From positions 214,175 through 278,174 of the forward strand of contig JBAZFH010000001.1 in the NCBI GenBank assembly GCA_041653535.1: a DNA stretch of 64,000 nt, read 5' to 3'. The notes under the pieces are model-generated. The model had not been told where the DNA came from and ran no database searches. It saw nothing but the letters and a program-made list of their open reading frames with translations. This document shows, piece by piece, positions 1 through 64,000 of the stretch. This DNA comes from Patescibacteria group bacterium. GTDB taxonomy: Bacteria > Patescibacteriota > Patescibacteriia > JACRDY01. Within the stretch, counting starts at the first letter, position 1, and each line of letters begins with the position of its first letter. The translations under genes and the position numbers were made by a program.

Positions 1-389
1 TTGGCAATAGCGGCTAGTTTTGGCATCATATCCGGAGTGGCAATGGCGACATCAAAATCAGTTTTTTCCGTCTTTTTGATTTCGGCGATCAGTTCTTCGC
101 CGCCAACTATATCGGCGCCAGCGGTGCGAGCGTCAGCTTCCTTGTCTGACGGGACAAAAGCGGCGATCTTTTTGGTTTTGCCGGTGCCGTGAGGCAGGGT
201 GATAGTACTGCGGAGTTGCTGGTCGCTTTTTTTAGGATCAATACCAAGGTTAAGATGAACCTCGACACTGGAATCGAACTTTTCTTTGCCACTGGATAAA
301 ACCAAATCCAAGGCTTCGGTCAGGGAGTAAGTTTTAGTTTTGTCGATCTGGGATAAGATTTCTTGATAACGCTTTCCGTGTTTTTTCAT
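1..389 (-). CDS. rplA: 50S ribosomal protein L1, 3'-truncated by window edge
   Basis: Reverse-complement reading from ATG at 389-387 gives MKKHGKRYQEILSQIDKTKTY..., a typical L1 N-terminus. It sits directly downstream of rplK in the canonical secE-nusG-rplK-rplA order. It is absent from the ORF track because it has no stop inside the window. Confidence 0.8.
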   Translation of the reverse strand, partial: MKKHGKRYQEILSQIDKTKTYSLTEALDLVLSSGKEKFDSSVEVHLNLGIDPKKSDQQLRSTITLPHGTGKTKKIAAFVPSDKEADARTAGADIVGGEELIAEIKKTEKTDFDVAIATPDMMPKLAAIA

Positions 390-458
390 ATTAATATTTT
401 TTAGGTGGTGCTAGCGTCTCGCATCGCGGGACTCCCACGTTAGTAAAAGATAGGTTTT

Positions 459-884
459 TTATTGTGTGACCGTGATGCCCATTTGGCGAGCGGTGCCTTC
501 GATGATTTTCATAGCCGCGTCAATGTCATTAGCGTTGAGGTCGGGCATTTTTTTCTCAGCAATTTCTCGTATTTGGTTTTTGGTAACACTACCGACTTTT
601 TCCTGCAGCGGTTTTCCCGATCCCTTGCTGATTCCCGCGGCTTTTTTAAGCAGCTCGGCAGCTGGCGGAGTTTTGAGAATAAAAGTGTAAGTGCGATCTT
701 CAAAAACAGTTATTTCGCAAGGAATGACATCGCCTGACATTTGTTTGGTGGCTTCATTGAATTTGGAGCAAAATTCACCAATATTAAGACCATGTTGACC
801 AAGAGCCGGACCGACTGGAGGCGCTGGATTGGCGGCACCGCCGGTTATTTGTAGCTTGATTATTGTTTTTATCTTTTTTGCCAT
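459..884 (-). CDS. rplK: 50S ribosomal protein L11
   Basis: 141 aa, [35 protein letters not shown]..., a classic L11 N-terminal domain. Confidence 0.95.
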
Positions 885-953
885 ATTAGATAGTAGTTAG
901 TCTTTAGTGGTTAGGTAGAAGCTTTTGGAACCTAGCTACTAATTACTGTTTAT

Positions 954-1499
954 TTATATTTTTTTAACTTGTAGAAAATCCAGTTCTACCGGCGTTTCGC
1001 GACCAAACATTGATACTAAGGCTTTTACCTTACCCCTGGTTTCGTCAATTTCAGAAACTCGACCTTCAAAGTTTTTGAACGGTCCATCGACAATACGAAT
1101 CGGTTGTCCCAAAGAAAGGTCGATTTTGTATGTTGGCTCCTCGACCCCCATTCTTTTTTTAAGCGATTCAATTTCTTTTTTGGAAATAGGGGTGGGAATG
1201 GTGCCGGAACCGATAAAACCGGTAACGCTTGGTGTATTGCGGACAACATACCAAGAGTCGTCGGTAACAATCATTTCAACCATGACATATCCGGGAAAAA
1301 TCTTTTCTTCAACAACTTTTCTTTTGCCGTTTTTGATTTTAATCTTCTTTTCGGTGGGGATTAAAACGTTAAAAATTTTATCATCCATTCCCATGGAGGC
1401 AATTCTTTGTTTCAAATTTTCGGCAACATTTTCTTCGTAACCGGAGTAAGTATGGATGACGTACCAACGTCGACCAAGATCTAATGTTTGTTTTGGCAT
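954..1499 (-). CDS. nusG: transcription termination/antitermination factor NusG
   Basis: NGN domain (RWYVIHTYSGYEENV) plus a C-terminal KOW region. The likely start is the internal Met (MPKQ...); the track ORF extends to 1529. Confidence 0.9.
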   Translation of the reverse strand: MPKQTLDLGRRWYVIHTYSGYEENVAENLKQRIASMGMDDKIFNVLIPTEKKIKIKNGKRKVVEEKIFPGYVMVEMIVTDDSWYVVRNTPSVTGFIGSGTIPTPISKKEIESLKKRMGVEEPTYKIDLSLGQPIRIVDGPFKNFEGRVSEIDETRGKVKALVSMFGRETPVELDFLQVKKI

Positions 1500-1563
1500 A
1501 TTAAATGGTTTTCGGCACGCAGCTGTCAACTTTTGGCAGTTGCTGGCTTAGTTTTAAAAAAAA

Positions 1564-1752
1564 TTAACGATTAATAATGTTTTCAAACCCAATGGAAAAA
1601 ATATAGTCGAGCGCGCCAAGTATGGCAGCTAAACCCAGGCTAATGCCGATTACTAGCAGGGTGTGCTTGGTAGTTTCTTTTTTAGTCGGCCAAGCAACTT
1701 TTTTCAGTTCGGCTTTTGATTCTTTGAAATAATCAACAATTTTGTTAGACAT
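1564..1752 (-). CDS. secE: preprotein translocase subunit SecE
   Basis: 62 aa with a single C-terminal TM helix, positioned immediately upstream of nusG in the conserved operon. Confidence 0.8.
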   Translation of the reverse strand: MSNKIVDYFKESKAELKKVAWPTKKETTKHTLLVIGISLGLAAILGALDYIFSIGFENIINR

Positions 1753-1854
1753 AAGGGCTAAATCGTTTAAAATTAAGGGTTTTTAAAACTGCCCCAGAAG
1801 GCAGTATTTATTGGCTAAATTATAAAGGATGTTTGGGGATAGGTCAAGGGGTAT

Positions 1855-1890
1855 GTTGACAAATAGTGTAAATATGCTATTATATAAAAT
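1855..1890 (+). promoter_or_regulatory. sigma70-like promoter (TTGACA, ~17 nt spacer, TATTAT/ATTATA) upstream of the 1945 ORF
   Basis: TTGACA at 1855-1860 followed by a -10 like box; AAAGGAGAAA RBS at 1932-1941 before ATG 1945. Confidence 0.45.
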
Positions 1891-1944
1891 TAATGAGGAA
1901 TCATTGGTTGTTTGACATAATATAATAAACAAAGGAGAAATCTG

Positions 1945-2304
1945 ATGGGTAATGATCTGGAAAAAGGGGCAATCTCGGCTTTCAGGACGTGGAAGGAAGG
2001 GCGAATGGCTGAGATTAAGAGACGCGAGCAGGAGCTGGCGGCACTGCTGAAAGCAGCCGTTCCCCAGAGTTTCAGCGTGTGGCTGGCGGAAGCCGGCGAG
2101 ACGGTGATCGAAAATCTGCTCGAGTACGGGTTATCCAGTCGTAAGTATCGACGCGAATACGATGGCGTCATTTACGGCTACACCGACCTCAATGAATTCG
2201 AACAGCGGTTCGAAGAGCTCAAGGTCGCCTGGCACGGTGTGGTTGGTATTGACATCATCTGGGATGGTGACTACCGGTTTGAGGTCACATTCACGGTTTT
2301 TTAG
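1945..2304 (+). CDS. hypothetical protein in a GC-rich islet
   Basis: 119 aa ORF with promoter and RBS. Local GC is clearly higher than the flanks. No recognisable family. Confidence 0.5.
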   Translation: MGNDLEKGAISAFRTWKEGRMAEIKRREQELAALLKAAVPQSFSVWLAEAGETVIENLLEYGLSSRKYRREYDGVIYGYTDLNEFEQRFEELKVAWHGVVGIDIIWDGDYRFEVTFTVF

Positions 2305-2576
2305 ACGGAGGTTTTTCGAGAATGAAGGAAATGGAAGAAGAGTATTTCGGTATTGACTCTCCGGCGCACCGTTCGGTCCGTCAGCCGCGTCGTCGGGACA
2401 AAAAAGGCTGAAAGCGGCGGCGATTTTTACCCAAGGGCGTTGATATTCATAGCGAACGTTGGGTGGACGCCGGCAACGGTCGTGAAGAACTTGTGTTCTT
2501 CCACCAGCGGACCGGCAAGCCGATTGCTCTCGGCGTCGGCCGTCTGGCTGGGTCGTCCTGACAGGAAACATGTATA

Positions 2577-2606
2577 AACCGCGGAATAACCCCGCGGTTT
2601 TTTCTT
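2577..2606 (+). terminator. rho-independent terminator
   Basis: CCGCGG-aataac-CCCGCGG hairpin followed by a T-run. Confidence 0.6.
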
Positions 2607-2663
2607 TTATTCAATTTTGTGGTAAAATAAAGTTGTCAAATACTCTAAAAATAAAACAAAAAT

Positions 2664-3716
2664 ATGCAAAGCGTAGATTATTATCTCAGCAAGGCAATAG
2701 AGCGGGGCGCTTCGGATGTCCACCTAGTATCTAGCGACGCGCCAACTATTCGAATTTATGGTCAGTTGGAGCGAATCGATAAAGAAGACGGTCTTTTGGA
2801 TAATAAAGAGCTGATGGCTGAGGTTTATAAAATGCTTACCAAAGAACAGATAGAGAAATTCGAAGAAGACTGGGAGCTTGATTATGCTTACGAATTAAAG
2901 GAAGCTCGTTTTCGTATCAATCTTCATTATCAAAGCGGGCAAATCGGTCTGGCTGCGCGTTTGATCCCGACGGTTATTCCGACGCCGGAAGAAATCAATC
3001 TTGAGCCGACTCTTTACGAGCTGACACATTTACAACAAGGTTTTATTTTAGTTACCGGTCCTACTGGTTGTGGTAAGTCCACTACCCTGGCTTCAATGAT
3101 TAATATTATTAACCAAGAACGCCGGTGTCATATTATTACTTTGGAGGACCCGATTGAGTTTATCTATCCGACACTGCAAAGCGTAGTGGAACAGCGTGAG
3201 ATCGGTCGTGACACCAAGTCTTTTCACGCCGGTCTCAAACGTGTTTTGCGCCAAGACCCCAATGTTATTTTGGTCGGTGAAATGCGTGATCCGGAAACAA
3301 TGGCGGCGGCGCTTACCGCGGCCGAAACCGGACATTTAGTTTTTTCTACTTTGCACACCAATTCGGCGGCGGAAACCATGGAAAGAATTATCGATTCTTT
3401 TGACACTTTTCGACAGAAACAAATCCTGGTTCAACTGGCGGCATCGTTGAGAGCGGTGGTAACTCAGCAGCTGGTGCCGACGATCGATGGCAAAGTAACG
3501 GTGGTTAGAGAAATTATGATTAACACGCCGGCGATTGCTAATCTAATTCGTCATAACAAAATCGCTCAAATACCGTCGGTAATCCAAACAGGCAAAATCG
3601 ACGGCATGGTTACAACCAACGCGGCGTTGAAGAATTTGTACAATAGAGGAATCATTTCCGAAGAAACTTATCGCAATAGGATGGTCAGCAGTGATAAGGT
3701 GGGGACGTTTTTTTAG
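2664..3716 (+). CDS. pilT: type IV pilus retraction ATPase PilT
   Basis: 350 aa with Walker A GPTGCGKSTT, Asp box, Walker B and His box, in the typical PilT/PilU architecture. Confidence 0.9.
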   Translation: MQSVDYYLSKAIERGASDVHLVSSDAPTIRIYGQLERIDKEDGLLDNKELMAEVYKMLTKEQIEKFEEDWELDYAYELKEARFRINLHYQSGQIGLAARLIPTVIPTPEEINLEPTLYELTHLQQGFILVTGPTGCGKSTTLASMINIINQERRCHIITLEDPIEFIYPTLQSVVEQREIGRDTKSFHAGLKRVLRQDPNVILVGEMRDPETMAAALTAAETGHLVFSTLHTNSAAETMERIIDSFDTFRQKQILVQLAASLRAVVTQQLVPTIDGKVTVVREIMINTPAIANLIRHNKIAQIPSVIQTGKIDGMVTTNAALKNLYNRGIISEETYRNRMVSSDKVGTFF

Positions 3717-3754
3717 AAATTGGCAGTTGGTATTATTTTTTTAATTTTAACTTT

Positions 3755-4087
3755 TTGCCTATGTCTCCAGAACGTTGGGAAAAACTAAAAGGGGAGTTGA
3801 AAGATAAGTTTTCTGATATTAAGGAAGAAAACGGCGAGCTGGACTTTGGTCCAGGAGATTTTGAACGTTTGAGTTTTACCGGACCAATGGGTAAGATTCG
3901 CCTTGATTTTATTACCCGACCGGCGGTGATTGATAAAAAAACCACGACATCGCGACGTGTCGGCGCCGGTGTTGCCGTCGATTATGTTTATTCGCAGGAT
4001 GATTTTATTCATAAATTACAGGTTTATAAATGGAACGATGCCACTAGCGATTGGGACGAAATCAAAGCCAGTATGTTTGGAGAATAA
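3755..4087 (+). CDS. hypothetical protein
   Basis: 110 aa acidic ORF with no family match. Confidence 0.45.
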   Translation: MPMSPERWEKLKGELKDKFSDIKEENGELDFGPGDFERLSFTGPMGKIRLDFITRPAVIDKKTTTSRRVGAGVAVDYVYSQDDFIHKLQVYKWNDATSDWDEIKASMFGE

Positions 4088-4161
4088 TAAATGCGAAAAT
4101 TAGAAATTAGAAGTTTACAGCTACAAAAATTTCCAATTTCCAATTTCTTTATTTTTATATT

Positions 4162-5919
4162 GTGCGAAGGATTATCAGTAATAAGCCAACTTATTTCTTT
4201 CATTCAGGCAGGATAAAATTTCTCTGGCTGACTTTTGTTTTTATTGTCGTGATAATTGTTGGTCGGCTTTTTTGGTTGCAGGTGATAAAGTATGACGATT
4301 TTGCGGAGCTTGCCGCAATGCAGCACGACATCTATCAGGATATCGCTCCGGAAAGAGGAATTATTTACGCTCAAAACACCAAAAATCAGGGGGCTGATTT
4401 TTCCCCCTTAGCTATCAATCAGGAATTTTATTTGATATACGGTCAAACTTTTGCGGTGGAAAACTCCGAGCAAACAGCGAACAAAATGAACGAAGTTTTA
4501 GATCTGCCGCAAGACGTGGTGCAGCGGATTATTACACAACTATCCAAAATTAATGATCCTTACGAGCCGTTGGTGCATCGCGTTACCGAAGATAAAATAA
4601 AAAAAATAGAAGCGCTTGGTTTGCCGGGTATCAAATGGGAAAAAGAAAGTCTGCGTTACTATCCGCAAAAAAATATCAGTAGTAATGTTTTGGGGTTTGT
4701 CGGCTGGGTTGATGACAAGCTAGAAGGACAATACGGTATTGAAGGATATTTCAACGAAGAACTGCGGGGCGAATATGGCTGGCGGCATTCGGAGCGAGAT
4801 GCTCAAGGCACAATCATCGGTGTTGGCGAGCAAAATTTTAAAAAAGCGGTAAACGGCAGTAGTATAGTTTTGACAATTGACGATGCTATCCAAAATGTCG
4901 CTTGTCAGAAGCTTAACGAAGCAGTGGAAAAATATGACGCTGAAGGCGGGTCGGCAATATTTATGAACCCTAAAACCGGGGCGATATTAGCCATGTGTGG
5001 TAGTCCGGATTTTGATCCGAACGCTTACAGTGAAGTGAAAGGGTCAAATGTTTATACTAATCCGGCGATTTTTTCGGCTTATGAACCGGGGTCGGTTTTT
5101 AAAATTATTACTATGGCAGCAGCGCTTGATGCTGGCAAAATAGAACCGGAAACCACCTATGAAGACACTGGTGAAGCAAAAATCGGTTCTTATTCCATAA
5201 AAAATTCCGACTTGAAAGCTCATGGCGTACAAACAATGGTCGATGTTCTTAAATGGTCACTTAACACCGGAGCGATTTGGGCGATGCGCCAAACCGGCTA
5301 CGATACTTTTCGTGATTATGTTCGCAAATTCGGATTTGGCGATTTGACCGGGATTACTTTGAAAGGAGAAATGGCGGGAGATATTTCTTCACTAAACAAA
5401 AAAGGCGATATTTATCCCGCCACCGCTTCTTTTGGTCAGGGTATTATGGCAACGCCGTTACAAATGGTTAATTCTTATTCGACCATAGCTAATGGCGGCA
5501 AGATGATGAAGCCATATATTGTAGAAAAAATAATTGACAGTTCGGGCAATGTAACAAAGTATGAGCCGCAAGAATTACGTCGGGTAATCACCCCTCGGAC
5601 TGCCAGTTTACTTTCCGGTATGATGGTGCAGGTTTTGGAAGCCGGGCATACGCCTCGAGCCAGGGTGCCAGCTTATTATTTGGCTGGAAAAACCGGTACG
5701 GCAGAAGTGGCTTCAAGCTCCGGTGGTTATGGCGCGAGAACCATTCATACTTTTATCGGTTTTGGTCCGGTGAGTAATCCTGTTTTTGTCGGTTTGATTC
5801 GCCTGGATTATCCGACGGCGGCGAAATACGCGGATAGTACCGCGGCGCCGACTTTTGCGGAAATCGCCAAATTTATTTTGAATTATTATGAAGTGAAGGC
5901 GGAGAGGACAGGGGAATAA
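4162..5919 (+). CDS. penicillin-binding protein 2 / FtsI-type peptidoglycan D,D-transpeptidase
   Basis: N-terminal TM, PBP dimerisation domain, and transpeptidase motifs SVFK (SxxK), SLN (SxN) and KTGTA (KTG). Alternative GTG start. Confidence 0.85.
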   Translation: MRRIISNKPTYFFHSGRIKFLWLTFVFIVVIIVGRLFWLQVIKYDDFAELAAMQHDIYQDIAPERGIIYAQNTKNQGADFSPLAINQEFYLIYGQTFAVENSEQTANKMNEVLDLPQDVVQRIITQLSKINDPYEPLVHRVTEDKIKKIEALGLPGIKWEKESLRYYPQKNISSNVLGFVGWVDDKLEGQYGIEGYFNEELRGEYGWRHSERDAQGTIIGVGEQNFKKAVNGSSIVLTIDDAIQNVACQKLNEAVEKYDAEGGSAIFMNPKTGAILAMCGSPDFDPNAYSEVKGSNVYTNPAIFSAYEPGSVFKIITMAAALDAGKIEPETTYEDTGEAKIGSYSIKNSDLKAHGVQTMVDVLKWSLNTGAIWAMRQTGYDTFRDYVRKFGFGDLTGITLKGEMAGDISSLNKKGDIYPATASFGQGIMATPLQMVNSYSTIANGGKMMKPYIVEKIIDSSGNVTKYEPQELRRVITPRTASLLSGMMVQVLEAGHTPRARVPAYYLAGKTGTAEVASSSGGYGARTIHTFIGFGPVSNPVFVGLIRLDYPTAAKYADSTAAPTFAEIAKFILNYYEVKAERTGE

Positions 5920-5967
5920 TGATTGTAAATTGAGAATAGGAAACGTATAAAACTATTTTTTTAAACT

Positions 5968-5998
5968 AAAAACCCCGTTCCATGTTGGTACGGGGTTT
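5968..5998. terminator. bidirectional rho-independent terminator
   Basis: CCCCGT-tccatgttggt-ACGGGG hairpin with flanking A/T runs, lying between convergent genes. Confidence 0.6.
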
Positions 5999-6007
5999 GG
6001 TGTTGAA

Positions 6008-7075
6008 TCAAGAAACTAAGCGAGAAGTAATTCCAGTGACCGTTTGATTGATAATGTCGACATTTTTGCCTAGATTTTCTTCGGTCAAAGACATTTTTTC
6101 CAGGGCTTTTTTGACTTCCGCTTCGGCGGTCAGCATCCGCAGATCTTGCTCGAAATTCATAATGCTGGTGTGAAAGTTTCTGGTTTCCTCGATGATGAAC
6201 GCGAAAACCTGAGCGGAGGTTTTTCGTTCTTTACTGATGGTCATGTCGGCGAGGCGTAGCGCTTCAAACTCGCTGATTTTTTCATAGTATTGGCTCGCCC
6301 TCGCTTCAATTTCGTTAATCCTTCCTTCCACGATTTGTTTCCAGCGAGAAAGCAGTTCTATGCTCTCGTCATTTTCTCGTTTTATTTTTTGCAGCTCGGC
6401 TATCCGCGAACCGCATAGACTGTTTTCTTGTCGGTTGAATTTTTTTATCTCGAAGCTTTTTAGCCGGGTTAGCAGTTTTTCGATTTCCAGATCTAAGCGA
6501 TCGGTTTCATCTGCTAATTTTTTGTAAGTGGAGTTCGCTCCGAGATAATGATTTTTCAGTTCGTCGATCTTTTTCTTGACGTAAACGGCAATCGGTTTTT
6601 CCGAACCGAAAACTTTTTGTATTTTTTCTCGCTTTAAGATTCGGTGGGCGAGGCGTGTTTTGTTTGAGATAATGTGTTCATCAAGACCAAGTCCTAACAA
6701 TAATCCAGCTAACCCACCGAGTAATCCAAAAAAAACAGTAGCAATAAACTGGTCGCTTGAAGACATGATTTGCTGCAGTTCAAAGTGGGAAAAGACTCCG
6801 GTTGTGAGCAGAAAGCCAAGAAGCGTTAATATCTTGCAGAAAAGATAGCGGCCGTGAATTTTTCCTTTTTTGCACACCGGGCAGTCAACGCTGCCTTCTT
6901 TTAGGATATTTTTTTCTTCTTCCGTCAGATCTACTCCGTTCAGTTCGTTCTCGTCCAGATTTGCCAGGTGCGCGATAGATTCGGTCTGCAATTTTTCAAA
7001 CGAATCAGGTACCACGTCGCTTGCTGAAATATCCGGTGGAGTTGCTGCGAGATTTCTTACTGCGGAATTGCTCAT
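6008..7075 (-). CDS. hypothetical membrane protein with N-terminal CPxCK zinc-ribbon-like motif, TM helices and long C-terminal coiled coil
   Basis: 355 aa with CPVCKKGK, a hydrophobic GLLGGLAGLLLGLGL segment and a heptad-rich C-terminus. Confidence 0.55.
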   Translation of the reverse strand: MSNSAVRNLAATPPDISASDVVPDSFEKLQTESIAHLANLDENELNGVDLTEEEKNILKEGSVDCPVCKKGKIHGRYLFCKILTLLGFLLTTGVFSHFELQQIMSSSDQFIATVFFGLLGGLAGLLLGLGLDEHIISNKTRLAHRILKREKIQKVFGSEKPIAVYVKKKIDELKNHYLGANSTYKKLADETDRLDLEIEKLLTRLKSFEIKKFNRQENSLCGSRIAELQKIKRENDESIELLSRWKQIVEGRINEIEARASQYYEKISEFEALRLADMTISKERKTSAQVFAFIIEETRNFHTSIMNFEQDLRMLTAEAEVKKALEKMSLTEENLGKNVDIINQTVTGITSRLVS

Positions 7076-7219
7076 TTTTTAAAACCTCCTGTGGTTTTTT
7101 GTTTTTGTCAACGTTCAGATATTATAACTTAACATAAAGTAGGTTTTTGTCAATTTTAATTTGATTCTATTTTTGACTTGCTTAAAATTAGCTAATTTCA
7201 TATAATAGAGCCAATTCAT

Positions 7220-8530
7220 ATGAAAAAACTTATTCAAAAAATCTTACGTTTTTTTGCCCGGCGGATTTTATTGAGATACAAGCCGCAGGTAGTCGGTATT
7301 ACCGGCAGTATCGGCAAGACTTCTTGTAAAGAAGCAATTTATACGGTTTTGTCGTCAGAGTTTAGTGCCAGACAAAACGATAAAAATTATAATAACGAAT
7401 TTGGCGTACCGTTAACTGTTATCGGCACTGAGACCGGCGGTAGAAATATTTTTAAATGGTTGCTGGTTTTTGGTAGGGCGACCAGGCTTTTATTTTGGCG
7501 CGATAAGAGTTATCCAGCGGTATTGGTATTAGAAATGGGCGCCGATCATCCGGGTGATATCAAATATCTGACTGATTTTGTAAAATGTTATGTCGGGGTG
7601 GTGACTGGAGTGGCTCCGGTACATATTGAATTTTTCGGTGATTTGGAAAATATCGCTAAGGAAAAAAGCGTTATGGTAAAAAGTTTGGATAAAAACGGCA
7701 TTGCAGTTTTGAACTACGACGATGAGCTGGTGCGCGGTATGGCAAACGGACTTCGTGCTGGCAAAGTGATTACCTATGGTTTTGAAGCAGGTGCCGAAGT
7801 GCAGGGCTACGAAGAAAAAATATCCGGTCAAAATATTTCGCGGAAAGACGGTGTAGAAGCGATTCGCGGTATTAGTTTTAAAGTATCATACGACGGCAAC
7901 GTGGTGCCAGTGTTTTTGCCGGCGGTAGTTGGTAAACATTCGGTCAATGCGGCGCTCGCAGCAATCGCCGTCGGTGTCGCTTTTGGTTTGAATCTGGTCC
8001 GCATTGCCGAAAGTCTGGGGCAGTATCGTCCGCCAAAAGGTAGGATGAATCTGATTGACGGCATTAAATATACTTTGATTATTGATGATACTTATAATTC
8101 TTCGCCAAAGCCGGCGATAGCGGCGTTAGAAGTGCTGGCTAAAGTGCAATTGCCGCAAGCTAGGCGCAAATATGCTGTCTTGGGCGACATGTTGGAGCTA
8201 GGCAGTTATACTGAACGCGCCCATTTGGAAGTGGGACGCAAAGTGGCTGAACTTGGTATTGATTATTTACTGACAGTGGGCGAGCGTTCACTGCAAGTAG
8301 CTAATGCAGCTATTGGCGCGGGGATGTCCGAAGATCGGGTTTATACATTTGACAATTCTGCAGAAGCTGGTAAATTTTTGCAGGACCGGATTGAGCAGGG
8401 AGATTTGATTTTAGTTAAAGGGTCGCAAGGTATGCGAATGGAAAAAATAGTTAAAGAACTGATGGCTGAGCCACTGCGCGCCAAAGAGTTGCTGGCTAGG
8501 CAGGGAGGAGGGTGGGAGGATAATTCGTAA
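7220..8530 (+). CDS. murF: UDP-N-acetylmuramoyl-tripeptide--D-alanyl-D-alanine ligase
   Basis: Mur ligase P-loop GITGSIGKTSCKEA and MurF-like central and C-terminal domains. Confidence 0.85.
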   Translation: MKKLIQKILRFFARRILLRYKPQVVGITGSIGKTSCKEAIYTVLSSEFSARQNDKNYNNEFGVPLTVIGTETGGRNIFKWLLVFGRATRLLFWRDKSYPAVLVLEMGADHPGDIKYLTDFVKCYVGVVTGVAPVHIEFFGDLENIAKEKSVMVKSLDKNGIAVLNYDDELVRGMANGLRAGKVITYGFEAGAEVQGYEEKISGQNISRKDGVEAIRGISFKVSYDGNVVPVFLPAVVGKHSVNAALAAIAVGVAFGLNLVRIAESLGQYRPPKGRMNLIDGIKYTLIIDDTYNSSPKPAIAALEVLAKVQLPQARRKYAVLGDMLELGSYTERAHLEVGRKVAELGIDYLLTVGERSLQVANAAIGAGMSEDRVYTFDNSAEAGKFLQDRIEQGDLILVKGSQGMRMEKIVKELMAEPLRAKELLARQGGGWEDNS

Positions 8531-8539
8531 TTGTTTTCC

Positions 8540-8616
8540 GGCCTCATCGTCTAATGGTTAGCCCGCCTCGACTCGCCGATGGCGAAGCCGAGGCGAGGCG
8601 GGGACGCCAGGTTCTC
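8540..8616 (+). pseudogene. tRNA-Glu 5' half (to anticodon loop TTCTC) interrupted in the D-loop by a 41-nt GC-rich hairpin (8562-8602)
   Basis: TCGTCTAATGGTTAG, insert, GACGCCAGGTTCTC matches positions 8-35 of the intact tRNA at 9192. The insert CCCGCCTCG...CGAGGCGGG is a perfect inverted repeat. Acceptor 5' strand GGCCTCA cannot pair with the downstream 3' strand. Confidence 0.75.
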
Positions 8617-8887
8617 TATGATGTATATAATTTATTGGTTAATTGATTTTGACAATAATAAAACCTATGTTGGTTTTACTGATGATTTAAAAAAGAGAAT
8701 CGCCGATCATAAATATGGCAAAACCAAAACAACGAGGAAATTTAAAATATCCAAGGTTTATATTTTAGAGCGGGTTGAAACTTTAGAGCTAGCTAGAAAA
8801 AGAGAAAAATATTGGAAGTCGGCGGCTGGCAGGAGAAAGTTAAAGGAGAAGTTTAGTAAAATTATGGCGCTATCGTCTAATGGTTAG
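8579..8887 (+). CDS. small GIY-YIG nuclease-superfamily protein, copy 1 (true start probably ATG 8618)
   Basis: YIIYWL...KTYVGFTDDLKKRIADH..G...KYWK is a GIY-YIG core. The track start lies inside the tRNA-derived hairpin; MMYIIYW at 8618 is more plausible. The last 6 codons plus TAG stop are encoded by the 5' end of the next tRNA copy (GCGCTATCGTCTAATGGTTAG). Confidence 0.75.
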   Translation: MAKPRRGGDARFSMMYIIYWLIDFDNNKTYVGFTDDLKKRIADHKYGKTKTTRKFKISKVYILERVETLELARKREKYWKSAAGRRKLKEKFSKIMALSSNG

Positions 8888-8942
8888 CCCGCCTCGACTC
8901 GCCGATGGCGAAGCCGAGGCGAGGCGGGGACGCCAGGTTCTC
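8866..8942 (+). pseudogene. tRNA-Glu 5' half, copy 2, with the same 41-nt hairpin insert
   Basis: Identical to copy 1 except for acceptor strand GGCGCTA, which matches the intact tRNA. Confidence 0.75.
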
Positions 8943-9213
8943 TATGATGTATATAATTTATTGGTTAATTGATTTTGACAATAATAAAACCTATGTTGGT
9001 TTTACTGATGATTTAAAAAAGAGAATCGCCGATCATAAATATGGCAAAACCAAAACAACGAGGAAATTTAAAATATCCAAGGTTTATATTTTAGAGCGGG
9101 TTGAAACTTTAGAGCTAGCTAGAAAAAGAGAAAAATATTGGAAGTCGGCGGCTGGCAGGAGAAAGTTAAAGGAGAAGTTTAGTAAAATTATGGCGCTATC
9201 GTCTAATGGTTAG
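8905..9213 (+). CDS. small GIY-YIG nuclease-superfamily protein, copy 2 (identical protein; probable start 8944)
   Basis: Protein 100% identical to copy 1. Its stop codon TAG 9211-9213 is the GGTTAG of the intact tRNA-Glu D-loop. Confidence 0.75.
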   Translation: MAKPRRGGDARFSMMYIIYWLIDFDNNKTYVGFTDDLKKRIADHKYGKTKTTRKFKISKVYILERVETLELARKREKYWKSAAGRRKLKEKFSKIMALSSNG

Positions 9214-9263
9214 GACGCCAGGTTCTCATCCTGGTAATCGGGGTTCGATTCCCCGTAGCGTCA
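9192..9263 (+). tRNA. tRNA-Glu (anticodon CUC), no encoded CCA
   Basis: Manual cloverleaf: acceptor GGCGCTA/TAGCGTC (7 bp, one GU), D stem GTCT/GGAC, anticodon stem CCAGG/CCTGG with loop TTCTCAT, T arm CGGGG-TTCGATT-CCCCG, discriminator A. Confidence 0.85.
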
Positions 9264-9351
9264 TGTACCGATGAGCTGTTCGACCTGCCTGCCGGTAGGC
9301 AGGGAGATGTTAAAGGGTATCCCTTCAGATGAGACTCGGAAGGATTGAAAT
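9264..9351 (+). ncRNA. conserved tRNA-trailer structured element, copy A
   Basis: Begins immediately after the tRNA 3' end. Shares three collinear blocks with copy B at 12498-12585: TACCGATGAGCTGTTCGA, AAGGGTATCC and TTCAGATRAGACTCGGAMGGATTGAAAT. Each copy carries a different internal hairpin. Confidence 0.5.
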
Positions 9352-9367
9352 TTTTCATTTAGAAACC

Positions 9368-9400
9368 AAAACTCCCTTGGAAGATACTCCAGGGAGTTTT
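9368..9400. terminator. bidirectional terminator hairpin
   Basis: AACTCCCTTGG-aagatact-CCAGGGAGTT flanked by A and T runs, between the + strand element and the convergent minus-strand gene. Confidence 0.6.
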
Positions 9401-9417
9401 GTTAGACAGACATACTT

Positions 9418-9942
9418 TTAAGAATTAATATTGGTGTTTGATCCGTCCATCGGGCCGGGTCCGTCAAAATTATTATCTCCTCTCATCGGTCCGTGGCCAG
9501 GTTGGCCGACCATGATCTCGGCGGCAGTTACATTCGTACCATCAACTTCGCCGTGCACCATAATCATGTCATCAACTTTCAAATCGGAAACGGCTAGGGT
9601 GGTTTCAGTTGGTTTTTCACCAGCCTCGCCCCGAGTCATTTCTTTCACAGTGGTGCCGGAAGTGTCAACGGTGTAAGTAACTTCGGTGGCATCTGGACCA
9701 AAACCTTGTTTACCGGTAATGGTGATGGTGGTACCGCTGATAGCGGAAATCTTACCCATAACACCTGGCCGATGTTGATTTCGATCTGGACTTTTTTCAC
9801 CCATCGGTTTGTTTGGTCCGTGGCCAGGTTGGCCGACGTCTGAGGCAGTATTAGTTCTAGCTAAGGCGTAATTTGCTCCGCTTAGAGTTAAAAGAGTTAA
9901 AGCTAGAATGGTTAGGATGAACAGTGATTTTTTGTGTTTCAT
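9418..9942 (-). CDS. secreted beta-strand repeat protein (DUF5666-like domain, 1 copy) with GQPGHGP motifs
   Basis: Signal peptide MKHKKSLFILTILALTLLTLSGANYALA. The domain GKISAISGTTITITGKQGFGPDATEVTYTVDTSGTTV...VSDLKVDDMIMVHGEVDGTNVTAAEIMV is a paralog of the repeats in the next gene. Confidence 0.6.
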   Translation of the reverse strand: MKHKKSLFILTILALTLLTLSGANYALARTNTASDVGQPGHGPNKPMGEKSPDRNQHRPGVMGKISAISGTTITITGKQGFGPDATEVTYTVDTSGTTVKEMTRGEAGEKPTETTLAVSDLKVDDMIMVHGEVDGTNVTAAEIMVGQPGHGPMRGDNNFDGPGPMDGSNTNINS

Positions 9943-10007
9943 AATTCGCTTGCTTGATTATTTTTTTGTTAATTCGACCTTTAGTTTATTTTAATTTCGA
10001 CCTTTTA

Positions 10008-10997
10008 CTATTTACCAAAACTAAATAGTCTGCTAAAAAAGTTACTAATTGAAGAGAAAAATTTAGACAAGAAACCAGTTGACTGTGAATGATCACCTTG
10101 ATTATTGCTTCTACCATTTAGGCCAGGCTGTTCTTGGTTGTCGTTAAGTAATTTTATGCCCTTAGAGATAGAAGCAGCAGTGATGGTTTGGTCGGAGATG
10201 GTTCCAGCTACTTTTAAAGTATCGCCGACGTTAATATCAGAAATACTTAAAGTTTTAGCATTAGAACCAACACCCTCAGTTATGGTAGCACTACTAGTAT
10301 CCACGGTGTAAGTAACATCAGTGGCGTTCTCACCAAATTCTTGCTTGCCAGTTAGAGTAATGGTAGTGTCGTTGATTGCTGTGACGGTGCCAGTGATGCC
10401 GCGCGACTGCTTATTGTCTTTTTTGTTTGGGTTTGAATTGCTTGAGCCGTTTGAATTTGCCGTTCCTACAGTTTTATTTTCTGATTTTTTATTGCTTGCT
10501 ATAGAATCTGTATTTGTGTTAGATCGGTTATTGGGTTTATCATTCATCCCTGGCCCTTGGTCGCCCATTTTGCCATCCATAATGGCAGTCGCCGTAACAG
10601 TCGTTCCGGAAACAGTGCCGGTAATCATTAAGGTGTCACCAACTTGGATATCAGAAACGGAGATAGTGGTTTCCGTTGGCTTAGAGACGTTAGTGTTAGA
10701 GTCAGTGGTAGGAGCAGATATTTTTTTCACCGTAGAGCTACTGGCATCCACGGTGTAAGTAACATCAGTGGCGTTCTCGCCAAATCCTTGCTTGCCGGTC
10801 AAGGTAATAGTAGTGCCGCTAATGTCTGCCACTGTGCCGGTAACACCGGGCGCGGGATGCGCTTGATCTTTTCCTTGGGGTGGTTCGAAATTTTGATCGG
10901 AATTCGCCGTATCGGCCAGAGTGAAATTTACGGTCAAGACACTGACGGCTAAGATCCCCGCTAGCGTCAAAAAAATTAGAGTTTTTCTTTTAGTCAT
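10008..10997 (-). CDS. secreted beta-strand repeat protein (2 x DUF5666-like domain) with low-complexity N/S/T-rich linkers
   Basis: Signal peptide present. Two copies of GxTGTVxxIxxTTITLTGKQxFGENATDVTYTVDxSSxT...SxSDIxVGDTLxxxGTxSxxTxTAxxI. Confidence 0.6.
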   Translation of the reverse strand: MTKRKTLIFLTLAGILAVSVLTVNFTLADTANSDQNFEPPQGKDQAHPAPGVTGTVADISGTTITLTGKQGFGENATDVTYTVDASSSTVKKISAPTTDSNTNVSKPTETTISVSDIQVGDTLMITGTVSGTTVTATAIMDGKMGDQGPGMNDKPNNRSNTNTDSIASNKKSENKTVGTANSNGSSNSNPNKKDNKQSRGITGTVTAINDTTITLTGKQEFGENATDVTYTVDTSSATITEGVGSNAKTLSISDINVGDTLKVAGTISDQTITAASISKGIKLLNDNQEQPGLNGRSNNQGDHSQSTGFLSKFFSSISNFFSRLFSFGK

Positions 10998-11160
10998 AAT
11001 TTTTGAAAGTTGTTTTTTAAATTAAAATGATACCTAGGTATAAAAATATTTCACATCTCGACCGTATTTCCATATATATTAATACGTTTGGGAGGCGACT
11101 TTTGGTGCATTTTTAGGTAAATTATGGTTGGTTATTCTTTGATTTTATTAAGACCTCATC

Positions 11161-11232
11161 GTCTAATGATTAGGATGCAGAGTTCTCATTCTGGTGATTG
11201 GGGCTCGATCTCCCGCGGGGGTTAATTATTAT
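11161..11232 (+). pseudogene. tRNA-Glu-like fragment or degenerate tRNA (5' part conserved to anticodon loop TTCTCAT; 3' acceptor strand does not pair)
   Basis: GACCTCATCGTCTAATGATTAGGA...TTCTCAT resembles copy 1 at 8540. A T-arm-like TGGGG-CTCGATC-TCCCG is present, but no 7-bp acceptor helix can be formed. Confidence 0.5.
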
Positions 11233-11278
11233 ATAAAAAAGACCGAGAATAAATTTCCCGGCTTTTTTATTCTGGCAA

Positions 11279-12331
11279 CTAAACTTTTTTGTACCTCGTC
11301 GTTCGACCTTGCCCTAGCCGCTCTATTTTTTTCAGTTGTAATAGTTTGTCTAATGCTTGAGAAACGGTCGGCCTAGCCACTTTGGTCGCTTTGGCAATTT
11401 CTCCCGGTGTTATTTCTTCACCCGATTCCAGACAACGCCAAACCGCTAACTGTTTTGGCGATAACAGTTTTTTAATATTTTCTGCAGATAGTAGATCTAT
11501 AGCTTGTTTAGCTTGAGTCAGTAAAATATTTAGGAAAAATTTTGTCCAGACCGAAATATCTTCCCTAGCTGCTCCAAAGGTTTTTTGGCTTTGGCGTAAT
11601 GCCAGATAATAGTCAGCCTTATTATCTTCAATCAATTTTTCATGCGAAACATAAGGCATATAAGCATAGCCGTATTTCAGCATCAAGAGATTGGCCAGTA
11701 TCCTAGAAAGCCGACCATTGCCATCTTGGAAAGGGTGGATTTTTAAAAACTCAACTACAAAATTACTGATTATCAGTAAAGGATGGGTTGTCTGCAAAAC
11801 AAGAGCTTCGTTGGTCCAATTCATTAATTCTTGCATTGCCTTGGGCGTTAAATACGCCGGAGTCGGAGCAAACAAAACGCTGATAGTTTTTCCGCTTTCA
11901 TCAAGTATTTCCACTTGATTCTCAATCGCTTTATATTTCCCTCGATGCCGTTCATCCTTATCCGCATACTTTAATAATTCCTTGTGTAAGTGCTTAATAG
12001 TACTTTCAGTAAAGGGGATACTGTTCCAAGAGCTAAAGACATTATCCAACAGTTCGTAGTAGCCCTGGACTTCCTGCTTATCTCGGTCAGCCAATTTTTG
12101 CAAAGATAGCCCGCGCATCAGTTTTTCAATTTCATTGTCAGTCAGCCTTGCTCCTTCAATTCTAGTAGATGCGCCTGTTGAAGTAACCAAAACTGAACGT
12201 TTTAGTCGTCCTAGTGCTTGAGGGTTTAATTGCGCCCCGCCGATCCACTGACCTTTTAGTTCATTAATTTGATTTAGGAGTAGCCAAATATCAGATGACA
12301 AGTTTTTAATCCGCTTTTCAAAATTATTCAT
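11279..12331 (-). CDS. Fic/Doc family protein (AMPylase-type fold) with C-terminal winged-helix DNA-binding domain
   Basis: Fic motif HPFQDGNGRLSR, plus a C-terminal HTH-like region (ITPGEIAKATKVARPTVSQALDKL). Confidence 0.85.
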   Translation of the reverse strand: MNNFEKRIKNLSSDIWLLLNQINELKGQWIGGAQLNPQALGRLKRSVLVTSTGASTRIEGARLTDNEIEKLMRGLSLQKLADRDKQEVQGYYELLDNVFSSWNSIPFTESTIKHLHKELLKYADKDERHRGKYKAIENQVEILDESGKTISVLFAPTPAYLTPKAMQELMNWTNEALVLQTTHPLLIISNFVVEFLKIHPFQDGNGRLSRILANLLMLKYGYAYMPYVSHEKLIEDNKADYYLALRQSQKTFGAAREDISVWTKFFLNILLTQAKQAIDLLSAENIKKLLSPKQLAVWRCLESGEEITPGEIAKATKVARPTVSQALDKLLQLKKIERLGQGRTTRYKKV

Positions 12332-12451
12332 ATAGTTGAAATATGTTAATCTTATGTATTTACTATATGAGATTATAGTAGATTATTTATAACCAGTCAA
12401 GCAATTTTAGGTCTAGATAAAATCCTCTAAAAATATTAGCTAAAATTAGAT

Positions 12452-12497
12452 GACCGCTTAGGGGCGACCCGAAAGGGTTCGATTCTCTTTGCCGTCA
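12452..12497 (+). other. tRNA-like 3' fragment (mini T-arm plus acceptor-like 3' strand GCCGTCA)
   Basis: GGGTTCGATTC T-loop motif within AAAGGG-TTCGATT-CTCTTT, then TTGCCGTCA. No matching 5' half upstream. Confidence 0.4.
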
Positions 12498-12585
12498 TAT
12501 ACCGATGAGCTGTTCGAGAGATGCTGAAGGGTATCCTCACAAAGGAGTCCTTAGGACCTTCAGATAAGACTCGGACGGATTGAAA
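12498..12585 (+). ncRNA. conserved tRNA-trailer structured element, copy B
   Basis: Has the same three conserved blocks as 9264-9351, with a different internal hairpin (GGAGTCC-ttag-GACC). Confidence 0.5.
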
Positions 12586-12629
12586 TATCCTTAGATTTCC
12601 TGGAACAAAAAGCTACCTATTGAATTTAG

Positions 12630-13046
12630 GTGGTTTTTTGTTATGATATTAATGTACTAAATATTATAATAAAAAATATGTCTAACGTAGAAAGGTCAGA
12701 GATGCCTCCTTTGCAAAACTTTGAAGTTCAAAAAATTCCAATTGGAAATGGCTATATCTATAATATATTTTTTAAGTCACCCGAGGAGGCAGAGCAAGCA
12801 ATTAAAGATTTTTGGGGCAATGTCCAGAATGCAGAAAGTATACAACGGAATATTGGTTCTGGCACATTACAGCCACTTAAACACGCGATTACTTTGGGGG
12901 ACAGGACTGAAGCCCGTGATATATCAAAACATCCTGATTCAGAAAAACATCCAGGGATGGCAGTTTATGTAAATTTTAATGGTAACACTATGGCTTTAAG
13001 CCAACGTGGTGAAGAGGCGTTGCGTAAATTAGGCTATATTGAGTAG
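12630..13046 (+). CDS. hypothetical protein (likely start at Met 12678)
   Basis: 138 aa ORF with no recognisable family. Confidence 0.4.
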   Translation: MVFCYDINVLNIIIKNMSNVERSEMPPLQNFEVQKIPIGNGYIYNIFFKSPEEAEQAIKDFWGNVQNAESIQRNIGSGTLQPLKHAITLGDRTEARDISKHPDSEKHPGMAVYVNFNGNTMALSQRGEEALRKLGYIE

Positions 13047-13069
13047 TTTTTAATTTATCCCCTTAAAAC

Positions 13070-13283
13070 ACCCCCCCTACCCCAAGGGGGTCTCTAACCA
13101 CTCTAAATTGACCCTCGAAGAAGCCCTTAAAGATTGCTATTTGGTGGTGTCAGACCGACACGGCTCACCAAAGAAAAAAAGTATCGAGACCCGATGGGTA
13201 TCTCGTGGTTCTAGACCCGAGTGCCCTTTGGCCTTGATAACTAGATAGACTAAAAAATCACCTGTAATTTAGATGATTTTTTG
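13070..13283 (+). ncRNA. candidate small structured RNA, copy 1 (core ~13074-13167 plus extension and intrinsic terminator)
   Basis: Core matches 19152-19245 with GGGTCTCTAACYACYCYAAATTGAYCC and AAGCCYTTRAAGATTGCTAKTTGGKGG..CAGACYGACAMGGCTCA. The 5' hairpin differs (CCCCC/GGGGG here, AGACCC/GGGTCT in copy 2) while keeping pairing. Ends in a hairpin plus T-run. Confidence 0.5.
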
Positions 13284-13298
13284 GTTGTTGATAACTGT

Positions 13299-13328
13299 TT
13301 GACAGATATATGGTTATGGGTATATACT
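13299..13328 (+). promoter_or_regulatory. sigma70-like promoter for the DUF5320 operon
   Basis: TTGACA at 13299-13304 with TATATA/TATACT about 17 nt downstream. Confidence 0.45.
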
Positions 13329-13392
13329 CATAATAGGTAATATTAATCAAAGGTCGTATTGCCAAAGATTATTAAATTTAACAAAAAAACAT

Positions 13393-13644
13393 ATGCCAAG
13401 AATGGACGGAACAGGTCCTGTGGGCCAAGGCGCCGGTACTGGTCGAGGAATGGGTCCTTGCGGTGGCGGAATGAGAATGGGTTGGTGCGGTCGAGGTCGA
13501 GGTCAAGGGCGAGGTTGGGGTTTTGGGAGATTTTTTCGTTCTCCTAAGAATCAGCTTCAATCATTAGAAGAGGAAGAAAAGATGCTGACAGAAGAATTGG
13601 AAGCGGTAAAAGCTGAAAAGGCGGCCCTTAAGGATCAAAAATAA
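13393..13644 (+). CDS. DUF5320-like small protein (MPRxDGTGPxGxG...TGRGxGxC glycine/arginine-rich N-terminus, C-terminal coiled coil)
   Basis: MPRMDGTGPVGQGAGTGRGMGPCGGG... followed by EEEEKMLTEELEAVKAEKAALKDQK. Confidence 0.65.
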   Translation: MPRMDGTGPVGQGAGTGRGMGPCGGGMRMGWCGRGRGQGRGWGFGRFFRSPKNQLQSLEEEEKMLTEELEAVKAEKAALKDQK

Positions 13645-13743
13645 GAGAAGGTGTGGAATCCGGCCTTCTGTCGTAAGACAGGGGGCCGGGCAACCTTCTC
13701 TTATAGCCAAGAATATCAAGTTTAATATAATTTTTCAATATTT

Positions 13744-14031
13744 ATGCCAAGACCACAACGTTGTCTATGTAAAGGAATAAAATTCGAACCCGATATAAGC
13801 TATTTTAAACCGCAAGGCGTGCCGATGCGGAATCTGCAGGTTATAGAACTTTCGCTCGAAGAAATTGAGGCGTATCGGTTACGCCATATTGAGGATATGG
13901 ATCAACAGGCGGCGGCCGAGAAAATGCATACCTCGACCAGCACTTATCAGCGGATACTCTATTCTGCTTATGGGAAAATTGCCGATGCCCTGATTAACGG
14001 CAAGGCGATTAAAATAATTAAACATCAATAA
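13744..14031 (+). CDS. DUF134 / UPF0251 family putative DNA-binding protein
   Basis: MPRPQRCLCKG...YFKPQGVP...LEEIEAYRL...QQAAAEKM..S.STYQRIL..A..KIADALINGKAIKI matches the COG1342 pattern. Confidence 0.75.
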   Translation: MPRPQRCLCKGIKFEPDISYFKPQGVPMRNLQVIELSLEEIEAYRLRHIEDMDQQAAAEKMHTSTSTYQRILYSAYGKIADALINGKAIKIIKHQ

Positions 14032-14032
14032 T

Positions 14033-14773
14033 ATGCTCACGCTATTAACAATAATTATCGCGACATTTATCATTACTCTCTGTGTCTGGGTGGCGGTATT
14101 GTTTATTTTTTTGAAAAAAGATATTTTGTCAAAAATTACAATGTTTCTGGTTGCTCTGTCCGCCGGAGCGTTGATGGGCGGCGCTTTTTTGCATCTAATG
14201 CCTGAAGCCTCGGAAGAAATAAGGACGGATACATTGTTTGCCATTTTTTTAATTTCTTTTGCCGTCTTTTTTCTGATAGAAAAACTACTCCACTGGCGAC
14301 ATTGCCATAAAGCTGATTGCCCAGTTCATACTTTCGGTCATATGAATTTAATCGGTGACGCCATTCATAATTTTATCGACGGACTGATAATCGCCAGTAC
14401 CTTCATGGTTGATTTTAGTTTAGGTATGGCGACGACATTAGCTGTAGCTATTCACGAAATACCGCAGGAAATCGGCGATTACGGCGTTTTGATCCATGCC
14501 GGATTTAACAACAAAAAAGCTTTGACCCTTAACTACCTCGTCGCTCTCACGGTGGTATTGGGCGGTATAGCGGGATATTTTTCTTTTTCCCACTTGCAGA
14601 ATATCTTGCCTTATCTCCTACCGTTTGCGGCCGGTGGTTTCGTTTACATTGCCGCTTCCGATCTGATGCCGGAAATAAGGAAGGAGACGAACATAAGTAA
14701 GTCCATGGGTACATTTCTTGTTTTTCTTCTGGGTATATTAATGATGTATTTAATCAAATTAATTAATCATTAA
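14033..14773 (+). CDS. ZIP family metal (zinc/iron) transporter
   Basis: Multi-TM protein with a His-rich loop (HWRHCHKADCPVHTFGH) and ZIP signature HEIPQEIGDYGVL. Confidence 0.75.
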   Translation: MLTLLTIIIATFIITLCVWVAVLFIFLKKDILSKITMFLVALSAGALMGGAFLHLMPEASEEIRTDTLFAIFLISFAVFFLIEKLLHWRHCHKADCPVHTFGHMNLIGDAIHNFIDGLIIASTFMVDFSLGMATTLAVAIHEIPQEIGDYGVLIHAGFNNKKALTLNYLVALTVVLGGIAGYFSFSHLQNILPYLLPFAAGGFVYIAASDLMPEIRKETNISKSMGTFLVFLLGILMMYLIKLINH

Positions 14774-14777
14774 AAGC

Positions 14778-15539
14778 ATGCCGGGTAAAATAAAAAACAC
14801 TTTATTGATTTTTTCCGGCAAAGGTGGCGTCGGCAAATCGACCATAGCCACAAACCTGGCCATGTCTTTTGTCCAGAAAGGATTAAAGGTCGGTTTACTT
14901 GATGCTGATATTCACGGTCCAAATTTGGCCTTAATGCTAGGTGTGCAGGAAAAAGCGGTTTTCTCTTACGGAGAAGATTTTATCTTGCCTATTGAAGTGA
15001 GCAAAAATTTATCATTAATTTCCATTGCTTATTTTATACCCCAAAAAGATACTCCGATAATTTGGCGTGGTCCGGCAAAAATGAAAATTATTGAAAAATT
15101 TGTCAAGGAAGTAAGTTGGGGCGACCTTGATTGGCTGATAGTTGACGCCCCTCCAGGTACCGGGGACGAACCATTATCAATCGCTCAATTATTGCCAAAA
15201 TCAGGAGCGATTATAGTCACTACGCCTCAAGACGTCTCATTACTTGATTCCAAGAAAGCGATAAATTTTGCCAAAAAACTTAAATTAAAAATTTATGGTC
15301 TGATTGAAAATATGAGCGGTTTGCAATGCCCTCATTGCAATAAAGTCATCAATTTATTCAAAAAAGGTGGTGGAGAAAAAATTGCTAAAAAATATAAAAT
15401 ACCATTTTTGGGACGCATTCCTCTTGATCCGGAAATAGTTATTTCCAGTGACAGTGGTCGTCCAATTGTCATAAATAAAAAATCAGATACCACAAAGAAT
15501 TTTTTATTAATAGCTGATAAAATAATTAATAAGAAATAA
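14778..15539 (+). CDS. Mrp/NBP35 (ApbC) family P-loop ATPase, Fe-S cluster carrier-like
   Basis: GKGGVGKST deviant Walker A and a CPHCNK CxxC motif. Confidence 0.85.
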   Translation: MPGKIKNTLLIFSGKGGVGKSTIATNLAMSFVQKGLKVGLLDADIHGPNLALMLGVQEKAVFSYGEDFILPIEVSKNLSLISIAYFIPQKDTPIIWRGPAKMKIIEKFVKEVSWGDLDWLIVDAPPGTGDEPLSIAQLLPKSGAIIVTTPQDVSLLDSKKAINFAKKLKLKIYGLIENMSGLQCPHCNKVINLFKKGGGEKIAKKYKIPFLGRIPLDPEIVISSDSGRPIVINKKSDTTKNFLLIADKIINKK

Positions 15540-15543
15540 AAAT

Positions 15544-15813
15544 ATGAAAGTGCTAAAATTTGGAGCAGTATGGTGTGCGGGATGTCTTGTCATGAAGCCG
15601 AGGTGGCAGCAGATTGAAGCAGAAAATCCTTGGCTTTGCACTGAATATTATGATTTTGACCAAGACAAGGAAATCATTAAAAAGTACAACATTACTGATG
15701 TTTTGCCGGTTTTCGTTTTTTTAGATAAAGATGGTAAAGAATTTCTACGTTTAGACGGTGAAGTAGATAAAAATAAATTGATCGAAACTATCAATCAGAA
15801 CAAGGAAAAATAA
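15544..15813 (+). CDS. thioredoxin-like protein
   Basis: WCAGC active-site motif; 89 aa with a Trx fold. Confidence 0.7.
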   Translation: MKVLKFGAVWCAGCLVMKPRWQQIEAENPWLCTEYYDFDQDKEIIKKYNITDVLPVFVFLDKDGKEFLRLDGEVDKNKLIETINQNKEK

Positions 15814-15816
15814 ATT

Positions 15817-17106
15817 ATGAAATTAACATTTAAAAAGATAATCGTGATATTTTTGTTAGGTTTGGTTGTATCAACACAAGTTGTTTCTGCTAGTAATTTT
15901 CCAATCAACGCTTATTTTTTCTACGGAGACGGTTGCCCCCATTGCGCTGAAGAGAGACGGTATTTATTTAATGATTTAAAAAATGATTATCCCAACTTGC
16001 AAATCTATGAATATGAAATCTATAACAACAAAAATAACGCTTTGTTGTTGCAACAAACAGCCGATAAGCTTGGCGTCAGTATCGGCGGCGTGCCGTTTTT
16101 GGTTATCGGCGATAAACAGTTTGTTGGGTTTGCTAATGGCATAACCTCCGGCCAGATAGAACAGCGGGTAAAAGAATGTTCCGTCGCATCATGTCAAGAC
16201 TCAGTCGCCGCTATTGTCGGGATTAAGGTTATTAAACCTCAACAGCCGGCAGTTCAAGAAAATAAAAATCACGAGCCAATCAAAAATGAAAATGTAGCTA
16301 TAAAAAATTCGATCGAAGCGCCAATCGTGCAAGAGCCGCCTAGCCAAGAAAATAAAGATAAATTAATAAAATTACCGTTATTGGGTGAGGTCAATGCGGT
16401 GAATTTTTCTCTACCTATTTTAACTATAATTATGGGGGCTTTGGACGGATTTAATCCTTGCGCCATGTGGACACTTTTATTTTTGATTAGCCTGCTTTTG
16501 GGTATGGAAAACAGGAAAAGAATGTGGCTTCTAGGTAGCGCGTTTATCGTCGCTTCTGCCACCGTTTATTTTCTGTTCATGTCAGCTTGGCTCAATCTAA
16601 TTCTCTTCTTAGGATTCGTGGTTTGGGTAAGAACATTGATTGGATTATTGGCTCTTTTGGGTGGCGGTTACAGTCTTAAAGAATTTTTATTTAATAAGGA
16701 CAGCGGCTGTAAAATAGCCGGTGACGAGCAAAGGCAAAAAACCTTTGCCAGATTAAAGTCAGCGGTTCAACAAAATAGTTTATGGCTGGCGCTGGGGGGA
16801 ATTATTATTTTAGCTTTCGCCGTTAATTTAGTTGAGTTGATTTGTTCGGCCGGACTTCCGGCGGTTTACACACAAGTTTTAGCTTTAAATGAAATGGCTG
16901 GTTGGCATTATTACCTTTACATTCTGCTCTATATATTCTTTTTTATGTTGGACGATTTATTTATCTTTTTTATCGCTATGATTACCTTAGAAATGACGGG
17001 AGTCACCACCAAATATGCCAGAGCATCTCGTTTAATCGGCGGATTGGTAATGTTGGTGATTGGTTTAGCGTTGATATTTAAGCCGGAATGGATAATGTTT
17101 AATTGA
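15817..17106 (+). CDS. fusion of secreted thioredoxin/glutaredoxin-like domain and DsbD/CcdA-type transmembrane thiol-disulfide transporter
   Basis: Signal peptide, GDGCPHC CxxC motif, a P/Q/E-rich linker, then TM helices with conserved cysteines (FNPCAMW and ICSAGLP). Confidence 0.65.
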   Translation: MKLTFKKIIVIFLLGLVVSTQVVSASNFPINAYFFYGDGCPHCAEERRYLFNDLKNDYPNLQIYEYEIYNNKNNALLLQQTADKLGVSIGGVPFLVIGDKQFVGFANGITSGQIEQRVKECSVASCQDSVAAIVGIKVIKPQQPAVQENKNHEPIKNENVAIKNSIEAPIVQEPPSQENKDKLIKLPLLGEVNAVNFSLPILTIIMGALDGFNPCAMWTLLFLISLLLGMENRKRMWLLGSAFIVASATVYFLFMSAWLNLILFLGFVVWVRTLIGLLALLGGGYSLKEFLFNKDSGCKIAGDEQRQKTFARLKSAVQQNSLWLALGGIIILAFAVNLVELICSAGLPAVYTQVLALNEMAGWHYYLYILLYIFFFMLDDLFIFFIAMITLEMTGVTTKYARASRLIGGLVMLVIGLALIFKPEWIMFN

Positions 17107-17966
17107 GTATGGCTGGTAATTTCTTTTTACCTTTTACTTTAACTATTTTAGCCGGACTTTCGACCGTCATCGGCGCTGGTTTGATTTTTTGGGCCAGAAC
17201 CACTTGCACTAAATTTTTGTCTTTCGGTTTGGGACTGTCGGCCGGCGTGATGATTTATTTGTCTTTTTTTGAATTGCTCAAGGAATCAAATAATTTTTTT
17301 CAAGAAGCTTCCAGTGGCGGTTATCATTGGTTGGTAGTTTTGATGTTTTTAGTCGGTTTGGCGATTGCCGGCGTAATCGACGCCTTTACTCATAATCGTA
17401 TGGAAACTTGTTCGGTTGCTGATTACGGATTGAATGGCGGCGGGGATGCCGTTCAATGTCCGAACGATGGATTTGGCGGACGATGTCGTCGCCGAAGGTA
17501 TTGGTCGAGACGGCAAGCTCTTTTGCAAACAGGGACAATTACCGCCATAGTTATTGCTCTGCATAACTTTCCCGAGGGGATAATTACCTTTACCACCGCT
17601 AGCATTAATCCTTTGTTTGGTTTATCGGTCGCCATCGCTATCGCCATCCACAATATACCGGAAGGTTTCTGTGTCGCCTTACCGATTTATTACGCAACGC
17701 AGGATAAGAAAAAAAGTATTTTGTACGCTTTATTGGCCGGTTTAGCCGAACCGCTGGGAGCACTGATTACTTATCTGATACTTTTTCCTTTTATTAATAA
17801 TTTTGTTTTAGGTATAATGTTGGCGCTGGTTGCCGGTATTATGGTCTATGTAGCTTTTGATGAACTTTTGCCCGCCGCCAGGAGATTCGGTCACGGACAT
17901 ATAAGTTTATTTGGCCTAGTGGTTGGCATGATAATTATGGCGTTTAGTTTATACTTGTTAAAGTAA
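17103..17966 (+). CDS. ZIP family zinc transporter (ZupT-like)
   Basis: HNFPEGI and HNIPEG motifs in TM helices. Start overlaps the upstream stop. Confidence 0.8.
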   Translation: MSMAGNFFLPFTLTILAGLSTVIGAGLIFWARTTCTKFLSFGLGLSAGVMIYLSFFELLKESNNFFQEASSGGYHWLVVLMFLVGLAIAGVIDAFTHNRMETCSVADYGLNGGGDAVQCPNDGFGGRCRRRRYWSRRQALLQTGTITAIVIALHNFPEGIITFTTASINPLFGLSVAIAIAIHNIPEGFCVALPIYYATQDKKKSILYALLAGLAEPLGALITYLILFPFINNFVLGIMLALVAGIMVYVAFDELLPAARRFGHGHISLFGLVVGMIIMAFSLYLLK

Positions 17967-17969
17967 TTT

Positions 17970-19085
17970 ATGTTTAAGAAAATAATTTTATTATTATCCA
18001 TTTTGTTTCTCCTAGCGCCAATTTTTGTATCGGCTCAAACAGAGAATAATGCCGAGGATTTGGTTGATCGGGTTTTTAAAGCCGAGGTGATAAAGATTTT
18101 GGAAGAAAAGACGCTAGAGAGAGAGGACGGCTCAAGCGCGTTGCAGCAAAACCTGCTTCTGCGCGGGCTGGAAAAGGAATGGCGAGGCAAAGAATTTGAG
18201 CATCAAGGAATTTCTAAAATTGATGTGGCTAGCGCCAATACCTACAAAGTCGGCGATAAAGTTTTGGTCAGTGAAGTCAAGACGGTTGACGGCGCCACGA
18301 ATTATTATATAACTGATCTAGTTCGCAGCGGTTATTTATATTGGCTGGCTTTTATTTTTTGTGCCGTAATTATCTTTATTAGCAAAAAGAAGGGCATTAA
18401 GTCGTTAATAAGTTTAGTAGTCAGTTTCATTATCATTATTAAATTTATCGTCCCGCAAATTGTCAACGGCGCCAGTCCTCTTCTAGTCGGCGTATTCGGA
18501 GCGTTAATAATTTTAGCGATCATTATTTATCTAACTGAAGGGTGGAATAGGAAGTCGCATATTTCCGTAACCAGCGTCTTTTTTTCGTTATTAGTCACTT
18601 TTGTTTTATCTTGGATATTTACCTCTTTAACCAGATTGACCGGCATGGCTCAGGAAGAAGCGATGTTTCTGCTTGGTACGAACGGTGGGGCGATAGATTT
18701 TCAAGGTTTGCTTTTAGCGGGAATTTTGATCGGCACAGTCGGCGTTTTGGATGATATTATCGTCGGTCAAGTGGAATCGGTTAAACAAATTAAGAAAGCT
18801 AATCCTGACCTCACTAATAAGCAGGTTTATAAGTCGGCTTATGAAGTCGGCAATACTCATTTGGGAGCGATCGTCAATACTTTGTTTTTAGTTTATGCCG
18901 GAGCCAGCCTGCCGCTTTTGTTACTTTTTTATCTCAACCCGATGGGAACAGTTTCTTTTTCGCAGGTAATTAATAATGAGTTGATAGCTACGGAAATTGT
19001 CCGCACTCTTGTCGGCAGTATCGGCGTGGCTTTATCCATGCCGATCGCCACTCTTTTGGCTGTTTGGTTTATAAAAAACAAATAG
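17970..19085 (+). CDS. YibE/F-like integral membrane protein
   Basis: Signal peptide plus an extracytoplasmic N-domain, followed by about 7 TM helices. Architecture resembles YibE/F; the family assignment is tentative. Confidence 0.45.
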   Translation: MFKKIILLLSILFLLAPIFVSAQTENNAEDLVDRVFKAEVIKILEEKTLEREDGSSALQQNLLLRGLEKEWRGKEFEHQGISKIDVASANTYKVGDKVLVSEVKTVDGATNYYITDLVRSGYLYWLAFIFCAVIIFISKKKGIKSLISLVVSFIIIIKFIVPQIVNGASPLLVGVFGALIILAIIIYLTEGWNRKSHISVTSVFFSLLVTFVLSWIFTSLTRLTGMAQEEAMFLLGTNGGAIDFQGLLLAGILIGTVGVLDDIIVGQVESVKQIKKANPDLTNKQVYKSAYEVGNTHLGAIVNTLFLVYAGASLPLLLLFYLNPMGTVSFSQVINNELIATEIVRTLVGSIGVALSMPIATLLAVWFIKNK

Positions 19086-19151
19086 TCGATTTAAACCAAG
19101 GTAAAAGAATCCCTCTATACTGCACTGTCGCATTTGTCGCATTTTCGAATT

Positions 19152-19285
19152 CAGACCCCTACCCGAAAGGGTCTCTAACTACCCCAAATTGATCCCCACA
19201 AAAGCCTTTGAAGATTGCTAGTTGGGGGTTCCAGACTGACAAGGCTCATATCAAAAAAATCTCTATAAATTTAGAGGTTTTTTTG
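19152..19285 (+). ncRNA. candidate small structured RNA, copy 2, with intrinsic terminator
   Basis: See copy 1 at 13070. Terminator TCTCTAAATTTAGAGG plus T7. Confidence 0.5.
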
Positions 19286-19562
19286 ATGTAGGTAAAATTG
19301 CATTTGGAAAAATTATGAGGTATATTAAAGAAGAAGATTTAGAAAATAAATAAAATTTATGTTAGGCGAACCAAAAATTGAATCAAGTAATGAAATCAGT
19401 CCAGAAGAGCTGGGTGCTAAAGGATATTTTATCAAAGCACATTATTCTTTGGAAGAAATTGCGAAAGAGGTGCGAAAGGCATTAAAATAGTGTATGACAG
19501 TTTTTTTGTTTCCCCGCTTTAGATGAGGTATAATTTCTTTTAGTTAATAAATAAAAAACAAT

Positions 19563-19733
19563 ATGAATAAAAATGCCGGTGGTGGCGCTGCCTACGGACT
19601 CGGTCTGATTGGTGCGGCGATATACTACATCTCAACAGCAACCAGTTTTTGGCTAGGAGTTTTGGGTTTTCTCAAAGCTTTGGTTTGGCCAGCTTTTTTG
19701 GTTTATGGACTGCTGAAGTTTTTGGCAATGTAG
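19563..19733 (+). CDS. small hydrophobic protein (56 aa, two predicted TM segments)
   Basis: ATG preceded by a TATAAT-like box at 19529-19534. Not in the ORF track because it is under 60 aa. Confidence 0.4.
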   Translation: MNKNAGGGAAYGLGLIGAAIYYISTATSFWLGVLGFLKALVWPAFLVYGLLKFLAM

Positions 19734-19895
19734 ATTAAGATTTTTAAATTAATTTGCTTGAAAGCCCTCGCTTTACGGCGAGGTTTTTAATACAAGGAGA
19801 TCGGGTGAGTAAGTAGTGTTTTGAGGGTAGCAGTTATTGTTGACAAGTATTTATAATTATGTTAGTGTAAAATATGATTTAAATACAAAGAACTT

Positions 19896-20267
19896 TTGGC
19901 TATCAGCAACTTACTGGAGGTAGAAATGAAAGGTATTATTGATTTTTTCATGTTTTGGTTCAGACTTTTGACCGCCGTCGTGTCGTTACCGTACACCGTC
20001 CCTCGGTGGATTTACCGGCACACCCGGTCTTTCGAAGGAACCGTGACCAATGTCTGGTCTAGCGTCGATAGCGGCAATTACTACTACATCGGCTGGGAAA
20101 TCGATGTGAAAAACAAGGACGGTAGGATCCGACGCGAGTATTCGCTTTTTGGCTTCGGCATCGACTTGAATGGTCAGTCGATGATCGAAGTCGGAGACAC
20201 GGTTCGCCGGAGACCGTGGGGGTCTCTCGAAGTTTTTGACGCCTGTCGCTGGGCGACGGTGTACTGA
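19896..20267 (+). CDS. hypothetical protein in a GC-rich islet (probable start ATG 19926 after GGAGG)
   Basis: N-terminal TM helix. Local GC is elevated. Flanked by similar hairpin/T-run motifs at 19765-19788 and 20293-20316. Confidence 0.45.
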   Translation: MAISNLLEVEMKGIIDFFMFWFRLLTAVVSLPYTVPRWIYRHTRSFEGTVTNVWSSVDSGNYYYIGWEIDVKNKDGRIRREYSLFGFGIDLNGQSMIEVGDTVRRRPWGSLEVFDACRWATVY

Positions 20268-20400
20268 TCTTCGCCCCACATCAGATCATAAACCCTTGCT
20301 TTACGGCGGGGGTTTTGTCTATCCAGACAAATCGTCAATCGTACGGTTTTTTGCTATAATTAAACCAGCGATATATTTATATAATTAATTCAAAAAAACT

Positions 20401-21543
20401 ATGAAAAAAACCTTGATTGTAGCTGGTTTGCTCTTGTTTGTTTTTGCTTTGCCGGCATCCGCCGCTACTTTTGGTAGTGGCGAAATGTACAGTCTAAACA
20501 GCGGTAAACCGCTTGTCGGCAATTTTTACGGTGTCGGTGCTTCGCTTAACATCAATGATGAAATCCAGGGAGATGCCTATCTAGCCGGCGCCAATCTAAC
20601 TGTCAGCAGTTTAGTGCAAGACGACCTCAATGTTGCCGGAGCTAATGTTTTACTCAACGGTCAGGTTAACGGCGATCTGCGCGCGGTTGGTAGTAACGTC
20701 TATATTAACAAAAATATTGGCGGAGAAGTAATGACTGCGGGTGGCTATGTGGTTTTGGCAGACGGAGCGGAAATAGCTGGCAATTTTTATAGTGCCGCAG
20801 GAAAAATGGTTTTACTTGGTGATATAAAAGGCGATGCGGAGCTTGGCGCTGGAGAAATAGAGATTCACGGTACTATTGACGGTAACCTAAAGGTAATAGC
20901 CGATAGTTTAATTTTGGCATCAACTGCCGTGGTTAATGGTAATCTGGATTGCACTGGTCCGAACGAACCGCAAATTACCGCTGGCGCCGCAGTTAAAGGC
21001 GAGACCAATTATATTAAAAAAGATCTTGGTAACGGACATAAGAAAGTAGACGGTAAGGCTGCGCTATCTGCGTTATTTGGCGTAGTCTGGTTTTTGAAAC
21101 TTATTGGTACGCTGATTTTGGGTCTGCTACTTTACTTCGTCTTCAAAAAGAAAATAAAGGAAGTAGCTCAATACAGCAGTCAAAAGTTTGGCTTGGATCT
21201 CCTCAGGGGTTTGGTAGTTATGATTGTTTTGCCAATCGTGGCGGTTATTTTGATGATTACCATAGTTGGTTTGCCGCTAGGTATTTTGGCAATGCTTTTG
21301 TATGCCATACTTTGTATTTTGGCGGCGCCGGTGGCTGGTATGATTTTAGGGGCTTTGATTTTCCGTTTGTTTACCAAAAATTACCGAGTTGATCACTGGT
21401 CGGTGGTAATAGGTATAATTTTGTTGTCAGTTTTGATGTTGGTTCCGATAGTGGGCTGGGTTATTTGTGCGGTTTTTTTCCTGGTTGGAATGGGAACGAT
21501 CTCTCTTCACCTCTACCGTCACGGCCATAAACTCGTTGATTAG
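20401..21543 (+). CDS. membrane protein with signal peptide, bactofilin-like (beta-helical GDxxxxGxNVxxxG) repeats and C-terminal multi-TM domain
   Basis: Repeats LAGANLTVSS...VAGANVLLNGQVNGDLRAVGSNVYIN, followed by 4-5 TM helices. Confidence 0.5.
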   Translation: MKKTLIVAGLLLFVFALPASAATFGSGEMYSLNSGKPLVGNFYGVGASLNINDEIQGDAYLAGANLTVSSLVQDDLNVAGANVLLNGQVNGDLRAVGSNVYINKNIGGEVMTAGGYVVLADGAEIAGNFYSAAGKMVLLGDIKGDAELGAGEIEIHGTIDGNLKVIADSLILASTAVVNGNLDCTGPNEPQITAGAAVKGETNYIKKDLGNGHKKVDGKAALSALFGVVWFLKLIGTLILGLLLYFVFKKKIKEVAQYSSQKFGLDLLRGLVVMIVLPIVAVILMITIVGLPLGILAMLLYAILCILAAPVAGMILGALIFRLFTKNYRVDHWSVVIGIILLSVLMLVPIVGWVICAVFFLVGMGTISLHLYRHGHKLVD

Positions 21544-21570
21544 AATCTTTAGTTGGATCAGTAAACAAAA

Positions 21571-21598
21571 AACCGTTCGTCTAGGCGAGCGGTTTTTT
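21571..21598. terminator. bidirectional terminator
   Basis: AACCGTTCG-tctagg-CGAGCGGTT hairpin plus T-run, between convergent genes. Confidence 0.55.
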
Positions 21599-21616
21599 AT
21601 ATTCAATTGGTTAGTT

Positions 21617-22285
21617 TTATTTTTTTATTCCTATTACCATAGTGAAAGGGAAAGGATGTCTTGTTTTTAAAATAGTAATATTTTCTTTTTCAACAAATTT
21701 TTTAAATTTTGCCTCAGTCCACCAGTTGATATGACCAGGGGTGTTGCCTAGACGTTTTAGGTGTTTACCCTGCAAAATGTTTCTCAGGCTAAAAAATGGT
21801 TCGTGCGGTACCGAAAGGATGATATATTTTTTTGCCATACGGACGATTTCCTGTAACGCCTGACTGGGATTTTCTAGGTGCTCCAGCACTTCTGTACAAA
21901 CAACTAAATCAAATGATTTATCGGGAAAGGGGAGTTGATAGATATTGCCCAAGCGTAAGTCTAATTGGGGAAACAGTTCTTTCCCCAGGTTGACGGCAAC
22001 CAGCGAGCTATCTATTCCAACAAGCTCTTTGTTTATACTTGATTTTTGTATCCGATCAAGGGTGAAACCCTCGCCACAGCCGATGTCGATTATGTTCTCT
22101 ATTTGAAGATTATTTATTTCTTTAAGTAGCGTCTGATAAAAATTTTCTATTTCTTTTTTTCTTTGTCCTTGTGGCTGAGAATGTTTAGTATAATTAAAAG
22201 TTACCTCTATCGTTTTACCGATTTCGGGAACAAAGCGGATGCCTGCCGATGGTTCCGGTGTACTTTTCGTAGTGTTCGGTGTCAT
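21617..22285 (-). CDS. class I SAM-dependent methyltransferase
   Basis: Motif I IIDIGCGEGF and the downstream acidic motif DLVVCTEVLEHL. Confidence 0.8.
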   Translation of the reverse strand: MTPNTTKSTPEPSAGIRFVPEIGKTIEVTFNYTKHSQPQGQRKKEIENFYQTLLKEINNLQIENIIDIGCGEGFTLDRIQKSSINKELVGIDSSLVAVNLGKELFPQLDLRLGNIYQLPFPDKSFDLVVCTEVLEHLENPSQALQEIVRMAKKYIILSVPHEPFFSLRNILQGKHLKRLGNTPGHINWWTEAKFKKFVEKENITILKTRHPFPFTMVIGIKK

Positions 22286-22394
22286 TTTAAAAATAGTTTA
22301 TCCGCTCATTACCCGGTGTATAAGAGACTTGATAAAAAGTCAGATATACCATAGCATATTATAAAGTTGTAGATAAGTCGAATATAATGATATT

Positions 22395-23627
22395 ATGAAA
22401 AAATATTTTGTCAGAGAGGAGTCTTTTGGCTATACGTTTTTTGATAAACGCAAGCTGAGACACGAATTTTTGGCTAAAACCGAATTGAAGAAGGTTTTGA
22501 GGAATAGAGGTGTTTCTGCAAAAGAGGTGGAACTAATCAAGGCCCGGCGGAAGGAGTATCGCAAGGATATTATTTATTCGCCGATTCGGATATACTATGA
22601 ATTGACGCTAGGTTGTAATTTGCGTTGCCGGTATTGTTTCAATAGTTCTGGTATTCCGAGAAAAAACGAGCTCACTACAAAAGAGGTGATGCAGAGCTTA
22701 GATCATCTACGTCAAAGCAACGTTTTGGATTTACGCTTTACCGGCGGGGAAATAACCTGTCGTTCTGATTGGTTTGATATTTTACAATATGCAAAAAATT
22801 TGGGGTTTGCTATATCGTGCAATATAAATGCGGCGTATCATGATGATACCGTTAGTGAAAAATTTGCTCAACTGGATCTAGACCAGGTTACGGTTAGTAT
22901 AGATGGTATCAAAGAGCATCATGACTTAAACCGTGGCGTCGGATCATTTGATAGAACCATAAAGAATCTAGCAGGGCTCCATCGGGGCGGAGTTAGATTG
23001 AGGATTAACACTTTGGTTAATAAATATTCTATGCACGACATAGAGTATATGTTGGATCTTGCTGCTAAATATACTGACGAGATCAACTTTTTTACCATCG
23101 TATTCATTGGCCGTGGCGCTGAATTGGAGACAGTTGAAGGTGTTACGGTAGAAGATCATTTTAAAATGTCGGTTGCTTTACATAAATTAAAACCAAAATA
23201 TCCTCAGTTGAGAGTGTTACATTTCGCTGAAGTGTCGCGCAAAACATCTGTTGATAAATCTTTGGGCGAGAAATTCGGCTTGCGCGTTGGTCCGCCTTCA
23301 GGCACCACCACTTTTAATCTATTAAGTGATGGTAGCTATTGCTGTGGTGGTTACGCTCCATATATCGATCCGTCGCTCATATTAGGCAATGTCAGAACCG
23401 ATGATCTTGTTGATGTGTGGCAAAAAAGCCAGAAGCTGGAGCAGATTAGAGATGACGGGAGACTGCTGATTTTGTTTTGTGATCGTTGCGATGAGTTTAC
23501 TAATGGACGATGTCAGGGGTCAAAATATGAAACGGAATTAAATCGTTTCGTCCAACCAGGCATAAAAAATCCGACCTGTATCTATAGTGATAGTCCTTCA
23601 TTATTAAATATAACAAAAAAATTATGA
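22395..23627 (+). CDS. radical SAM protein with C-terminal SPASM-type cysteine cluster (peptide-maturase-like)
   Basis: CNLRCRYC (CxxxCxxC) plus C-terminal Cys-rich CCGGY...CDRCDEFTNGRCQG. Confidence 0.8.
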   Translation: MKKYFVREESFGYTFFDKRKLRHEFLAKTELKKVLRNRGVSAKEVELIKARRKEYRKDIIYSPIRIYYELTLGCNLRCRYCFNSSGIPRKNELTTKEVMQSLDHLRQSNVLDLRFTGGEITCRSDWFDILQYAKNLGFAISCNINAAYHDDTVSEKFAQLDLDQVTVSIDGIKEHHDLNRGVGSFDRTIKNLAGLHRGGVRLRINTLVNKYSMHDIEYMLDLAAKYTDEINFFTIVFIGRGAELETVEGVTVEDHFKMSVALHKLKPKYPQLRVLHFAEVSRKTSVDKSLGEKFGLRVGPPSGTTTFNLLSDGSYCCGGYAPYIDPSLILGNVRTDDLVDVWQKSQKLEQIRDDGRLLILFCDRCDEFTNGRCQGSKYETELNRFVQPGIKNPTCIYSDSPSLLNITKKL

Positions 23628-24109
23628 CTGATATTAACAGTCTGCCTTATCGCGACAATGTCGCCGCTATCGTTTTTCGTCAAGGCAAGTTTTTATTATT
23701 GCAACGGATAGATTGGTTAGATACTTGCTGGAAGTTTCCTCAGGGAGGCGTTGACAGCGGTGAGACCGATGAAGACGCAGTCTTGAGGGAATGTGCGGAA
23801 GAGCTGGGTACGAACAATTTTGTTATTCGAGCCAAAAGTCAATATATGAATCAATACGATTGGAGTAACGATTCTGTTGAAAAGGCTGGATATAGGTGGC
23901 GCGGTCAGACACAAAAATTTTTTTTAGTTGAATTTTTGGGTAAAGATGAAGATTTCAAGTTAGCCGACGAGATCAAAAAATATCAGTGGGTGAGTCACAA
24001 TCAGTTGAAAAACTATATTGATCACGAGACGAAAGATTTTACCAACTATTTTGATACTGTGGAAAAAGTTTTGACAGAATTGTCAGGTTATCTTAATCCT
24101 AATATCTAA
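23624..24109 (+). CDS. NUDIX hydrolase
   Basis: Nudix box GGVDSGETDEDAVLRECAEELG. The 4-nt overlap with the rSAM stop suggests translational coupling. Confidence 0.8.
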   Translation: MTDINSLPYRDNVAAIVFRQGKFLLLQRIDWLDTCWKFPQGGVDSGETDEDAVLRECAEELGTNNFVIRAKSQYMNQYDWSNDSVEKAGYRWRGQTQKFFLVEFLGKDEDFKLADEIKKYQWVSHNQLKNYIDHETKDFTNYFDTVEKVLTELSGYLNPNI

Positions 24110-24818
24110 AACGTTTATCGCGAAAATATTTTATACTCTCGGGATTGCCTAGATCGTATTTGGCGTACACCGGCAAGGGTATTGCCGTCATTCCATTGTT
24201 GATTAGATAGTTGAAAGCTGGGCCAATATAATATTCGCCATTTAATTTTTTTCCGTGAGCTATTTGGTGTTCTAGAGCGGCTACGAGCTTTTTACCAGTA
24301 GGAGACAAGTAGACTCCGGCGCTGGCATAATAGGAGATGGCTTTTTTTTCGACAAAGGAGGTGATTATGCCATTTTTTATTCTTACAAAACCAGATTTTT
24401 TTTCCATGTTAAAATAGACGCCCAAATAGGCGGTATTTTTTTTAAAATTTTGTGGTAAGGCAAAGTCGATATACTGATCAGGGTTTACGACGATCACCGG
24501 TTCGGCATTGTTGATCTTTTTTTTAGCTTTCAAAATCGTGGCGGATGCGCCGGGAGCTTCGTCACAGGTGATTATTGTGGCTGGGTTTGGTATCCGATGT
24601 TTTTGTAGTAGTTTTTCTGTTTCTTTCTGAAAATGATATTTTTCTGCGAAATAATGAGTGGTGATCAGGATTATTTTGTCGGTTGGCTTAAAGAGGTGTT
24701 TTACTGAAGAAAGACACCAGCCAAGAATAGGTTGGCCGTTAATTTTGATGAACGGTTTAAACTCTCCCATCTCTTTGGTTCTGGTTCCTTTGCCGGCCAG
24801 AGGAAGTATCCAAATCAT
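24099..24818 (-). CDS. sugar-phosphate nucleotidyltransferase (NTP-transferase domain)
   Basis: N-terminal LPLAGKGTR signature of glucose-1-P nucleotidyltransferases. Confidence 0.7.
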   Translation of the reverse strand: MIWILPLAGKGTRTKEMGEFKPFIKINGQPILGWCLSSVKHLFKPTDKIILITTHYFAEKYHFQKETEKLLQKHRIPNPATIITCDEAPGASATILKAKKKINNAEPVIVVNPDQYIDFALPQNFKKNTAYLGVYFNMEKKSGFVRIKNGIITSFVEKKAISYYASAGVYLSPTGKKLVAALEHQIAHGKKLNGEYYIGPAFNYLINNGMTAIPLPVYAKYDLGNPESIKYFRDKRFRY

Positions 24819-24819
24819 A

Positions 24820-25149
24820 ATGGCGGTGTATGGCAGTTATGCCGACCAGGATTTTTTTCTTGGTCTGAAGGATTTCCTTCTTTCGGGTGAAGTCTACGCT
24901 TACGTGGTAATAGGTAAAGACGCCATCAATGTCCTTAATGCTATTGTGGGTAACACTGATCCGGAAAAAGCCGCGGTTAGCACAATCCGAAGACGATTTG
25001 GCGAGTCCATCAGGAGAAACATCACACATTCCACCAAGGATGAAGTGACTTTCTTCAACGAGCTACGGGCCCTATTCACTCAAGAAGAGATCGCTAAGAT
25101 TGAGAGTCGGTTGTTAGCCGGTACAACGCTGGTGGCACAAGCCGTCTAA
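24820..25149 (+). pseudogene. ndk: nucleoside diphosphate kinase, N-terminally truncated (about 55 aa missing)
   Basis: ADQDFFLGLKDFLLSGEVYAYVV...GNTDPEKAAVSTIRRRFGESIRRNITHS aligns to the C-terminal two-thirds of NDK, including the catalytic His. Its ATG is back-to-back with the start of the divergent gene (CAT-A-ATG), leaving no promoter space. Confidence 0.6.
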
Positions 25150-25156
25150 AATCTAT

Positions 25157-25813
25157 TTGGGGTTGGATATTTCCGACCCCTTTTTATTTTTTCCACCCTT
25201 GATTTTTTGCAACAGACATGATAATTTTAAATGTCAGTTCTTTGATTTGAATAAAATAATACAAAACCAAAGGAGGTTGGTTATGCTCGGTTTTGGTTTG
25301 AGCCCATTTGTCAAAGACGGAAACGGCAATGTCGTCGGGCTGTCTTCCACCGGCATCTTGATGCCGACTCAGGAAAATCCTTATCGAATGTTGTTCGGTG
25401 GAGTGGTGCTGACTTCTTTTGACGAGTTGAGCGGGTTACTTGCCGGCTTATTTTTCAGAGGTCACGCTTTGCATGTTTCTGAGTTGGTTGGTTTTCACAA
25501 CCCGGTTTTTACCGGTCACAGTGTTTACTCTGTTTTTCAGGTGATTGACGTGAAACTGGGATTTGCCCTGATCTACGGTCGAGTTTATTCCCAGCCGCTC
25601 GGTGTAAAGCCAGTCGACGCAACCGCCATGGATAAAGTCAGTTATGACGGATATGCTGTTTGTGCTATGGTTGATTCGGAAACCAAGAAAATTATTCGTG
25701 AATCGATGCCAATACTGGCTTTACCGGATGGTTGGATTTCGTCAGAAATTTTGGAGATTGGTCAAGAATATTTCGCTTTACAGCGACGGCTAGCTAAGGC
25801 GAAGAGACTTTAG
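25157..25813 (+). CDS. hypothetical protein, possibly hotdog-fold; likely start at Met 25283 after AAAGGAGG
   Basis: The ORF track start gives an implausible N-terminus. The core from MLGFGLSPF... is about 175 aa. Confidence 0.4.
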   Translation: MGLDISDPFLFFPPLIFCNRHDNFKCQFFDLNKIIQNQRRLVMLGFGLSPFVKDGNGNVVGLSSTGILMPTQENPYRMLFGGVVLTSFDELSGLLAGLFFRGHALHVSELVGFHNPVFTGHSVYSVFQVIDVKLGFALIYGRVYSQPLGVKPVDATAMDKVSYDGYAVCAMVDSETKKIIRESMPILALPDGWISSEILEIGQEYFALQRRLAKAKRL

Positions 25814-25815
25814 CT

Positions 25816-25860
25816 AGTCCAAGTCATCCGAAGGTCGTCTGCCAAAAGACGACCTTTTTT
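25816..25860 (+). terminator. rho-independent terminator
   Basis: AGGTCGTCT-gccaaa-AGACGACCT followed by T8. Confidence 0.7.
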
Positions 25861-25963
25861 TGATGTTTTTTGATTAAAAAGGCGATAACAGAATTTATTG
25901 ATTTTGGCTAGTTGACATTTCTGGCAGAGGTAGTAATTTAGTAACATGAGTAACTAAATTTTT

Positions 25964-27502
25964 ATGCACGAGTTGGAAATCGATGGTCATAGTTTGACGA
26001 TTAAAGATGTTTACGAAGTAGCCGTAAACAACAATTTTAAGGTTCGAGTAGCGGATAGCGCAAGAGAAAAAATATTTAAAGCGCGTCAGTTGGTAGAAAA
26101 AGCGGTGGATGAGAAAAGGCTGATTTATGGTTTAACTACCGGATTTGGCGAGTTTAAGAAAGTTGCAATCGATAAGGACCAGACTGTGCAGTTGCAAAAA
26201 AATTTAATCACCAGTCATTCCATTGGCGTCGGTGAACCTTTTTCGCAGGCAGTCGTTAGGGCTGCTGTTTTAATTCGGGCAAATTCTTTAGCGCATGGCA
26301 ATTCGGGGGTGCGCCTGGAAACAATCGAAGCGTTGTTAGATATTATTAATTATAATATTTATCCTTTTGTTCCGAGTCAGGGGTCGGTCGGTTCTAGCGG
26401 CGATTTGGCGCCTTTGTCGCATTTGGTTTTATGCCGAATGGGATTGGGCGAGGTTTTGGTTGACGGACAAAGGAAAGAAAGCGGTGAATTTCTGTCCGGT
26501 TTCGGTTTGGAGCCGTTGATATTGACCTCCAAGGAAGGTCTGGCGCTTAATAACGGTACGGCCTTTATGACTGCAGTGGCGGTTTTAAATATTGTTAAGG
26601 CGCAAAATTTGATTAAACTTGCCGATATTGTTACCGGTATGTCGGTCGAAGTTTTAATGGGTACGGCCGCTGCTTGTGATCACAAAATTCATGATTTGCG
26701 TCCGCATCAAGGACAGATCGATAGCGCTGATAATATTCGTAGAGTTTGTGCCAATAGCGAGATTATGGAGTCGCATAAACATTGCGATCGGGTGCAGGAC
26801 GCTTACGCCTTGCGCTGTTCGCCGCAGGTCCATGGCGCGGTCAAAGATGTTTGGCGCTATGCTTATTCGGTAGTTTTAACCGAAATAAACTCGGTTACTG
26901 ATAATCCGTTGATTTTTCCGGATCAGGACGAGGTAATTTCCGGGGGTAATTTTCATGGCGAGCCGATAGCGATTGCCATGGATTGCCTGGCAATCGGCAT
27001 GAGCGAACTGGCTAATATTTCTGACAGGAGAATTTTTAGATTATTAACTGGTTTTTTGAATGAAGGTTTGCCGGCTTTTTTAATTCCCAAAGATAAGGGC
27101 GGGTTGCACAACGGTTTCATGATCGCGCAATACACCAGCGCTTCGTTGGTTTCCGAAAATAAAGTTTATTCTCATCCGGCTTCCGTTGATTCCATTCCAA
27201 CTTCGGCTGACCAAGAGGATCATGTTAGTATGGGTACTATCGCGGCGCGAAAATTGATAAAAATTATTGATAATGTCGAGCAGGTTTTAGCCATAGAACT
27301 GATGTGCGCCACTCAAGCAATAGATTTTCGTCAGCCGCTTAAAGCCGGCAGCGGCAGTTTTTTGGCTCATCAGGTGGTGCGCGGTGTAGTTGATTTTTTA
27401 GCGGAAGATCGTCCGCTTTATCGTGATTTGGAAAAGATAGTCAAAATTTTGCCTCGGGTAATAAATATCGTTGAGGAAGAAATCGGCAAAATAAAGGTTT
27501 GA
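25964..27502 (+). CDS. histidine/aromatic amino-acid ammonia-lyase family (HutH-like)
   Basis: GSVGSSGDLAPLSHL MIO-loop region, with SSG where ASG is canonical. Full-length lyase fold, 512 aa. Confidence 0.8.
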   Translation: MHELEIDGHSLTIKDVYEVAVNNNFKVRVADSAREKIFKARQLVEKAVDEKRLIYGLTTGFGEFKKVAIDKDQTVQLQKNLITSHSIGVGEPFSQAVVRAAVLIRANSLAHGNSGVRLETIEALLDIINYNIYPFVPSQGSVGSSGDLAPLSHLVLCRMGLGEVLVDGQRKESGEFLSGFGLEPLILTSKEGLALNNGTAFMTAVAVLNIVKAQNLIKLADIVTGMSVEVLMGTAAACDHKIHDLRPHQGQIDSADNIRRVCANSEIMESHKHCDRVQDAYALRCSPQVHGAVKDVWRYAYSVVLTEINSVTDNPLIFPDQDEVISGGNFHGEPIAIAMDCLAIGMSELANISDRRIFRLLTGFLNEGLPAFLIPKDKGGLHNGFMIAQYTSASLVSENKVYSHPASVDSIPTSADQEDHVSMGTIAARKLIKIIDNVEQVLAIELMCATQAIDFRQPLKAGSGSFLAHQVVRGVVDFLAEDRPLYRDLEKIVKILPRVINIVEEEIGKIKV

Positions 27503-27619
27503 TATTTTGATGGCAGTCAGCTGGTTGTTTCGCGCTGTTACTAAGGCGCGTATTTTTATTTGTAAAAATGGGTTAATATTTGCTATAATTCAGTCATTAA
27601 CTTAAGAGTAAAAATTTTT

Positions 27620-28963
27620 ATGAATTTGGCAGTAAGCGAAAAGTCAAGAGAAGAAACGATAAATACCAAGGTTTTGCCTGGTTTTATGGAGTTGTTGCCG
27701 TCCGAACAGATAATTTTTGACGAGATGATGAAAAAAATACGAGAGGTTTATGAACTCTATGGATTTATTTCCATTGACACGCCGGTGATCGAAAGGGCAG
27801 AAGTGTTGCTTGCTAAAGCCGGGGGAGAGACCGAGAAACAAATTTATAGTTTTACCAAGGGTGAAAACGATTTGGCTTTGAGATTCGATCTGACTGTTCC
27901 GCTCGCCAGATATGTGAGCGATCATGTCAACGAATTGACGTTTCCATTTCGCCGCTATCATATTGGTAAAGTATATCGCGGAGAAAGTCCGCAGAAAGGT
28001 CGGTTTCGTGAATTTTATCAGTGCGATATTGACGTGATTGGTAACGAAAATCTGAATCTTATAAATGATGCCGAAATTCCGCGGGTGATTTATGATGTTT
28101 TTCGTAAACTGGACTTTGGTCCGTTTGTAGTTCGTATCAGCAACAGGAAATTGATCAATGGTCTTATGGCTTTTTTGGGCGCCGAACGGTCAGCAGTGGA
28201 CGTTATGCGAATAATTGACAAGATTGAGAAAGTTGGAGAAGAAGAGGTTAAAAAATTATTGATTGAGATTGGTTTGACACAGCAAGCAATCGCCAGTGTT
28301 TTTGAATTTTTAGCAATCAAAGGTTCACCAACCGAGATAATCAGTAAGTTACGCGATCTTAATATAACTAACGATTTTTTTGCCATGGGAATCGCCGAAC
28401 TGGAAGAGGTTGTTCGATATTTGGAAATATTGGGTATGCCGAGAGATTTTTATAACATTGATTTATCTATTGCGCGCGGACTCGATTATTATACCGGTAC
28501 CGTTTATGAAACAGTGCTTGTTAGTCACCCGGAAATCGGATCTATTTGTTCCGGCGGAAGATATGAAAATTTAGCGGAAAAATACACCAATAAAAAACTT
28601 CCCGGCGTCGGAATATCAATCGGGCTGACTAGACTTTTTTCTCAACTGCAAAATTTAGGACTCTTAAATATTGGTCCTGCCACAAAAACTCGGGCATTAG
28701 TAGTTTCTTTTTTACCAGATATGTCGGCTTCTTTGGAGATTGCTTCCTTGCTTCGTTCCGCGGGTATTCCAACTGAAGTTTCTCTCGAAGATGCTAAAAT
28801 AAAAGCGCGTCTTAATTATGCGAATAAATTAGGGATACCGTATGTTATTTTTATTGGTGAAGATGAAATATCGGCAGGTAAGTTTATGTTAAAAGATATG
28901 ACGACTAGCTCTCAGTCTATGGTTACCAAAGAAAACCTTGTTGAAATATTAAAGAAATATTAG
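27620..28963 (+). CDS. hisS: histidyl-tRNA synthetase (class II), native low-GC copy
   Basis: Motif 2 FRRYHIGKVYRGESPQKGRFREFYQCDIDVIG, motif 3 GGRYENL...GISIGLTRL, and a C-terminal anticodon-binding domain. Confidence 0.8.
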   Translation: MNLAVSEKSREETINTKVLPGFMELLPSEQIIFDEMMKKIREVYELYGFISIDTPVIERAEVLLAKAGGETEKQIYSFTKGENDLALRFDLTVPLARYVSDHVNELTFPFRRYHIGKVYRGESPQKGRFREFYQCDIDVIGNENLNLINDAEIPRVIYDVFRKLDFGPFVVRISNRKLINGLMAFLGAERSAVDVMRIIDKIEKVGEEEVKKLLIEIGLTQQAIASVFEFLAIKGSPTEIISKLRDLNITNDFFAMGIAELEEVVRYLEILGMPRDFYNIDLSIARGLDYYTGTVYETVLVSHPEIGSICSGGRYENLAEKYTNKKLPGVGISIGLTRLFSQLQNLGLLNIGPATKTRALVVSFLPDMSASLEIASLLRSAGIPTEVSLEDAKIKARLNYANKLGIPYVIFIGEDEISAGKFMLKDMTTSSQSMVTKENLVEILKKY

Positions 28964-29039
28964 TAGGTAAAAAATTTTAGTTTTGATTTAAAAAAAACGG
29001 TCTGATTTTTGTTGTCAGACCGTTTTTGGTTTGTTTTTT

Positions 29040-29993
29040 TCAAATTTGACCAGCCAGTTGATCCAGCCAGTCGACAAACGGCATTTGCGGCTGGCGGTGG
29101 GCTCCGAGTGGCATGGTTCGCAGTTCGCCGACCATAATTTGCCGACCCAGGTGTTTTTCGATTTCCAGGAATAGTGATTTGGACGCTTTGATGCAAAGTT
29201 GCGAGAAGGCTTGAGCGCGAGCCGGGTCAATGCTGGCCCAGTCGCAATCACCCAGTGGCTGGCAATAGGGGATGCCGATGCCGCGCGGATCGGGTTCGCT
29301 GCCGCCGTTGGTTCCCAAAGTTCGACCAAAGAAAGGCGACCCGATAAAAAAGTCTCGTTCGCAGATCCAATCAGCCATGTTTTTACTTTCGAAAGAGTGA
29401 AGAAAGTCGGTGCGATCCAAAATACTGCTGTCGGTCAGGTCTTTTTTTGCCACGATTCCGGCGACGATTTTAACCACCCTGACGTTGTTTTCCGCGAACA
29501 ACTTAATGATGTGTTCGAAGGTGCCGGAACTCCAGATGCCGTCGTCAACCAAAACAATGTCTTTCTGGTTTTGTTTGGCGATATTACTGATCGATCGAAC
29601 CTGATCGGCTACCGACAGTTCACCTGGGCGGTGGCGCGGATCGTTGATTTTGACCCATTTTCCAGGCGCGTTTTGGTCAGGAATGGAAACCCGGGTGATA
29701 TGCAAGATGTAGTCGGGTTTACTGGCGTAGTAATCCATTGCCACCACCAGACGGTCGGCTGAACGGTTTTTGTCGACCTGATCGTTAAGTCTGGCGCGAA
29801 AATACGCTTCTTTGAATACCAATACCCGATGTTCCTGCAGCAAGTGTTTAATCTCGGTTTGTAGTAACCTGCGCGGAGCAACCAAGATTTTATCCGTGGG
29901 TAGATCCCTTGTTTCTTGGCTGCCGTCGCGCAGGAGAAAATGTCGGACAAGATTTCCTAGGTCCTCGGTGATCAAATAGAATTTGTCGTTCAT
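29040..29993 (-). CDS. phosphoribosyltransferase-domain protein (type I PRTase motif) of uncertain specificity
   Basis: DIVLVDDGIWSSGTF resembles the PRPP-binding loop. Lies in the GC-rich island. Confidence 0.5.
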   Translation of the reverse strand: MNDKFYLITEDLGNLVRHFLLRDGSQETRDLPTDKILVAPRRLLQTEIKHLLQEHRVLVFKEAYFRARLNDQVDKNRSADRLVVAMDYYASKPDYILHITRVSIPDQNAPGKWVKINDPRHRPGELSVADQVRSISNIAKQNQKDIVLVDDGIWSSGTFEHIIKLFAENNVRVVKIVAGIVAKKDLTDSSILDRTDFLHSFESKNMADWICERDFFIGSPFFGRTLGTNGGSEPDPRGIGIPYCQPLGDCDWASIDPARAQAFSQLCIKASKSLFLEIEKHLGRQIMVGELRTMPLGAHRQPQMPFVDWLDQLAGQI

Positions 29994-30025
29994 CGTCGTA
30001 TTCCTTCTTCGTTCGGCAGGTTGTC

Positions 30026-30871
30026 TTAGGTAGCGGTTAGTCTTTTCAGGATTTCTACAACGCCTTCGGTCAGGTCGGCAGTCGCAGTATAGGCGGAGAA
30101 ATCTTTAAACTCTTGCGAGGCTCCGCCTACCGCCAAATGGGTAACGTTTTTCGGACCGCAGTAGTCGGACATGCTGTTACCCACCATAAAGACGGGATAG
30201 TCGGGATAACGCATATTGAGCCAAGTGATAGCATTTTTCTTGGTCGTGGCAACGTGGTGAAAAATACAGATGCCGTAATCACGGTTGGAATCGATATCGA
30301 GATCTTCTTTTTTGATCGCGTGACCGTTTCGCAAGCAGTCCTTGATGAAGTCACGGACGGCTTCCAGTACTTCGAAATCGGGTTGGATGTTATTGCCGTC
30401 GACATTGCGCATGGCGTAAAAACTGAGACTGTGGCGCCGGAATTGATTGACCATCAAAACGCGTTGGTTGGCTTTGATCTGAGCTTTTTTTTCTTGAAAA
30501 TTGAGAAAGTCTACCCAGACGAAATAGTTTATTCCGAATTTTTTGAGCGGAGTCACCAACCGTAGTTGATTGCGAACAACAGGAAAGGCGCCGGTTTTGA
30601 AAGGCGCGAGAACCTGCGGTAGCTCGAAGTCAGGCGTCCAGACCGTTGCGCCTTTTTCGGAAATAATCGGTCCGTTCATTTGCCATTTGTCATAACAGGC
30701 ACGCAGGCTTTCGTACGGACTGTCAGAATTGAGACCGACGTAGAAACCAGCGGCTTTGGCTTTGGCGATAGCGGCAAGCCAAGTCAGTTCTTCGATATTG
30801 AATTGATATCGATTGTCAAGGATCGTTCCGTCGACGTCTAGCAAGACGATCTTTTTTTTGTTTATAGCCAT
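30026..30871 (-). CDS. HAD-superfamily hydrolase (nucleotidase-like)
   Basis: Motif I LLDVDGTILD and motif III GNSMSDY. Confidence 0.65.
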   Translation of the reverse strand: MAINKKKIVLLDVDGTILDNRYQFNIEELTWLAAIAKAKAAGFYVGLNSDSPYESLRACYDKWQMNGPIISEKGATVWTPDFELPQVLAPFKTGAFPVVRNQLRLVTPLKKFGINYFVWVDFLNFQEKKAQIKANQRVLMVNQFRRHSLSFYAMRNVDGNNIQPDFEVLEAVRDFIKDCLRNGHAIKKEDLDIDSNRDYGICIFHHVATTKKNAITWLNMRYPDYPVFMVGNSMSDYCGPKNVTHLAVGGASQEFKDFSAYTATADLTEGVVEILKRLTAT

Positions 30872-30983
30872 TAACTAGCCCTCCTTGTTGGTTTTTCTTG
30901 CTAATATATTAGCTTATCATGGAAGGTAAAAATAAAGCAACACTTGTTAAAAGTGTTGCTTTGTGTTCTAAAATTAAGGGTTT

Positions 30984-31763
30984 TTATTCAATTGACGGAC
31001 TGATTTTGACGGCTGTATCGAGCGCTACTTGGATTGCTTTATCTATACCATCAGCGGCATTGGGGCTTTCGATTAATTCATAAATCAAATCCGGATTTTC
31101 CGCGATTTCATCTAACGGTTCGGTGGTATTGACGGAGAGAATTGTACCGCACTTTAAGCCGCGTAACATGGCGACCAGAAAAACCGTGCTACATTCCATT
31201 TCTGAACTGACCAGCGGTGTGTTCCATTTACTCATTCTTTTATCTTTGTAAATATCGCCCCAACGTAGCATATTGTCCAGGTGTTCATAAAAAGCGTCAT
31301 GAGTGCGGTTGATGCCGGTAAAATAAACAAAACTTTTTTCTTTAGCAGTCTCTTCGAGCGTGCGAAAAATATTGGGGTCGGCAACGGCGGGAAATTCAGC
31401 CGGTACATACTCTTTGGTGGTGCCTTCAGCGCGGATAGCGGCAAAGGGGATAATCAAATCGCCAGGATTTATTTCTTTTTTGAAAGCGCCGCAGGTGCCG
31501 ATTCGGATAAAAGCTTTGGCGCCGATATTAGCCAGTTCTTCTACGGCGATAGCAGCCGATGGTCCGCCAATACCTGTTGAGGTAGCGGAAATCGGGATGC
31601 CTTTGTATTTTCCGGTATAAGTTAAAAATTCCCGGTTATTAGCGACTTCCTTGGCTTCGTCCCAGTAGGTGACGATTTTTTTAACTCTAGCCGGATCACC
31701 GGGTATTAAAACTATTTTAGCAATATCTCCTTCTTGGCATTTAATGTGTGGTTGCATTGACAT
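30984..31763 (-). CDS. PNP/UDP-family nucleoside phosphorylase
   Basis: IVLIPGDPARVKKI, ISATSTGIGGPSAAIAVEEL and EMECS motifs characteristic of the PNP_UDP_1 family. Confidence 0.75.
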   Translation of the reverse strand: MSMQPHIKCQEGDIAKIVLIPGDPARVKKIVTYWDEAKEVANNREFLTYTGKYKGIPISATSTGIGGPSAAIAVEELANIGAKAFIRIGTCGAFKKEINPGDLIIPFAAIRAEGTTKEYVPAEFPAVADPNIFRTLEETAKEKSFVYFTGINRTHDAFYEHLDNMLRWGDIYKDKRMSKWNTPLVSSEMECSTVFLVAMLRGLKCGTILSVNTTEPLDEIAENPDLIYELIESPNAADGIDKAIQVALDTAVKISPSIE

Positions 31764-31936
31764 AGGTTTTTGATAGTTGTTTAAGCTGATGAAGAAATTT
31801 TAACCTTTTTTGAGACCGTAGTCAATAACATTGACTTTTTTGACTGAAGTGGTACAGTTAAATGAAAATTTGTGGAGGGCAAATCGTTCTTTTTTCAACC
31901 AAAAAACCAAGAGACGTCGACATAAAGGAGAGAAAA

Positions 31937-33313
31937 ATGTCAACCGAAAAAACCATAAAACCCGAGGCGCTCGGCGGCTTTCGCGATTTTTTGCCCCAGG
32001 AGATGGAGCAGCGTGAATGGCTGATCAACAGAGTGATCGAGGTGTATCGCAGTTTCGGGTTTGTGCCGCTCAAAACTCCGGCTCTGGAAAGGGCGAGTGT
32101 TTTGGGGGTCGACAAGCCAAATTTTGGCATGCAGGTTTACCGCTTCAACTTCGGCGAACTCGATGTTTCGTTGCGGTTCGATCTGACCGTTCCGCTTTCC
32201 CGAGTGGTTGCCGCTTACAGCGACCAGCTGCCTCGACCGTTTAAGCGTTATCAGCTCGGTGATGTTTGGCGCGGTGAGAAAGCGCAAGCCGGGCGTTATC
32301 GTGAGTTCGCTCAACTTGATGCGGACATCGTCGGATCGGCATCGATGGTTGCTGATGCGGAAATCATCAGTATTATCATTAAGGTGATGGAGGCGCTCGA
32401 CGTCGGTCGGTTTTGCGTCCGGTTCAACAATAGGAAGATTCTCAACGCTCTGCCCGAGTATGCCGGTTTCGATCCGACCAAAATTAAGCTGGTCTTGCGT
32501 GCGCTCGATCGTCTGGAAAAAGTTGGCATCGAAGGCGTAGTCGCTGATTTGGCTCGACAGCCGGACAACGAATACGACGAGACGGCGCCCAATCTGAATC
32601 CCGACCAGATCGCCAAGATCGTTCGGTTTATCGATTTGGGTAAGGCCAAAATTGATGCTCCCAAAATTATGCTTGCTGAGCTGCGTGAGCTTTTCGCCAG
32701 CTCTCCAATCGGTCAAGAAGGTATTGCCGAACTCGAAGAGATTTGCCAGTACCTTTATGCCTACGGTCTCGACTCGATGAATTGGGTGATCGATTTGTCG
32801 GTTGCTCGCGGGCTCGACTACTATACCGGGCCGGTATTTGAAACGACCTTGCTTGATTTGCCGGATATCGGCAGTGTCATGTCGGGTGGCCGTTTTGACG
32901 ACCTGGTAATGCGTTTTACCGGCAACAAGATTCCGGCTACCGGTGCTTCGGTTGGCGTTGATCGGCTCTTTACCGCGCTGGAAGAATTGGGTCGATTGCC
33001 ACAGATCAAAACCAAAACTTTGGCTTTGATTGTTAACTGGCGCGACAGCTTTGTGGCGGAACGTCTGAAACTGGCAAGCGATTTACGAGCTGATGGTTTC
33101 AACGTCGATTTTTTTCCGGATGGTGACGTACCGCTCAAAGAGCAGATCGCTTTTGCCCTCAAGCGAGGTATTCGTTACGTTATCCTGCTGGGGGAAAAGG
33201 AAGTTGCCGGAAATGTCGTTGCGCTCAAAGACCTGGAGTTTCGTAGCCAGGACAACCTTAATCGCGGGGCTTTGCGTGACTTTCTGCAGTTCGCCACTCG
33301 CGAAGCCACTTGA
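31937..33313 (+). CDS. second histidyl-tRNA synthetase-like class II aaRS (paralog, GC-rich, likely horizontally acquired)
   Basis: Motif 2 FKRYQLGDVWRGEKAQAGRYREFAQLDADIVG, motif 3 GGRFDDL...GASVGVDRL, and an anticodon-binding domain. Start is at the Met after an AGGAG RBS; the track ORF starts at 31862. Confidence 0.75.
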   Translation: MSTEKTIKPEALGGFRDFLPQEMEQREWLINRVIEVYRSFGFVPLKTPALERASVLGVDKPNFGMQVYRFNFGELDVSLRFDLTVPLSRVVAAYSDQLPRPFKRYQLGDVWRGEKAQAGRYREFAQLDADIVGSASMVADAEIISIIIKVMEALDVGRFCVRFNNRKILNALPEYAGFDPTKIKLVLRALDRLEKVGIEGVVADLARQPDNEYDETAPNLNPDQIAKIVRFIDLGKAKIDAPKIMLAELRELFASSPIGQEGIAELEEICQYLYAYGLDSMNWVIDLSVARGLDYYTGPVFETTLLDLPDIGSVMSGGRFDDLVMRFTGNKIPATGASVGVDRLFTALEELGRLPQIKTKTLALIVNWRDSFVAERLKLASDLRADGFNVDFFPDGDVPLKEQIAFALKRGIRYVILLGEKEVAGNVVALKDLEFRSQDNLNRGALRDFLQFATREAT

Positions 33314-33352
33314 CAATATCCGACGATTGCGGTAAGTTTTAACGATCCAATC

Positions 33353-33428
33353 GGGTACGTAGCTCAATTGGCAGAGTGACGGGCTGTGACCCCGGAGGTT
33401 GGGGGTTCGAATCCCCTCGTACCCACCA
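33353..33428 (+). tRNA. tRNA-His (GUG) with encoded CCA, no encoded G-1 and A73 discriminator
   Basis: Acceptor GGGTACG/CGTACCC (7 bp), D stem GCTC/GAGT, anticodon loop CTGTGAC, T arm GGGGG-TTCGAAT-CCCCT. The nucleotide 5' of G1 is C. Confidence 0.8.
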
Positions 33429-33530
33429 TTTTCAACATAAAAGGGACTGATTTGATTCAGCCCCTTTTTCATTTTATTAAAATGATTTTGCCTGCTTACT
33501 ATAGGTGGGGTATAATCTAGGCGTGCAAAT

Positions 33531-34769
33531 ATGGAATATGATTTAATAGTTATTGGCGGAGGACCGGCTGGTATGATGGCGGCCGGGCGGGCGGCGGAGT
33601 GCGGCGCCCGTGTTTTGTTGCTCGAAAAAAACGACAAGTTGGGATTGAAACTTTTGATTACCGGCAAAGGTCGTTGTAATATCACCAATGCCGAATCAGA
33701 ACAACGAAATATTGTGGAAAGATTTGGCCCCAAGGGAAAATTCTTATTTTCCTCTATGAGTCGCTTTGGTCCAGCTGAAGTGATCGATTTTTTTACCAGC
33801 CGGGGGGTACCGACCAAAACCGAACGCGGTCAGCGTGTTTTTCCGGTTAGTGATAGAGCTGACGATGTTTTGCGCGCCTTGGTAAAATATTTGAAAGAAA
33901 ACAAGGTAGAGATTAAAACCAACGCGACGGTTAAATCAATTATTGTTAAAAATGGAGAAATCGAAAAAATAGTGTTGTTTGGCGGAAAAGAATTACGAGC
34001 GAAAAATTACGCCATTTGTACTGGTGGCAAATCTTATCCTTTGACTGGATCAAGCGGCGATGGCTACTTTTGGTTAGAAAAAATGGGTCACACTATTATT
34101 TTGCCGCGACCGGCTTTGGTGCCGGTAGTGGTTGCCGAGAGCTGGGTCAAAGATTTGGAGGGGCTTAGTTTGAAAAACGTTGAGATTGGTATTTATCAAA
34201 ATAATAAAAAAGTTGATTCGCGTTTTGGCGAAGCGCTTTTTACCGATGACGGTATGTCGGGACCGATTATCCTCGACATGAGTAAAAAAATCGGCGAGCT
34301 TTTAACTATCGGTACGGTTGAACTGGCGGTTGATTTCAAACCGGCGTTAGATTTTTCTGAGCTGGATAAAAGGGTGCAAAAAGATTTTGAGCAGTCTAAG
34401 GGTAAAATGCTCAAAAACAGCCTTGATGACCTACTGCCCAAAACTTTGATTCCAGTGGTGATTCGATTTCTCGGTTTAGACCCGGAGAAAAAAGTAAACT
34501 CAATAGTTAAGGAAGAAAGAAAGACTTTGGTTCGTTTGCTGAAAAATTTTAGGCTAAAGGTAAAAAAAGTAGACGGTTTTGGCAAGGCGATTGTCACTGT
34601 CGGTGGCGTGGAGCTAAAAGAAATTGACCCCAAAACCATGAAATCAAAAATCGTCACAAATCTTTATCTGGCAGGTGAAATATTGGATCTAGATGGTCCG
34701 ACTGGCGGATTTAATTTGCAAGTATGCTGGAGTACTGGTTTTGCGGTAGGAGAAAATTTTTCACGTTAA
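33531..34769 (+). CDS. HI0933/YhiN-family FAD-dependent flavoprotein (aminoacetone oxidase-like)
   Basis: DLIVIGGGPAGMMAAGRAAECGARVLLLEKNDKLGLKLLITGKGRCNITN. Confidence 0.8.
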   Translation: MEYDLIVIGGGPAGMMAAGRAAECGARVLLLEKNDKLGLKLLITGKGRCNITNAESEQRNIVERFGPKGKFLFSSMSRFGPAEVIDFFTSRGVPTKTERGQRVFPVSDRADDVLRALVKYLKENKVEIKTNATVKSIIVKNGEIEKIVLFGGKELRAKNYAICTGGKSYPLTGSSGDGYFWLEKMGHTIILPRPALVPVVVAESWVKDLEGLSLKNVEIGIYQNNKKVDSRFGEALFTDDGMSGPIILDMSKKIGELLTIGTVELAVDFKPALDFSELDKRVQKDFEQSKGKMLKNSLDDLLPKTLIPVVIRFLGLDPEKKVNSIVKEERKTLVRLLKNFRLKVKKVDGFGKAIVTVGGVELKEIDPKTMKSKIVTNLYLAGEILDLDGPTGGFNLQVCWSTGFAVGENFSR

Positions 34770-34787
34770 TAAAAAAAGAAACATATT

Positions 34788-35591
34788 ATGAATATTATTG
34801 AAGTAAAAGGATTGACGAAGAAATTTGACGACTTTATGGCGGTCGACAATATTTCTTTTGACGTGGCTAAAGGAGAGGTTTTCGCTTTTCTTGGTCCCAA
34901 CGGCGCCGGCAAATCAACAACAATAAAAATGTTGACCACGCTTTTGACACCCACTAGCGGTGAAGTTTCGCTCGCCGGTCACGATACTGCTCGGGATCCA
35001 GCTGATGTTCGTCGATCGTTTGGCATCGTTTTTCAAGATCCGAGTTTGGACGACGAGCTGACAGCTTTGGAAAATATGGAGTTTCACGGCGTTCTTTATA
35101 GCGTGCCAAAAAAATTGCGACGCGAGCGCACTGAGCAATTGATGAAATACGTTGATTTGTGGGATCGTAAAGATAACTTGGTTAAAGAGTTCTCTGGCGG
35201 TATGAAACGACGTCTGGAAATTGCCAGGGGACTACTACATCATCCACAAGTGATTTTTTTGGACGAACCGACGCTCGGTCTTGATCCGCAGACGAGAAAT
35301 TATATGTGGAACTATCTACAGGAGCTAAATAAAACCGAAGGTACGACTGTATTTTTTACTACTCACTATATGGAAGAAGCCGAACGTATCGCCCAGAGGA
35401 TTGCGATTATCGATCATGGCAAGATTGTTGCTTCTGGTACTGCAGCGCAGCTCAAAGAATTAACCAAAAAAGATACGTTGGAAGATGCTTTTTTGGCGCT
35501 CACCGGTAAAGCAATCCGTGAAGACGAGGGGAGTGTTCAAATGGATAAAATGCGTCGAATGCATGCCATGCACGCTGGTGGGAGAAAATAA
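34788..35591 (+). CDS. ABC transporter ATP-binding protein
   Basis: Walker A GPNGAGKST, signature LSGGMKRRL, and Walker B. Confidence 0.9.
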   Translation: MNIIEVKGLTKKFDDFMAVDNISFDVAKGEVFAFLGPNGAGKSTTIKMLTTLLTPTSGEVSLAGHDTARDPADVRRSFGIVFQDPSLDDELTALENMEFHGVLYSVPKKLRRERTEQLMKYVDLWDRKDNLVKEFSGGMKRRLEIARGLLHHPQVIFLDEPTLGLDPQTRNYMWNYLQELNKTEGTTVFFTTHYMEEAERIAQRIAIIDHGKIVASGTAAQLKELTKKDTLEDAFLALTGKAIREDEGSVQMDKMRRMHAMHAGGRK

Positions 35592-35601
35592 TAATAAAAA
35601 T

Positions 35602-36348
35602 ATGAAAACTATTTACATATTGTGGTTAAGACAAATTAAACGTTATCTACGATCACGTTCGAGGATTGTCGGTTCGCTAGCGCAACCGCTACTTTTTTTA
35701 GTCTCGCTTGGTTATGGCTTTGGTCCGATTTTTCAGAAAGCGGGGCAGGGCAATTACATTAATTTTCTAGCGCCGGGAATTATCGGCATGAGTATTATTT
35801 TTACTGCCATATTTTCCGGGTTGGAAGTGATTTGGGATAGACAGTTCGGTTTTCTCAAAGAAACACTGGTTGCCCCAGTATTGCGTCTTAATATTATGAT
35901 TGGTCGTACGCTAGGCGGTGCGACAGTAGCGACAATGCAAGGCGTTATCGTGTTTTTGATATCACTTATCGCTGGATTCCGTCCATACAGCTGGTCTTTT
36001 TTACCATTGGTGATCGTGGTGATGTTGCTGATCGCGTTACTTTTTACCGCCCTAGGAACACTGATTGCGTCTTTTCTTGATGACATGCAGGGATTTCAGT
36101 TGATTGTTAACTTCCTTGTCATGCCGTTATTTTTCCTTTCGGGCGCGCTTTTTCCTCTTCAAGGTTTGCCGACAGTTATAGTTACTATCGCTAGATTTGA
36201 TCCATTGTCTTACGGTATTGATGCGCTGCGCGGATTTTTGATTAATAGCTCACATTTCGGGCTAGGAATAGACTTTTTGGTTTTAGGAGCGGTGACGGTT
36301 GTTTTGCTTTCACTTGGCGGTTATTTCTTTTCCAAGATTCAGATCTAG
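35602..36348 (+). CDS. ABC-2 type transporter permease
   Basis: Six TM helices. Start at Met MKTIYILWLRQ; the track ORF overlaps upstream. Confidence 0.75.
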   Translation: MKTIYILWLRQIKRYLRSRSRIVGSLAQPLLFLVSLGYGFGPIFQKAGQGNYINFLAPGIIGMSIIFTAIFSGLEVIWDRQFGFLKETLVAPVLRLNIMIGRTLGGATVATMQGVIVFLISLIAGFRPYSWSFLPLVIVVMLLIALLFTALGTLIASFLDDMQGFQLIVNFLVMPLFFLSGALFPLQGLPTVIVTIARFDPLSYGIDALRGFLINSSHFGLGIDFLVLGAVTVVLLSLGGYFFSKIQI

Positions 36349-36626
36349 ATATTTGAGCTAAAAAGAGTCAGTCTGTTTTTGAGTTGACTTCTTTTTGCTT
36401 GAGTTGATCAAAACGGTTTTTGGTGTTAAGCTGGTAGTACAACCTAATCAAGTGGGTCTAAGCAGGGGTATAAGAAAAATACCGTTGCCCCTTTTGAGTA
36501 TACAGGGGATGGGGATAAAGAATTAGTATTTAGTATATTGTTATAGGGGATTGTTTTTGCGAACGAGAGGTATAAAATCCCTACATTCTATATACTACAT
36601 ACTACATACTATCTATATACTAATTT

Positions 36627-38555
36627 ATGGAATTTAAATTAAAATCAAATTTTAAACCAAAAGGTGATCAGCCAAAAGCGATCAAGGAGTTAGTCGCCGG
36701 GTACGAAAAATACCCGCAGCAGACTTTGCTGGGCGTCACCGGTTCGGGCAAGACCTTTACTGTTGCCAATATGATAGCCAAGGTGGGTAAACCGACCTTA
36801 ATTTTGTCGCACAACAAAACTTTGGCAGCGCAGCTGTACAACGAGTTTCGTGATTTTTTCCCAGAAAATAAGGTTTGTTACTTTGTTTCTTATTATGACT
36901 ACTATCAGCCGGAGAGCTATTTGCCGATTACCGATACTTATATTGAAAAAGACGTTCAGATAAACGAGAAGATCGAGCAGCTGCGACTTGAAGCTACGGC
37001 CAGTCTAATGTCGCGCGACGACGTGATTGTTGTGGCGTCGGTTTCTTGTATTTACGGTCTCGGTCGGCCGGATAGTTTCAAGGCCAGCGCTTTTGAGCTT
37101 CGAGTTGGTCAAAAAATCACTCCACGCGAGCTGGTCGGGGAGCTGGTTAATATTCAATATGAAAATAGCGATTTGCGTTTACACTCGGGAACTTTTCGTT
37201 TGCGCGGTAGTATTGTCGAAGTAATCGCCGGATCGGCTTCGACGGTTTGGCGTTTCGAGTTTGACGAAAGCAGACTCGTTAAGATTACTGAGCTGAATCC
37301 AATTTCTTTCAAAAAAATAGGCGAGTTGTCTCGTGTCTGGATATTTCCGGCCCGACATTTCGTGGCCAATCCGGAAGAAGTGAAAAAAGCGATGGCCAGT
37401 ATTCGCACCGAGCTAAAGGAACGCTTGCCGCAGCTTGGTCAGATTGAAGCCTACCGTTTGGAAAAAAGGACTAATTATGACCTAGAAATGATCGAGCAGT
37501 TTGGTCACTGCAAAGGAATAGAAAACTATTCTCGACATTTTGATGGGCGACTACCTGGTGAAAAGCCGTATACTTTGATCGATTATTTTGCTGCTAAAGG
37601 CGACTGGATGATGGTGATTGATGAAAGTCATGTGTCTTTACCACAGGTGCACGGTATGTATGCCGGCGACCGTGCGCGTAAGGCCAATCTAATTGATCAC
37701 GGTTTTCGCTTGCCGTCGGCCTATGACAACCGGCCACTGACTTTTGAAGAATTTGAAAAATATCTCGGTCACGTGGTTTATACCACAGCAACGCCGGCAG
37801 ATTATGAACGGCAGAATTCCGGTCAGATCGTCGAGCAGATTATTCGTCCGACCGGACTGATCGATCCAGAAATTATTATCAAACCGGCTGAAGGTCAGAT
37901 TAAAGACGTCGAAAAAGAAATCCGTAAGGTGATTGATAGCGGTTATCGTGTTTTGGTCACCACTTTGACCAAGCGTTTAGCCGAAGACCTGACCAATTAT
38001 TTGACAGAACAAAATATTAAGACCCGATATTTGCATAGCGAAATCGACACTCTGGAAAGAACCAAGATTTTGCACGATTTGCGTTTGGGTAAATTTGACG
38101 TGCTGGTTGGTATCAATCTTTTGCGTGAAGGACTGGATATCCCCGAAGTGGCGTTAGTAGCAATATTGGACGCAGACAAAGAAGGTTTTTTGCGCAACGC
38201 GCGTAGTTTGATTCAGACTATCGGTCGCGCAGCTCGTAACGTTGATGGCAAGGTAATAATGTACGCCGATATTGAGACTGGATCGATCAAAGAAGCGGTG
38301 AGTGAAACCAATCGTCGTCGTCAGATACAGAGGGAATATAATACCAAGCACGGCATTACGCCGCAGAGCATTAAGAAAGGAATCAGAGAAAGCGAAGAAG
38401 TTATTTTGCCAGAGTTAAAAGGTAAAGACCTTGATCGCGAGCAGATGATTGTTGAGCTGGAACTAGCGATGCAAGCGGCAGCGGAGGAATTAGACTTTGA
38501 GCGAGCAATAGAACTGAGGGAAAAGCTAAAAGGGCTTAAGGGGAAAAAGGAATAG
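36627..38555 (+). CDS. uvrB: excinuclease ABC subunit B
   Basis: GVTGSGKTFT helicase motif I, beta-hairpin region, and C-terminal UVR domain. Confidence 0.9.
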   Translation: MEFKLKSNFKPKGDQPKAIKELVAGYEKYPQQTLLGVTGSGKTFTVANMIAKVGKPTLILSHNKTLAAQLYNEFRDFFPENKVCYFVSYYDYYQPESYLPITDTYIEKDVQINEKIEQLRLEATASLMSRDDVIVVASVSCIYGLGRPDSFKASAFELRVGQKITPRELVGELVNIQYENSDLRLHSGTFRLRGSIVEVIAGSASTVWRFEFDESRLVKITELNPISFKKIGELSRVWIFPARHFVANPEEVKKAMASIRTELKERLPQLGQIEAYRLEKRTNYDLEMIEQFGHCKGIENYSRHFDGRLPGEKPYTLIDYFAAKGDWMMVIDESHVSLPQVHGMYAGDRARKANLIDHGFRLPSAYDNRPLTFEEFEKYLGHVVYTTATPADYERQNSGQIVEQIIRPTGLIDPEIIIKPAEGQIKDVEKEIRKVIDSGYRVLVTTLTKRLAEDLTNYLTEQNIKTRYLHSEIDTLERTKILHDLRLGKFDVLVGINLLREGLDIPEVALVAILDADKEGFLRNARSLIQTIGRAARNVDGKVIMYADIETGSIKEAVSETNRRRQIQREYNTKHGITPQSIKKGIRESEEVILPELKGKDLDREQMIVELELAMQAAAEELDFERAIELREKLKGLKGKKE

Positions 38556-38586
38556 AGTATAGAGTATAGAGTATAGAGTATAGAGG
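38553..38586. repeat. tandem heptamer repeat (AGAGTAT)x4-5
   Basis: Seen directly. Inverted counterpart (ATACTCT words) at 39083-39110; related TACTACA words at 36580-36625. Confidence 0.9.
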
Positions 38587-38592
38587 GGGGGG

Positions 38593-38961
38593 TTATTTGC
38601 TTTCAGTGCTGCGTAGAAGACCGGTTAGCAGTCTGCTGCAATCATCGGTCATAACAGATAACTTTTGATAAATATCGATTTTGAGATAACCAATGTCACT
38701 GGCGACTATCAGTTGAGCCTGAAGTTCTGTTAGCGATCCCTTGGAGATAGAATAAAATTGTGATTTCTCTGCCTTGGACCTTCGAGAAAAGCCTTCGGCG
38801 ATGTTTGATACAACAGAGATTGCTGCGCGGCGTATTTGGTTGGTTAGACCATAAACTTCTTTTGATGGAAAAGACTCGGTTGTCTGATAGATTTCTTTAG
38901 CTAAGACTCTGGATTTTTGCCAGGCGATTAGATCGGTGAATGATTTTATTTTGTCTGTCAT
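38593..38961 (-). CDS. four-helix-bundle protein (23S rRNA intervening-sequence protein family)
   Basis: EVYGLTNQIRRAAISVVSNIAEGFSR signature. Confidence 0.75.
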   Translation of the reverse strand: MTDKIKSFTDLIAWQKSRVLAKEIYQTTESFPSKEVYGLTNQIRRAAISVVSNIAEGFSRRSKAEKSQFYSISKGSLTELQAQLIVASDIGYLKIDIYQKLSVMTDDCSRLLTGLLRSTESK

Positions 38962-39115
38962 AATTTTAGCTTATTAATTAGGTAAAATATTAAATTGATT
39001 ATAAAGTTATATTAAACGAAGAAAGATTAAAAAATCCTAAACTTTTTATTAAATATAGATAAAACGTGGATATCTATCCCGCTATACTCTATACTATATA
39101 CTCTATTCTAACCCT

Positions 39116-41980
39116 ATGAATCAATCCGAAAACATCCAGGTCCGCGGCGCGCGGGAACACAATCTAAAAAATATCGACGTTGATATACCGATAAATAAAT
39201 TCACGGTGATTACCGGTTTATCAGGCTCGGGTAAATCGACGCTCGCTTTTGACACTATTTACGCCGAAGGTCAGCGCCGTTATGTAGAAAGTCTGTCGAG
39301 TTACGCCAGACAGTTTTTGGGCGTGATGGGTAAACCCGATGTCGACAGTATCAAGGGTTTGTCGCCGGCGATTTCTATCGAGCAAAAAAGCATTTCGCAC
39401 AATCCGCGTTCGACTGTCGGCACGATTACTGAGATTTACGATTATTTGCGTTTACTTTATGCCCGTATTGGCGTACCGCATTGTCCGCTTTGTGGCAAAG
39501 AAATTTCGCCACAGGATCCGGAAAAAATCACCAAAAGTTTGTTAGCTGAGTTTACCGGACAAAAGGCGCAAATAATGGCGCCGGCGATTCGCGGTAAAAA
39601 GGGAAATCACGAGCAGGTTTTTATCGATCTCAATAAACAAGGTTATGTGCATGTTCGTGTTGACGGCAAGACCATGGAAGTTACTGATTTTTTTGGTCCG
39701 GGCAAAAAAGAATTGGTGCGTTACGCGGCACATAATATCGAAGTGATAGTTGATACGATCAAAGTTGAGCCGGCAGATAAAAGTCGTTTGCATCATGCAG
39801 TTGAGATTGCGCTCAAAATTGGCGGCGGACTGGCTATCGTGGCGTTAGAAAAGTCAGCTGCTGCTCATCATGTCAAAAAAAGTGCAATCACCGAAAAAAT
39901 ATATTCGCAGCATCTGGCCTGTCCGGATTGCGGTTTTAGTCTTGATAAACTGCAACCGCGCATGTTTTCTTTTAACTCACCATTTGGTGCTTGTCCGATT
40001 TGTCATGGTCTTGGCTTTATCCAAAAGTTCGATCAAGATTTGATTGTGCCAGATAAAACGCTCAGTATTTCTGATGGCGCTATCAAACCGCAAGGATTTT
40101 CCGCCCACGGATTCTTTTTGCAGATGATGGAAAAGCTAGGGCAAAAATATAAATTCAGTCTCGACGTGCCATTTGAAAAATTACCGCAAAAGGCGCTGGA
40201 TATTATTTTTTACGGTACTAACGACAAGATTGATTGGCGGATTGATTCCAGCACCACTGATACTTATTGGGAGTGGACTGGTCGCTGGGAAGGTATTATC
40301 CCGCGTCTGGAAAGACTTTATAAACAAACCGAATCAGAATCTCGACGCCAGGAAATGGAAAGATTTATGTTTGAAAAACCGTGCGGCGCATGTTCCGGCG
40401 CTCGGCTCAAAGAAGAAAGCTTGGCCGTGACTATTGCTGGCAAAAATATTAGCGAGTTGACCAGCATGTCGATAAAAGAAGAGTTGGAGTTTATAAAAAA
40501 ATTAAAATTAGATAAAACCGAAGTACAGATTTCCCACCAGCTACTCAAGGAAATTAACGATCGTCTCGGGTTTTTGGTTGATGTTGGTTTGGACTATTTA
40601 AATTTAGCCAGAAGGGGGAGTACGCTGTCCGGCGGTGAAGGCCAGCGCATTCGTCTAGCAACTCAGATTGGTTCCGAGCTCCGTGGCGTGACTTATATCC
40701 TCGACGAGCCGTCGATCGGTCTGCATCAACGCGACAATCAAAAGTTGATAAAAACGTTACAAAACATGCGTGATATTGGTAACTCTGTGATTGTTGTGGA
40801 GCACGACGAAGAGACGATCATGTCGGCCGATCACGTAGTGGATATTGGTCCGGGCGCCGGAGTGCATGGTGGTCATGTTGTTGCCGAAGGTACACCAAAA
40901 CAAATTATTGCGAGTAAAAAATCTCTGACCGGAGCTTATTTGTCCGGCCGCAAAAAAATTAAAGTGCCAGCCAAACGTCGCCGACCGCACGGGTTTATTA
41001 GTATTGCTGGTGCTGAGCATAACAATCTGAAAAAAGTTAATGTCGATTTCCCGGTTGAAGTTTTTTGCTGTGTCACCGGCGTATCTGGTTCCGGCAAATC
41101 GAGCCTGGTTTCTGACACGCTTTATCCGTTACTTGCCAAAAAGCTTTACAATACCAAAATCGAAGTCGGCAAATATCGCGCGGTGGAAAATTTTGGTTAT
41201 GTCGATAAGGTGATTATTATCGATCAATCGCCGATTGGTCGCACGCCGCGTAGTAATGCGGCTACTTACACCGGTGTTTTTACTTATATGCGTGATCTTT
41301 TTGCGCAGAGTAAAGAAGCCAAAACTCGCGGCTACGGTCCGGGACGGTTTAGTTTTAACGTCGAAGGCGGCCGCTGCGGTAACTGTGAGGGCGACGGCGT
41401 GATTAAAATCGAAATGCATTTTTTGCCTGATGTTTACGTGACTTGCGAACAATGCAAAGGTAGTCGTTACAACGAAGAAACGCTGCAAGTAAAATATAAA
41501 GACAAAAGCATTGCCGAGATTTTGGATATGACTGTGGAAGAAGCGCTTAAATTTTTTCAGCACATTCCGCGGATCGAGAGTAAACTGCAGACGCTTTTTG
41601 ATGTTGGGCTTGGGTATATCAAACTTGGTCAATCAGCTACGACGCTATCTGGCGGCGAAGCGCAGCGCATCAAGCTCACCGCCGAGTTGTCAAAACGCGA
41701 TACTGGGCGTACTCTTTACATATTGGATGAACCGACGACCGGGCTACATTTTGCTGATATCGAAAAGTTGCTCGAGGTGATAAATCGTTTGGTAGACAAG
41801 GGTAACAGTGTACTGGTGATCGAGCACAACCTCGACGTGATTAAATCCGCCGACTGGGTGATTGACCTTGGTCCTGAGGGCGGCGACCGTGGTGGGCAGA
41901 TTATTGCCAAAGGTACACCGGAAGATATTGCCAAGGATAAAGATAGCTATACGGGGAGGTTTTTGAAAGAGGTGTTGTAA
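39116..41980 (+). CDS. uvrA: excinuclease ABC subunit A
   Basis: Two ABC ATPase modules (GLSGSGKST and GVSGSGKSS), zinc-finger CxxC pairs, 954 aa. Confidence 0.95.
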
Positions 41981-42083
41981 ACAATTAATAATTACTAATT
42001 ACGAATTAATAATAAAAAGGGTTGACAAAAAGGGGAAATAGGAGAAAGATAAGTATAATAAACGATAAATAATAAATAAGTAT

Positions 42084-42500
42084 ATGGCTGATGTTAAGTT
42101 AAATTTTCTCCTAGTTTGTGAGCAGGCATTGGTTGTTAACGAGGACAAGGGTGTAAAGGTCAGTGTTATTAATATTATAAATAGAATAACCGCGCCTAAC
42201 TTGCCTGCTTTTTTTCCTAAATTTAGTGTAGTAACAAAAATAACCGGAGACAAAGGGGTATATGATCAAGAAATTAAGATAGTATCTCCTTTGGGGAAAC
42301 CTTTGGCTGGAGCTAGTGGTAAATCTAAGATTGACGATGCTTTTGGTCATACGTTTGTAGCAGATTTTTCAAATGTTCCGCTTTCTGATTCTGGTAAATA
42401 TAAAATTGAAGTATCAATAAAAAAAGACGATGAAGAGGCGTTTTCTGTTATTAGTGATAATAGTGAGAATAATTTTTTTACGTTAGACATAGTTCAATAA
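42084..42500 (+). CDS. hypothetical protein
   Basis: 138 aa with no family recognised. Confidence 0.4.
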   Translation: MADVKLNFLLVCEQALVVNEDKGVKVSVINIINRITAPNLPAFFPKFSVVTKITGDKGVYDQEIKIVSPLGKPLAGASGKSKIDDAFGHTFVADFSNVPLSDSGKYKIEVSIKKDDEEAFSVISDNSENNFFTLDIVQ

Positions 42501-42504
42501 AATT

Positions 42505-43203
42505 ATGCCTGGAGAGAATGAAAAAAATAGTAGAAAAGATGATAAGACCATTGTTCCGCAGCCTGTTAATAATGCCGCCGGTGGAGGGAATCAGACGGTC
42601 GGCGGCGTTGATGATGGAGCGAGTCGGACGGTCGTCGATGTTGTCGGTGGTAGCGAGCCAACAACCAAAGAGATTGATTATCGCGAGTGGTTTTTAAAGG
42701 ATCTTAAATATAAGATTGATAGGCTGGATAACTCTATATCTACTATTGATAAATTGGAGGGCAGGGTGGAAAAAGCAGAAGTGAAGGTAGAAAAAATAAC
42801 GGATAGATTAGAGGATAAAGTAGGGAAGATTGAGGTTAAGGTGGAAGAAGGATTAGGGGAGATTGAGAGAAGTATACAGGTCACAACTAAAGATGTGGGT
42901 GATAAAATGTATACTTTCTTTGTTGGCGGTCTTCTCGTTTTAGGGCTCATGGTGTTAGGTGTAATTTTAGAATTTTGGTTTTATAATGTTTCTGGACATA
43001 GCGAATTAGGTGATAAAATTAATAACGTTCAACGAGATGGCGCGGCGTTAGCAAATGGTTTAAAAGAAAAAATTTATTCGGATGACGGATTGAGTGGCTC
43101 GATTTATTTGTTGGATGATAAAGTTAATATTTTGAATAACAATGTTAATAATATTAATGGTAGAATAGACGATTTAAAATCGAAGAATCGATATCTGAAA
43201 TAG
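42505..43203 (+). CDS. hypothetical coiled-coil protein with one TM segment
   Basis: KVEKITDRLEDKVGKIEVKVEE repeats; TM helix FFVGGLLVLGLMVLGVILEFWF. Confidence 0.4.
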   Translation: MPGENEKNSRKDDKTIVPQPVNNAAGGGNQTVGGVDDGASRTVVDVVGGSEPTTKEIDYREWFLKDLKYKIDRLDNSISTIDKLEGRVEKAEVKVEKITDRLEDKVGKIEVKVEEGLGEIERSIQVTTKDVGDKMYTFFVGGLLVLGLMVLGVILEFWFYNVSGHSELGDKINNVQRDGAALANGLKEKIYSDDGLSGSIYLLDDKVNILNNNVNNINGRIDDLKSKNRYLK

Positions 43204-43272
43204 TTTAGAAAAATTTAATCTTGGATGTTATAAGCTGGTAGGTGACTGCCAGTTTTTTAATTAGAGGAACAC

Positions 43273-43377
43273 GCCCGGCACCCCTCCTTGTTCCTCCCCT
43301 TGGCAGGGGAGGAGACTAGACGGAGTCTGTCTTATAGTTCTCCCCCTGCCAAGGGGGAGACGGAGGGGGTGCCGGGC
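43273..43377. repeat. GC-rich imperfect palindrome (~105 nt; outer stem GCCCGGCACCCCTCC/GGAGGGGGTGCCGGGC with two inner hairpins)
   Basis: Seen directly, immediately 5' of the DUF559 start codon. GC content is far above the genome background. Confidence 0.8.
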
Positions 43378-43770
43378 ATGGAATCAAGCACCAAATATAT
43401 TTTTATGGGTCAGTTATATAACCGCAAAAAATTTAAACATCTTCGCACCAAGCTACGTCGTAATTCCACCAAATCAGAAGATAGGTTGTGGCGAGAACTA
43501 CGCGGAGAGCAGTTGGGTTACAAATTTCGGCGGCAATATGGAATAGAAAATTTTATAGTTGATTTTTATTGTCCCAAATTAAATTTAGTTATTGAAGTCG
43601 ACGGCATATCGCATGACAGCGAAGAGGCACAAATAAAAGACGCTAGGCGCGAAGAGTATTTACGCAGCAGGGGGATTAAGGTTTTGCGCTACACCTCTAG
43701 CGAGGTTTTTAAAAATATTGAAAGCGTGACAAACGACATAATGGAAAATTGCGGTAAGCCGTATGTTTGA
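43378..43770 (+). CDS. DUF559 (Vsr-like endonuclease fold) domain protein
   Basis: EDRLWRELRGEQLGYKFRRQYGIENFIVDFYCPKLNLVIEVDGISH...GIKVLRY matches the PF04480 pattern. The track start at 43288 would translate the palindrome. Confidence 0.75.
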   Translation: MESSTKYIFMGQLYNRKKFKHLRTKLRRNSTKSEDRLWRELRGEQLGYKFRRQYGIENFIVDFYCPKLNLVIEVDGISHDSEEAQIKDARREEYLRSRGIKVLRYTSSEVFKNIESVTNDIMENCGKPYV

Positions 43771-43810
43771 CACAAAGACCCTTTCGCGGTTTAATTGAGC
43801 TAAAGAAAAT

Positions 43811-44275
43811 ATGAAAAACATTGTCATCGTTGCTATCGGTAAAATCAAAGAAGCGTCTTATCGTGATCTATGTGCGGAATATGTGAAACGATTGCGGCCT
43901 TACGTTAAGGTTGAAATAGCGGAAATAAAACCCGAGCCTTTTGGTGCTGGTGATAAGCAGCGAGCAAAAAGCAGAGAAGGTGACAGGTTGCTAGACTTCC
44001 TAGCCAAATACGAAAGCGCGCAAGTTTATTTGCTTGATGAACACGGTAAAGAATTCACTTCGGTTGATTTTGCCAAATTTTTGGACAAGAAAAATGAGAC
44101 GTTAATTTTGGTTATTGGCGGAACACTGGGTTTTGCGCCGGAAGTTTCAAACAAATATAAAAACAAGATTGCTTTGTCACAGTTTACCCTACTGCACGAA
44201 CTAACGCGCGTCGTGCTGCTAGAACAGATTTACCGCGCGGTAACGATAATTAAAGGTAAGGAATACCATTATTAG
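43811..44275 (+). CDS. rlmH: 23S rRNA (pseudouridine1915-N3)-methyltransferase RlmH
   Basis: SPOUT fold, about 155 aa, with MKNIVIVAIGKIKE...LILVIGG motifs. Confidence 0.8.
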   Translation: MKNIVIVAIGKIKEASYRDLCAEYVKRLRPYVKVEIAEIKPEPFGAGDKQRAKSREGDRLLDFLAKYESAQVYLLDEHGKEFTSVDFAKFLDKKNETLILVIGGTLGFAPEVSNKYKNKIALSQFTLLHELTRVVLLEQIYRAVTIIKGKEYHY

Positions 44276-44403
44276 TTGAAAGTCTGAAAGTTATAAAGTT
44301 GAAAGTTTTGGTATTTAACTTTACAACTTTCTACTTTTGGTTGTTCTAACAACCAATCCCGCCTGGGCGGGATGCCGGCAAAGCCGGCACTTTATAACTA
44401 TTT

Positions 44404-45393
44404 ATGAAAATAGCTGAATTAAAACAAGTCCTGTCTGATCAACCGAAATACCGCTTAGTCCAAGTCTATCAGGCGATTTTTGTTGACCTGATTGACGACT
44501 GGTCAAAGGTGACGGCGTTACCCAAAGATTTGCGGGAGAAACTCGCGGCAAACTGTCCGCTCGATATTAACGCGCAAAAATTTATTTCTCGTGATGGTAC
44601 GGTTAAGGCACTCTTTACTCTGGAAGATGATAAGAAAATCGAAGGCGTCTTGATGCGCAGTCGCGACGAGCGTAACACTGTTTGTGTTTCTTCACAGGTT
44701 GGCTGTCCGCTCGGGTGCCTATTTTGTGCTACCGGACAAATGGGTTTTCAGCGCAACTTAACTGTCGATGAAATAGTCGAACAAGTTTTATTTTTTGCTC
44801 GAGAAGTAAAAAGGGAAGACAGCAAAATCACCAACATTGTTTTTATGGGCATGGGTGAACCGTTTTTGAATTATGACAATGTTTTGTCGGCGATTCGGTT
44901 TCTCAACGACAAGGAAACAATGAATGTTGGCGCTCGGCGTTTTTCCATATCAACTATCGGTATTATCGACGGTATCAAAAGACTGGCCAAAGAAAGAATG
45001 GAAATCAATCTGGCGATTTCTCTCCATGCGCCAAACGATTCGCTTCGCGATCAACTGATGCCGATTAACAAAAAATACTCGATCAAAAAAGTTATTTCCG
45101 CGGTTGACGATTATATCAAAATTACCAACCGTCAAGTGATGTTTGAATATTTGTTGATCAAAAATATTAACGACCACCCGGAGTTAGCTAGTGAACTAGG
45201 GGTGTTGATGAAAAAACCACTCTACGTCGTTAACTTGATTTCGTACAATCCAACCGGCAAGTTTTCCGCTACGGAAAAAGAGGGTCAGGATAAATTTAAA
45301 AAAGTTTTGGAAGAAGCCGGAGTCAAAGTCACCTTGCGTCACAGTTTTGGTAAAGATATTGCCGCGGCCTGTGGTCAACTGGCAATAAAATAA
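44404..45393 (+). CDS. rlmN: 23S rRNA m2A2503 methyltransferase / tRNA m2A37 methyltransferase RlmN (radical SAM)
   Basis: CPLGCLFCATG radical SAM motif and GMGEP. Confidence 0.85.
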   Translation: MKIAELKQVLSDQPKYRLVQVYQAIFVDLIDDWSKVTALPKDLREKLAANCPLDINAQKFISRDGTVKALFTLEDDKKIEGVLMRSRDERNTVCVSSQVGCPLGCLFCATGQMGFQRNLTVDEIVEQVLFFAREVKREDSKITNIVFMGMGEPFLNYDNVLSAIRFLNDKETMNVGARRFSISTIGIIDGIKRLAKERMEINLAISLHAPNDSLRDQLMPINKKYSIKKVISAVDDYIKITNRQVMFEYLLIKNINDHPELASELGVLMKKPLYVVNLISYNPTGKFSATEKEGQDKFKKVLEEAGVKVTLRHSFGKDIAAACGQLAIK

Positions 45394-45590
45394 AAAGTGA
45401 TGCCGAAGGCATCATCCTGAGTCCCGCATCGCGGGACGAAGGATCAATAAAGTTGAAAGTTACAAAATGAAAAACCATGCCAAAGTGGGAAATCGGGCGG
45501 GAAGACCGGCGTACAGAACACCGGCGACTTTTCGGTTGAGAAAGTCTATTCAAAATTTATCAGTAAAAAGTAAAAATAATTACCAAAAAT

Positions 45591-45965
45591 ATGGAAATGA
45601 TCGATAAAAATTATACCTACGCTATTGTCGGTGCGTCAGCTAATATCGAAAAATACGGTCACAAAGTTTTGATCGATTTGCATACGGCTGGCTATAAAGT
45701 AATCCCGATTAATCCAAAAGGCGGTGAGATAGAAGGACTGCAGGTTTACCCGAGTCTTTCGGCAGTGAAAGAAAAAATTGATGTCGCAATTTTTGTCGTG
45801 CCACCGACGGTGACTAGCGAAGTTTTGATTGAAGTCAAAAATCTAGGAATAGATAAGGTTTGGATGCAGCCGGGTAGCGAGAGCGCCGAAGCAATAGAAT
45901 TTTGTAAAAATAATAATATAAATTGCGTCCACGATGCTTGTATCATGGTGGCGCGCCAAAACTAA
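45591..45965 (+). CDS. CoA-binding domain protein (YccU-like)
   Basis: IVGASANIEKYGHKVL...VIPINPKGGEIEG pattern. Confidence 0.7.
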   Translation: MEMIDKNYTYAIVGASANIEKYGHKVLIDLHTAGYKVIPINPKGGEIEGLQVYPSLSAVKEKIDVAIFVVPPTVTSEVLIEVKNLGIDKVWMQPGSESAEAIEFCKNNNINCVHDACIMVARQN

Positions 45966-45966
45966 T

Positions 45967-46428
45967 ATGAAACCAAACTATCTTATCATCCCGCTGTTTA
46001 CCATCATCGTTGCTTGGGCGGGGAGCGCTGTCACTTCGAACGGAATGAGTTGGTACAAAACTATCAATTTACCTAGCTGGACGCCACCAGGATCGGTGAT
46101 TGGAGCAGTCTGGACAGCGATTTTCCTTTTGGCGACAATTGCAGCGATACTGGTTTGGAACGGTCATCACGGCTCAAGAGTGTGGCTTATTTTTTCTATA
46201 TTTGTTATCAACGCGATACTAAATATTTTTTGGAGTTATTTATTTTTTGGTCAACATTTTTTGGCGGCAGCAATCTGGGAGGCAGGAGTTTTGGGCTTAT
46301 CGGTGGTGGCTTTGATTGTTTTGATTTGGCCGCTAACTAAAGCTGCGTCGATACTGCTTATGCCATACGCTGGTTGGGTGGCTTTTGCTACTTATTTAAC
46401 GTACAAGGTTTGGTTGTTGAACAAATAA
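45967..46428 (+). CDS. TspO/MBR family tryptophan-rich sensory protein
   Basis: 5-TM protein with W/Y-rich motifs (WYKTINLPSWTPPG, VWTAIFLL). Start at MKPNY. Confidence 0.7.
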   Translation: MKPNYLIIPLFTIIVAWAGSAVTSNGMSWYKTINLPSWTPPGSVIGAVWTAIFLLATIAAILVWNGHHGSRVWLIFSIFVINAILNIFWSYLFFGQHFLAAAIWEAGVLGLSVVALIVLIWPLTKAASILLMPYAGWVAFATYLTYKVWLLNK

Positions 46429-46433
46429 AATTT

Positions 46434-46763
46434 ATGCGCGTTTGGGATATAAGTCCAAAATATCTTTGTAATAAACATTTGGTTGCCGAACATCACGAGC
46501 TGCACGCGATTTGGGCGATAATAACGAAAAATAAAAAAGGCTACAGTCAGCATCCGGAAACCAAGCGCTGGGTAGGAAAGCTGAAGGCCCTGTATTTGCG
46601 TCATGAAAAATTGGTCAAAGAGTTTGCTTCGCGTGGCTATCGCCATCTGTCGCCGCTTGATAAAAAGTTAGCCAGAGGTAGTGCTAGACAAAACGTTTTA
46701 GTCGATTCTCTGGAAAGGCAAAGGGAAATATTAAAAAAGAAAAATTGTCAGTGTTTTAAATAA
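46434..46763 (+). CDS. pyrimidine-dimer DNA glycosylase (T4 endonuclease V / DenV family)
   Basis: MRVWDISPKYLCNKHLVAEHHELHAIW..KKGYSQHPETKRW matches the Pyr_excise N-terminus. Confidence 0.75.
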   Translation: MRVWDISPKYLCNKHLVAEHHELHAIWAIITKNKKGYSQHPETKRWVGKLKALYLRHEKLVKEFASRGYRHLSPLDKKLARGSARQNVLVDSLERQREILKKKNCQCFK

Positions 46764-46812
46764 AACTTTTTGGATAAAAATAGCCCCGCCTGAAAAAAGC
46801 GGGGCTTTGTTG

Positions 46813-47139
46813 TTACAGTTTTATCGGACAGATGCTTTTTGGTATGGTGACTAAAAAAGTTTCTTCATCTCCACACTGAGATGCTACCGCGGGATAGATC
46901 GAAACAATCTGCAAATCAGGATGTTTCTGGATAAAGTTTGGCAACGATTTTTTCCAGGCATCCTTGTTGATGCAGGCCCCGGCTTTGATTAACCAGAGAC
47001 CCGGCGCTACCTCGACGCCTTCGTTTATTTGATCCTGGTTTTTGCCAGAACTGCTGCGTGGTAAGCAGCAGACAATCATAACCAGAGCGATGGCGATAAC
47101 GAAACCAATCAGAATGCCAACTTTCACTTTTTTGTTCAT
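46813..47139 (-). CDS. small membrane-anchored Cys-containing protein, paralog A
   Basis: 108 aa with an N-terminal TM helix ending in CC, plus conserved Cys in the C-terminal half. About 35% identical to the adjacent gene. Confidence 0.5.
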   Translation of the reverse strand: MNKKVKVGILIGFVIAIALVMIVCCLPRSSSGKNQDQINEGVEVAPGLWLIKAGACINKDAWKKSLPNFIQKHPDLQIVSIYPAVASQCGDEETFLVTIPKSICPIKL

Positions 47140-47151
47140 CGTTTTTTCTCT

Positions 47152-47478
47152 TTACTGTTGTAGCGGTTGGCAGACACACTTGGGCGCTGTGACTAAAAAC
47201 ATTCCCAAGGCGTTGCCGTAGCCATTTTCAGCCGATGAATACATGGCAGTAATTTGCAGATCGGCATGTTTTTGCATGAAATTGAGAAGCAATTCCTGCC
47301 AGACGTTACTGTCGAGTCCGACTATAATATCGATGCGCCAGAGTCCCATGCCCAGATAAACGGCCTCAACTACTTCGGGCGGGTTTTTGTCAGCGCTGTC
47401 GTGTGGTGAGCAGCAAATGATCATGACCAGAGCGATAGCAAGACCGACTAGTACGCCAGATTTGAATTTGTTATCCAT
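47152..47478 (-). CDS. small membrane-anchored Cys-containing protein, paralog B
   Basis: 108 aa, same architecture as 46813-47139. Confidence 0.5.
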   Translation of the reverse strand: MDNKFKSGVLVGLAIALVMIICCSPHDSADKNPPEVVEAVYLGMGLWRIDIIVGLDSNVWQELLLNFMQKHADLQITAMYSSAENGYGNALGMFLVTAPKCVCQPLQQ

Positions 47479-47490
47479 CTCTTTTCTCCT

Positions 47491-47949
47491 TTACCGCAGG
47501 TAAATGTAATACTGAATTTTTTTGGCGTGGTTGGTCATTTGGGTTTTTTGCAGTCGACCTCGAGCGGTTAGCAGTTGTTCGACACGGCGCACTAAAATAT
47601 TGATAAAGAGAGATGGGTTAGCGCCGTTTGGGAAGGAAAATTCGTAGGTGGTTGGGTCGCTAAACTGTTCGAAGTCATCAACTGCTCTTGGTGCGTGCAG
47701 ATGTAGCCATTTTTCATCCCGTTTGCCCTGGATTCTTTTTAGGATTCTCGCCCGGATTGATTCGCGCAACAGCGTGAAGTGGATCTCGAAGTCGGGAGTG
47801 GGTGAATGGTGAGGCAAGTCGATGTAGTTGAGAGTAATGGTGTGGATCAGTGTGGTTACCACCGTCTCCATTTCATCGATTTCTTTAAGGGTAAGAGTAA
47901 AAAAACTGTAGGGAATAACGGTTCTGATGTTTGGAACAACGTGTCTCAT
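47491..47949 (-). CDS. hypothetical cytoplasmic protein, first gene of a three-gene minus-strand operon
   Basis: 152 aa. There are 12-nt gaps to the downstream paralogs. Confidence 0.45.
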   Translation of the reverse strand: MRHVVPNIRTVIPYSFFTLTLKEIDEMETVVTTLIHTITLNYIDLPHHSPTPDFEIHFTLLRESIRARILKRIQGKRDEKWLHLHAPRAVDDFEQFSDPTTYEFSFPNGANPSLFINILVRRVEQLLTARGRLQKTQMTNHAKKIQYYIYLR

Positions 47950-48233
47950 GAAAGGAACCTCCTTGATTGCCCTCTGGTTTTCTAGACCAAGAGGGGAAAG
48001 CCTTCGGATTGATTGTCAATTCGAAGGGATAAAGGATATTAGATAATATATTTTTTTTGTTTTTTTGTCAATGATAAAAACGGCGAGTTTAAAAAAACTA
48101 ACGCAAATACCCTGACCGGCATATGATCTATGAATATAACTACCAGTTATTATCGCTCAATCTTTGCCGGGCGGTTTTGTAAGTTGTTGTCTTTTGGTTA
48201 TGGACTAGTTTTTATTTGTGTTAAAATAGAGTT

Positions 48234-49793
48234 ATGCCTATTAATTTAAGCAAAATTAAGATCCCGCAGAGCCCCGGCTGCTATATCATGAAAGATCGGT
48301 CGGGCGATATTTTGTATATCGGTAAAGCGAAAAATTTGAGCAAAAGGGTGAAAAGTTATTGGCAAAAGACCCATGCCGATTGGAAAACCGACGAGCTGCT
48401 CGGTAGTGTTGTTGATATCGAGTTCATAGTTACGCGCAACGAAGTTGAGGCGCTGCTGCTCGAAGCTCGGTTAATCCGCCAACACAAACCGCGGTTTAAT
48501 CTGATGTTGAAAGAAAACCAGCCTTATACTTATATCAAAATTACCGATGAAGAATTTCCGCGCCTGGTTAGCGTCCGTACTATTGGCAGCGACGGAAAAT
48601 ATTTTGGACCTTTTGTTTCGGGTAAGGGCAAGAAATATTTAATGCTGACGACAGCTCGATTGTTTGGACTGCGGACCGACAGGTTTATCTCTCGCAGCGG
48701 TCGCGAACTCTATAAGCTGCTCAGTGAGATTAAAGAAAGAGATCTTGAAAAAATTTCCGCTACGGAATACCAATACAATGTCCGGCTTGCCGAAATGTTT
48801 TTGCGCGGAAGTAAAGAACAACTGTTGGTTGAATTAGAAAGGAAAATGAAGAAGGCCAGCGCCGAGCAAAATTTTGAGCTGGCGCGGCTGTATCGCGACC
48901 ATATTCGTTCGATCAAAAACTTTAGCGAAAAGCAGCTGATTTTACTGCCTAAAAATTACGATCAGGACGTGATCAATTGCGTGGTGGTTAGCGACAAGGC
49001 GTTGGTTCAAGTTTTTAATATCAACAAAGGAATAGTAACTTCGCGTAATCATTTTGAATTACAGGTAGCAGGGCAGGGACTAGCCGAAATTTTGTCGGGA
49101 TTTGTCGAGCAGTATTATCTGACGCGACCAGTGCCACGTGAGCTGATTTTGCCGGTGGAGCCAACTGATAAAAGTTTACTCGTTAGATATATGGAAAGTT
49201 TTAAAGGCTCAAAAGTCGAAATACTGGTTCCTAAAACAGGGGATAAAAAAAAGTTGCTTGATTTGGTGCGACAAAATATTTTGGTGCGTCTAAATGCCGG
49301 ACCACTGGCCGAGCTGCAAGCCAGATTACAGCTGCCGCGATTGCCGGAAGAAATAGACGGTTTTGATATATCCAATACTTCGGGCAAAGAAGCGGTTGGT
49401 TCGTGCGTGCATTTTAGCGGCGGCAAACCAAATAAAAATTTGTACCGTAAGTTTAAAATTAAAACAGTTTCTGGGCCAAATGATTATGCCATGATGGAAG
49501 AAGTGATGTCGCGCCGTTATGCCCACAAAGGATGGGTGATGCCGGATTTGATTTTGGTCGATGGCGGCAAAGGTCAGCTGGGCATAGCGCTTAAAGTTTT
49601 AGCCAAATTAGGCCTGGATTTACCGGTTATTTCTTTAGCTAAAAAACGGGAAGAGATTTTTATTCCTGGTTATCGCGAGCCAATAGTTTTAGAACGACGT
49701 TCTGATGGTTTGAAATTACTGCAAAATATTCGCGATGAAGCCCATCGATTTGCGATTGGGTATCATAAGTTGTTGAGAGGGAAGAGAAGTTAG
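48234..49793 (+). CDS. uvrC: excinuclease ABC subunit C (short form)
   Basis: N-terminal GIY-YIG (GCYIMKDRSGDILYIGKAKNL), UVR domain, and RNase H-like endonuclease domain. At 519 aa the C-terminal HhH pair appears to be absent. Confidence 0.8.
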   Translation: MPINLSKIKIPQSPGCYIMKDRSGDILYIGKAKNLSKRVKSYWQKTHADWKTDELLGSVVDIEFIVTRNEVEALLLEARLIRQHKPRFNLMLKENQPYTYIKITDEEFPRLVSVRTIGSDGKYFGPFVSGKGKKYLMLTTARLFGLRTDRFISRSGRELYKLLSEIKERDLEKISATEYQYNVRLAEMFLRGSKEQLLVELERKMKKASAEQNFELARLYRDHIRSIKNFSEKQLILLPKNYDQDVINCVVVSDKALVQVFNINKGIVTSRNHFELQVAGQGLAEILSGFVEQYYLTRPVPRELILPVEPTDKSLLVRYMESFKGSKVEILVPKTGDKKKLLDLVRQNILVRLNAGPLAELQARLQLPRLPEEIDGFDISNTSGKEAVGSCVHFSGGKPNKNLYRKFKIKTVSGPNDYAMMEEVMSRRYAHKGWVMPDLILVDGGKGQLGIALKVLAKLGLDLPVISLAKKREEIFIPGYREPIVLERRSDGLKLLQNIRDEAHRFAIGYHKLLRGKRS

Positions 49794-49887
49794 GAGCTGG
49801 GAACTAGGAGCTGGGGGCGGGGAATTGTGCACTAGGTGTTGTTAATGTGGTATAATAACATTGTATAAAAAATAAAAAAATAAATTT

Positions 49888-50754
49888 ATGGATCAACCTA
49901 CGCCTTTTCTTTCTGGAACGCCGACTGCCAGCCCTGCGCCCTATGTTGCCAAAAAGAGTTCCGCCTTGCTGCCAGTGATTATCGGTATAGTACTAGCAGC
50001 GCTAGTAGTGGCACTGGTCGGTTATTTTCTAGTTGTTTTGCCCGCCAAAACCGTTGCAGATAATCTTAATGAGCAGGTTGGTTTTTTAGGTCAAGAAAAA
50101 ATTGTCCTGCAAACCGATCTAAACGCCTGTAAGGATCAAAACACTACGCTGGGTAATAGTTTGCAGCAAAAAAATCAAGAAGCGACACTGGCTAGCGAAA
50201 GTGATTACGCCGGTTGGAATACCTATACTAGCGTTGTGGACAACATTAGTTTTCGTTATCCCACTAATTGGGACGCAGTAACCGATGCAGAAATAGCCGG
50301 ACAGGGGTCTGTGCCTTCGACGACTGAAGATAACATATCTTTCGTTAATGGCGTAAGCGGAAACAGAATACACGTTAGTTTTGTCAGAAAACAAGCTGCT
50401 GATAATGGTAGCTTGTTTTCAGCAATTAAACTGAAAGATTATCCTTCAGTGGTCGCGACAAAGATTAATCTAGGCGGTACAATCATTACCGACAAGGTCG
50501 TTTCTTCTTATAACAAAAAGATAAAAATGATTGTTTACGGCTATAGCCACAAAGACGATGGTACTAACAATCAGGGTATTATTGCCGTTGGCGACTATTA
50601 TTTTAATATTTGGGCTGAAGGCAACACCAGTCTTGCCAAAGAAGATGATAAGGACATCTCGTTTGATGATCAGGTGATCATGGAAAAGATTTTGAACTCA
50701 GTGAAATTCAATGTTACCGCTTCGACGTCAGTAGCCGCTGAACCAGTCAAATAA
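49888..50754 (+). CDS. hypothetical membrane-anchored protein
   Basis: TM helix LLPVIIGIVLAALVVALVGYFLVVL followed by an extracytoplasmic domain. Confidence 0.4.
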   Translation: MDQPTPFLSGTPTASPAPYVAKKSSALLPVIIGIVLAALVVALVGYFLVVLPAKTVADNLNEQVGFLGQEKIVLQTDLNACKDQNTTLGNSLQQKNQEATLASESDYAGWNTYTSVVDNISFRYPTNWDAVTDAEIAGQGSVPSTTEDNISFVNGVSGNRIHVSFVRKQAADNGSLFSAIKLKDYPSVVATKINLGGTIITDKVVSSYNKKIKMIVYGYSHKDDGTNNQGIIAVGDYYFNIWAEGNTSLAKEDDKDISFDDQVIMEKILNSVKFNVTASTSVAAEPVK

Positions 50755-50812
50755 AATATTTATAGCTAAAGTAAAAACCCCGCGTCGTAATAGAGCGGGG
50801 TTTTGTTGTTGG

Positions 50813-51115
50813 CTATTTGGCTTCGCAGTCGACGCTGCGAAAGACATTGGCGTCGATCAGGAATTTTTTTTCAACACCGTCGGTGTTTTTGGCTGTAGCG
50901 ACCGTGCTCCAGTAAACTTTTTTTTCGAGTCGGTCGATAGCGGAGATGGTCGGGTCGATGGTCTTGATGCAGTTCATTGCTTCGTCTTTGTCGACCCAGT
51001 AGTTGCCCATGACAACGGCGCCAAGAGCTCCGAAGATGAGGACGACGATTCCGATGATGGCGATAAAGAGTATCAATTCAACGAGTGTAAACCCTTTGTT
51101 GTTCCCGGTCTTCAT
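50813..51115 (-). CDS. type IV pilin-like protein (prepilin N-terminal methylation motif)
   Basis: KGFTLVELILFIAIIGIVV class III signal peptide. Confidence 0.8.
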   Translation of the reverse strand: MKTGNNKGFTLVELILFIAIIGIVVLIFGALGAVVMGNYWVDKDEAMNCIKTIDPTISAIDRLEKKVYWSTVATAKNTDGVEKKFLIDANVFRSVDCEAK

Positions 51116-51438
51116 TTCACTTCTCCTTGGTTATTAGTTGGTGGGTACACCGCACCCAACTTTGCTAAAGAGTCCGGTGTTGAGTAAAAATTTTTTTTCA
51201 TTGCCGATGACATCGGCAGCTGTTATTTAGGTTTGATCGTTAATTTGCGAATATTATAAGTTATATTATTTTTGTTTGTTTGTCAATAGAAATAAATCGG
51301 ACTTGGCTGGTCTTGCCAGTTTTTTATTTTTCTGTTAAACTTTCCTTACTTATTAATAAATCACTCATTTTTCGCATTTTCCTTCCCCGAAATTTTAAAC
51401 AAAGGGGCGGCGAAAAAGAGGGATAATAAAGGAAAAAT

Positions 51439-52137
51439 ATGCCAAAATTACCAAGTTTGGAGGAGATGTTAAAAACCGGGATGCACTTTGGTCATAAGAC
51501 CGGAAAATGGCACCCAAAAATGGAGTCCTATATCTTTGCTGAGCGCAACGGCGTTCATGTCGTTGATTTGGAAAAAACCCTAGTTAAGCTGGAAGAGGCT
51601 CTAAATTTTATTAAAAATACCGTTGCTAGTGGCGGTGTTGTTTTGTTTGTAGGAACAAAAGATCAAGCTAAACCGATTATTGAAAAATATGCCAAGGAGT
51701 GCGGCATGCCTTATATTAATCAACGTTGGCTTGGCGGCACGTTGACTAATTTTCCGATTATTTTGAAACTCACCAAAAAGTATAAAGACATGAGAGTTAA
51801 GCAAGAGACCGGTGGTTTTAAGGGTTATACTAAAAAAGAACAGCTTGATTTCCAAAATGAAATTGAAAATTTAGATATGCGTGTTGGTGGTATTGCGGAG
51901 GTGAAAAAAGTTCCCGAAGCGATTTTTATTGTCGATATCATGCGTGAAAAAACAGCTTTGACTGAAGCGGTAAAACGCCATGTTCCGGTTGTGGCGATTT
52001 GTGATACCAATGTTAATCCGGAAAAGGTTACTTATCCCATTCCAGCTAACGATGACGCAACTAAGGGAATAGAAATGATCACTGCGTTGGTCGCCGAAGC
52101 GGTAAAAGAAGGCAAAAACGCGGTGGTAAGTAAGTAG
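51439..52137 (+). CDS. rpsB: 30S ribosomal protein S2
   Basis: MLKTGMHFGHKTGKWHPKM N-terminus. Confidence 0.95.
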   Translation: MPKLPSLEEMLKTGMHFGHKTGKWHPKMESYIFAERNGVHVVDLEKTLVKLEEALNFIKNTVASGGVVLFVGTKDQAKPIIEKYAKECGMPYINQRWLGGTLTNFPIILKLTKKYKDMRVKQETGGFKGYTKKEQLDFQNEIENLDMRVGGIAEVKKVPEAIFIVDIMREKTALTEAVKRHVPVVAICDTNVNPEKVTYPIPANDDATKGIEMITALVAEAVKEGKNAVVSK

Positions 52138-52220
52138 AAAAATACTCTCAATAAAAAATAAAAAGGTGGTGGGGGCGGGTGGTTTACTAACCACTAACCA
52201 CTAACCACTAACCACTAAAT

Positions 52221-52997
52221 ATGTCCGACCTACAAACTATCAAACAACTTCGTGAACGTACCGGTGCCGGTATGGTTGATTGTCAAAAAGCGTTAGATGA
52301 ATCTAACGGCGATATTGAAAAAGCGGTAGAAATATTGCGCAAAAAAGGACTGGAAAAAGCCGGTAAGAAAGCTGAACGCAGTACTAAGGAAGGTTTAATT
52401 TCTTTTGCCTGCGAGGGGAAAAAGGTTGCTGTCGTCGGTCTTACTTGTGAAACAGATTTTGTTTCTCGCAACGAAGATTTTATTAAAGTAGTAAATGATT
52501 TTGCCATCAAACTATTAAATACTCCGGTTGAAGAGTTTAAGCCTTGGGCCGAAGAACATGTAGCCAAAGAGCTAATTTCTAAGATTGGTGAAAATATGAA
52601 GCTAGTGGCTGCGGAAGTAATTGAAGGCGAGGTTATCGGCACCTATCTTCATTCCAATAAGAAGTTAGCCACCGTCGTTGTTTTACGGGGCGGTACGGTT
52701 GAACTGGCTAACGACATTGCTATGCAGGTTGCTGCCATGTCACCAAAATATGTGCAATCGTCCGAAGTACCTGCTGATGAGATTGTTAAGGAAAAGGAAA
52801 TTTATCGAGAACAGATGAAAGGGGAAAATAAGCCAGAAGCGGTAATCGAAAAGATTATTGAAGGAAAATTGAATAAGTTTTACTCGGAGGTTTGTTTGCT
52901 TAATCAAGCCTTTATCAAAGACGACAAGATGACTATTGAGCAGCTACTCGCTGCCGCTGGTGCTCAAGTCGTTCGTTTTTCTCGCTTCCAGATATAA
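52221..52997 (+). CDS. tsf: elongation factor Ts
   Basis: IKQLRERTGAGMVDCQKAL UBA-like N-terminus. Confidence 0.9.
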   Translation: MSDLQTIKQLRERTGAGMVDCQKALDESNGDIEKAVEILRKKGLEKAGKKAERSTKEGLISFACEGKKVAVVGLTCETDFVSRNEDFIKVVNDFAIKLLNTPVEEFKPWAEEHVAKELISKIGENMKLVAAEVIEGEVIGTYLHSNKKLATVVVLRGGTVELANDIAMQVAAMSPKYVQSSEVPADEIVKEKEIYREQMKGENKPEAVIEKIIEGKLNKFYSEVCLLNQAFIKDDKMTIEQLLAAAGAQVVRFSRFQI

Positions 52998-53084
52998 GTA
53001 TACAGGAGACAGGATACAGGATGCAGGAGATAAAGAAGCTTCTGTCTCCTGTCTCCAGTCTCCTGTCTCCAGTCTCCTAATTTT

Positions 53085-53897
53085 ATGAAGGTCGCGCTCG
53101 TACAATTTACTACTTGGGATAAGGCTTATTATTTTGATCCGGCGCAGGAAAACTTTGCGGTTGGGGATTTTGTTATTGTGGAAACGCAGATAGGAATAGA
53201 TATGGGGAAAATTATCGGTTTTGAAGATATAGCCAAGTTGGCTGACGAAGCAGAAATTAAGCCAATTACCCGCAAGGCGACAAAGGACGATTTAAAAAAA
53301 CGTCTTAGCCTTGATGAGGAAAAGGAAGAAGCGGTTAAAAACTGCAAAAAAATGGTAACTAAGTACGCCCTGCCGATGAAGCTTGTTGACGCTCACTTTT
53401 CTTTTGACGACAAGAGAATTACTTTTGCCTTTATTGCTCAAGGCAGAATAGATTTTCGCGAATTAGTTAAAGATTTATCCCGTTATTATAAAAAAAATAT
53501 TCGTTTACAGCAGCTCGGTATTCGTGATGAAATGAAAATGTGCGGCGATATCGGTCCTTGCGGCATGCAGCTGTGTTGTCAAACTTTTGTCAAAGAGCTC
53601 GGCAGCATTACTTCTGATTTAGCTGAGGCGCAACAAGTGGTGCATCGTGGTTCGGAGCGCCTTTCTGGTTGTTGCGGTCGCCTGCGTTGCTGTCTGGCTT
53701 TTGAAAAAGAAGTTTATCGTGATTTAGCTGCCAAAATGCCACCGCTTGGTTCAATCGTAAAAACAGAGAGCGGTAAGGGCGAAGTGGTTGGTTGGAGGCT
53801 GATCAAGCAAATGGTGGACGTGCGGGTGGTAACCGACAATGGCAAGGAAAAAGAAGTAGTTTTTATTGAAGTTCCAGTGGATAAAATTTCTCGTTAA
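53085..53897 (+). CDS. PSP1 domain protein (RicT/YaaT-like)
   Basis: PSP1 C-terminal domain with conserved Cys cluster CGDIGPCGMQLCCQ. Confidence 0.75.
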   Translation: MKVALVQFTTWDKAYYFDPAQENFAVGDFVIVETQIGIDMGKIIGFEDIAKLADEAEIKPITRKATKDDLKKRLSLDEEKEEAVKNCKKMVTKYALPMKLVDAHFSFDDKRITFAFIAQGRIDFRELVKDLSRYYKKNIRLQQLGIRDEMKMCGDIGPCGMQLCCQTFVKELGSITSDLAEAQQVVHRGSERLSGCCGRLRCCLAFEKEVYRDLAAKMPPLGSIVKTESGKGEVVGWRLIKQMVDVRVVTDNGKEKEVVFIEVPVDKISR

Positions 53898-54076
53898 TAC
53901 GAGTTTAGATTTTTAGTTTAGATCCCCTAAGTAGGGGGTTTTTAGTACAGGAGACAGGAGACAGGAGACAGGAGGCAGGATGTCTTGTTACTTGTGTATT
54001 TTAATCCTGTACCCCGCATCCTGTATCCTGTATCCTGTTTATGCTATAATAAAATCAAATCAATAAACTTATTTTT

Positions 54077-55084
54077 ATGGTTCAAAAAACTCGCGTTGCT
54101 ATCAATGGCTTTGGTCGCATTGGTCGAGCGGCTTTCCGCATCGCCTTTGGTAAGAATAATTTAGAAATCGTTGCTATTAACGATCTGACTGACAATAAAA
54201 CCCTGGCGCATCTTTTGAAATATGATTCGGTTTTCCGCACCTACGATAAAAAAGTTGGTTTCGACGGCAAAAATTTAGTAGTTAACGGCAAGAAAATTCC
54301 TTGCCTAGCAGAAAAAGATCCTTCGAAATTGCCGTGGAAAAAGCTAGGTGTTGATGTGGTTTTGGAGTGTACTGGCGCTTTTCGCGAGGAAAAAGAAGTG
54401 ATGGCGCACATCAAGGCGGGCGCCAAAAAAATAATTATCTCCGCTCCGGTAAAAGGCGACGGAGTAAATACTTATGTTTTGGGAGTAAATAGCGCTAACT
54501 ATAAAGGGGAAAAGATTATCGATAATGCTTCCTGTACGACCAATTGTATTTCTCCAGTAGTCCAGGTGATTCAAAGTAAATTCGGTATCCTCAAGGCTAC
54601 TATGACTACTATTCATTCTTATACTGCCGATCAGCGTCTAATTGATGCGCCGCACAAAGATTTGCGTCGCGCTCGCGCTGCTGGAGTCAATATGATTCCG
54701 ACTACCACTGGAGCAGCTGTAGCTACTACTAAAACCATCCCGGAATTAAAAGGTTTGTTTGACGGATTATCTATTCGTGTTCCGACTATTGACGTTTCAA
54801 TTTCTGACATCACGATGTTGATCAAGAAAAACGTTACGGAAAAAGAGGTTAATAATGCGCTTATCACTGCGAGTAAGACACCGCGCTACAAGGGTATTTT
54901 GGCGGTGACAGAAGAAGAGTTGGTTTCTGGTGATTTTATTGCCAATCCAGCCTCGGCTATTGTTGATCTTGCTTTGACCAAAGTCGTCGACGGTAATTTG
55001 CTTAAAGTGGTTGCTTGGTATGATAATGAATGGGGTTATTCAAATAGGTTAGTGGAAATGATCAGCGTGGTGAATAAAAAGTAA
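54077..55084 (+). CDS. gap: type I glyceraldehyde-3-phosphate dehydrogenase
   Basis: INGFGRIGR NAD-binding motif and catalytic SCTTNC. Confidence 0.95.
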   Translation: MVQKTRVAINGFGRIGRAAFRIAFGKNNLEIVAINDLTDNKTLAHLLKYDSVFRTYDKKVGFDGKNLVVNGKKIPCLAEKDPSKLPWKKLGVDVVLECTGAFREEKEVMAHIKAGAKKIIISAPVKGDGVNTYVLGVNSANYKGEKIIDNASCTTNCISPVVQVIQSKFGILKATMTTIHSYTADQRLIDAPHKDLRRARAAGVNMIPTTTGAAVATTKTIPELKGLFDGLSIRVPTIDVSISDITMLIKKNVTEKEVNNALITASKTPRYKGILAVTEEELVSGDFIANPASAIVDLALTKVVDGNLLKVVAWYDNEWGYSNRLVEMISVVNKK

Positions 55085-55166
55085 AAAATCAAAATTCAAA
55101 AATCAAAATCACAACTCAAAATTAAAAAATTAGTTTTTTAGCTACTAACTACTAACCACTGTTTTT

Positions 55167-56210
55167 ATGCATGACAAAAAAATAATCGCCGATATTTTTC
55201 TCTTCGCATTGCTCGCGGCGTGTTTGTATCTGGTCTACCTTTTTTTTAAACCGTTTTTGATAGTGATTATACTTTCCGGCGTTTTGGTTTCCATTTTTTA
55301 CGGTTGGTATAAAAAACTACTAACCTGGTTTAAGGGGAGGAATAATCTGGCTGCTTTAGTAATGGTGATTTTGATTGCCATTATCATTGTTTTACCAGCT
55401 ACTGATTTTATCTTTTATCTTTCCAAAAAATCAGTAGAGGCGTTTAGTTTAGTCACCAATTGGATTAATACAGGATTTTTGGAAAAAACCATCAATGAGC
55501 AGGTAATTAGCAGATTTAACTTTGTTGACCCTTCGGTCTTCAATGTTCGTAATTATTTAATTTCTGTCAGTTCAAAAATTTCCAGTTTTTTAGTTTCTGG
55601 GGCTAGCTCGCTTTTGCGAGGCACGGGACAGTTTGTTACCTATTTAGTTTTAATGTTTTTTACCATATTTTTCTTGTTCCGCGATGGAGATAAGCTTTTG
55701 CAGCGAGTAATGTATCTGACACCGCTTCCAAACAAATACGACAAAGAGATTTTCCAAAAATTTCGCGATGTCAGTTATTCATCGATAGTTAGTACTTTTA
55801 TAGCGGCAATTGCCCAAGGTATCGCCGGCGGTATCGGTTTTTTGATAGTAGGTATTCCGGCGTTTTTGCCAGCGGTTTTGATGACCATGCTGGCTTTATT
55901 GCCATATGTCGGTGCGGCTATTTTGTGGTTGCCCGCTGGAATTTATCTGCTGCTGATCGGAAAAATCTGGCAAGGAGTATTTCTTTTGGTTTGGGGTGGA
56001 GCGATAGTCTCATTAGTCGATAATATTTTACGACCAATGTTGATTAAGGGTAAGGCGCAAGTTCATCCGTTGTTGATTTTTTTCTCTATTTTCGGCGGTA
56101 TTATCGCTTTCGGCTTTTGGGGGATAATTATTGGTCCGGTGGTGATATCGATATTTTTCGTACTACTGCATATCTATGAAACTGAGTACGAAGATGTTTT
56201 AGAGCGATAA
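55167..56210 (+). CDS. AI-2E family transporter (UPF0118/PerM-like)
   Basis: 347 aa, about 8 TM helices, with family-typical topology. Confidence 0.65.
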   Translation: MHDKKIIADIFLFALLAACLYLVYLFFKPFLIVIILSGVLVSIFYGWYKKLLTWFKGRNNLAALVMVILIAIIIVLPATDFIFYLSKKSVEAFSLVTNWINTGFLEKTINEQVISRFNFVDPSVFNVRNYLISVSSKISSFLVSGASSLLRGTGQFVTYLVLMFFTIFFLFRDGDKLLQRVMYLTPLPNKYDKEIFQKFRDVSYSSIVSTFIAAIAQGIAGGIGFLIVGIPAFLPAVLMTMLALLPYVGAAILWLPAGIYLLLIGKIWQGVFLLVWGGAIVSLVDNILRPMLIKGKAQVHPLLIFFSIFGGIIAFGFWGIIIGPVVISIFFVLLHIYETEYEDVLER

Positions 56211-56213
56211 AAT

Positions 56214-57287
56214 ATGCCCAAGCCAGATGCGGCAAAAAAAATTCTTTTAATTGTCGGTATAATTATATTAGTTTCTGTCTTTTTTAGATCTTCGCAAGGT
56301 GGAGGAGGCGCCATCATGGTTTTTTTATTAATCATGATTCTTTTTGTTTATAAATTTTTTAAAAAAATATCTCAGCGCTTGGCGGACGAATCAGTCAGCG
56401 ATAGCCGTGAAAAGGTTAACCTTGGCAATATAAATAATAAAATAATAAATTCTAATTTTATGGCGACAATTAAAAGTAAAGCCTTGTTGATAATCGCGGT
56501 TGTTATAGTGTTGGTGATTATTGCCAATGGTATTGTGATTATTCCTGCCGGTACTACTGGCGTTTATCATCTTTTTGGTAAGGTTAAAGATGGTGAACTT
56601 CAGTCTGGTATTCATTTGATAAATCCGTTAGCTAATGTTACGGAGATGAGTATTCGCACCGAAGAGTATACCATGTCTATTTTGCAAGAAGAGGGTACTA
56701 GAAGTAACAATGATACTATCGCTGCTTTGACCAAAGAGGGTTTAAGCGTTGATCTTGATATTACGGTTTTATTTCATTTAATCGAAGATAAAGCTTCTGA
56801 TGTTTATAAGAATCTGGGTATTGATTACAGCGAAAAAATTATTCGGCCGGAAATTCGTAGCGCGATTCGCGAGGTAGTGGCTGTTTATGAAGTAAAAGAT
56901 ATTTATTCTGATAAGCGTCAGGAAGCGGCAATAAAAATTTTGAGCGCGTTGCAGGGCAAGCTAGAACCGAGAGGTATTACGGTTGAAGATGTTTTACTGC
57001 GCAACGTTGGTTTGCCGGAAGGTTTGGCAAAAAGTATTCAGGAAAAATTGTCAGCCGAGCAAGAAGCGCAAAAATATGATTTTGTCTTGGAAAAAGAACG
57101 AAAGGAAAAAGAACGAAAACTTATTGAAGCCGAAGGTCAAAAAGCAGCACAGGTTATTATCAACGAAGGCTTGACTTCAAAATATTTACAGTATTTGTAT
57201 ATCCAACAGCTTAAAGATCTCAAAGGGACTATCTATATTCCAACTAGTCCGGACTCTGGACTGCCGATGTTCAAAGGAATCGAATAG
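56214..57287 (+). CDS. SPFH/band-7 (prohibitin/HflC-like) membrane protein
   Basis: N-terminal TM helix, SPFH domain, and C-terminal coiled coil rich in E/K. Confidence 0.75.
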   Translation: MPKPDAAKKILLIVGIIILVSVFFRSSQGGGGAIMVFLLIMILFVYKFFKKISQRLADESVSDSREKVNLGNINNKIINSNFMATIKSKALLIIAVVIVLVIIANGIVIIPAGTTGVYHLFGKVKDGELQSGIHLINPLANVTEMSIRTEEYTMSILQEEGTRSNNDTIAALTKEGLSVDLDITVLFHLIEDKASDVYKNLGIDYSEKIIRPEIRSAIREVVAVYEVKDIYSDKRQEAAIKILSALQGKLEPRGITVEDVLLRNVGLPEGLAKSIQEKLSAEQEAQKYDFVLEKERKEKERKLIEAEGQKAAQVIINEGLTSKYLQYLYIQQLKDLKGTIYIPTSPDSGLPMFKGIE

Positions 57288-57371
57288 AAAAAAATTTGAT
57301 AGAAAAACTCGCGTTTATGGCGCGGGTTTTTTGTTAGACGGCAAGTCGATAATTTTGTATAATGTCTTTAT

Positions 57372-58358
57372 ATGGACAAAACAATCGAAAAGCTTACCAG
57401 GGCTGACTTAATCGGCCGTGGTTGTGGTAATTTTCCCACAGCCAGTAAGTGGCAAATGGTTAAAGAGGCTAAAGGCGCTAAAAAATATGTGGTCTGCAAT
57501 GTTTCTGAAGGCGAGCCCGGGGTTTTTAAAGACGGCTGGGTGTTGCAAAATCATCCCGATATCGCTATCGAAGGCATTAAACACGCTATCAAATACCTTG
57601 GCGCCAAAAAGGCGGTTGTTTATCTGCGCCAAGATTATTATCAGAAATATCAGAGTAAATTGCGCAAATTGATTGGTAAAAACAAAATAGAATTATTTAA
57701 AGAGGCTGGAGGTTATATCGGCGGTGAAGAAACTGCTTTGCTAGAATCTTTGGAAGGACGACGCGTCGAGCCACGCCTCAAACCGCCGTATCCGCCACAA
57801 GTTGGACTTTACGGTCAGCCAACGTTGGTAAATAATCTAGAAACATTTTACGAGATTGGTTTGATTTTGCGCGGCAAATATGAAAAGAAACGTTTGATTT
57901 GTTTTTCCGGTCAAGGTGTAAAATCACAAGTGCATGAGTTACCAGAAAATTGGACTATAGAAAAAATGCTAAAGGAAACCGGTAATTGGCCAAAGTTTTC
58001 TTTTTTTGTACAAGTTGGCGGTGGCGCGGCTGGAACAGTCTTGAACAGCAAACAGCTGCAGCAAACGCTTAAAGATATTCATGGTCTTGGTTCAATAGTT
58101 GTTTATCATGCCAGCGAAGGTCCAAAAAAATTAATTTTGAATTGGGTCAGATTTTTCAAAGCCGAGAGTTGCGGCAAATGTGTGCCGTGTCGAGAGGGTA
58201 CTTATCGGCTGCTCGAAATATTAAACAGCAAAAAAACAGATTGGCAACTCTTTGAAGATATTTTGTTTGCTTTGGAAAACTCTAGTTTTTGCGGTCTGGG
58301 TATGTCTGTACCACGGCCGATTTTGACATACTGGAAGAATGTAAAAAAGAGGAGTTAG
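57372..58358 (+). CDS. NuoF-like (51 kDa) NADH-binding FMN/4Fe-4S subunit, core domain only
   Basis: GRGCGNFPTASKW...YVVCNVSEGEPGVFKD and C-terminal ESCGKCVPCREGT. Confidence 0.8.
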   Translation: MDKTIEKLTRADLIGRGCGNFPTASKWQMVKEAKGAKKYVVCNVSEGEPGVFKDGWVLQNHPDIAIEGIKHAIKYLGAKKAVVYLRQDYYQKYQSKLRKLIGKNKIELFKEAGGYIGGEETALLESLEGRRVEPRLKPPYPPQVGLYGQPTLVNNLETFYEIGLILRGKYEKKRLICFSGQGVKSQVHELPENWTIEKMLKETGNWPKFSFFVQVGGGAAGTVLNSKQLQQTLKDIHGLGSIVVYHASEGPKKLILNWVRFFKAESCGKCVPCREGTYRLLEILNSKKTDWQLFEDILFALENSSFCGLGMSVPRPILTYWKNVKKRS

Positions 58359-58408
58359 GGACTAGGATCTGGGAGCTAGGAACTAGGAATTAAAGTTTAA
58401 ATGAATAT

Positions 58409-58981
58409 ATGGATAATCTGTACAAAATGGTGGAAAAATTTGTCGTTGATTCGTTTGTTAGTCGAGGTATGGCTGGTGACTTGGTTTATTTGCAAGATAC
58501 GGCGGTTCAACTAAAAAGAATATACCCGGAGGCAGATGAAATATTGCTTTCGGCGGCGGTTGCTCGTGACATTGAACGTTGCTTTCGCCAACCAGATGTT
58601 CAAAAAATAAAAGTAGAAAGAGGGTTGTTGGATGAAGAATTTTTGACATTGCATCAAAATCGAGGGGCAGAAATAATTAAAAATTTTTTGGAGTCACAAA
58701 AAGTCGATCCCTTAGTTATTGATCGAATAACTGATTTGATTGCTAATCATGAAGTGGGTGGAGACAAAGAAAAGGATTTGCTTAAAGACGCCGATTGTTT
58801 GAGTTTTTTTGAGAAAAATATTGATCATTTTTTGAAAGTTGTTGTTCTTGAGCTTGGTTTTGATAAAGTTAAGGAAAAGTTTGATTGGATGTATAGTCGT
58901 ATTACTACTCCGGAGGCCAAAGGCATTACCAAACCTTTGTATGAAGAAGCAATAAAAAAACTACTAACTACTAGTCACTAG
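58409..58981 (+). CDS. DUF4202-like protein
   Basis: About 190 aa. The DADCLSFFEKNIDHF segment resembles the conserved region of DUF4202. Tentative. Confidence 0.4.
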   Translation: MDNLYKMVEKFVVDSFVSRGMAGDLVYLQDTAVQLKRIYPEADEILLSAAVARDIERCFRQPDVQKIKVERGLLDEEFLTLHQNRGAEIIKNFLESQKVDPLVIDRITDLIANHEVGGDKEKDLLKDADCLSFFEKNIDHFLKVVVLELGFDKVKEKFDWMYSRITTPEAKGITKPLYEEAIKKLLTTSH

Positions 58982-58993
58982 ATACTAGCTACT

Positions 58994-60700
58994 ATGTATA
59001 TCAAAATCAACGGAAAAAAAGTTTCGGCTAAACCTGAGCAAACAATATTGGAGGCGGCGCACGGCATTGTTGCTATTCCGACACTTTGCCACCATCCGGA
59101 TTTAAAAGTAAAAGCCAACTGCCGTGTTTGTTTGGTTGAACTAAAAAACGGTAAGCTAGTTACGGCTTGCTCAACTAAGGTTAAAGACGGCATGGAGGTT
59201 TTTACTGATACGGAAAAAGTAAAACGAGCGCGCAAAATAAATCTAGAAATGATATTTGCCGAGCATGAGGAGAAGTGCCCGGAGTGTATTTGGGATAAAA
59301 ATTGTTCTCTGCAGGATTACGCCAAAAAATACCAAGGCAAAATCACTCGATTTAAGGATCGCAAAAAAAATCGCAATATTTTTGGTTTTAGTAATACAAT
59401 TCTTTTTGATCAAACTAAATGTATCGATTGTAATAATTGCATTGAAGTTTGCCACAAACAAGAAGTGCATTTTTATGACAAAGCCGGCAAAGGTGCCGAC
59501 AGTATTGTACTACCAACCAAAAATAAAAAATATGATTGTACTACTTGCGGTCAATGTATAACGCATTGTCCTGTTGGCGCGATTCAAGGTAATCCGCATT
59601 GGCCGGAAGTGGAAGCAAGTCTTAAAGATAAGAAAAAAATTGTCGTCGCTCAAGTGGCACCTTCGGTTCGCGCTTCGATTGGCGAAGAGTTTGGCTACGA
59701 ACCAGGCACGGTGGTAACAGGAGAGTTAGTATCGGCTCTCAAAAAGCTTGGTTTTGACTATGTTTTTGATACTAATTTTGGCGCTGATATTACTACTTTT
59801 GAAGAAGCAGGGGAATGTTTTGAGTGTTTGGGTAAAGGTAAAATGGTTACCACTTCTTGCTGTCCGGCGTGGGTGAAATTTGTCGAGTTTAACTATCCGG
59901 AATTTGTCGGCAATATTTCTACCACTAAATCGCCGCAGCAATGTTTGGGAGTGGCGGTTAAAACTTATTTTGCCGAGAAGATGAAGATTGATCCTAGAAA
60001 AATTAAAGTGGTTTCGATTATGCCCTGTGTTGCCAAAAAGTTTGAAGCCGATCGTCCAGAATTAGAATACAATAATATGAAAATGGTTGATTATGTTTTG
60101 ACTACTCGCGAAGTGGCTCACATGATGCGGCGAGCCAAGATAGATTTTACCAAAATGAAACCGCAAAAATTTGACGATCCGCTCGGACAATCCAGCGGCG
60201 CCGCGGCAATTTACGGCGTATCTGGCGGCGTGATGGAGTCGGCTCTGCGTACGGCGCTTGATTATTACGCTGGTCAGAAATTAAAATCAATTGATTTTAA
60301 ACAGATAAGGGGATTAGAGGGTACTAAAAAAGCCGAGATCATGGTTAAAGGTAAAAAGGTGAAAATAATTGTTACCAGCGGACTAGGCAATGCTAAAAAG
60401 GTTATGGATTTAATCAAAGCTGGCAAGGAAAATCCCCATTTCCTAGAAGTAATGGCGTGTCCCGGTGGTTGTATTAATGGCGGCGGTCAGCCAGTGCCGA
60501 CTAACGCGCAGATTAGAGCCAAGCGCGCTGCGCCACTTTATGTCCTTGATAAGAAATCAAAGTTCCGCAAAGCGCACGACAATCCTGGATTAAAAAAACT
60601 TTATAAAGAATATATTGATAAACATCCTGATCTACATCACGAAATGTTTCACACTTCCAATTATCGACAGAAACGTTGGGGGGCGAGGAGACTTAATTAA
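58994..60700 (+). CDS. [FeFe]-hydrogenase catalytic subunit (HydA) with N-terminal 2Fe-2S and 4Fe-4S ferredoxin domains
   Basis: H-cluster motifs L1 TSCCPAW, L2 MPCVAKKFE and L3 EVMACPGGCINGGGQ, plus N-terminal CxxC clusters. Confidence 0.85.
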   Translation: MYIKINGKKVSAKPEQTILEAAHGIVAIPTLCHHPDLKVKANCRVCLVELKNGKLVTACSTKVKDGMEVFTDTEKVKRARKINLEMIFAEHEEKCPECIWDKNCSLQDYAKKYQGKITRFKDRKKNRNIFGFSNTILFDQTKCIDCNNCIEVCHKQEVHFYDKAGKGADSIVLPTKNKKYDCTTCGQCITHCPVGAIQGNPHWPEVEASLKDKKKIVVAQVAPSVRASIGEEFGYEPGTVVTGELVSALKKLGFDYVFDTNFGADITTFEEAGECFECLGKGKMVTTSCCPAWVKFVEFNYPEFVGNISTTKSPQQCLGVAVKTYFAEKMKIDPRKIKVVSIMPCVAKKFEADRPELEYNNMKMVDYVLTTREVAHMMRRAKIDFTKMKPQKFDDPLGQSSGAAAIYGVSGGVMESALRTALDYYAGQKLKSIDFKQIRGLEGTKKAEIMVKGKKVKIIVTSGLGNAKKVMDLIKAGKENPHFLEVMACPGGCINGGGQPVPTNAQIRAKRAAPLYVLDKKSKFRKAHDNPGLKKLYKEYIDKHPDLHHEMFHTSNYRQKRWGARRLN

Positions 60701-60721
60701 TAATTAATAATTATTAATTCT

Positions 60722-61237
60722 ATGTCCAAAACCGTCGCATCAACCATTACTAAAGTGCAAAGCGTTGCTATGGTTAAGTTCTTAGCTCTTTTGGGTATTG
60801 CGACATTTGTCCCGATGTTTGTTCATCTGCAATGGTTGACCGGACCGCTGGTTAACGCTATTTTGATTATTACGGTTGTTGTTGTCGGTGTCCGCGAGGC
60901 TTTGCTAATTGCCTTGATTCCGAGCTCTATTGCCTTGGCTTACGGATTATTACCCTTACCACTCGCGCCAATGATACCGTTTATTATGATCAGTAACGCG
61001 TTTCTAGTTTGGTTTTTTGATGTATTACGCGATCGTGGTTATTGGCTAGCAGTGGTTGTCGCCGCGCTTATCAAGTTTGTTTGGTTGTATGCTATAGTTC
61101 ATCTGTTGATGAAGTCTATCCTTGCCGGGAGTTTGTTTAATAGTCTGGCGATACTGATGAGTTGGCCGCAGCTAGTTACAGCCTTGATTGGTGGAGTGCT
61201 GGCCTGGATATTTTTGAAGTGGTTAAAATTTGTTTAG
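60722..61237 (+). CDS. hypothetical integral membrane protein (about 5 TM)
   Basis: Hydrophobic throughout with no family signature. Confidence 0.4.
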   Translation: MSKTVASTITKVQSVAMVKFLALLGIATFVPMFVHLQWLTGPLVNAILIITVVVVGVREALLIALIPSSIALAYGLLPLPLAPMIPFIMISNAFLVWFFDVLRDRGYWLAVVVAALIKFVWLYAIVHLLMKSILAGSLFNSLAILMSWPQLVTALIGGVLAWIFLKWLKFV

Positions 61238-61340
61238 GAGTTGAGAAATAAAGAAATTAAGAAATAGTATCGATTCCATATTCTTAATTCTTGTCTCCAA
61301 TTTTCAATTTCCTCATTTCTTAATTTCTAATCTTTGTCTT

Positions 61341-61793
61341 ATGCCAGAAGAAATAAAAAAGAAAGTCGGCGTTGGTGTCGGTGTCATGGTTTTACGTGAC
61401 AGTCGGATTCTGCTTGGTAAACGTCATGCTGATCCGGCCAAAGCCGACTCGGAGCTGCATGGAGAATCTAGCTGGACTATGCCTGGCGGCAAAATGGATT
61501 TTGGCGAGACGCCGGAAACTACTGCGACCAGAGAGCTGAAAGAAGAAACTAGTCTAGAGGCGACGGGTTTGAAAGTTATTTGTGTTTCCAATGACAAAGT
61601 GACAGACGCTCATTTCGTTACCATTGGTTTGCTATGTGAAGATTTTACCGGCGAAGTGCAGATAATGGAACCGGATGAAATAACCGAGTGGCGTTGGTTT
61701 GATTTAAACGGTTTGCCGGAACCAATATTTTTTCCCAGCGCCAGAGTGCTTAGAAACTATTTGGACAAAACATTTTATCAAAGCTTTAATTAA
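61341..61793 (+). CDS. NUDIX hydrolase
   Basis: Nudix box GGKMDFGETPETTATRELKEETSL. Confidence 0.8.
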   Translation: MPEEIKKKVGVGVGVMVLRDSRILLGKRHADPAKADSELHGESSWTMPGGKMDFGETPETTATRELKEETSLEATGLKVICVSNDKVTDAHFVTIGLLCEDFTGEVQIMEPDEITEWRWFDLNGLPEPIFFPSARVLRNYLDKTFYQSFN

Positions 61794-61813
61794 TAAATAA
61801 TACTAAAAAATTT

Positions 61814-62608
61814 ATGCACGAAGAATGCGGTAAGGATTGCTGCTGCGACCACTATCATGGCGCTTCAGGAGTCCTGTTTAAAATCATACTGGTGATTGTA
61901 ATTGTCGCCGGTATTTTGCTCATTCGTAACTGGTACAAGAGTTATGATTACATTGGTCAGGCTCAGACTCGCGACACTATAGCGATTCAGGGCATGGGAA
62001 AAGTAGTAGTTGTTCCTGATATTGCTACCTTTAACATTGGTTTGGTTACCAATCGTTTGACTGTCGCTGCAGCACAAAAAGAGAATACTGATAAAATGAA
62101 CAACATTACCAAAGCGCTTAAAGATTTGGGGATTGACGACAAAGATATTAAGACCAGCAATTATAATATTTCTCCGGATTATCGTTGGGACGGTAATAGG
62201 AGTACGCTTGCCGGTTATATTGTTAACCAAAGCGTAACTGTTAAAGTTCGTGATTTGGAAAAAGTCGGTGACATTTTTGCCAAAGCAGGAGAGCTGGGTG
62301 CTAATGACGTTAGCGGTTTACAGTTTACTGTTGACGATCAGGAAGAATTTAAAGCCCAGGCTCGTTCTAAAGCTTTAAACAACGCCAAGGTAAAAGCCGA
62401 GGCTTTAGCCAAAGATTTGGGAATCAAGCTAGGCAAAGTGGTTAATTTTTCTGAAAGTTTCGGTGGCGGACAGCCGACTCCGTATTATGGAATCGGCGGC
62501 AGTGTAGAAATGATGAAGTCGTTGTCTTCGGTAGCGCCAGCACCAGACGTACAGGTGGGTAGCACTGAAATACAAGACGACGTGACAGTGATGTACGAAG
62601 TTCTGTAA
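61814..62608 (+). CDS. SIMPL (DUF541) domain protein with Cys-rich N-terminus and TM anchor
   Basis: IAIQGMGKVVVVPDIATFNIGLVT...SNYNISPDY is typical of SIMPL. Confidence 0.7.
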   Translation: MHEECGKDCCCDHYHGASGVLFKIILVIVIVAGILLIRNWYKSYDYIGQAQTRDTIAIQGMGKVVVVPDIATFNIGLVTNRLTVAAAQKENTDKMNNITKALKDLGIDDKDIKTSNYNISPDYRWDGNRSTLAGYIVNQSVTVKVRDLEKVGDIFAKAGELGANDVSGLQFTVDDQEEFKAQARSKALNNAKVKAEALAKDLGIKLGKVVNFSESFGGGQPTPYYGIGGSVEMMKSLSSVAPAPDVQVGSTEIQDDVTVMYEVL

Positions 62609-62651
62609 AAAAGAGACGGAGATTTAGAATCTAGGATTTAGAATATGGAAA

Positions 62652-62682
62652 GGCCCTGATAAAAAAATCAGGGCTTTTTTAT
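62652..62682 (+). terminator. rho-independent terminator
   Basis: GCCCTGAT-aaaaaa-ATCAGGGC followed by T6. Confidence 0.7.
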
Positions 62683-62801
62683 TAGATCAATATTGTGGTA
62701 TAATATCGCTATAAAATAAAAAAATAAAAACAGGTGATTGGTTGCAGTTTTCGGTGAAATTTTTGACCGAAAGCCGACAGCTGAAAGCCAGCAGCTATTT
62801 T

Positions 62802-64000
62802 ATGAAAATCAAGCAAATTAAAGCTCGGGAAATATTGGATTCAAGAGGTAATCCGACTATTGAAGTTGAAGTAACTTTACGTCGAGGGATTAAGGCCAAG
62901 GCGTCTGTACCATCCGGTGCCTCAACCGGTGTGCACGAAGCTTGGGAGTTACGCGATGGTGATAAAAACCGCTATGGCGGTAAAGGGGTTTTACAAGCAG
63001 TTAAAAACGTAAATGAAAAAATAGCTCCGATGTTGATTGGCAAGAAGGCTAATAAGCAAAGAAAGATTGATGAGATGATGCTGCGTCTTGATGGCATGAA
63101 AAATAAAGCCAATTTGGGCGCCAATGCCATACTCGGGGTTTCTCTAGCTTGTGCGCGAGCCGCCGCAGCGTACAAGGGCGTGCCACTTTATAAATATTTG
63201 CGATCTATCTATAGTGTTAAATTGAATGACTACAAATTGCCGGTGCCGTTGATGAACATTATCAATGGCGGTAAACACGCTGATAGTAAACTTAATTTTC
63301 AGGAGTTTATTATTGTGCCAAAGGGAATCGGTAGGTTTTCGGAAAAGTTGCGAGCCGGGGCTGAAATTTTCGCGGTGCTAAAAAAAGTTTTGAAAGACAA
63401 GGGTTTTAATACTAATGTTGGTGATGAAGGCGGTTATGCGCCGGCCATGACCTCGGTGGAAGAAGCCGTACTTTGTATCTTGGAAGCGATAAAGAAAGCT
63501 GGTTATAACTCCAAGGGCAAAAAACAGATATTTTTGGGAGCCGACATAGCAGCTTCTGAGTTTTATGACAAAAAATCAAAAAAATATGTTTGGAACGAAG
63601 GCGAATTTTCTAGCACCCAGATGGTTGATTTTTTCCAAAGCTGGATAACTAAGTATCCTTTTATTTCTTTGGAAGATCCGCTTGATCAGGACGATTGGTC
63701 TGGTTGGCAAGAAATGACCAAGAAGATTGGTAAAAAAATTACCTTGATCGGCGACGACCTGTTTGTTACTAGTACGGCGCGTTTGCAGCAAGGACTCGAT
63801 CAAAAAGTAGCTAATGCGATTTTGATAAAAATAAATCAGATTGGCAGCCTGACCGAAACGCTTGATTGTATCGCCTTGGCTAAACGCAACGGTTATGCTA
63901 CGGCTATCTCTCACCGTTCCGGCGAGACCAATGATGATTTTATTGCCGATTTAGCTGTCGCGGTTAATTCTGATTTTATAAAAACTGGTTCGCTTAGTCG
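62802..64000 (+). CDS. eno: enolase, 3'-truncated by window edge
   Basis: [24 protein letters not shown]... and SHRSGETND near the window end. No stop inside the window. Confidence 0.9.

Follow-up and report, generated by a model that had tools for sequence, protein, structure and literature searches.

The cluster examined here lies in a genome of the Patescibacteria (CPR), in a stretch of 64,000 nucleotides (64 kb, the window), and raises the question of whether its eight genes form a functional unit and what such a unit would do. Coordinates below refer to the window and, unless stated otherwise, to the plus strand. All eight ORFs were recovered on that strand at the positions given by an earlier sequence-only reading, which had described them as co-directional and tightly spaced. 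From DUF134 to YibE/F, leaving aside the junction between the membrane protein P6 and ZupT, the intergenic gaps are 1, 4, 4, 3 and 3 nt. That reading overstated the overlap of stops and starts between the genes: instead of several, at most one is possible, at the P6/ZupT junction (either translation starts at the TTG at 17103 and the genes overlap by 4 nt, or the ATG at 17109, the gene caller's choice, leaves a gap of 2 nt). Its eight family assignments held, seven directly above Pfam thresholds and P6 at the superfamily level only. Since the plus strand carries most ORFs of the window, shared direction is little evidence by itself; the cluster is beyond chance because the block recurs in other genomes, either in the same order (locus L091) or shuffled. 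The eight-gene cluster is a real, conserved operon that joins metal importers to an iron-sulfur carrier and a thiol relay in the membrane. DUF5320, its first gene, is set apart from genes 2-8 because the 99-nt spacer before DUF134 contains a hairpin and a second promoter-like site (13704-13731), neither of which that reading had mentioned.

DNA similarity between the window and L091, where the eight-gene order is identical, starts at the promoter (13290) and ends at the end of YibE/F (19045), with none beyond. The whole order from DUF134 to YibE/F is kept in L091 and L092 and shuffled in other loci, and the same content in shuffled order argues for functional coupling. Among 80 species loci anchored on P6, thioredoxin was found in 32, DUF134 in 27, DUF5320 in 20, YibE/F in 10 and ZIP in 6, and never on the opposite strand. 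DUF134-anchored loci showed the arrangements DUF134-ZIP-Trx-P6-YibE/F (L089) and DUF5320-DUF134-ZIP-YibE/F (L085-87). All ten close Mrp relatives (at least 75% identity) lay within such a module, seven of them with YibE/F, which confirms within CPR the recurrent DUF134-DUF5320-Mrp association named by the earlier reading. In other loci, Mrp is replaced by Fer4-MinD ATPases and NifX-like genes. The metal genes around the module comprise ZIP, ZupT, CDF, P-type ATPases, ArsR-family regulators and ArsP_1 permeases. This recurrent content agrees with the proposed theme of metal uptake plus extracytoplasmic thiol redox; plain uptake is an incomplete description, because CDF exporters accompany the importers in some modules.

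The good promoter claimed for the cluster is a sigma-70-type TTGACA-18-TATACT (13299-13328) matching 11 of 12 consensus positions, and the -35 TTGACA and the spacing are kept 5' of DUF5320 genes in related loci. A 20-bp palindrome, TTATGGGTATATACTCATAA (13314-13333, no strand assigned), overlaps the -10 hexamer and was taken as a candidate operator from site search and recurrence. With both strands read, the window contains one site against a chance expectation of 0.04, and 1.3 Mb of related loci contain 30 sites versus about 2.5 in shuffles. Nearly all sites in related loci lie 46-111 nt upstream of a DUF5320 start. The palindrome was found in DUF134-anchored and Mrp-anchored loci too, recurs ahead of the module across CPR lineages, and is present in a second copy where DUF5320 sits apart from the DUF134 operon (L089, L092). 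This palindromic operator has not been described before and is a new result. The 5' leader forms a hairpin (GGTAAT...ATTGCC, 13336-13363) with the conserved loop motif AAAGGTCG.

The DUF5320 peptide (13393-13644, 83 aa; PF17253, 45.1 bits against a cut-off of 27) carries at its N-terminus the invariant motif MP..D.TGP.G.GP.TGRG.G.C and at its C-terminus a coiled coil, and includes a Gly/Arg-rich stretch. Directly 3' of its stop lies a strong hairpin (13641-13704, -44.6 kcal/mol, z = -5.7), a candidate attenuator, terminator or stabiliser, and strong hairpins of differing sequence occupy the equivalent position in most related loci. This hairpin is likewise a new result. The cluster is bracketed by a direct repeat, whose left copy of about 94 nt (13074-13167) is 80% identical to the right copy (19156-19248). 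Only these two copies occur in 64 kb, and none was found in the related loci; in Rfam the left copy had no match and the right copy no meaningful one.

Directly after DUF134 comes a short ZIP-family divalent-metal transporter (14033-14773, 246 aa; PF02535, E = 1.7e-43) with the motifs HNFIDG and HEIPQE, and a ZIP gene holds this position also in L003, L050, L084, L085-87, L089, L091, L092 and L095. The next gene encodes a single-domain Mrp/NBP35-type P-loop ATPase of the Fe-S cluster carrier type (14778-15539; PF10609, 319.5 bits), with GKGGVGKS at residue 14 and CPHC at residue 184, motif types that are signatures of the Mrp/NBP35 family (PMC6345978). Downstream of P6 lie a ZupT-type ZIP transporter (17103-17966, or from the ATG at 17109; NCBIfam ZupT equivalog, 302.4 bits against a cut-off of 252; PF02535) with HNFPEG and HNIPEG motifs and a YibE/F-family membrane protein (17970-19085; PF07907, 227 bits).

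The gene preceding P6 encodes a minimal cytoplasmic thioredoxin (15544-15813, 89 aa; PF00085, 34.9 bits against 23.5) with WCAGC and without a signal peptide. Its W-C-x-G-C motif and cis-Pro are conserved, and such a gene stands immediately 5' of P6 in 32 of the 80 P6-anchored loci. P6 (15817-17106) consists of a signal peptide, an extracytoplasmic Trx/Grx-fold domain with CPHC, a linker and a six-TM DsbD-superfamily domain. The N-terminal domain was modelled by AF2 with pLDDT >90 and matched thioredoxins in Foldseek with probability 1.0; for the TM part, AF2 confidence was only moderate and no fold match was obtained. The signal peptide and the positive-inside rule place the CPHC domain outside and Cys298 inside. 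In the membrane part, TM1 contains Cys215, TM4 contains Cys343 and TM5 contains Asp379-Asp380; Cys298 lies in a cytoplasmic loop. Across 124 representatives, C40, C43, P93, C215, C298 and C343 show little or no variation.

P6 had no direct match in Pfam or NCBIfam, and its direct profile-profile comparison with DsbD gave insignificant similarity. The homolog of locus L088, which occupies the genomic slot of P6, scores above the Pfam DsbD_2 gathering score. Its TM part matched that of P6 (hhalign 98.9%, HMM E = 4e-21) as well as the DsbD beta-domain (E = 1.8e-4), its NPC corresponding to the TPC of Cys163 and its ELPC to the SPC of Cys285. Through this bridging homolog, the P6 membrane domain is assigned to the DsbD superfamily, and its two invariant membrane cysteines align with Cys163 and Cys285 of DsbD. 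The 'Trx::DsbD/CcdA fusion' proposed earlier is right at the superfamily level only, because the link to DsbD_2 and the DsbD beta-domain runs through L088; a direct family match was not obtained. With 2,745 clusters at 50% identity, P6 represents a large family without existing annotation, mainly in CPR genomes, which is a new result. Its genomic context is reductive, with a TrxB-like reductase between P6 copies in three loci and peroxiredoxin and rhodanese as recurrent neighbours.

P6 might instead be a Cys-based relay or transporter of metal ions, like a fused MerP-MerT. A thiophilic metal (Zn2+, Cu+, Cd2+ or Fe2+) caught by the outer CPHC domain would then move through ligand exchange to the acidic residues of the membrane and to Cys215/Cys343, next to Cys298 and finally to the CxxC of the mini-'thioredoxin', which would serve as metallochaperone. 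An outer CxxC, a membrane Cys, a cytoplasmic-loop Cys and a cytoplasmic CxxC follow the logic of Mer systems. The residues D210, E340, D379 and D380, invariant in the TM helices beside the cysteines, hint at ion binding more than at electron transfer alone; the metal-gene-rich context points the same way, as does a Pfam link to DsbD_2, which also takes in UreH-like putative metal transporters, and not to canonical DsbD. We nevertheless regard a metal relay as unlikely, as the outer domain and the mini-thioredoxin both have the complete fold of thioredoxins, including the cis-Pro that characterises thiol-disulfide oxidoreductases, the neighbouring TrxB-like, peroxiredoxin and rhodanese genes indicate redox chemistry, and the membrane Cys pair aligns with the redox-active pair of DsbD. 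Moreover, the L088/L096-type isoform fills the P6 slot without the loop Cys or the Asp-Asp of TM5. CPHC, identical to the active-site motif of the E. coli oxidase DsbA, suits a reductase less well, VKOR-Trx fusions are a precedent for a fused oxidase, and 8 of 37 P6 family members have weak DSBA Pfam matches. It is nonetheless highly improbable that P6 serves oxidative folding, its DsbA-like domain putting disulfides into exported proteins and being re-oxidised by its own membrane domain as by DsbB/VKOR. That membrane domain shares its ancestry with the reductive DsbD/DsbD_2 lineage and not with DsbB/VKOR, the outer domain is a minimal Trx/Grx fold of about 100 aa without the DsbA helical insert, and a cytoplasmic thioredoxin gene, sometimes also a TrxB-like one, is tightly coupled to P6. 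To our knowledge, CPR bacteria also generally lack the quinones needed as electron sink.

The identity of the protein that reads the palindrome can be weighed in the same manner. DUF134/UPF0251 (13744-14031, 95 aa; PF02001, 67.5 bits against 27) is a helix-turn-helix protein whose start is backed by the conserved MPRP N-terminus of its homologs, with a weak Sigma70_r4_2 match (20.9 bits, under that family's cut-off). Its gene is present in 32/32 palindrome loci versus 3/54 other loci, those three contigs being truncated, although such co-location is expected for whatever regulator serves that promoter. A recognition-helix residue is Q in 21/21 loci with the 'GGG' operator and H or A in 6/7 with 'GAA', a correlation confounded by phylogeny. 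No invariant Cys or His able to sense metal was found in DUF134. We infer that DUF134 is a candidate repressor binding the palindrome. The sequence-only reading advised a check for Zur/Fur-type operators near 13299-13390; the palindrome lies in that stretch, but a Fur homolog was found beside it in a single locus of the 32 and nowhere in the window. An AT-rich palindrome over the -10 hexamer is a typical form of Fur-family box, the cargo resembles a Zur/Fur-type regulon in its ZIP/ZupT and P-loop NTPase genes and, in L088, L089 and L092, in a gene for peptide deformylase, and L088 has a Fur-family gene and ZnuABC adjoining the module. A regulator encoded elsewhere, such as a Fur/Zur/PerR-family protein, with a different role for DUF134, is nevertheless rather improbable in view of these counts, of the single site in 64 kb, as expected of a local autoregulator, and of the shift of the DUF134 residue along with the operator variant.

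The reading we prefer, to which we give about an even chance, is an autoregulated, cassette-like CPR operon that supplies divalent metals and Fe-S and reduces envelope thiols, repressed by DUF134 and with the mini-thioredoxin feeding P6. A DUF134 dimer on the palindrome, in which the -10 hexamer is buried, would repress transcription, the signal presumably being metal limitation or thiol/oxidative stress. Once repression is lifted, the small, single-Cys DUF5320 would be produced first, and the hairpin after its stop would attenuate or stabilise the transcript and set the downstream genes at a different level. The downstream cargo comprises DUF134, two ZIP-family importers (one a ZupT equivalog), the Mrp/NBP35 carrier ATPase, YibE/F and the two-gene thiol relay. 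The mini-thioredoxin would reduce the Cys215/Cys343 pair, possibly via Cys298, and this pair would reduce the tethered outer CPHC domain of P6, which may hold cysteines at the surface or in secreted proteins, or thiols that bind metal, in the reduced state. We infer both the direction of electron flow in this relay and the role of DUF5320. The operon makes DUF134 and DUF5320, two families of unknown function, and the unannotated P6 membrane family experimentally testable.

Several known systems resemble parts of this operon. As in the Zur/Fur regulons of ZupT, ZnuABC and P-loop metallochaperones, a palindrome over the -10 hexamer precedes metal importers and a P-loop NTPase; unlike them, the operon rarely has a Fur-family gene beside the palindrome, and the candidate regulator resembles sigma-70 region 4 without evident metal-binding residues. 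The ORP cluster of Desulfovibrio encodes MrpORP, an Mrp/NBP35 ATPase with a deviant Walker A and CXXC motifs (PMC6345978). MrpORP is the best NCBIfam match of the window Mrp (346.8 bits), which shares these motifs, lacks the NifX-like Di-Nase domain of MrpORP and covers positions 3-251 of 365, under the 450-bit cut-off. Also reminiscent of the ORP cluster are sister modules in which DUF5320 and DUF134 flank Fer4-MinD ATPases and Nitro_FeMo-Co proteins. Neither the window cluster nor the recurrent neighbours showed a sigma-54/OrpR-type regulator gene, and Mrp is here joined to transporters and a thiol relay, unlike in the ORP cluster.

In DsbD, CcdA and ScsB, two membrane cysteines relay electrons between cytoplasmic thioredoxin as donor and a periplasmic Trx-like domain as acceptor (PMC3322552). 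P6 resembles them in having two TM helices, each with one conserved Cys, within (T/N)PC-type and xPC/xICS-type motifs, a Trx-fold domain outside the membrane and a cytoplasmic thioredoxin as genetic partner. It differs from DsbD in that its Trx-fold domain is N-terminal with CPHC, whereas the DsbD gamma domain is C-terminal with CVAC, in the absence of an Ig-like alpha domain, and in its six predicted TM helices, as in CcdA, instead of eight. The invariant cytoplasmic-loop Cys and membrane Asp/Glu, the lack of a direct Pfam/HMM match to DsbD or DsbD_2 and the mainly CPR-restricted distribution separate it from all three. The Scs (suppressor of copper sensitivity) system is a metal-homeostasis locus in which the DsbD-family membrane reductase ScsB is paired with ScsC, an extracytoplasmic DsbA-/Trx-like CxxC protein that is kept reduced (PMC3322552). 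Scs is proteobacterial, consists of separate proteins and is tied to copper tolerance, without ZIP importers and Mrp or control by DUF134/DUF5320; the CPR operon shares with it a metal locus that pairs a DsbD-superfamily membrane protein with an extracytoplasmic Trx-like CxxC domain.

All eight plus-strand open reading frames that the sequence-only reading had described between 13393 and 19085 were found there, and profile searches against Pfam and NCBIfam confirmed its family calls for seven of the eight genes. The tight spacing it had noted was seen from DUF134 to YibE/F, where neighbouring genes lie 1-4 nt apart, but the several overlaps were not: the P6/ZupT junction alone can overlap, and this requires the TTG start at 17103 in place of ATG 17109, which the gene caller picked. 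The first gene, DUF5320, is separated from DUF134 by a 99-nt gap that the same reading had not mentioned. The good promoter claimed ahead of the cluster was borne out by a TTGACA-18-TATACT arrangement at 13299-13328 matching 11 of 12 consensus positions, and a weaker promoter-like site lies at 13704-13731, after the hairpin in the DUF5320/DUF134 gap. The flanks consist of unrelated genes, namely a Fic/DOC protein, hypotheticals and a bactofilin-like protein. Homolog names, together with the Logan contig, assign the window to a Patescibacteria (CPR) genome. Two similar terminator-like hairpins (19762-19788 and 20290-20316, 85% identity) were seen downstream of the cluster after small ORFs.

DUF5320 (PF17253) scored 45.1 bits against a gathering cut-off of 27, and its product combines an invariant N-terminal motif, common to 20 CPR homologs, with one invariant Cys, a Gly/Arg-rich stretch and a coiled coil. 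DUF134/UPF0251 (PF02001) reached 67.5 bits (gathering cut-off 27) and gave a weak Sigma70_r4_2 match of 20.9 bits, below the 25.7 cut-off. The public call for this gene (68 aa; 96-302 in locus L001) begins at 13825, 27 codons past a start at 13744 that is backed by a conserved MPRP N-terminus, and DUF134 is probably mis-annotated there as truncated. The N-terminal cysteines of DUF134 were considered as a signal sensor and ruled out because they are not conserved. A DUF134 homolog in the related locus L067 (~8.5-9.0 kb) has a C-terminal extension with CxxC...CxxC zinc-ribbon-like motifs, which could be a sensing domain missing from the DUF134 of the window. Both ZIP genes matched PF02535 (14033-14773, E = 1.7e-43; 17103-17966, E = 1.7e-30) and carry two H(N/E)xx(D/E)-type metal-site motifs; the second is a ZupT by the NCBIfam equivalog (302.4 bits, cut-off 252), and the first, which fails that cut-off with 53.6 bits, is a generic short ZIP. 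The Mrp/NBP35 ATPase (253 aa, PF10609 at 319.5 bits) bears a deviant Walker A, GKGGVGKS, at residue 14 and the CXXC motif CPHC at residue 184. The mini-Trx at 15544-15813 (89 aa, WCAGC, no signal peptide) matched PF00085 with 34.9 bits against 23.5, and its homologs keep W-C-x-G-C and the LP cis-Pro. Because it lacks the canonical WCGPC and misses the NCBIfam thioredoxin equivalog (34.4 vs 96.8 bits), we regard it as a minimal, atypical thioredoxin. YibE/F (PF07907) scored 227.2 bits against a gathering cut-off of 27.2.

P6, the product of 15817-17106, belongs to a family that comprises over 7,000 clusters at 90% identity, nearly all from CPR bacteria and all lacking Pfam domains across the membrane region; the family occurs in at least 569 species genomes, and its transmembrane (TM) domain alone forms 2,745 clusters at 50% identity. 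Homologs were also seen on contigs of MAGs labelled DPANN or other archaea (L049, L055, L071, L074), which could reflect mis-binning or lateral transfer. The AF2 model of P6 (pLDDT 71.7) comprises a signal peptide, a Trx/Grx fold, a disordered linker and six TM helices, two of which (TM1 and TM4) are interrupted at conserved cysteines. Its N-terminal domain (residues ~28-135, pLDDT above 90) is a plain beta-alpha-beta-alpha-beta-beta-alpha Trx/Grx fold matching thioredoxins with a Foldseek probability of 1.0. Read from the signal peptide and the positive-inside rule, the topology has the CPHC domain facing outward and C298 in a loop on the inside. Across 124 family representatives, C40/C43 (CPHC), the cis-Pro P93, D210-x-x-N-P-C215, C298, E340-x-x-C343 with P348, and D379-D380 are invariant or nearly so, with C215 and C343 present in 124/124, and C121/C126 are lineage-specific. 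The linker is a Q/E/P/N/K-rich low-complexity tether whose length varies among homologs, and a short imperfect direct repeat (16240-16269 and 16330-16359) lies inside this region.

The sequence-only reading had called P6 a fusion of a thioredoxin domain to a DsbD/CcdA-type membrane domain, which stood at the superfamily level, through a homolog, and not as a direct Pfam match. In direct profile searches, the sole match was a weak thioredoxin-like signal at the N-terminus, the TM domain had no Pfam, NCBIfam or PDB-sequence match, and DsbD (PF02683) and DsbD_2 (PF13386) gave no match at E up to 10 to P6, its halves or 37 family members. Alignment of the P6 TM domain to E. coli-type DsbD by hhalign reached a probability of 0.3-0.6% with three profiles (Neff 1.7 to 3.7), the test for an internal 3+3 repeat in this domain was negative, and a TM-only AF2 model was poor (pLDDT 51), with no Foldseek matches to that low-confidence model. 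The bridge was provided by a homolog in locus L088, which is encoded directly after DUF134, has the same architecture and aligns with P6 over the full length (E = 1e-21); the two TM domains match with an HMM E of 4e-21 and an hhalign probability of 98.9%. This L088 protein lies above the DsbD_2 gathering score (25.7 vs 24.9 bits), and its TM domain aligns with the DsbD beta-domain profile over 173 columns (E = 1.8e-4, probability 48%); its NPC and ELPC motifs fall on the Cys163 TPC and the Cys285 SPC of DsbD, respectively. C215 and C343 of P6 thus align, through L088, with Cys163 and Cys285 of DsbD. By this chain of alignments, the membrane domain of P6 is a divergent member of the DsbD superfamily, joined to an N-terminal extracytoplasmic thioredoxin-fold domain. 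An L088-type protein occupies the P6 slot of the module in locus L096, which suggests that the two types are interchangeable.

Two other functions for P6 were weighed against this assignment. A DsbA/DsbB-like oxidase is contradicted by the lineage of the membrane domain, and the CPHC motif is the sole point in its favour; the likeness to DsbA amounts to this motif and weak DSBA matches in 8/37 family members, whereas DsbA has an inserted helical domain that the outer domain of P6 lacks in the model. A Mer-like cysteine relay for metals would account for the invariant membrane Asp/Glu residues and suit the metal-rich gene context, but this explanation is weakened by the thioredoxin folds of the outer domain and the mini-Trx, and by the alignment of the membrane cysteines with the redox pair of DsbD.

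At the promoter, the sequence-only reading had proposed looking for Zur/Fur-type operator sequences near 13299-13390. An operator-like element was found, a 20-bp palindrome (TTATGGGTATATACTCATAA) at 13314-13333 that overlaps the -10 hexamer, but the link to Fur did not hold: a distal Fur-type regulator reading the palindrome is contradicted by co-occurrence, since a Fur homolog occurs in 1/32 operator-bearing loci, and none lies within the 64-kb window, whereas DUF134 is encoded in 32/32 operator-bearing sequences and in 3/54 others, all three truncated contigs. The operator has one site in the window vs 0.04 expected, and related loci (1.3 Mb) contain 30 sites vs about 2.5 in shuffles; nearly all of these sites precede a DUF5320 gene by 46-111 nt and follow a conserved TTGACA. 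It was present in all DUF134-anchored loci and in nine of ten close Mrp-anchored loci, the tenth (L099) being a 1.7-kb contig that ends just upstream of DUF134. In L089 and L092, whose DUF5320 gene is detached from the DUF134 operon, both units carry an operator copy. The predicted recognition helix of DUF134 reads (Y/F)QR in 21/21 loci with a GGG operator and F(H/A)R in 6/7 loci with a GAA operator, a suggestive correlation that is confounded by phylogeny. Co-occurrence, helix correlation and the weak Sigma70_r4_2 match point indirectly to DUF134 as a candidate sequence-specific binder of the operator. A DUF5320-type peptide in L089 (10961-11155) carries the N-terminal motif twice in tandem, without the coiled coil, and has its own operator copy ahead and a P2-type cation ATPase gene downstream.

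The gap after DUF5320 folds into a hairpin at 13641-13704 (-44.6 kcal/mol, z = -5.7), and a strong hairpin of diverged sequence follows the DUF5320 stop codon directly in most loci. A second hairpin, in the 5' leader (13336-13363 in the window, loop AAAGGTCG), is found in a subgroup that also includes L006, L017, L012, L029, L003, L010, L002, L008, L016, L085 and L088; its stems covary as judged by inspection and per-sequence folds, MAFFT having lost the stem register. Its role may lie in translation or in stability. Loci with this hairpin have no Shine-Dalgarno sequence near the start codon, and those without it have GGAGGTG. The leader, the post-DUF5320 hairpin and the flanking repeats had no Rfam matches.

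Conservation was assessed from three independent anchors, P6, DUF134 and Mrp, and each gave the same picture. Around P6 (80 species loci), mini-Trx is directly upstream in 32/80, and DUF134 (27), DUF5320 (20), YibE/F (10) and ZIP (6) are always co-oriented; TrxB-like, peroxiredoxin, rhodanese, CDF and P-type ATPase genes recur nearby. The TrxB-like pyridine-nucleotide-disulfide oxidoreductase gene lies between two P6 paralogs in L059 and L073 and beside a single P6 in L051, and its adjacency in these three loci connects P6 with an NAD(P)H-dependent reductase. From DUF134, the order is PDF-DUF134-ZIP-Trx-P6-YibE/F in L089 and DUF5320-DUF134-ZIP-YibE/F in L085-87, and L088 additionally has Fur, ZnuABC and rhodanese. 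The association of DUF134, DUF5320 and Mrp, which the sequence-only reading had put forward as recurrent in anaerobes, was confirmed within CPR from Mrp, as 10/10 metagenomic loci with an Mrp at least 75% identical sit in the operator-DUF5320-DUF134 module. L091 has the exact eight-gene order of the window at 68-92% amino-acid identity, L092 has this order with a ThrRS insertion, and the other Mrp-anchored loci are shuffled; Mrp homologs no more than 56% identical are located outside the module. An earlier impression that Mrp was unique to the window (1/80 P6-anchored loci) was overturned by the Mrp-anchored scan. In close relatives Mrp is sometimes replaced by NifX-like proteins, a Fer4-MinD ATPase and CDF (L082) or by an SDR (L083). 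Gene content that is kept while order is shuffled is strong evidence for functional coupling.

Other settings of these genes were also observed. P6 has another conserved setting without DUF134 (L021, L025, L028, L045, L057, L059, L066, L071, L076), consisting of an ArsR-family regulator, Thioredoxin_3 (an 84-aa CxxC protein), an ArsP_1 permease and P6, often with a 159-aa CWSC lipoprotein just before P6. In L003, L010 and L058, P6 has three recurrent neighbours: one protein that resembles sigma-70 by eye, one that is secreted and one in the membrane, the latter two ending in Gly-rich tails recalling DUF5320. Peptide deformylase is a metal-dependent enzyme, and its gene lies immediately upstream of DUF134, within the operator-controlled unit, in L003, L050, L088, L089 and L092.

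DNA similarity between the window and L091 covers 13290-19045, from the -35 box to the YibE/F stop, and then ends on both sides, so that the unrelated flanks place the module in different genomic contexts, like a cassette. The cluster is bracketed by a ~94-nt direct repeat (13074-13167 and 19156-19248, 80% identity), of which the 64 kb contain just these two copies and relatives have none. A GC-rich hairpin opens each copy, the differences between copies look partly compensatory, and the repeat may be a scar left by an insertion, or else an element of small-RNA or terminator type. Together with similarity ending at both module ends, this repeat indicates that the module behaves like a cassette.

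The best-supported interpretation is that the cluster is an autoregulated operon. A DUF134 dimer would repress the promoter, the palindrome enclosing its -10 hexamer; derepression would yield abundant DUF5320, speculatively a sensor or co-regulator, and, through the attenuating hairpin, DUF134, two ZIP importers, the Fe-S carrier ATPase, YibE/F and the thiol relay. Electrons would most likely pass from mini-Trx to C215/C343 of P6, perhaps via C298, then to the external CPHC domain and on to envelope targets, an order proposed because of homology to DsbD, CcdA and ScsB and tight coupling to the thioredoxin gene. The step from Trx to P6 is putative and draws on genetic coupling (Trx upstream in 32/80 loci, TrxB-like genes adjacent in three). 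Metal limitation is one candidate signal, in keeping with the ZIP/ZupT and P-loop NTPase cargo and with PDF and ZnuABC/Fur nearby in relatives; thiol or oxidative stress is another, in keeping with the peroxiredoxin, rhodanese and TrxB-like genes of relatives. More tentatively, in a joint claim that we think somewhat more apt to fail than to hold, DUF134 and DUF5320 may form an unrecognised transcription-control system, in which DUF134 is a sigma-region-4-like repressor reading the palindrome and DUF5320 its small Gly/Arg-rich, single-Cys coiled-coil partner sensing metal, Fe-S or thiol status, and P6 may be a CPR-wide DsbD-superfamily branch serving as the main export route for reducing power or thiophilic metals in minimal, quinone-less bacteria.

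Functional studies of DUF134 or DUF5320 were not found in the searchable literature, and a search on YibE/F and CPR disulfide systems returned nothing functional. For DUF134 and DUF5320, families so far without an assigned function, the locus pairs an actual operator with a candidate regulator and a delimited set of regulated genes, so that a gel-shift or reporter assay could directly assign them one. P6 represents a very large family without a Pfam or NCBIfam model, and its link to DsbD suggests how CPR bacteria, with their minimal redox metabolism, keep surface thiols or metal sites reduced. The fixed content and shuffled order of the module make it good material on the coupling of metal uptake, Fe-S delivery and envelope redox.

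Several parts of the cluster are of known kinds, namely ZIP, Mrp, Trx and the DsbD superfamily. The Mrp shows the signatures of Mrp/NBP35/ApbC proteins, a deviant Walker A GKGGhGK[ST] and a conserved CXXC (PMC6345978). MrpORP differs from it in fusing the P-loop to a Di-Nase (Nitro_FeMo-Co) domain, and the Mrp of the window covers positions 3-251 of 365 only in the MrpORP model (346.8 bits vs a cut-off of 450). DsbD, CcdA and ScsB serve as the model for electron transfer by P6 (PMC3322552). New are the P6 subfamily itself, unannotated and CPR-wide, which combines an N-terminal CPHC domain with acidic residues in the membrane and an additional Cys in a loop; the palindrome as an operator linked with DUF134; the DUF5320 leader gene set apart by a hairpin; and the conserved cassette that joins all three.
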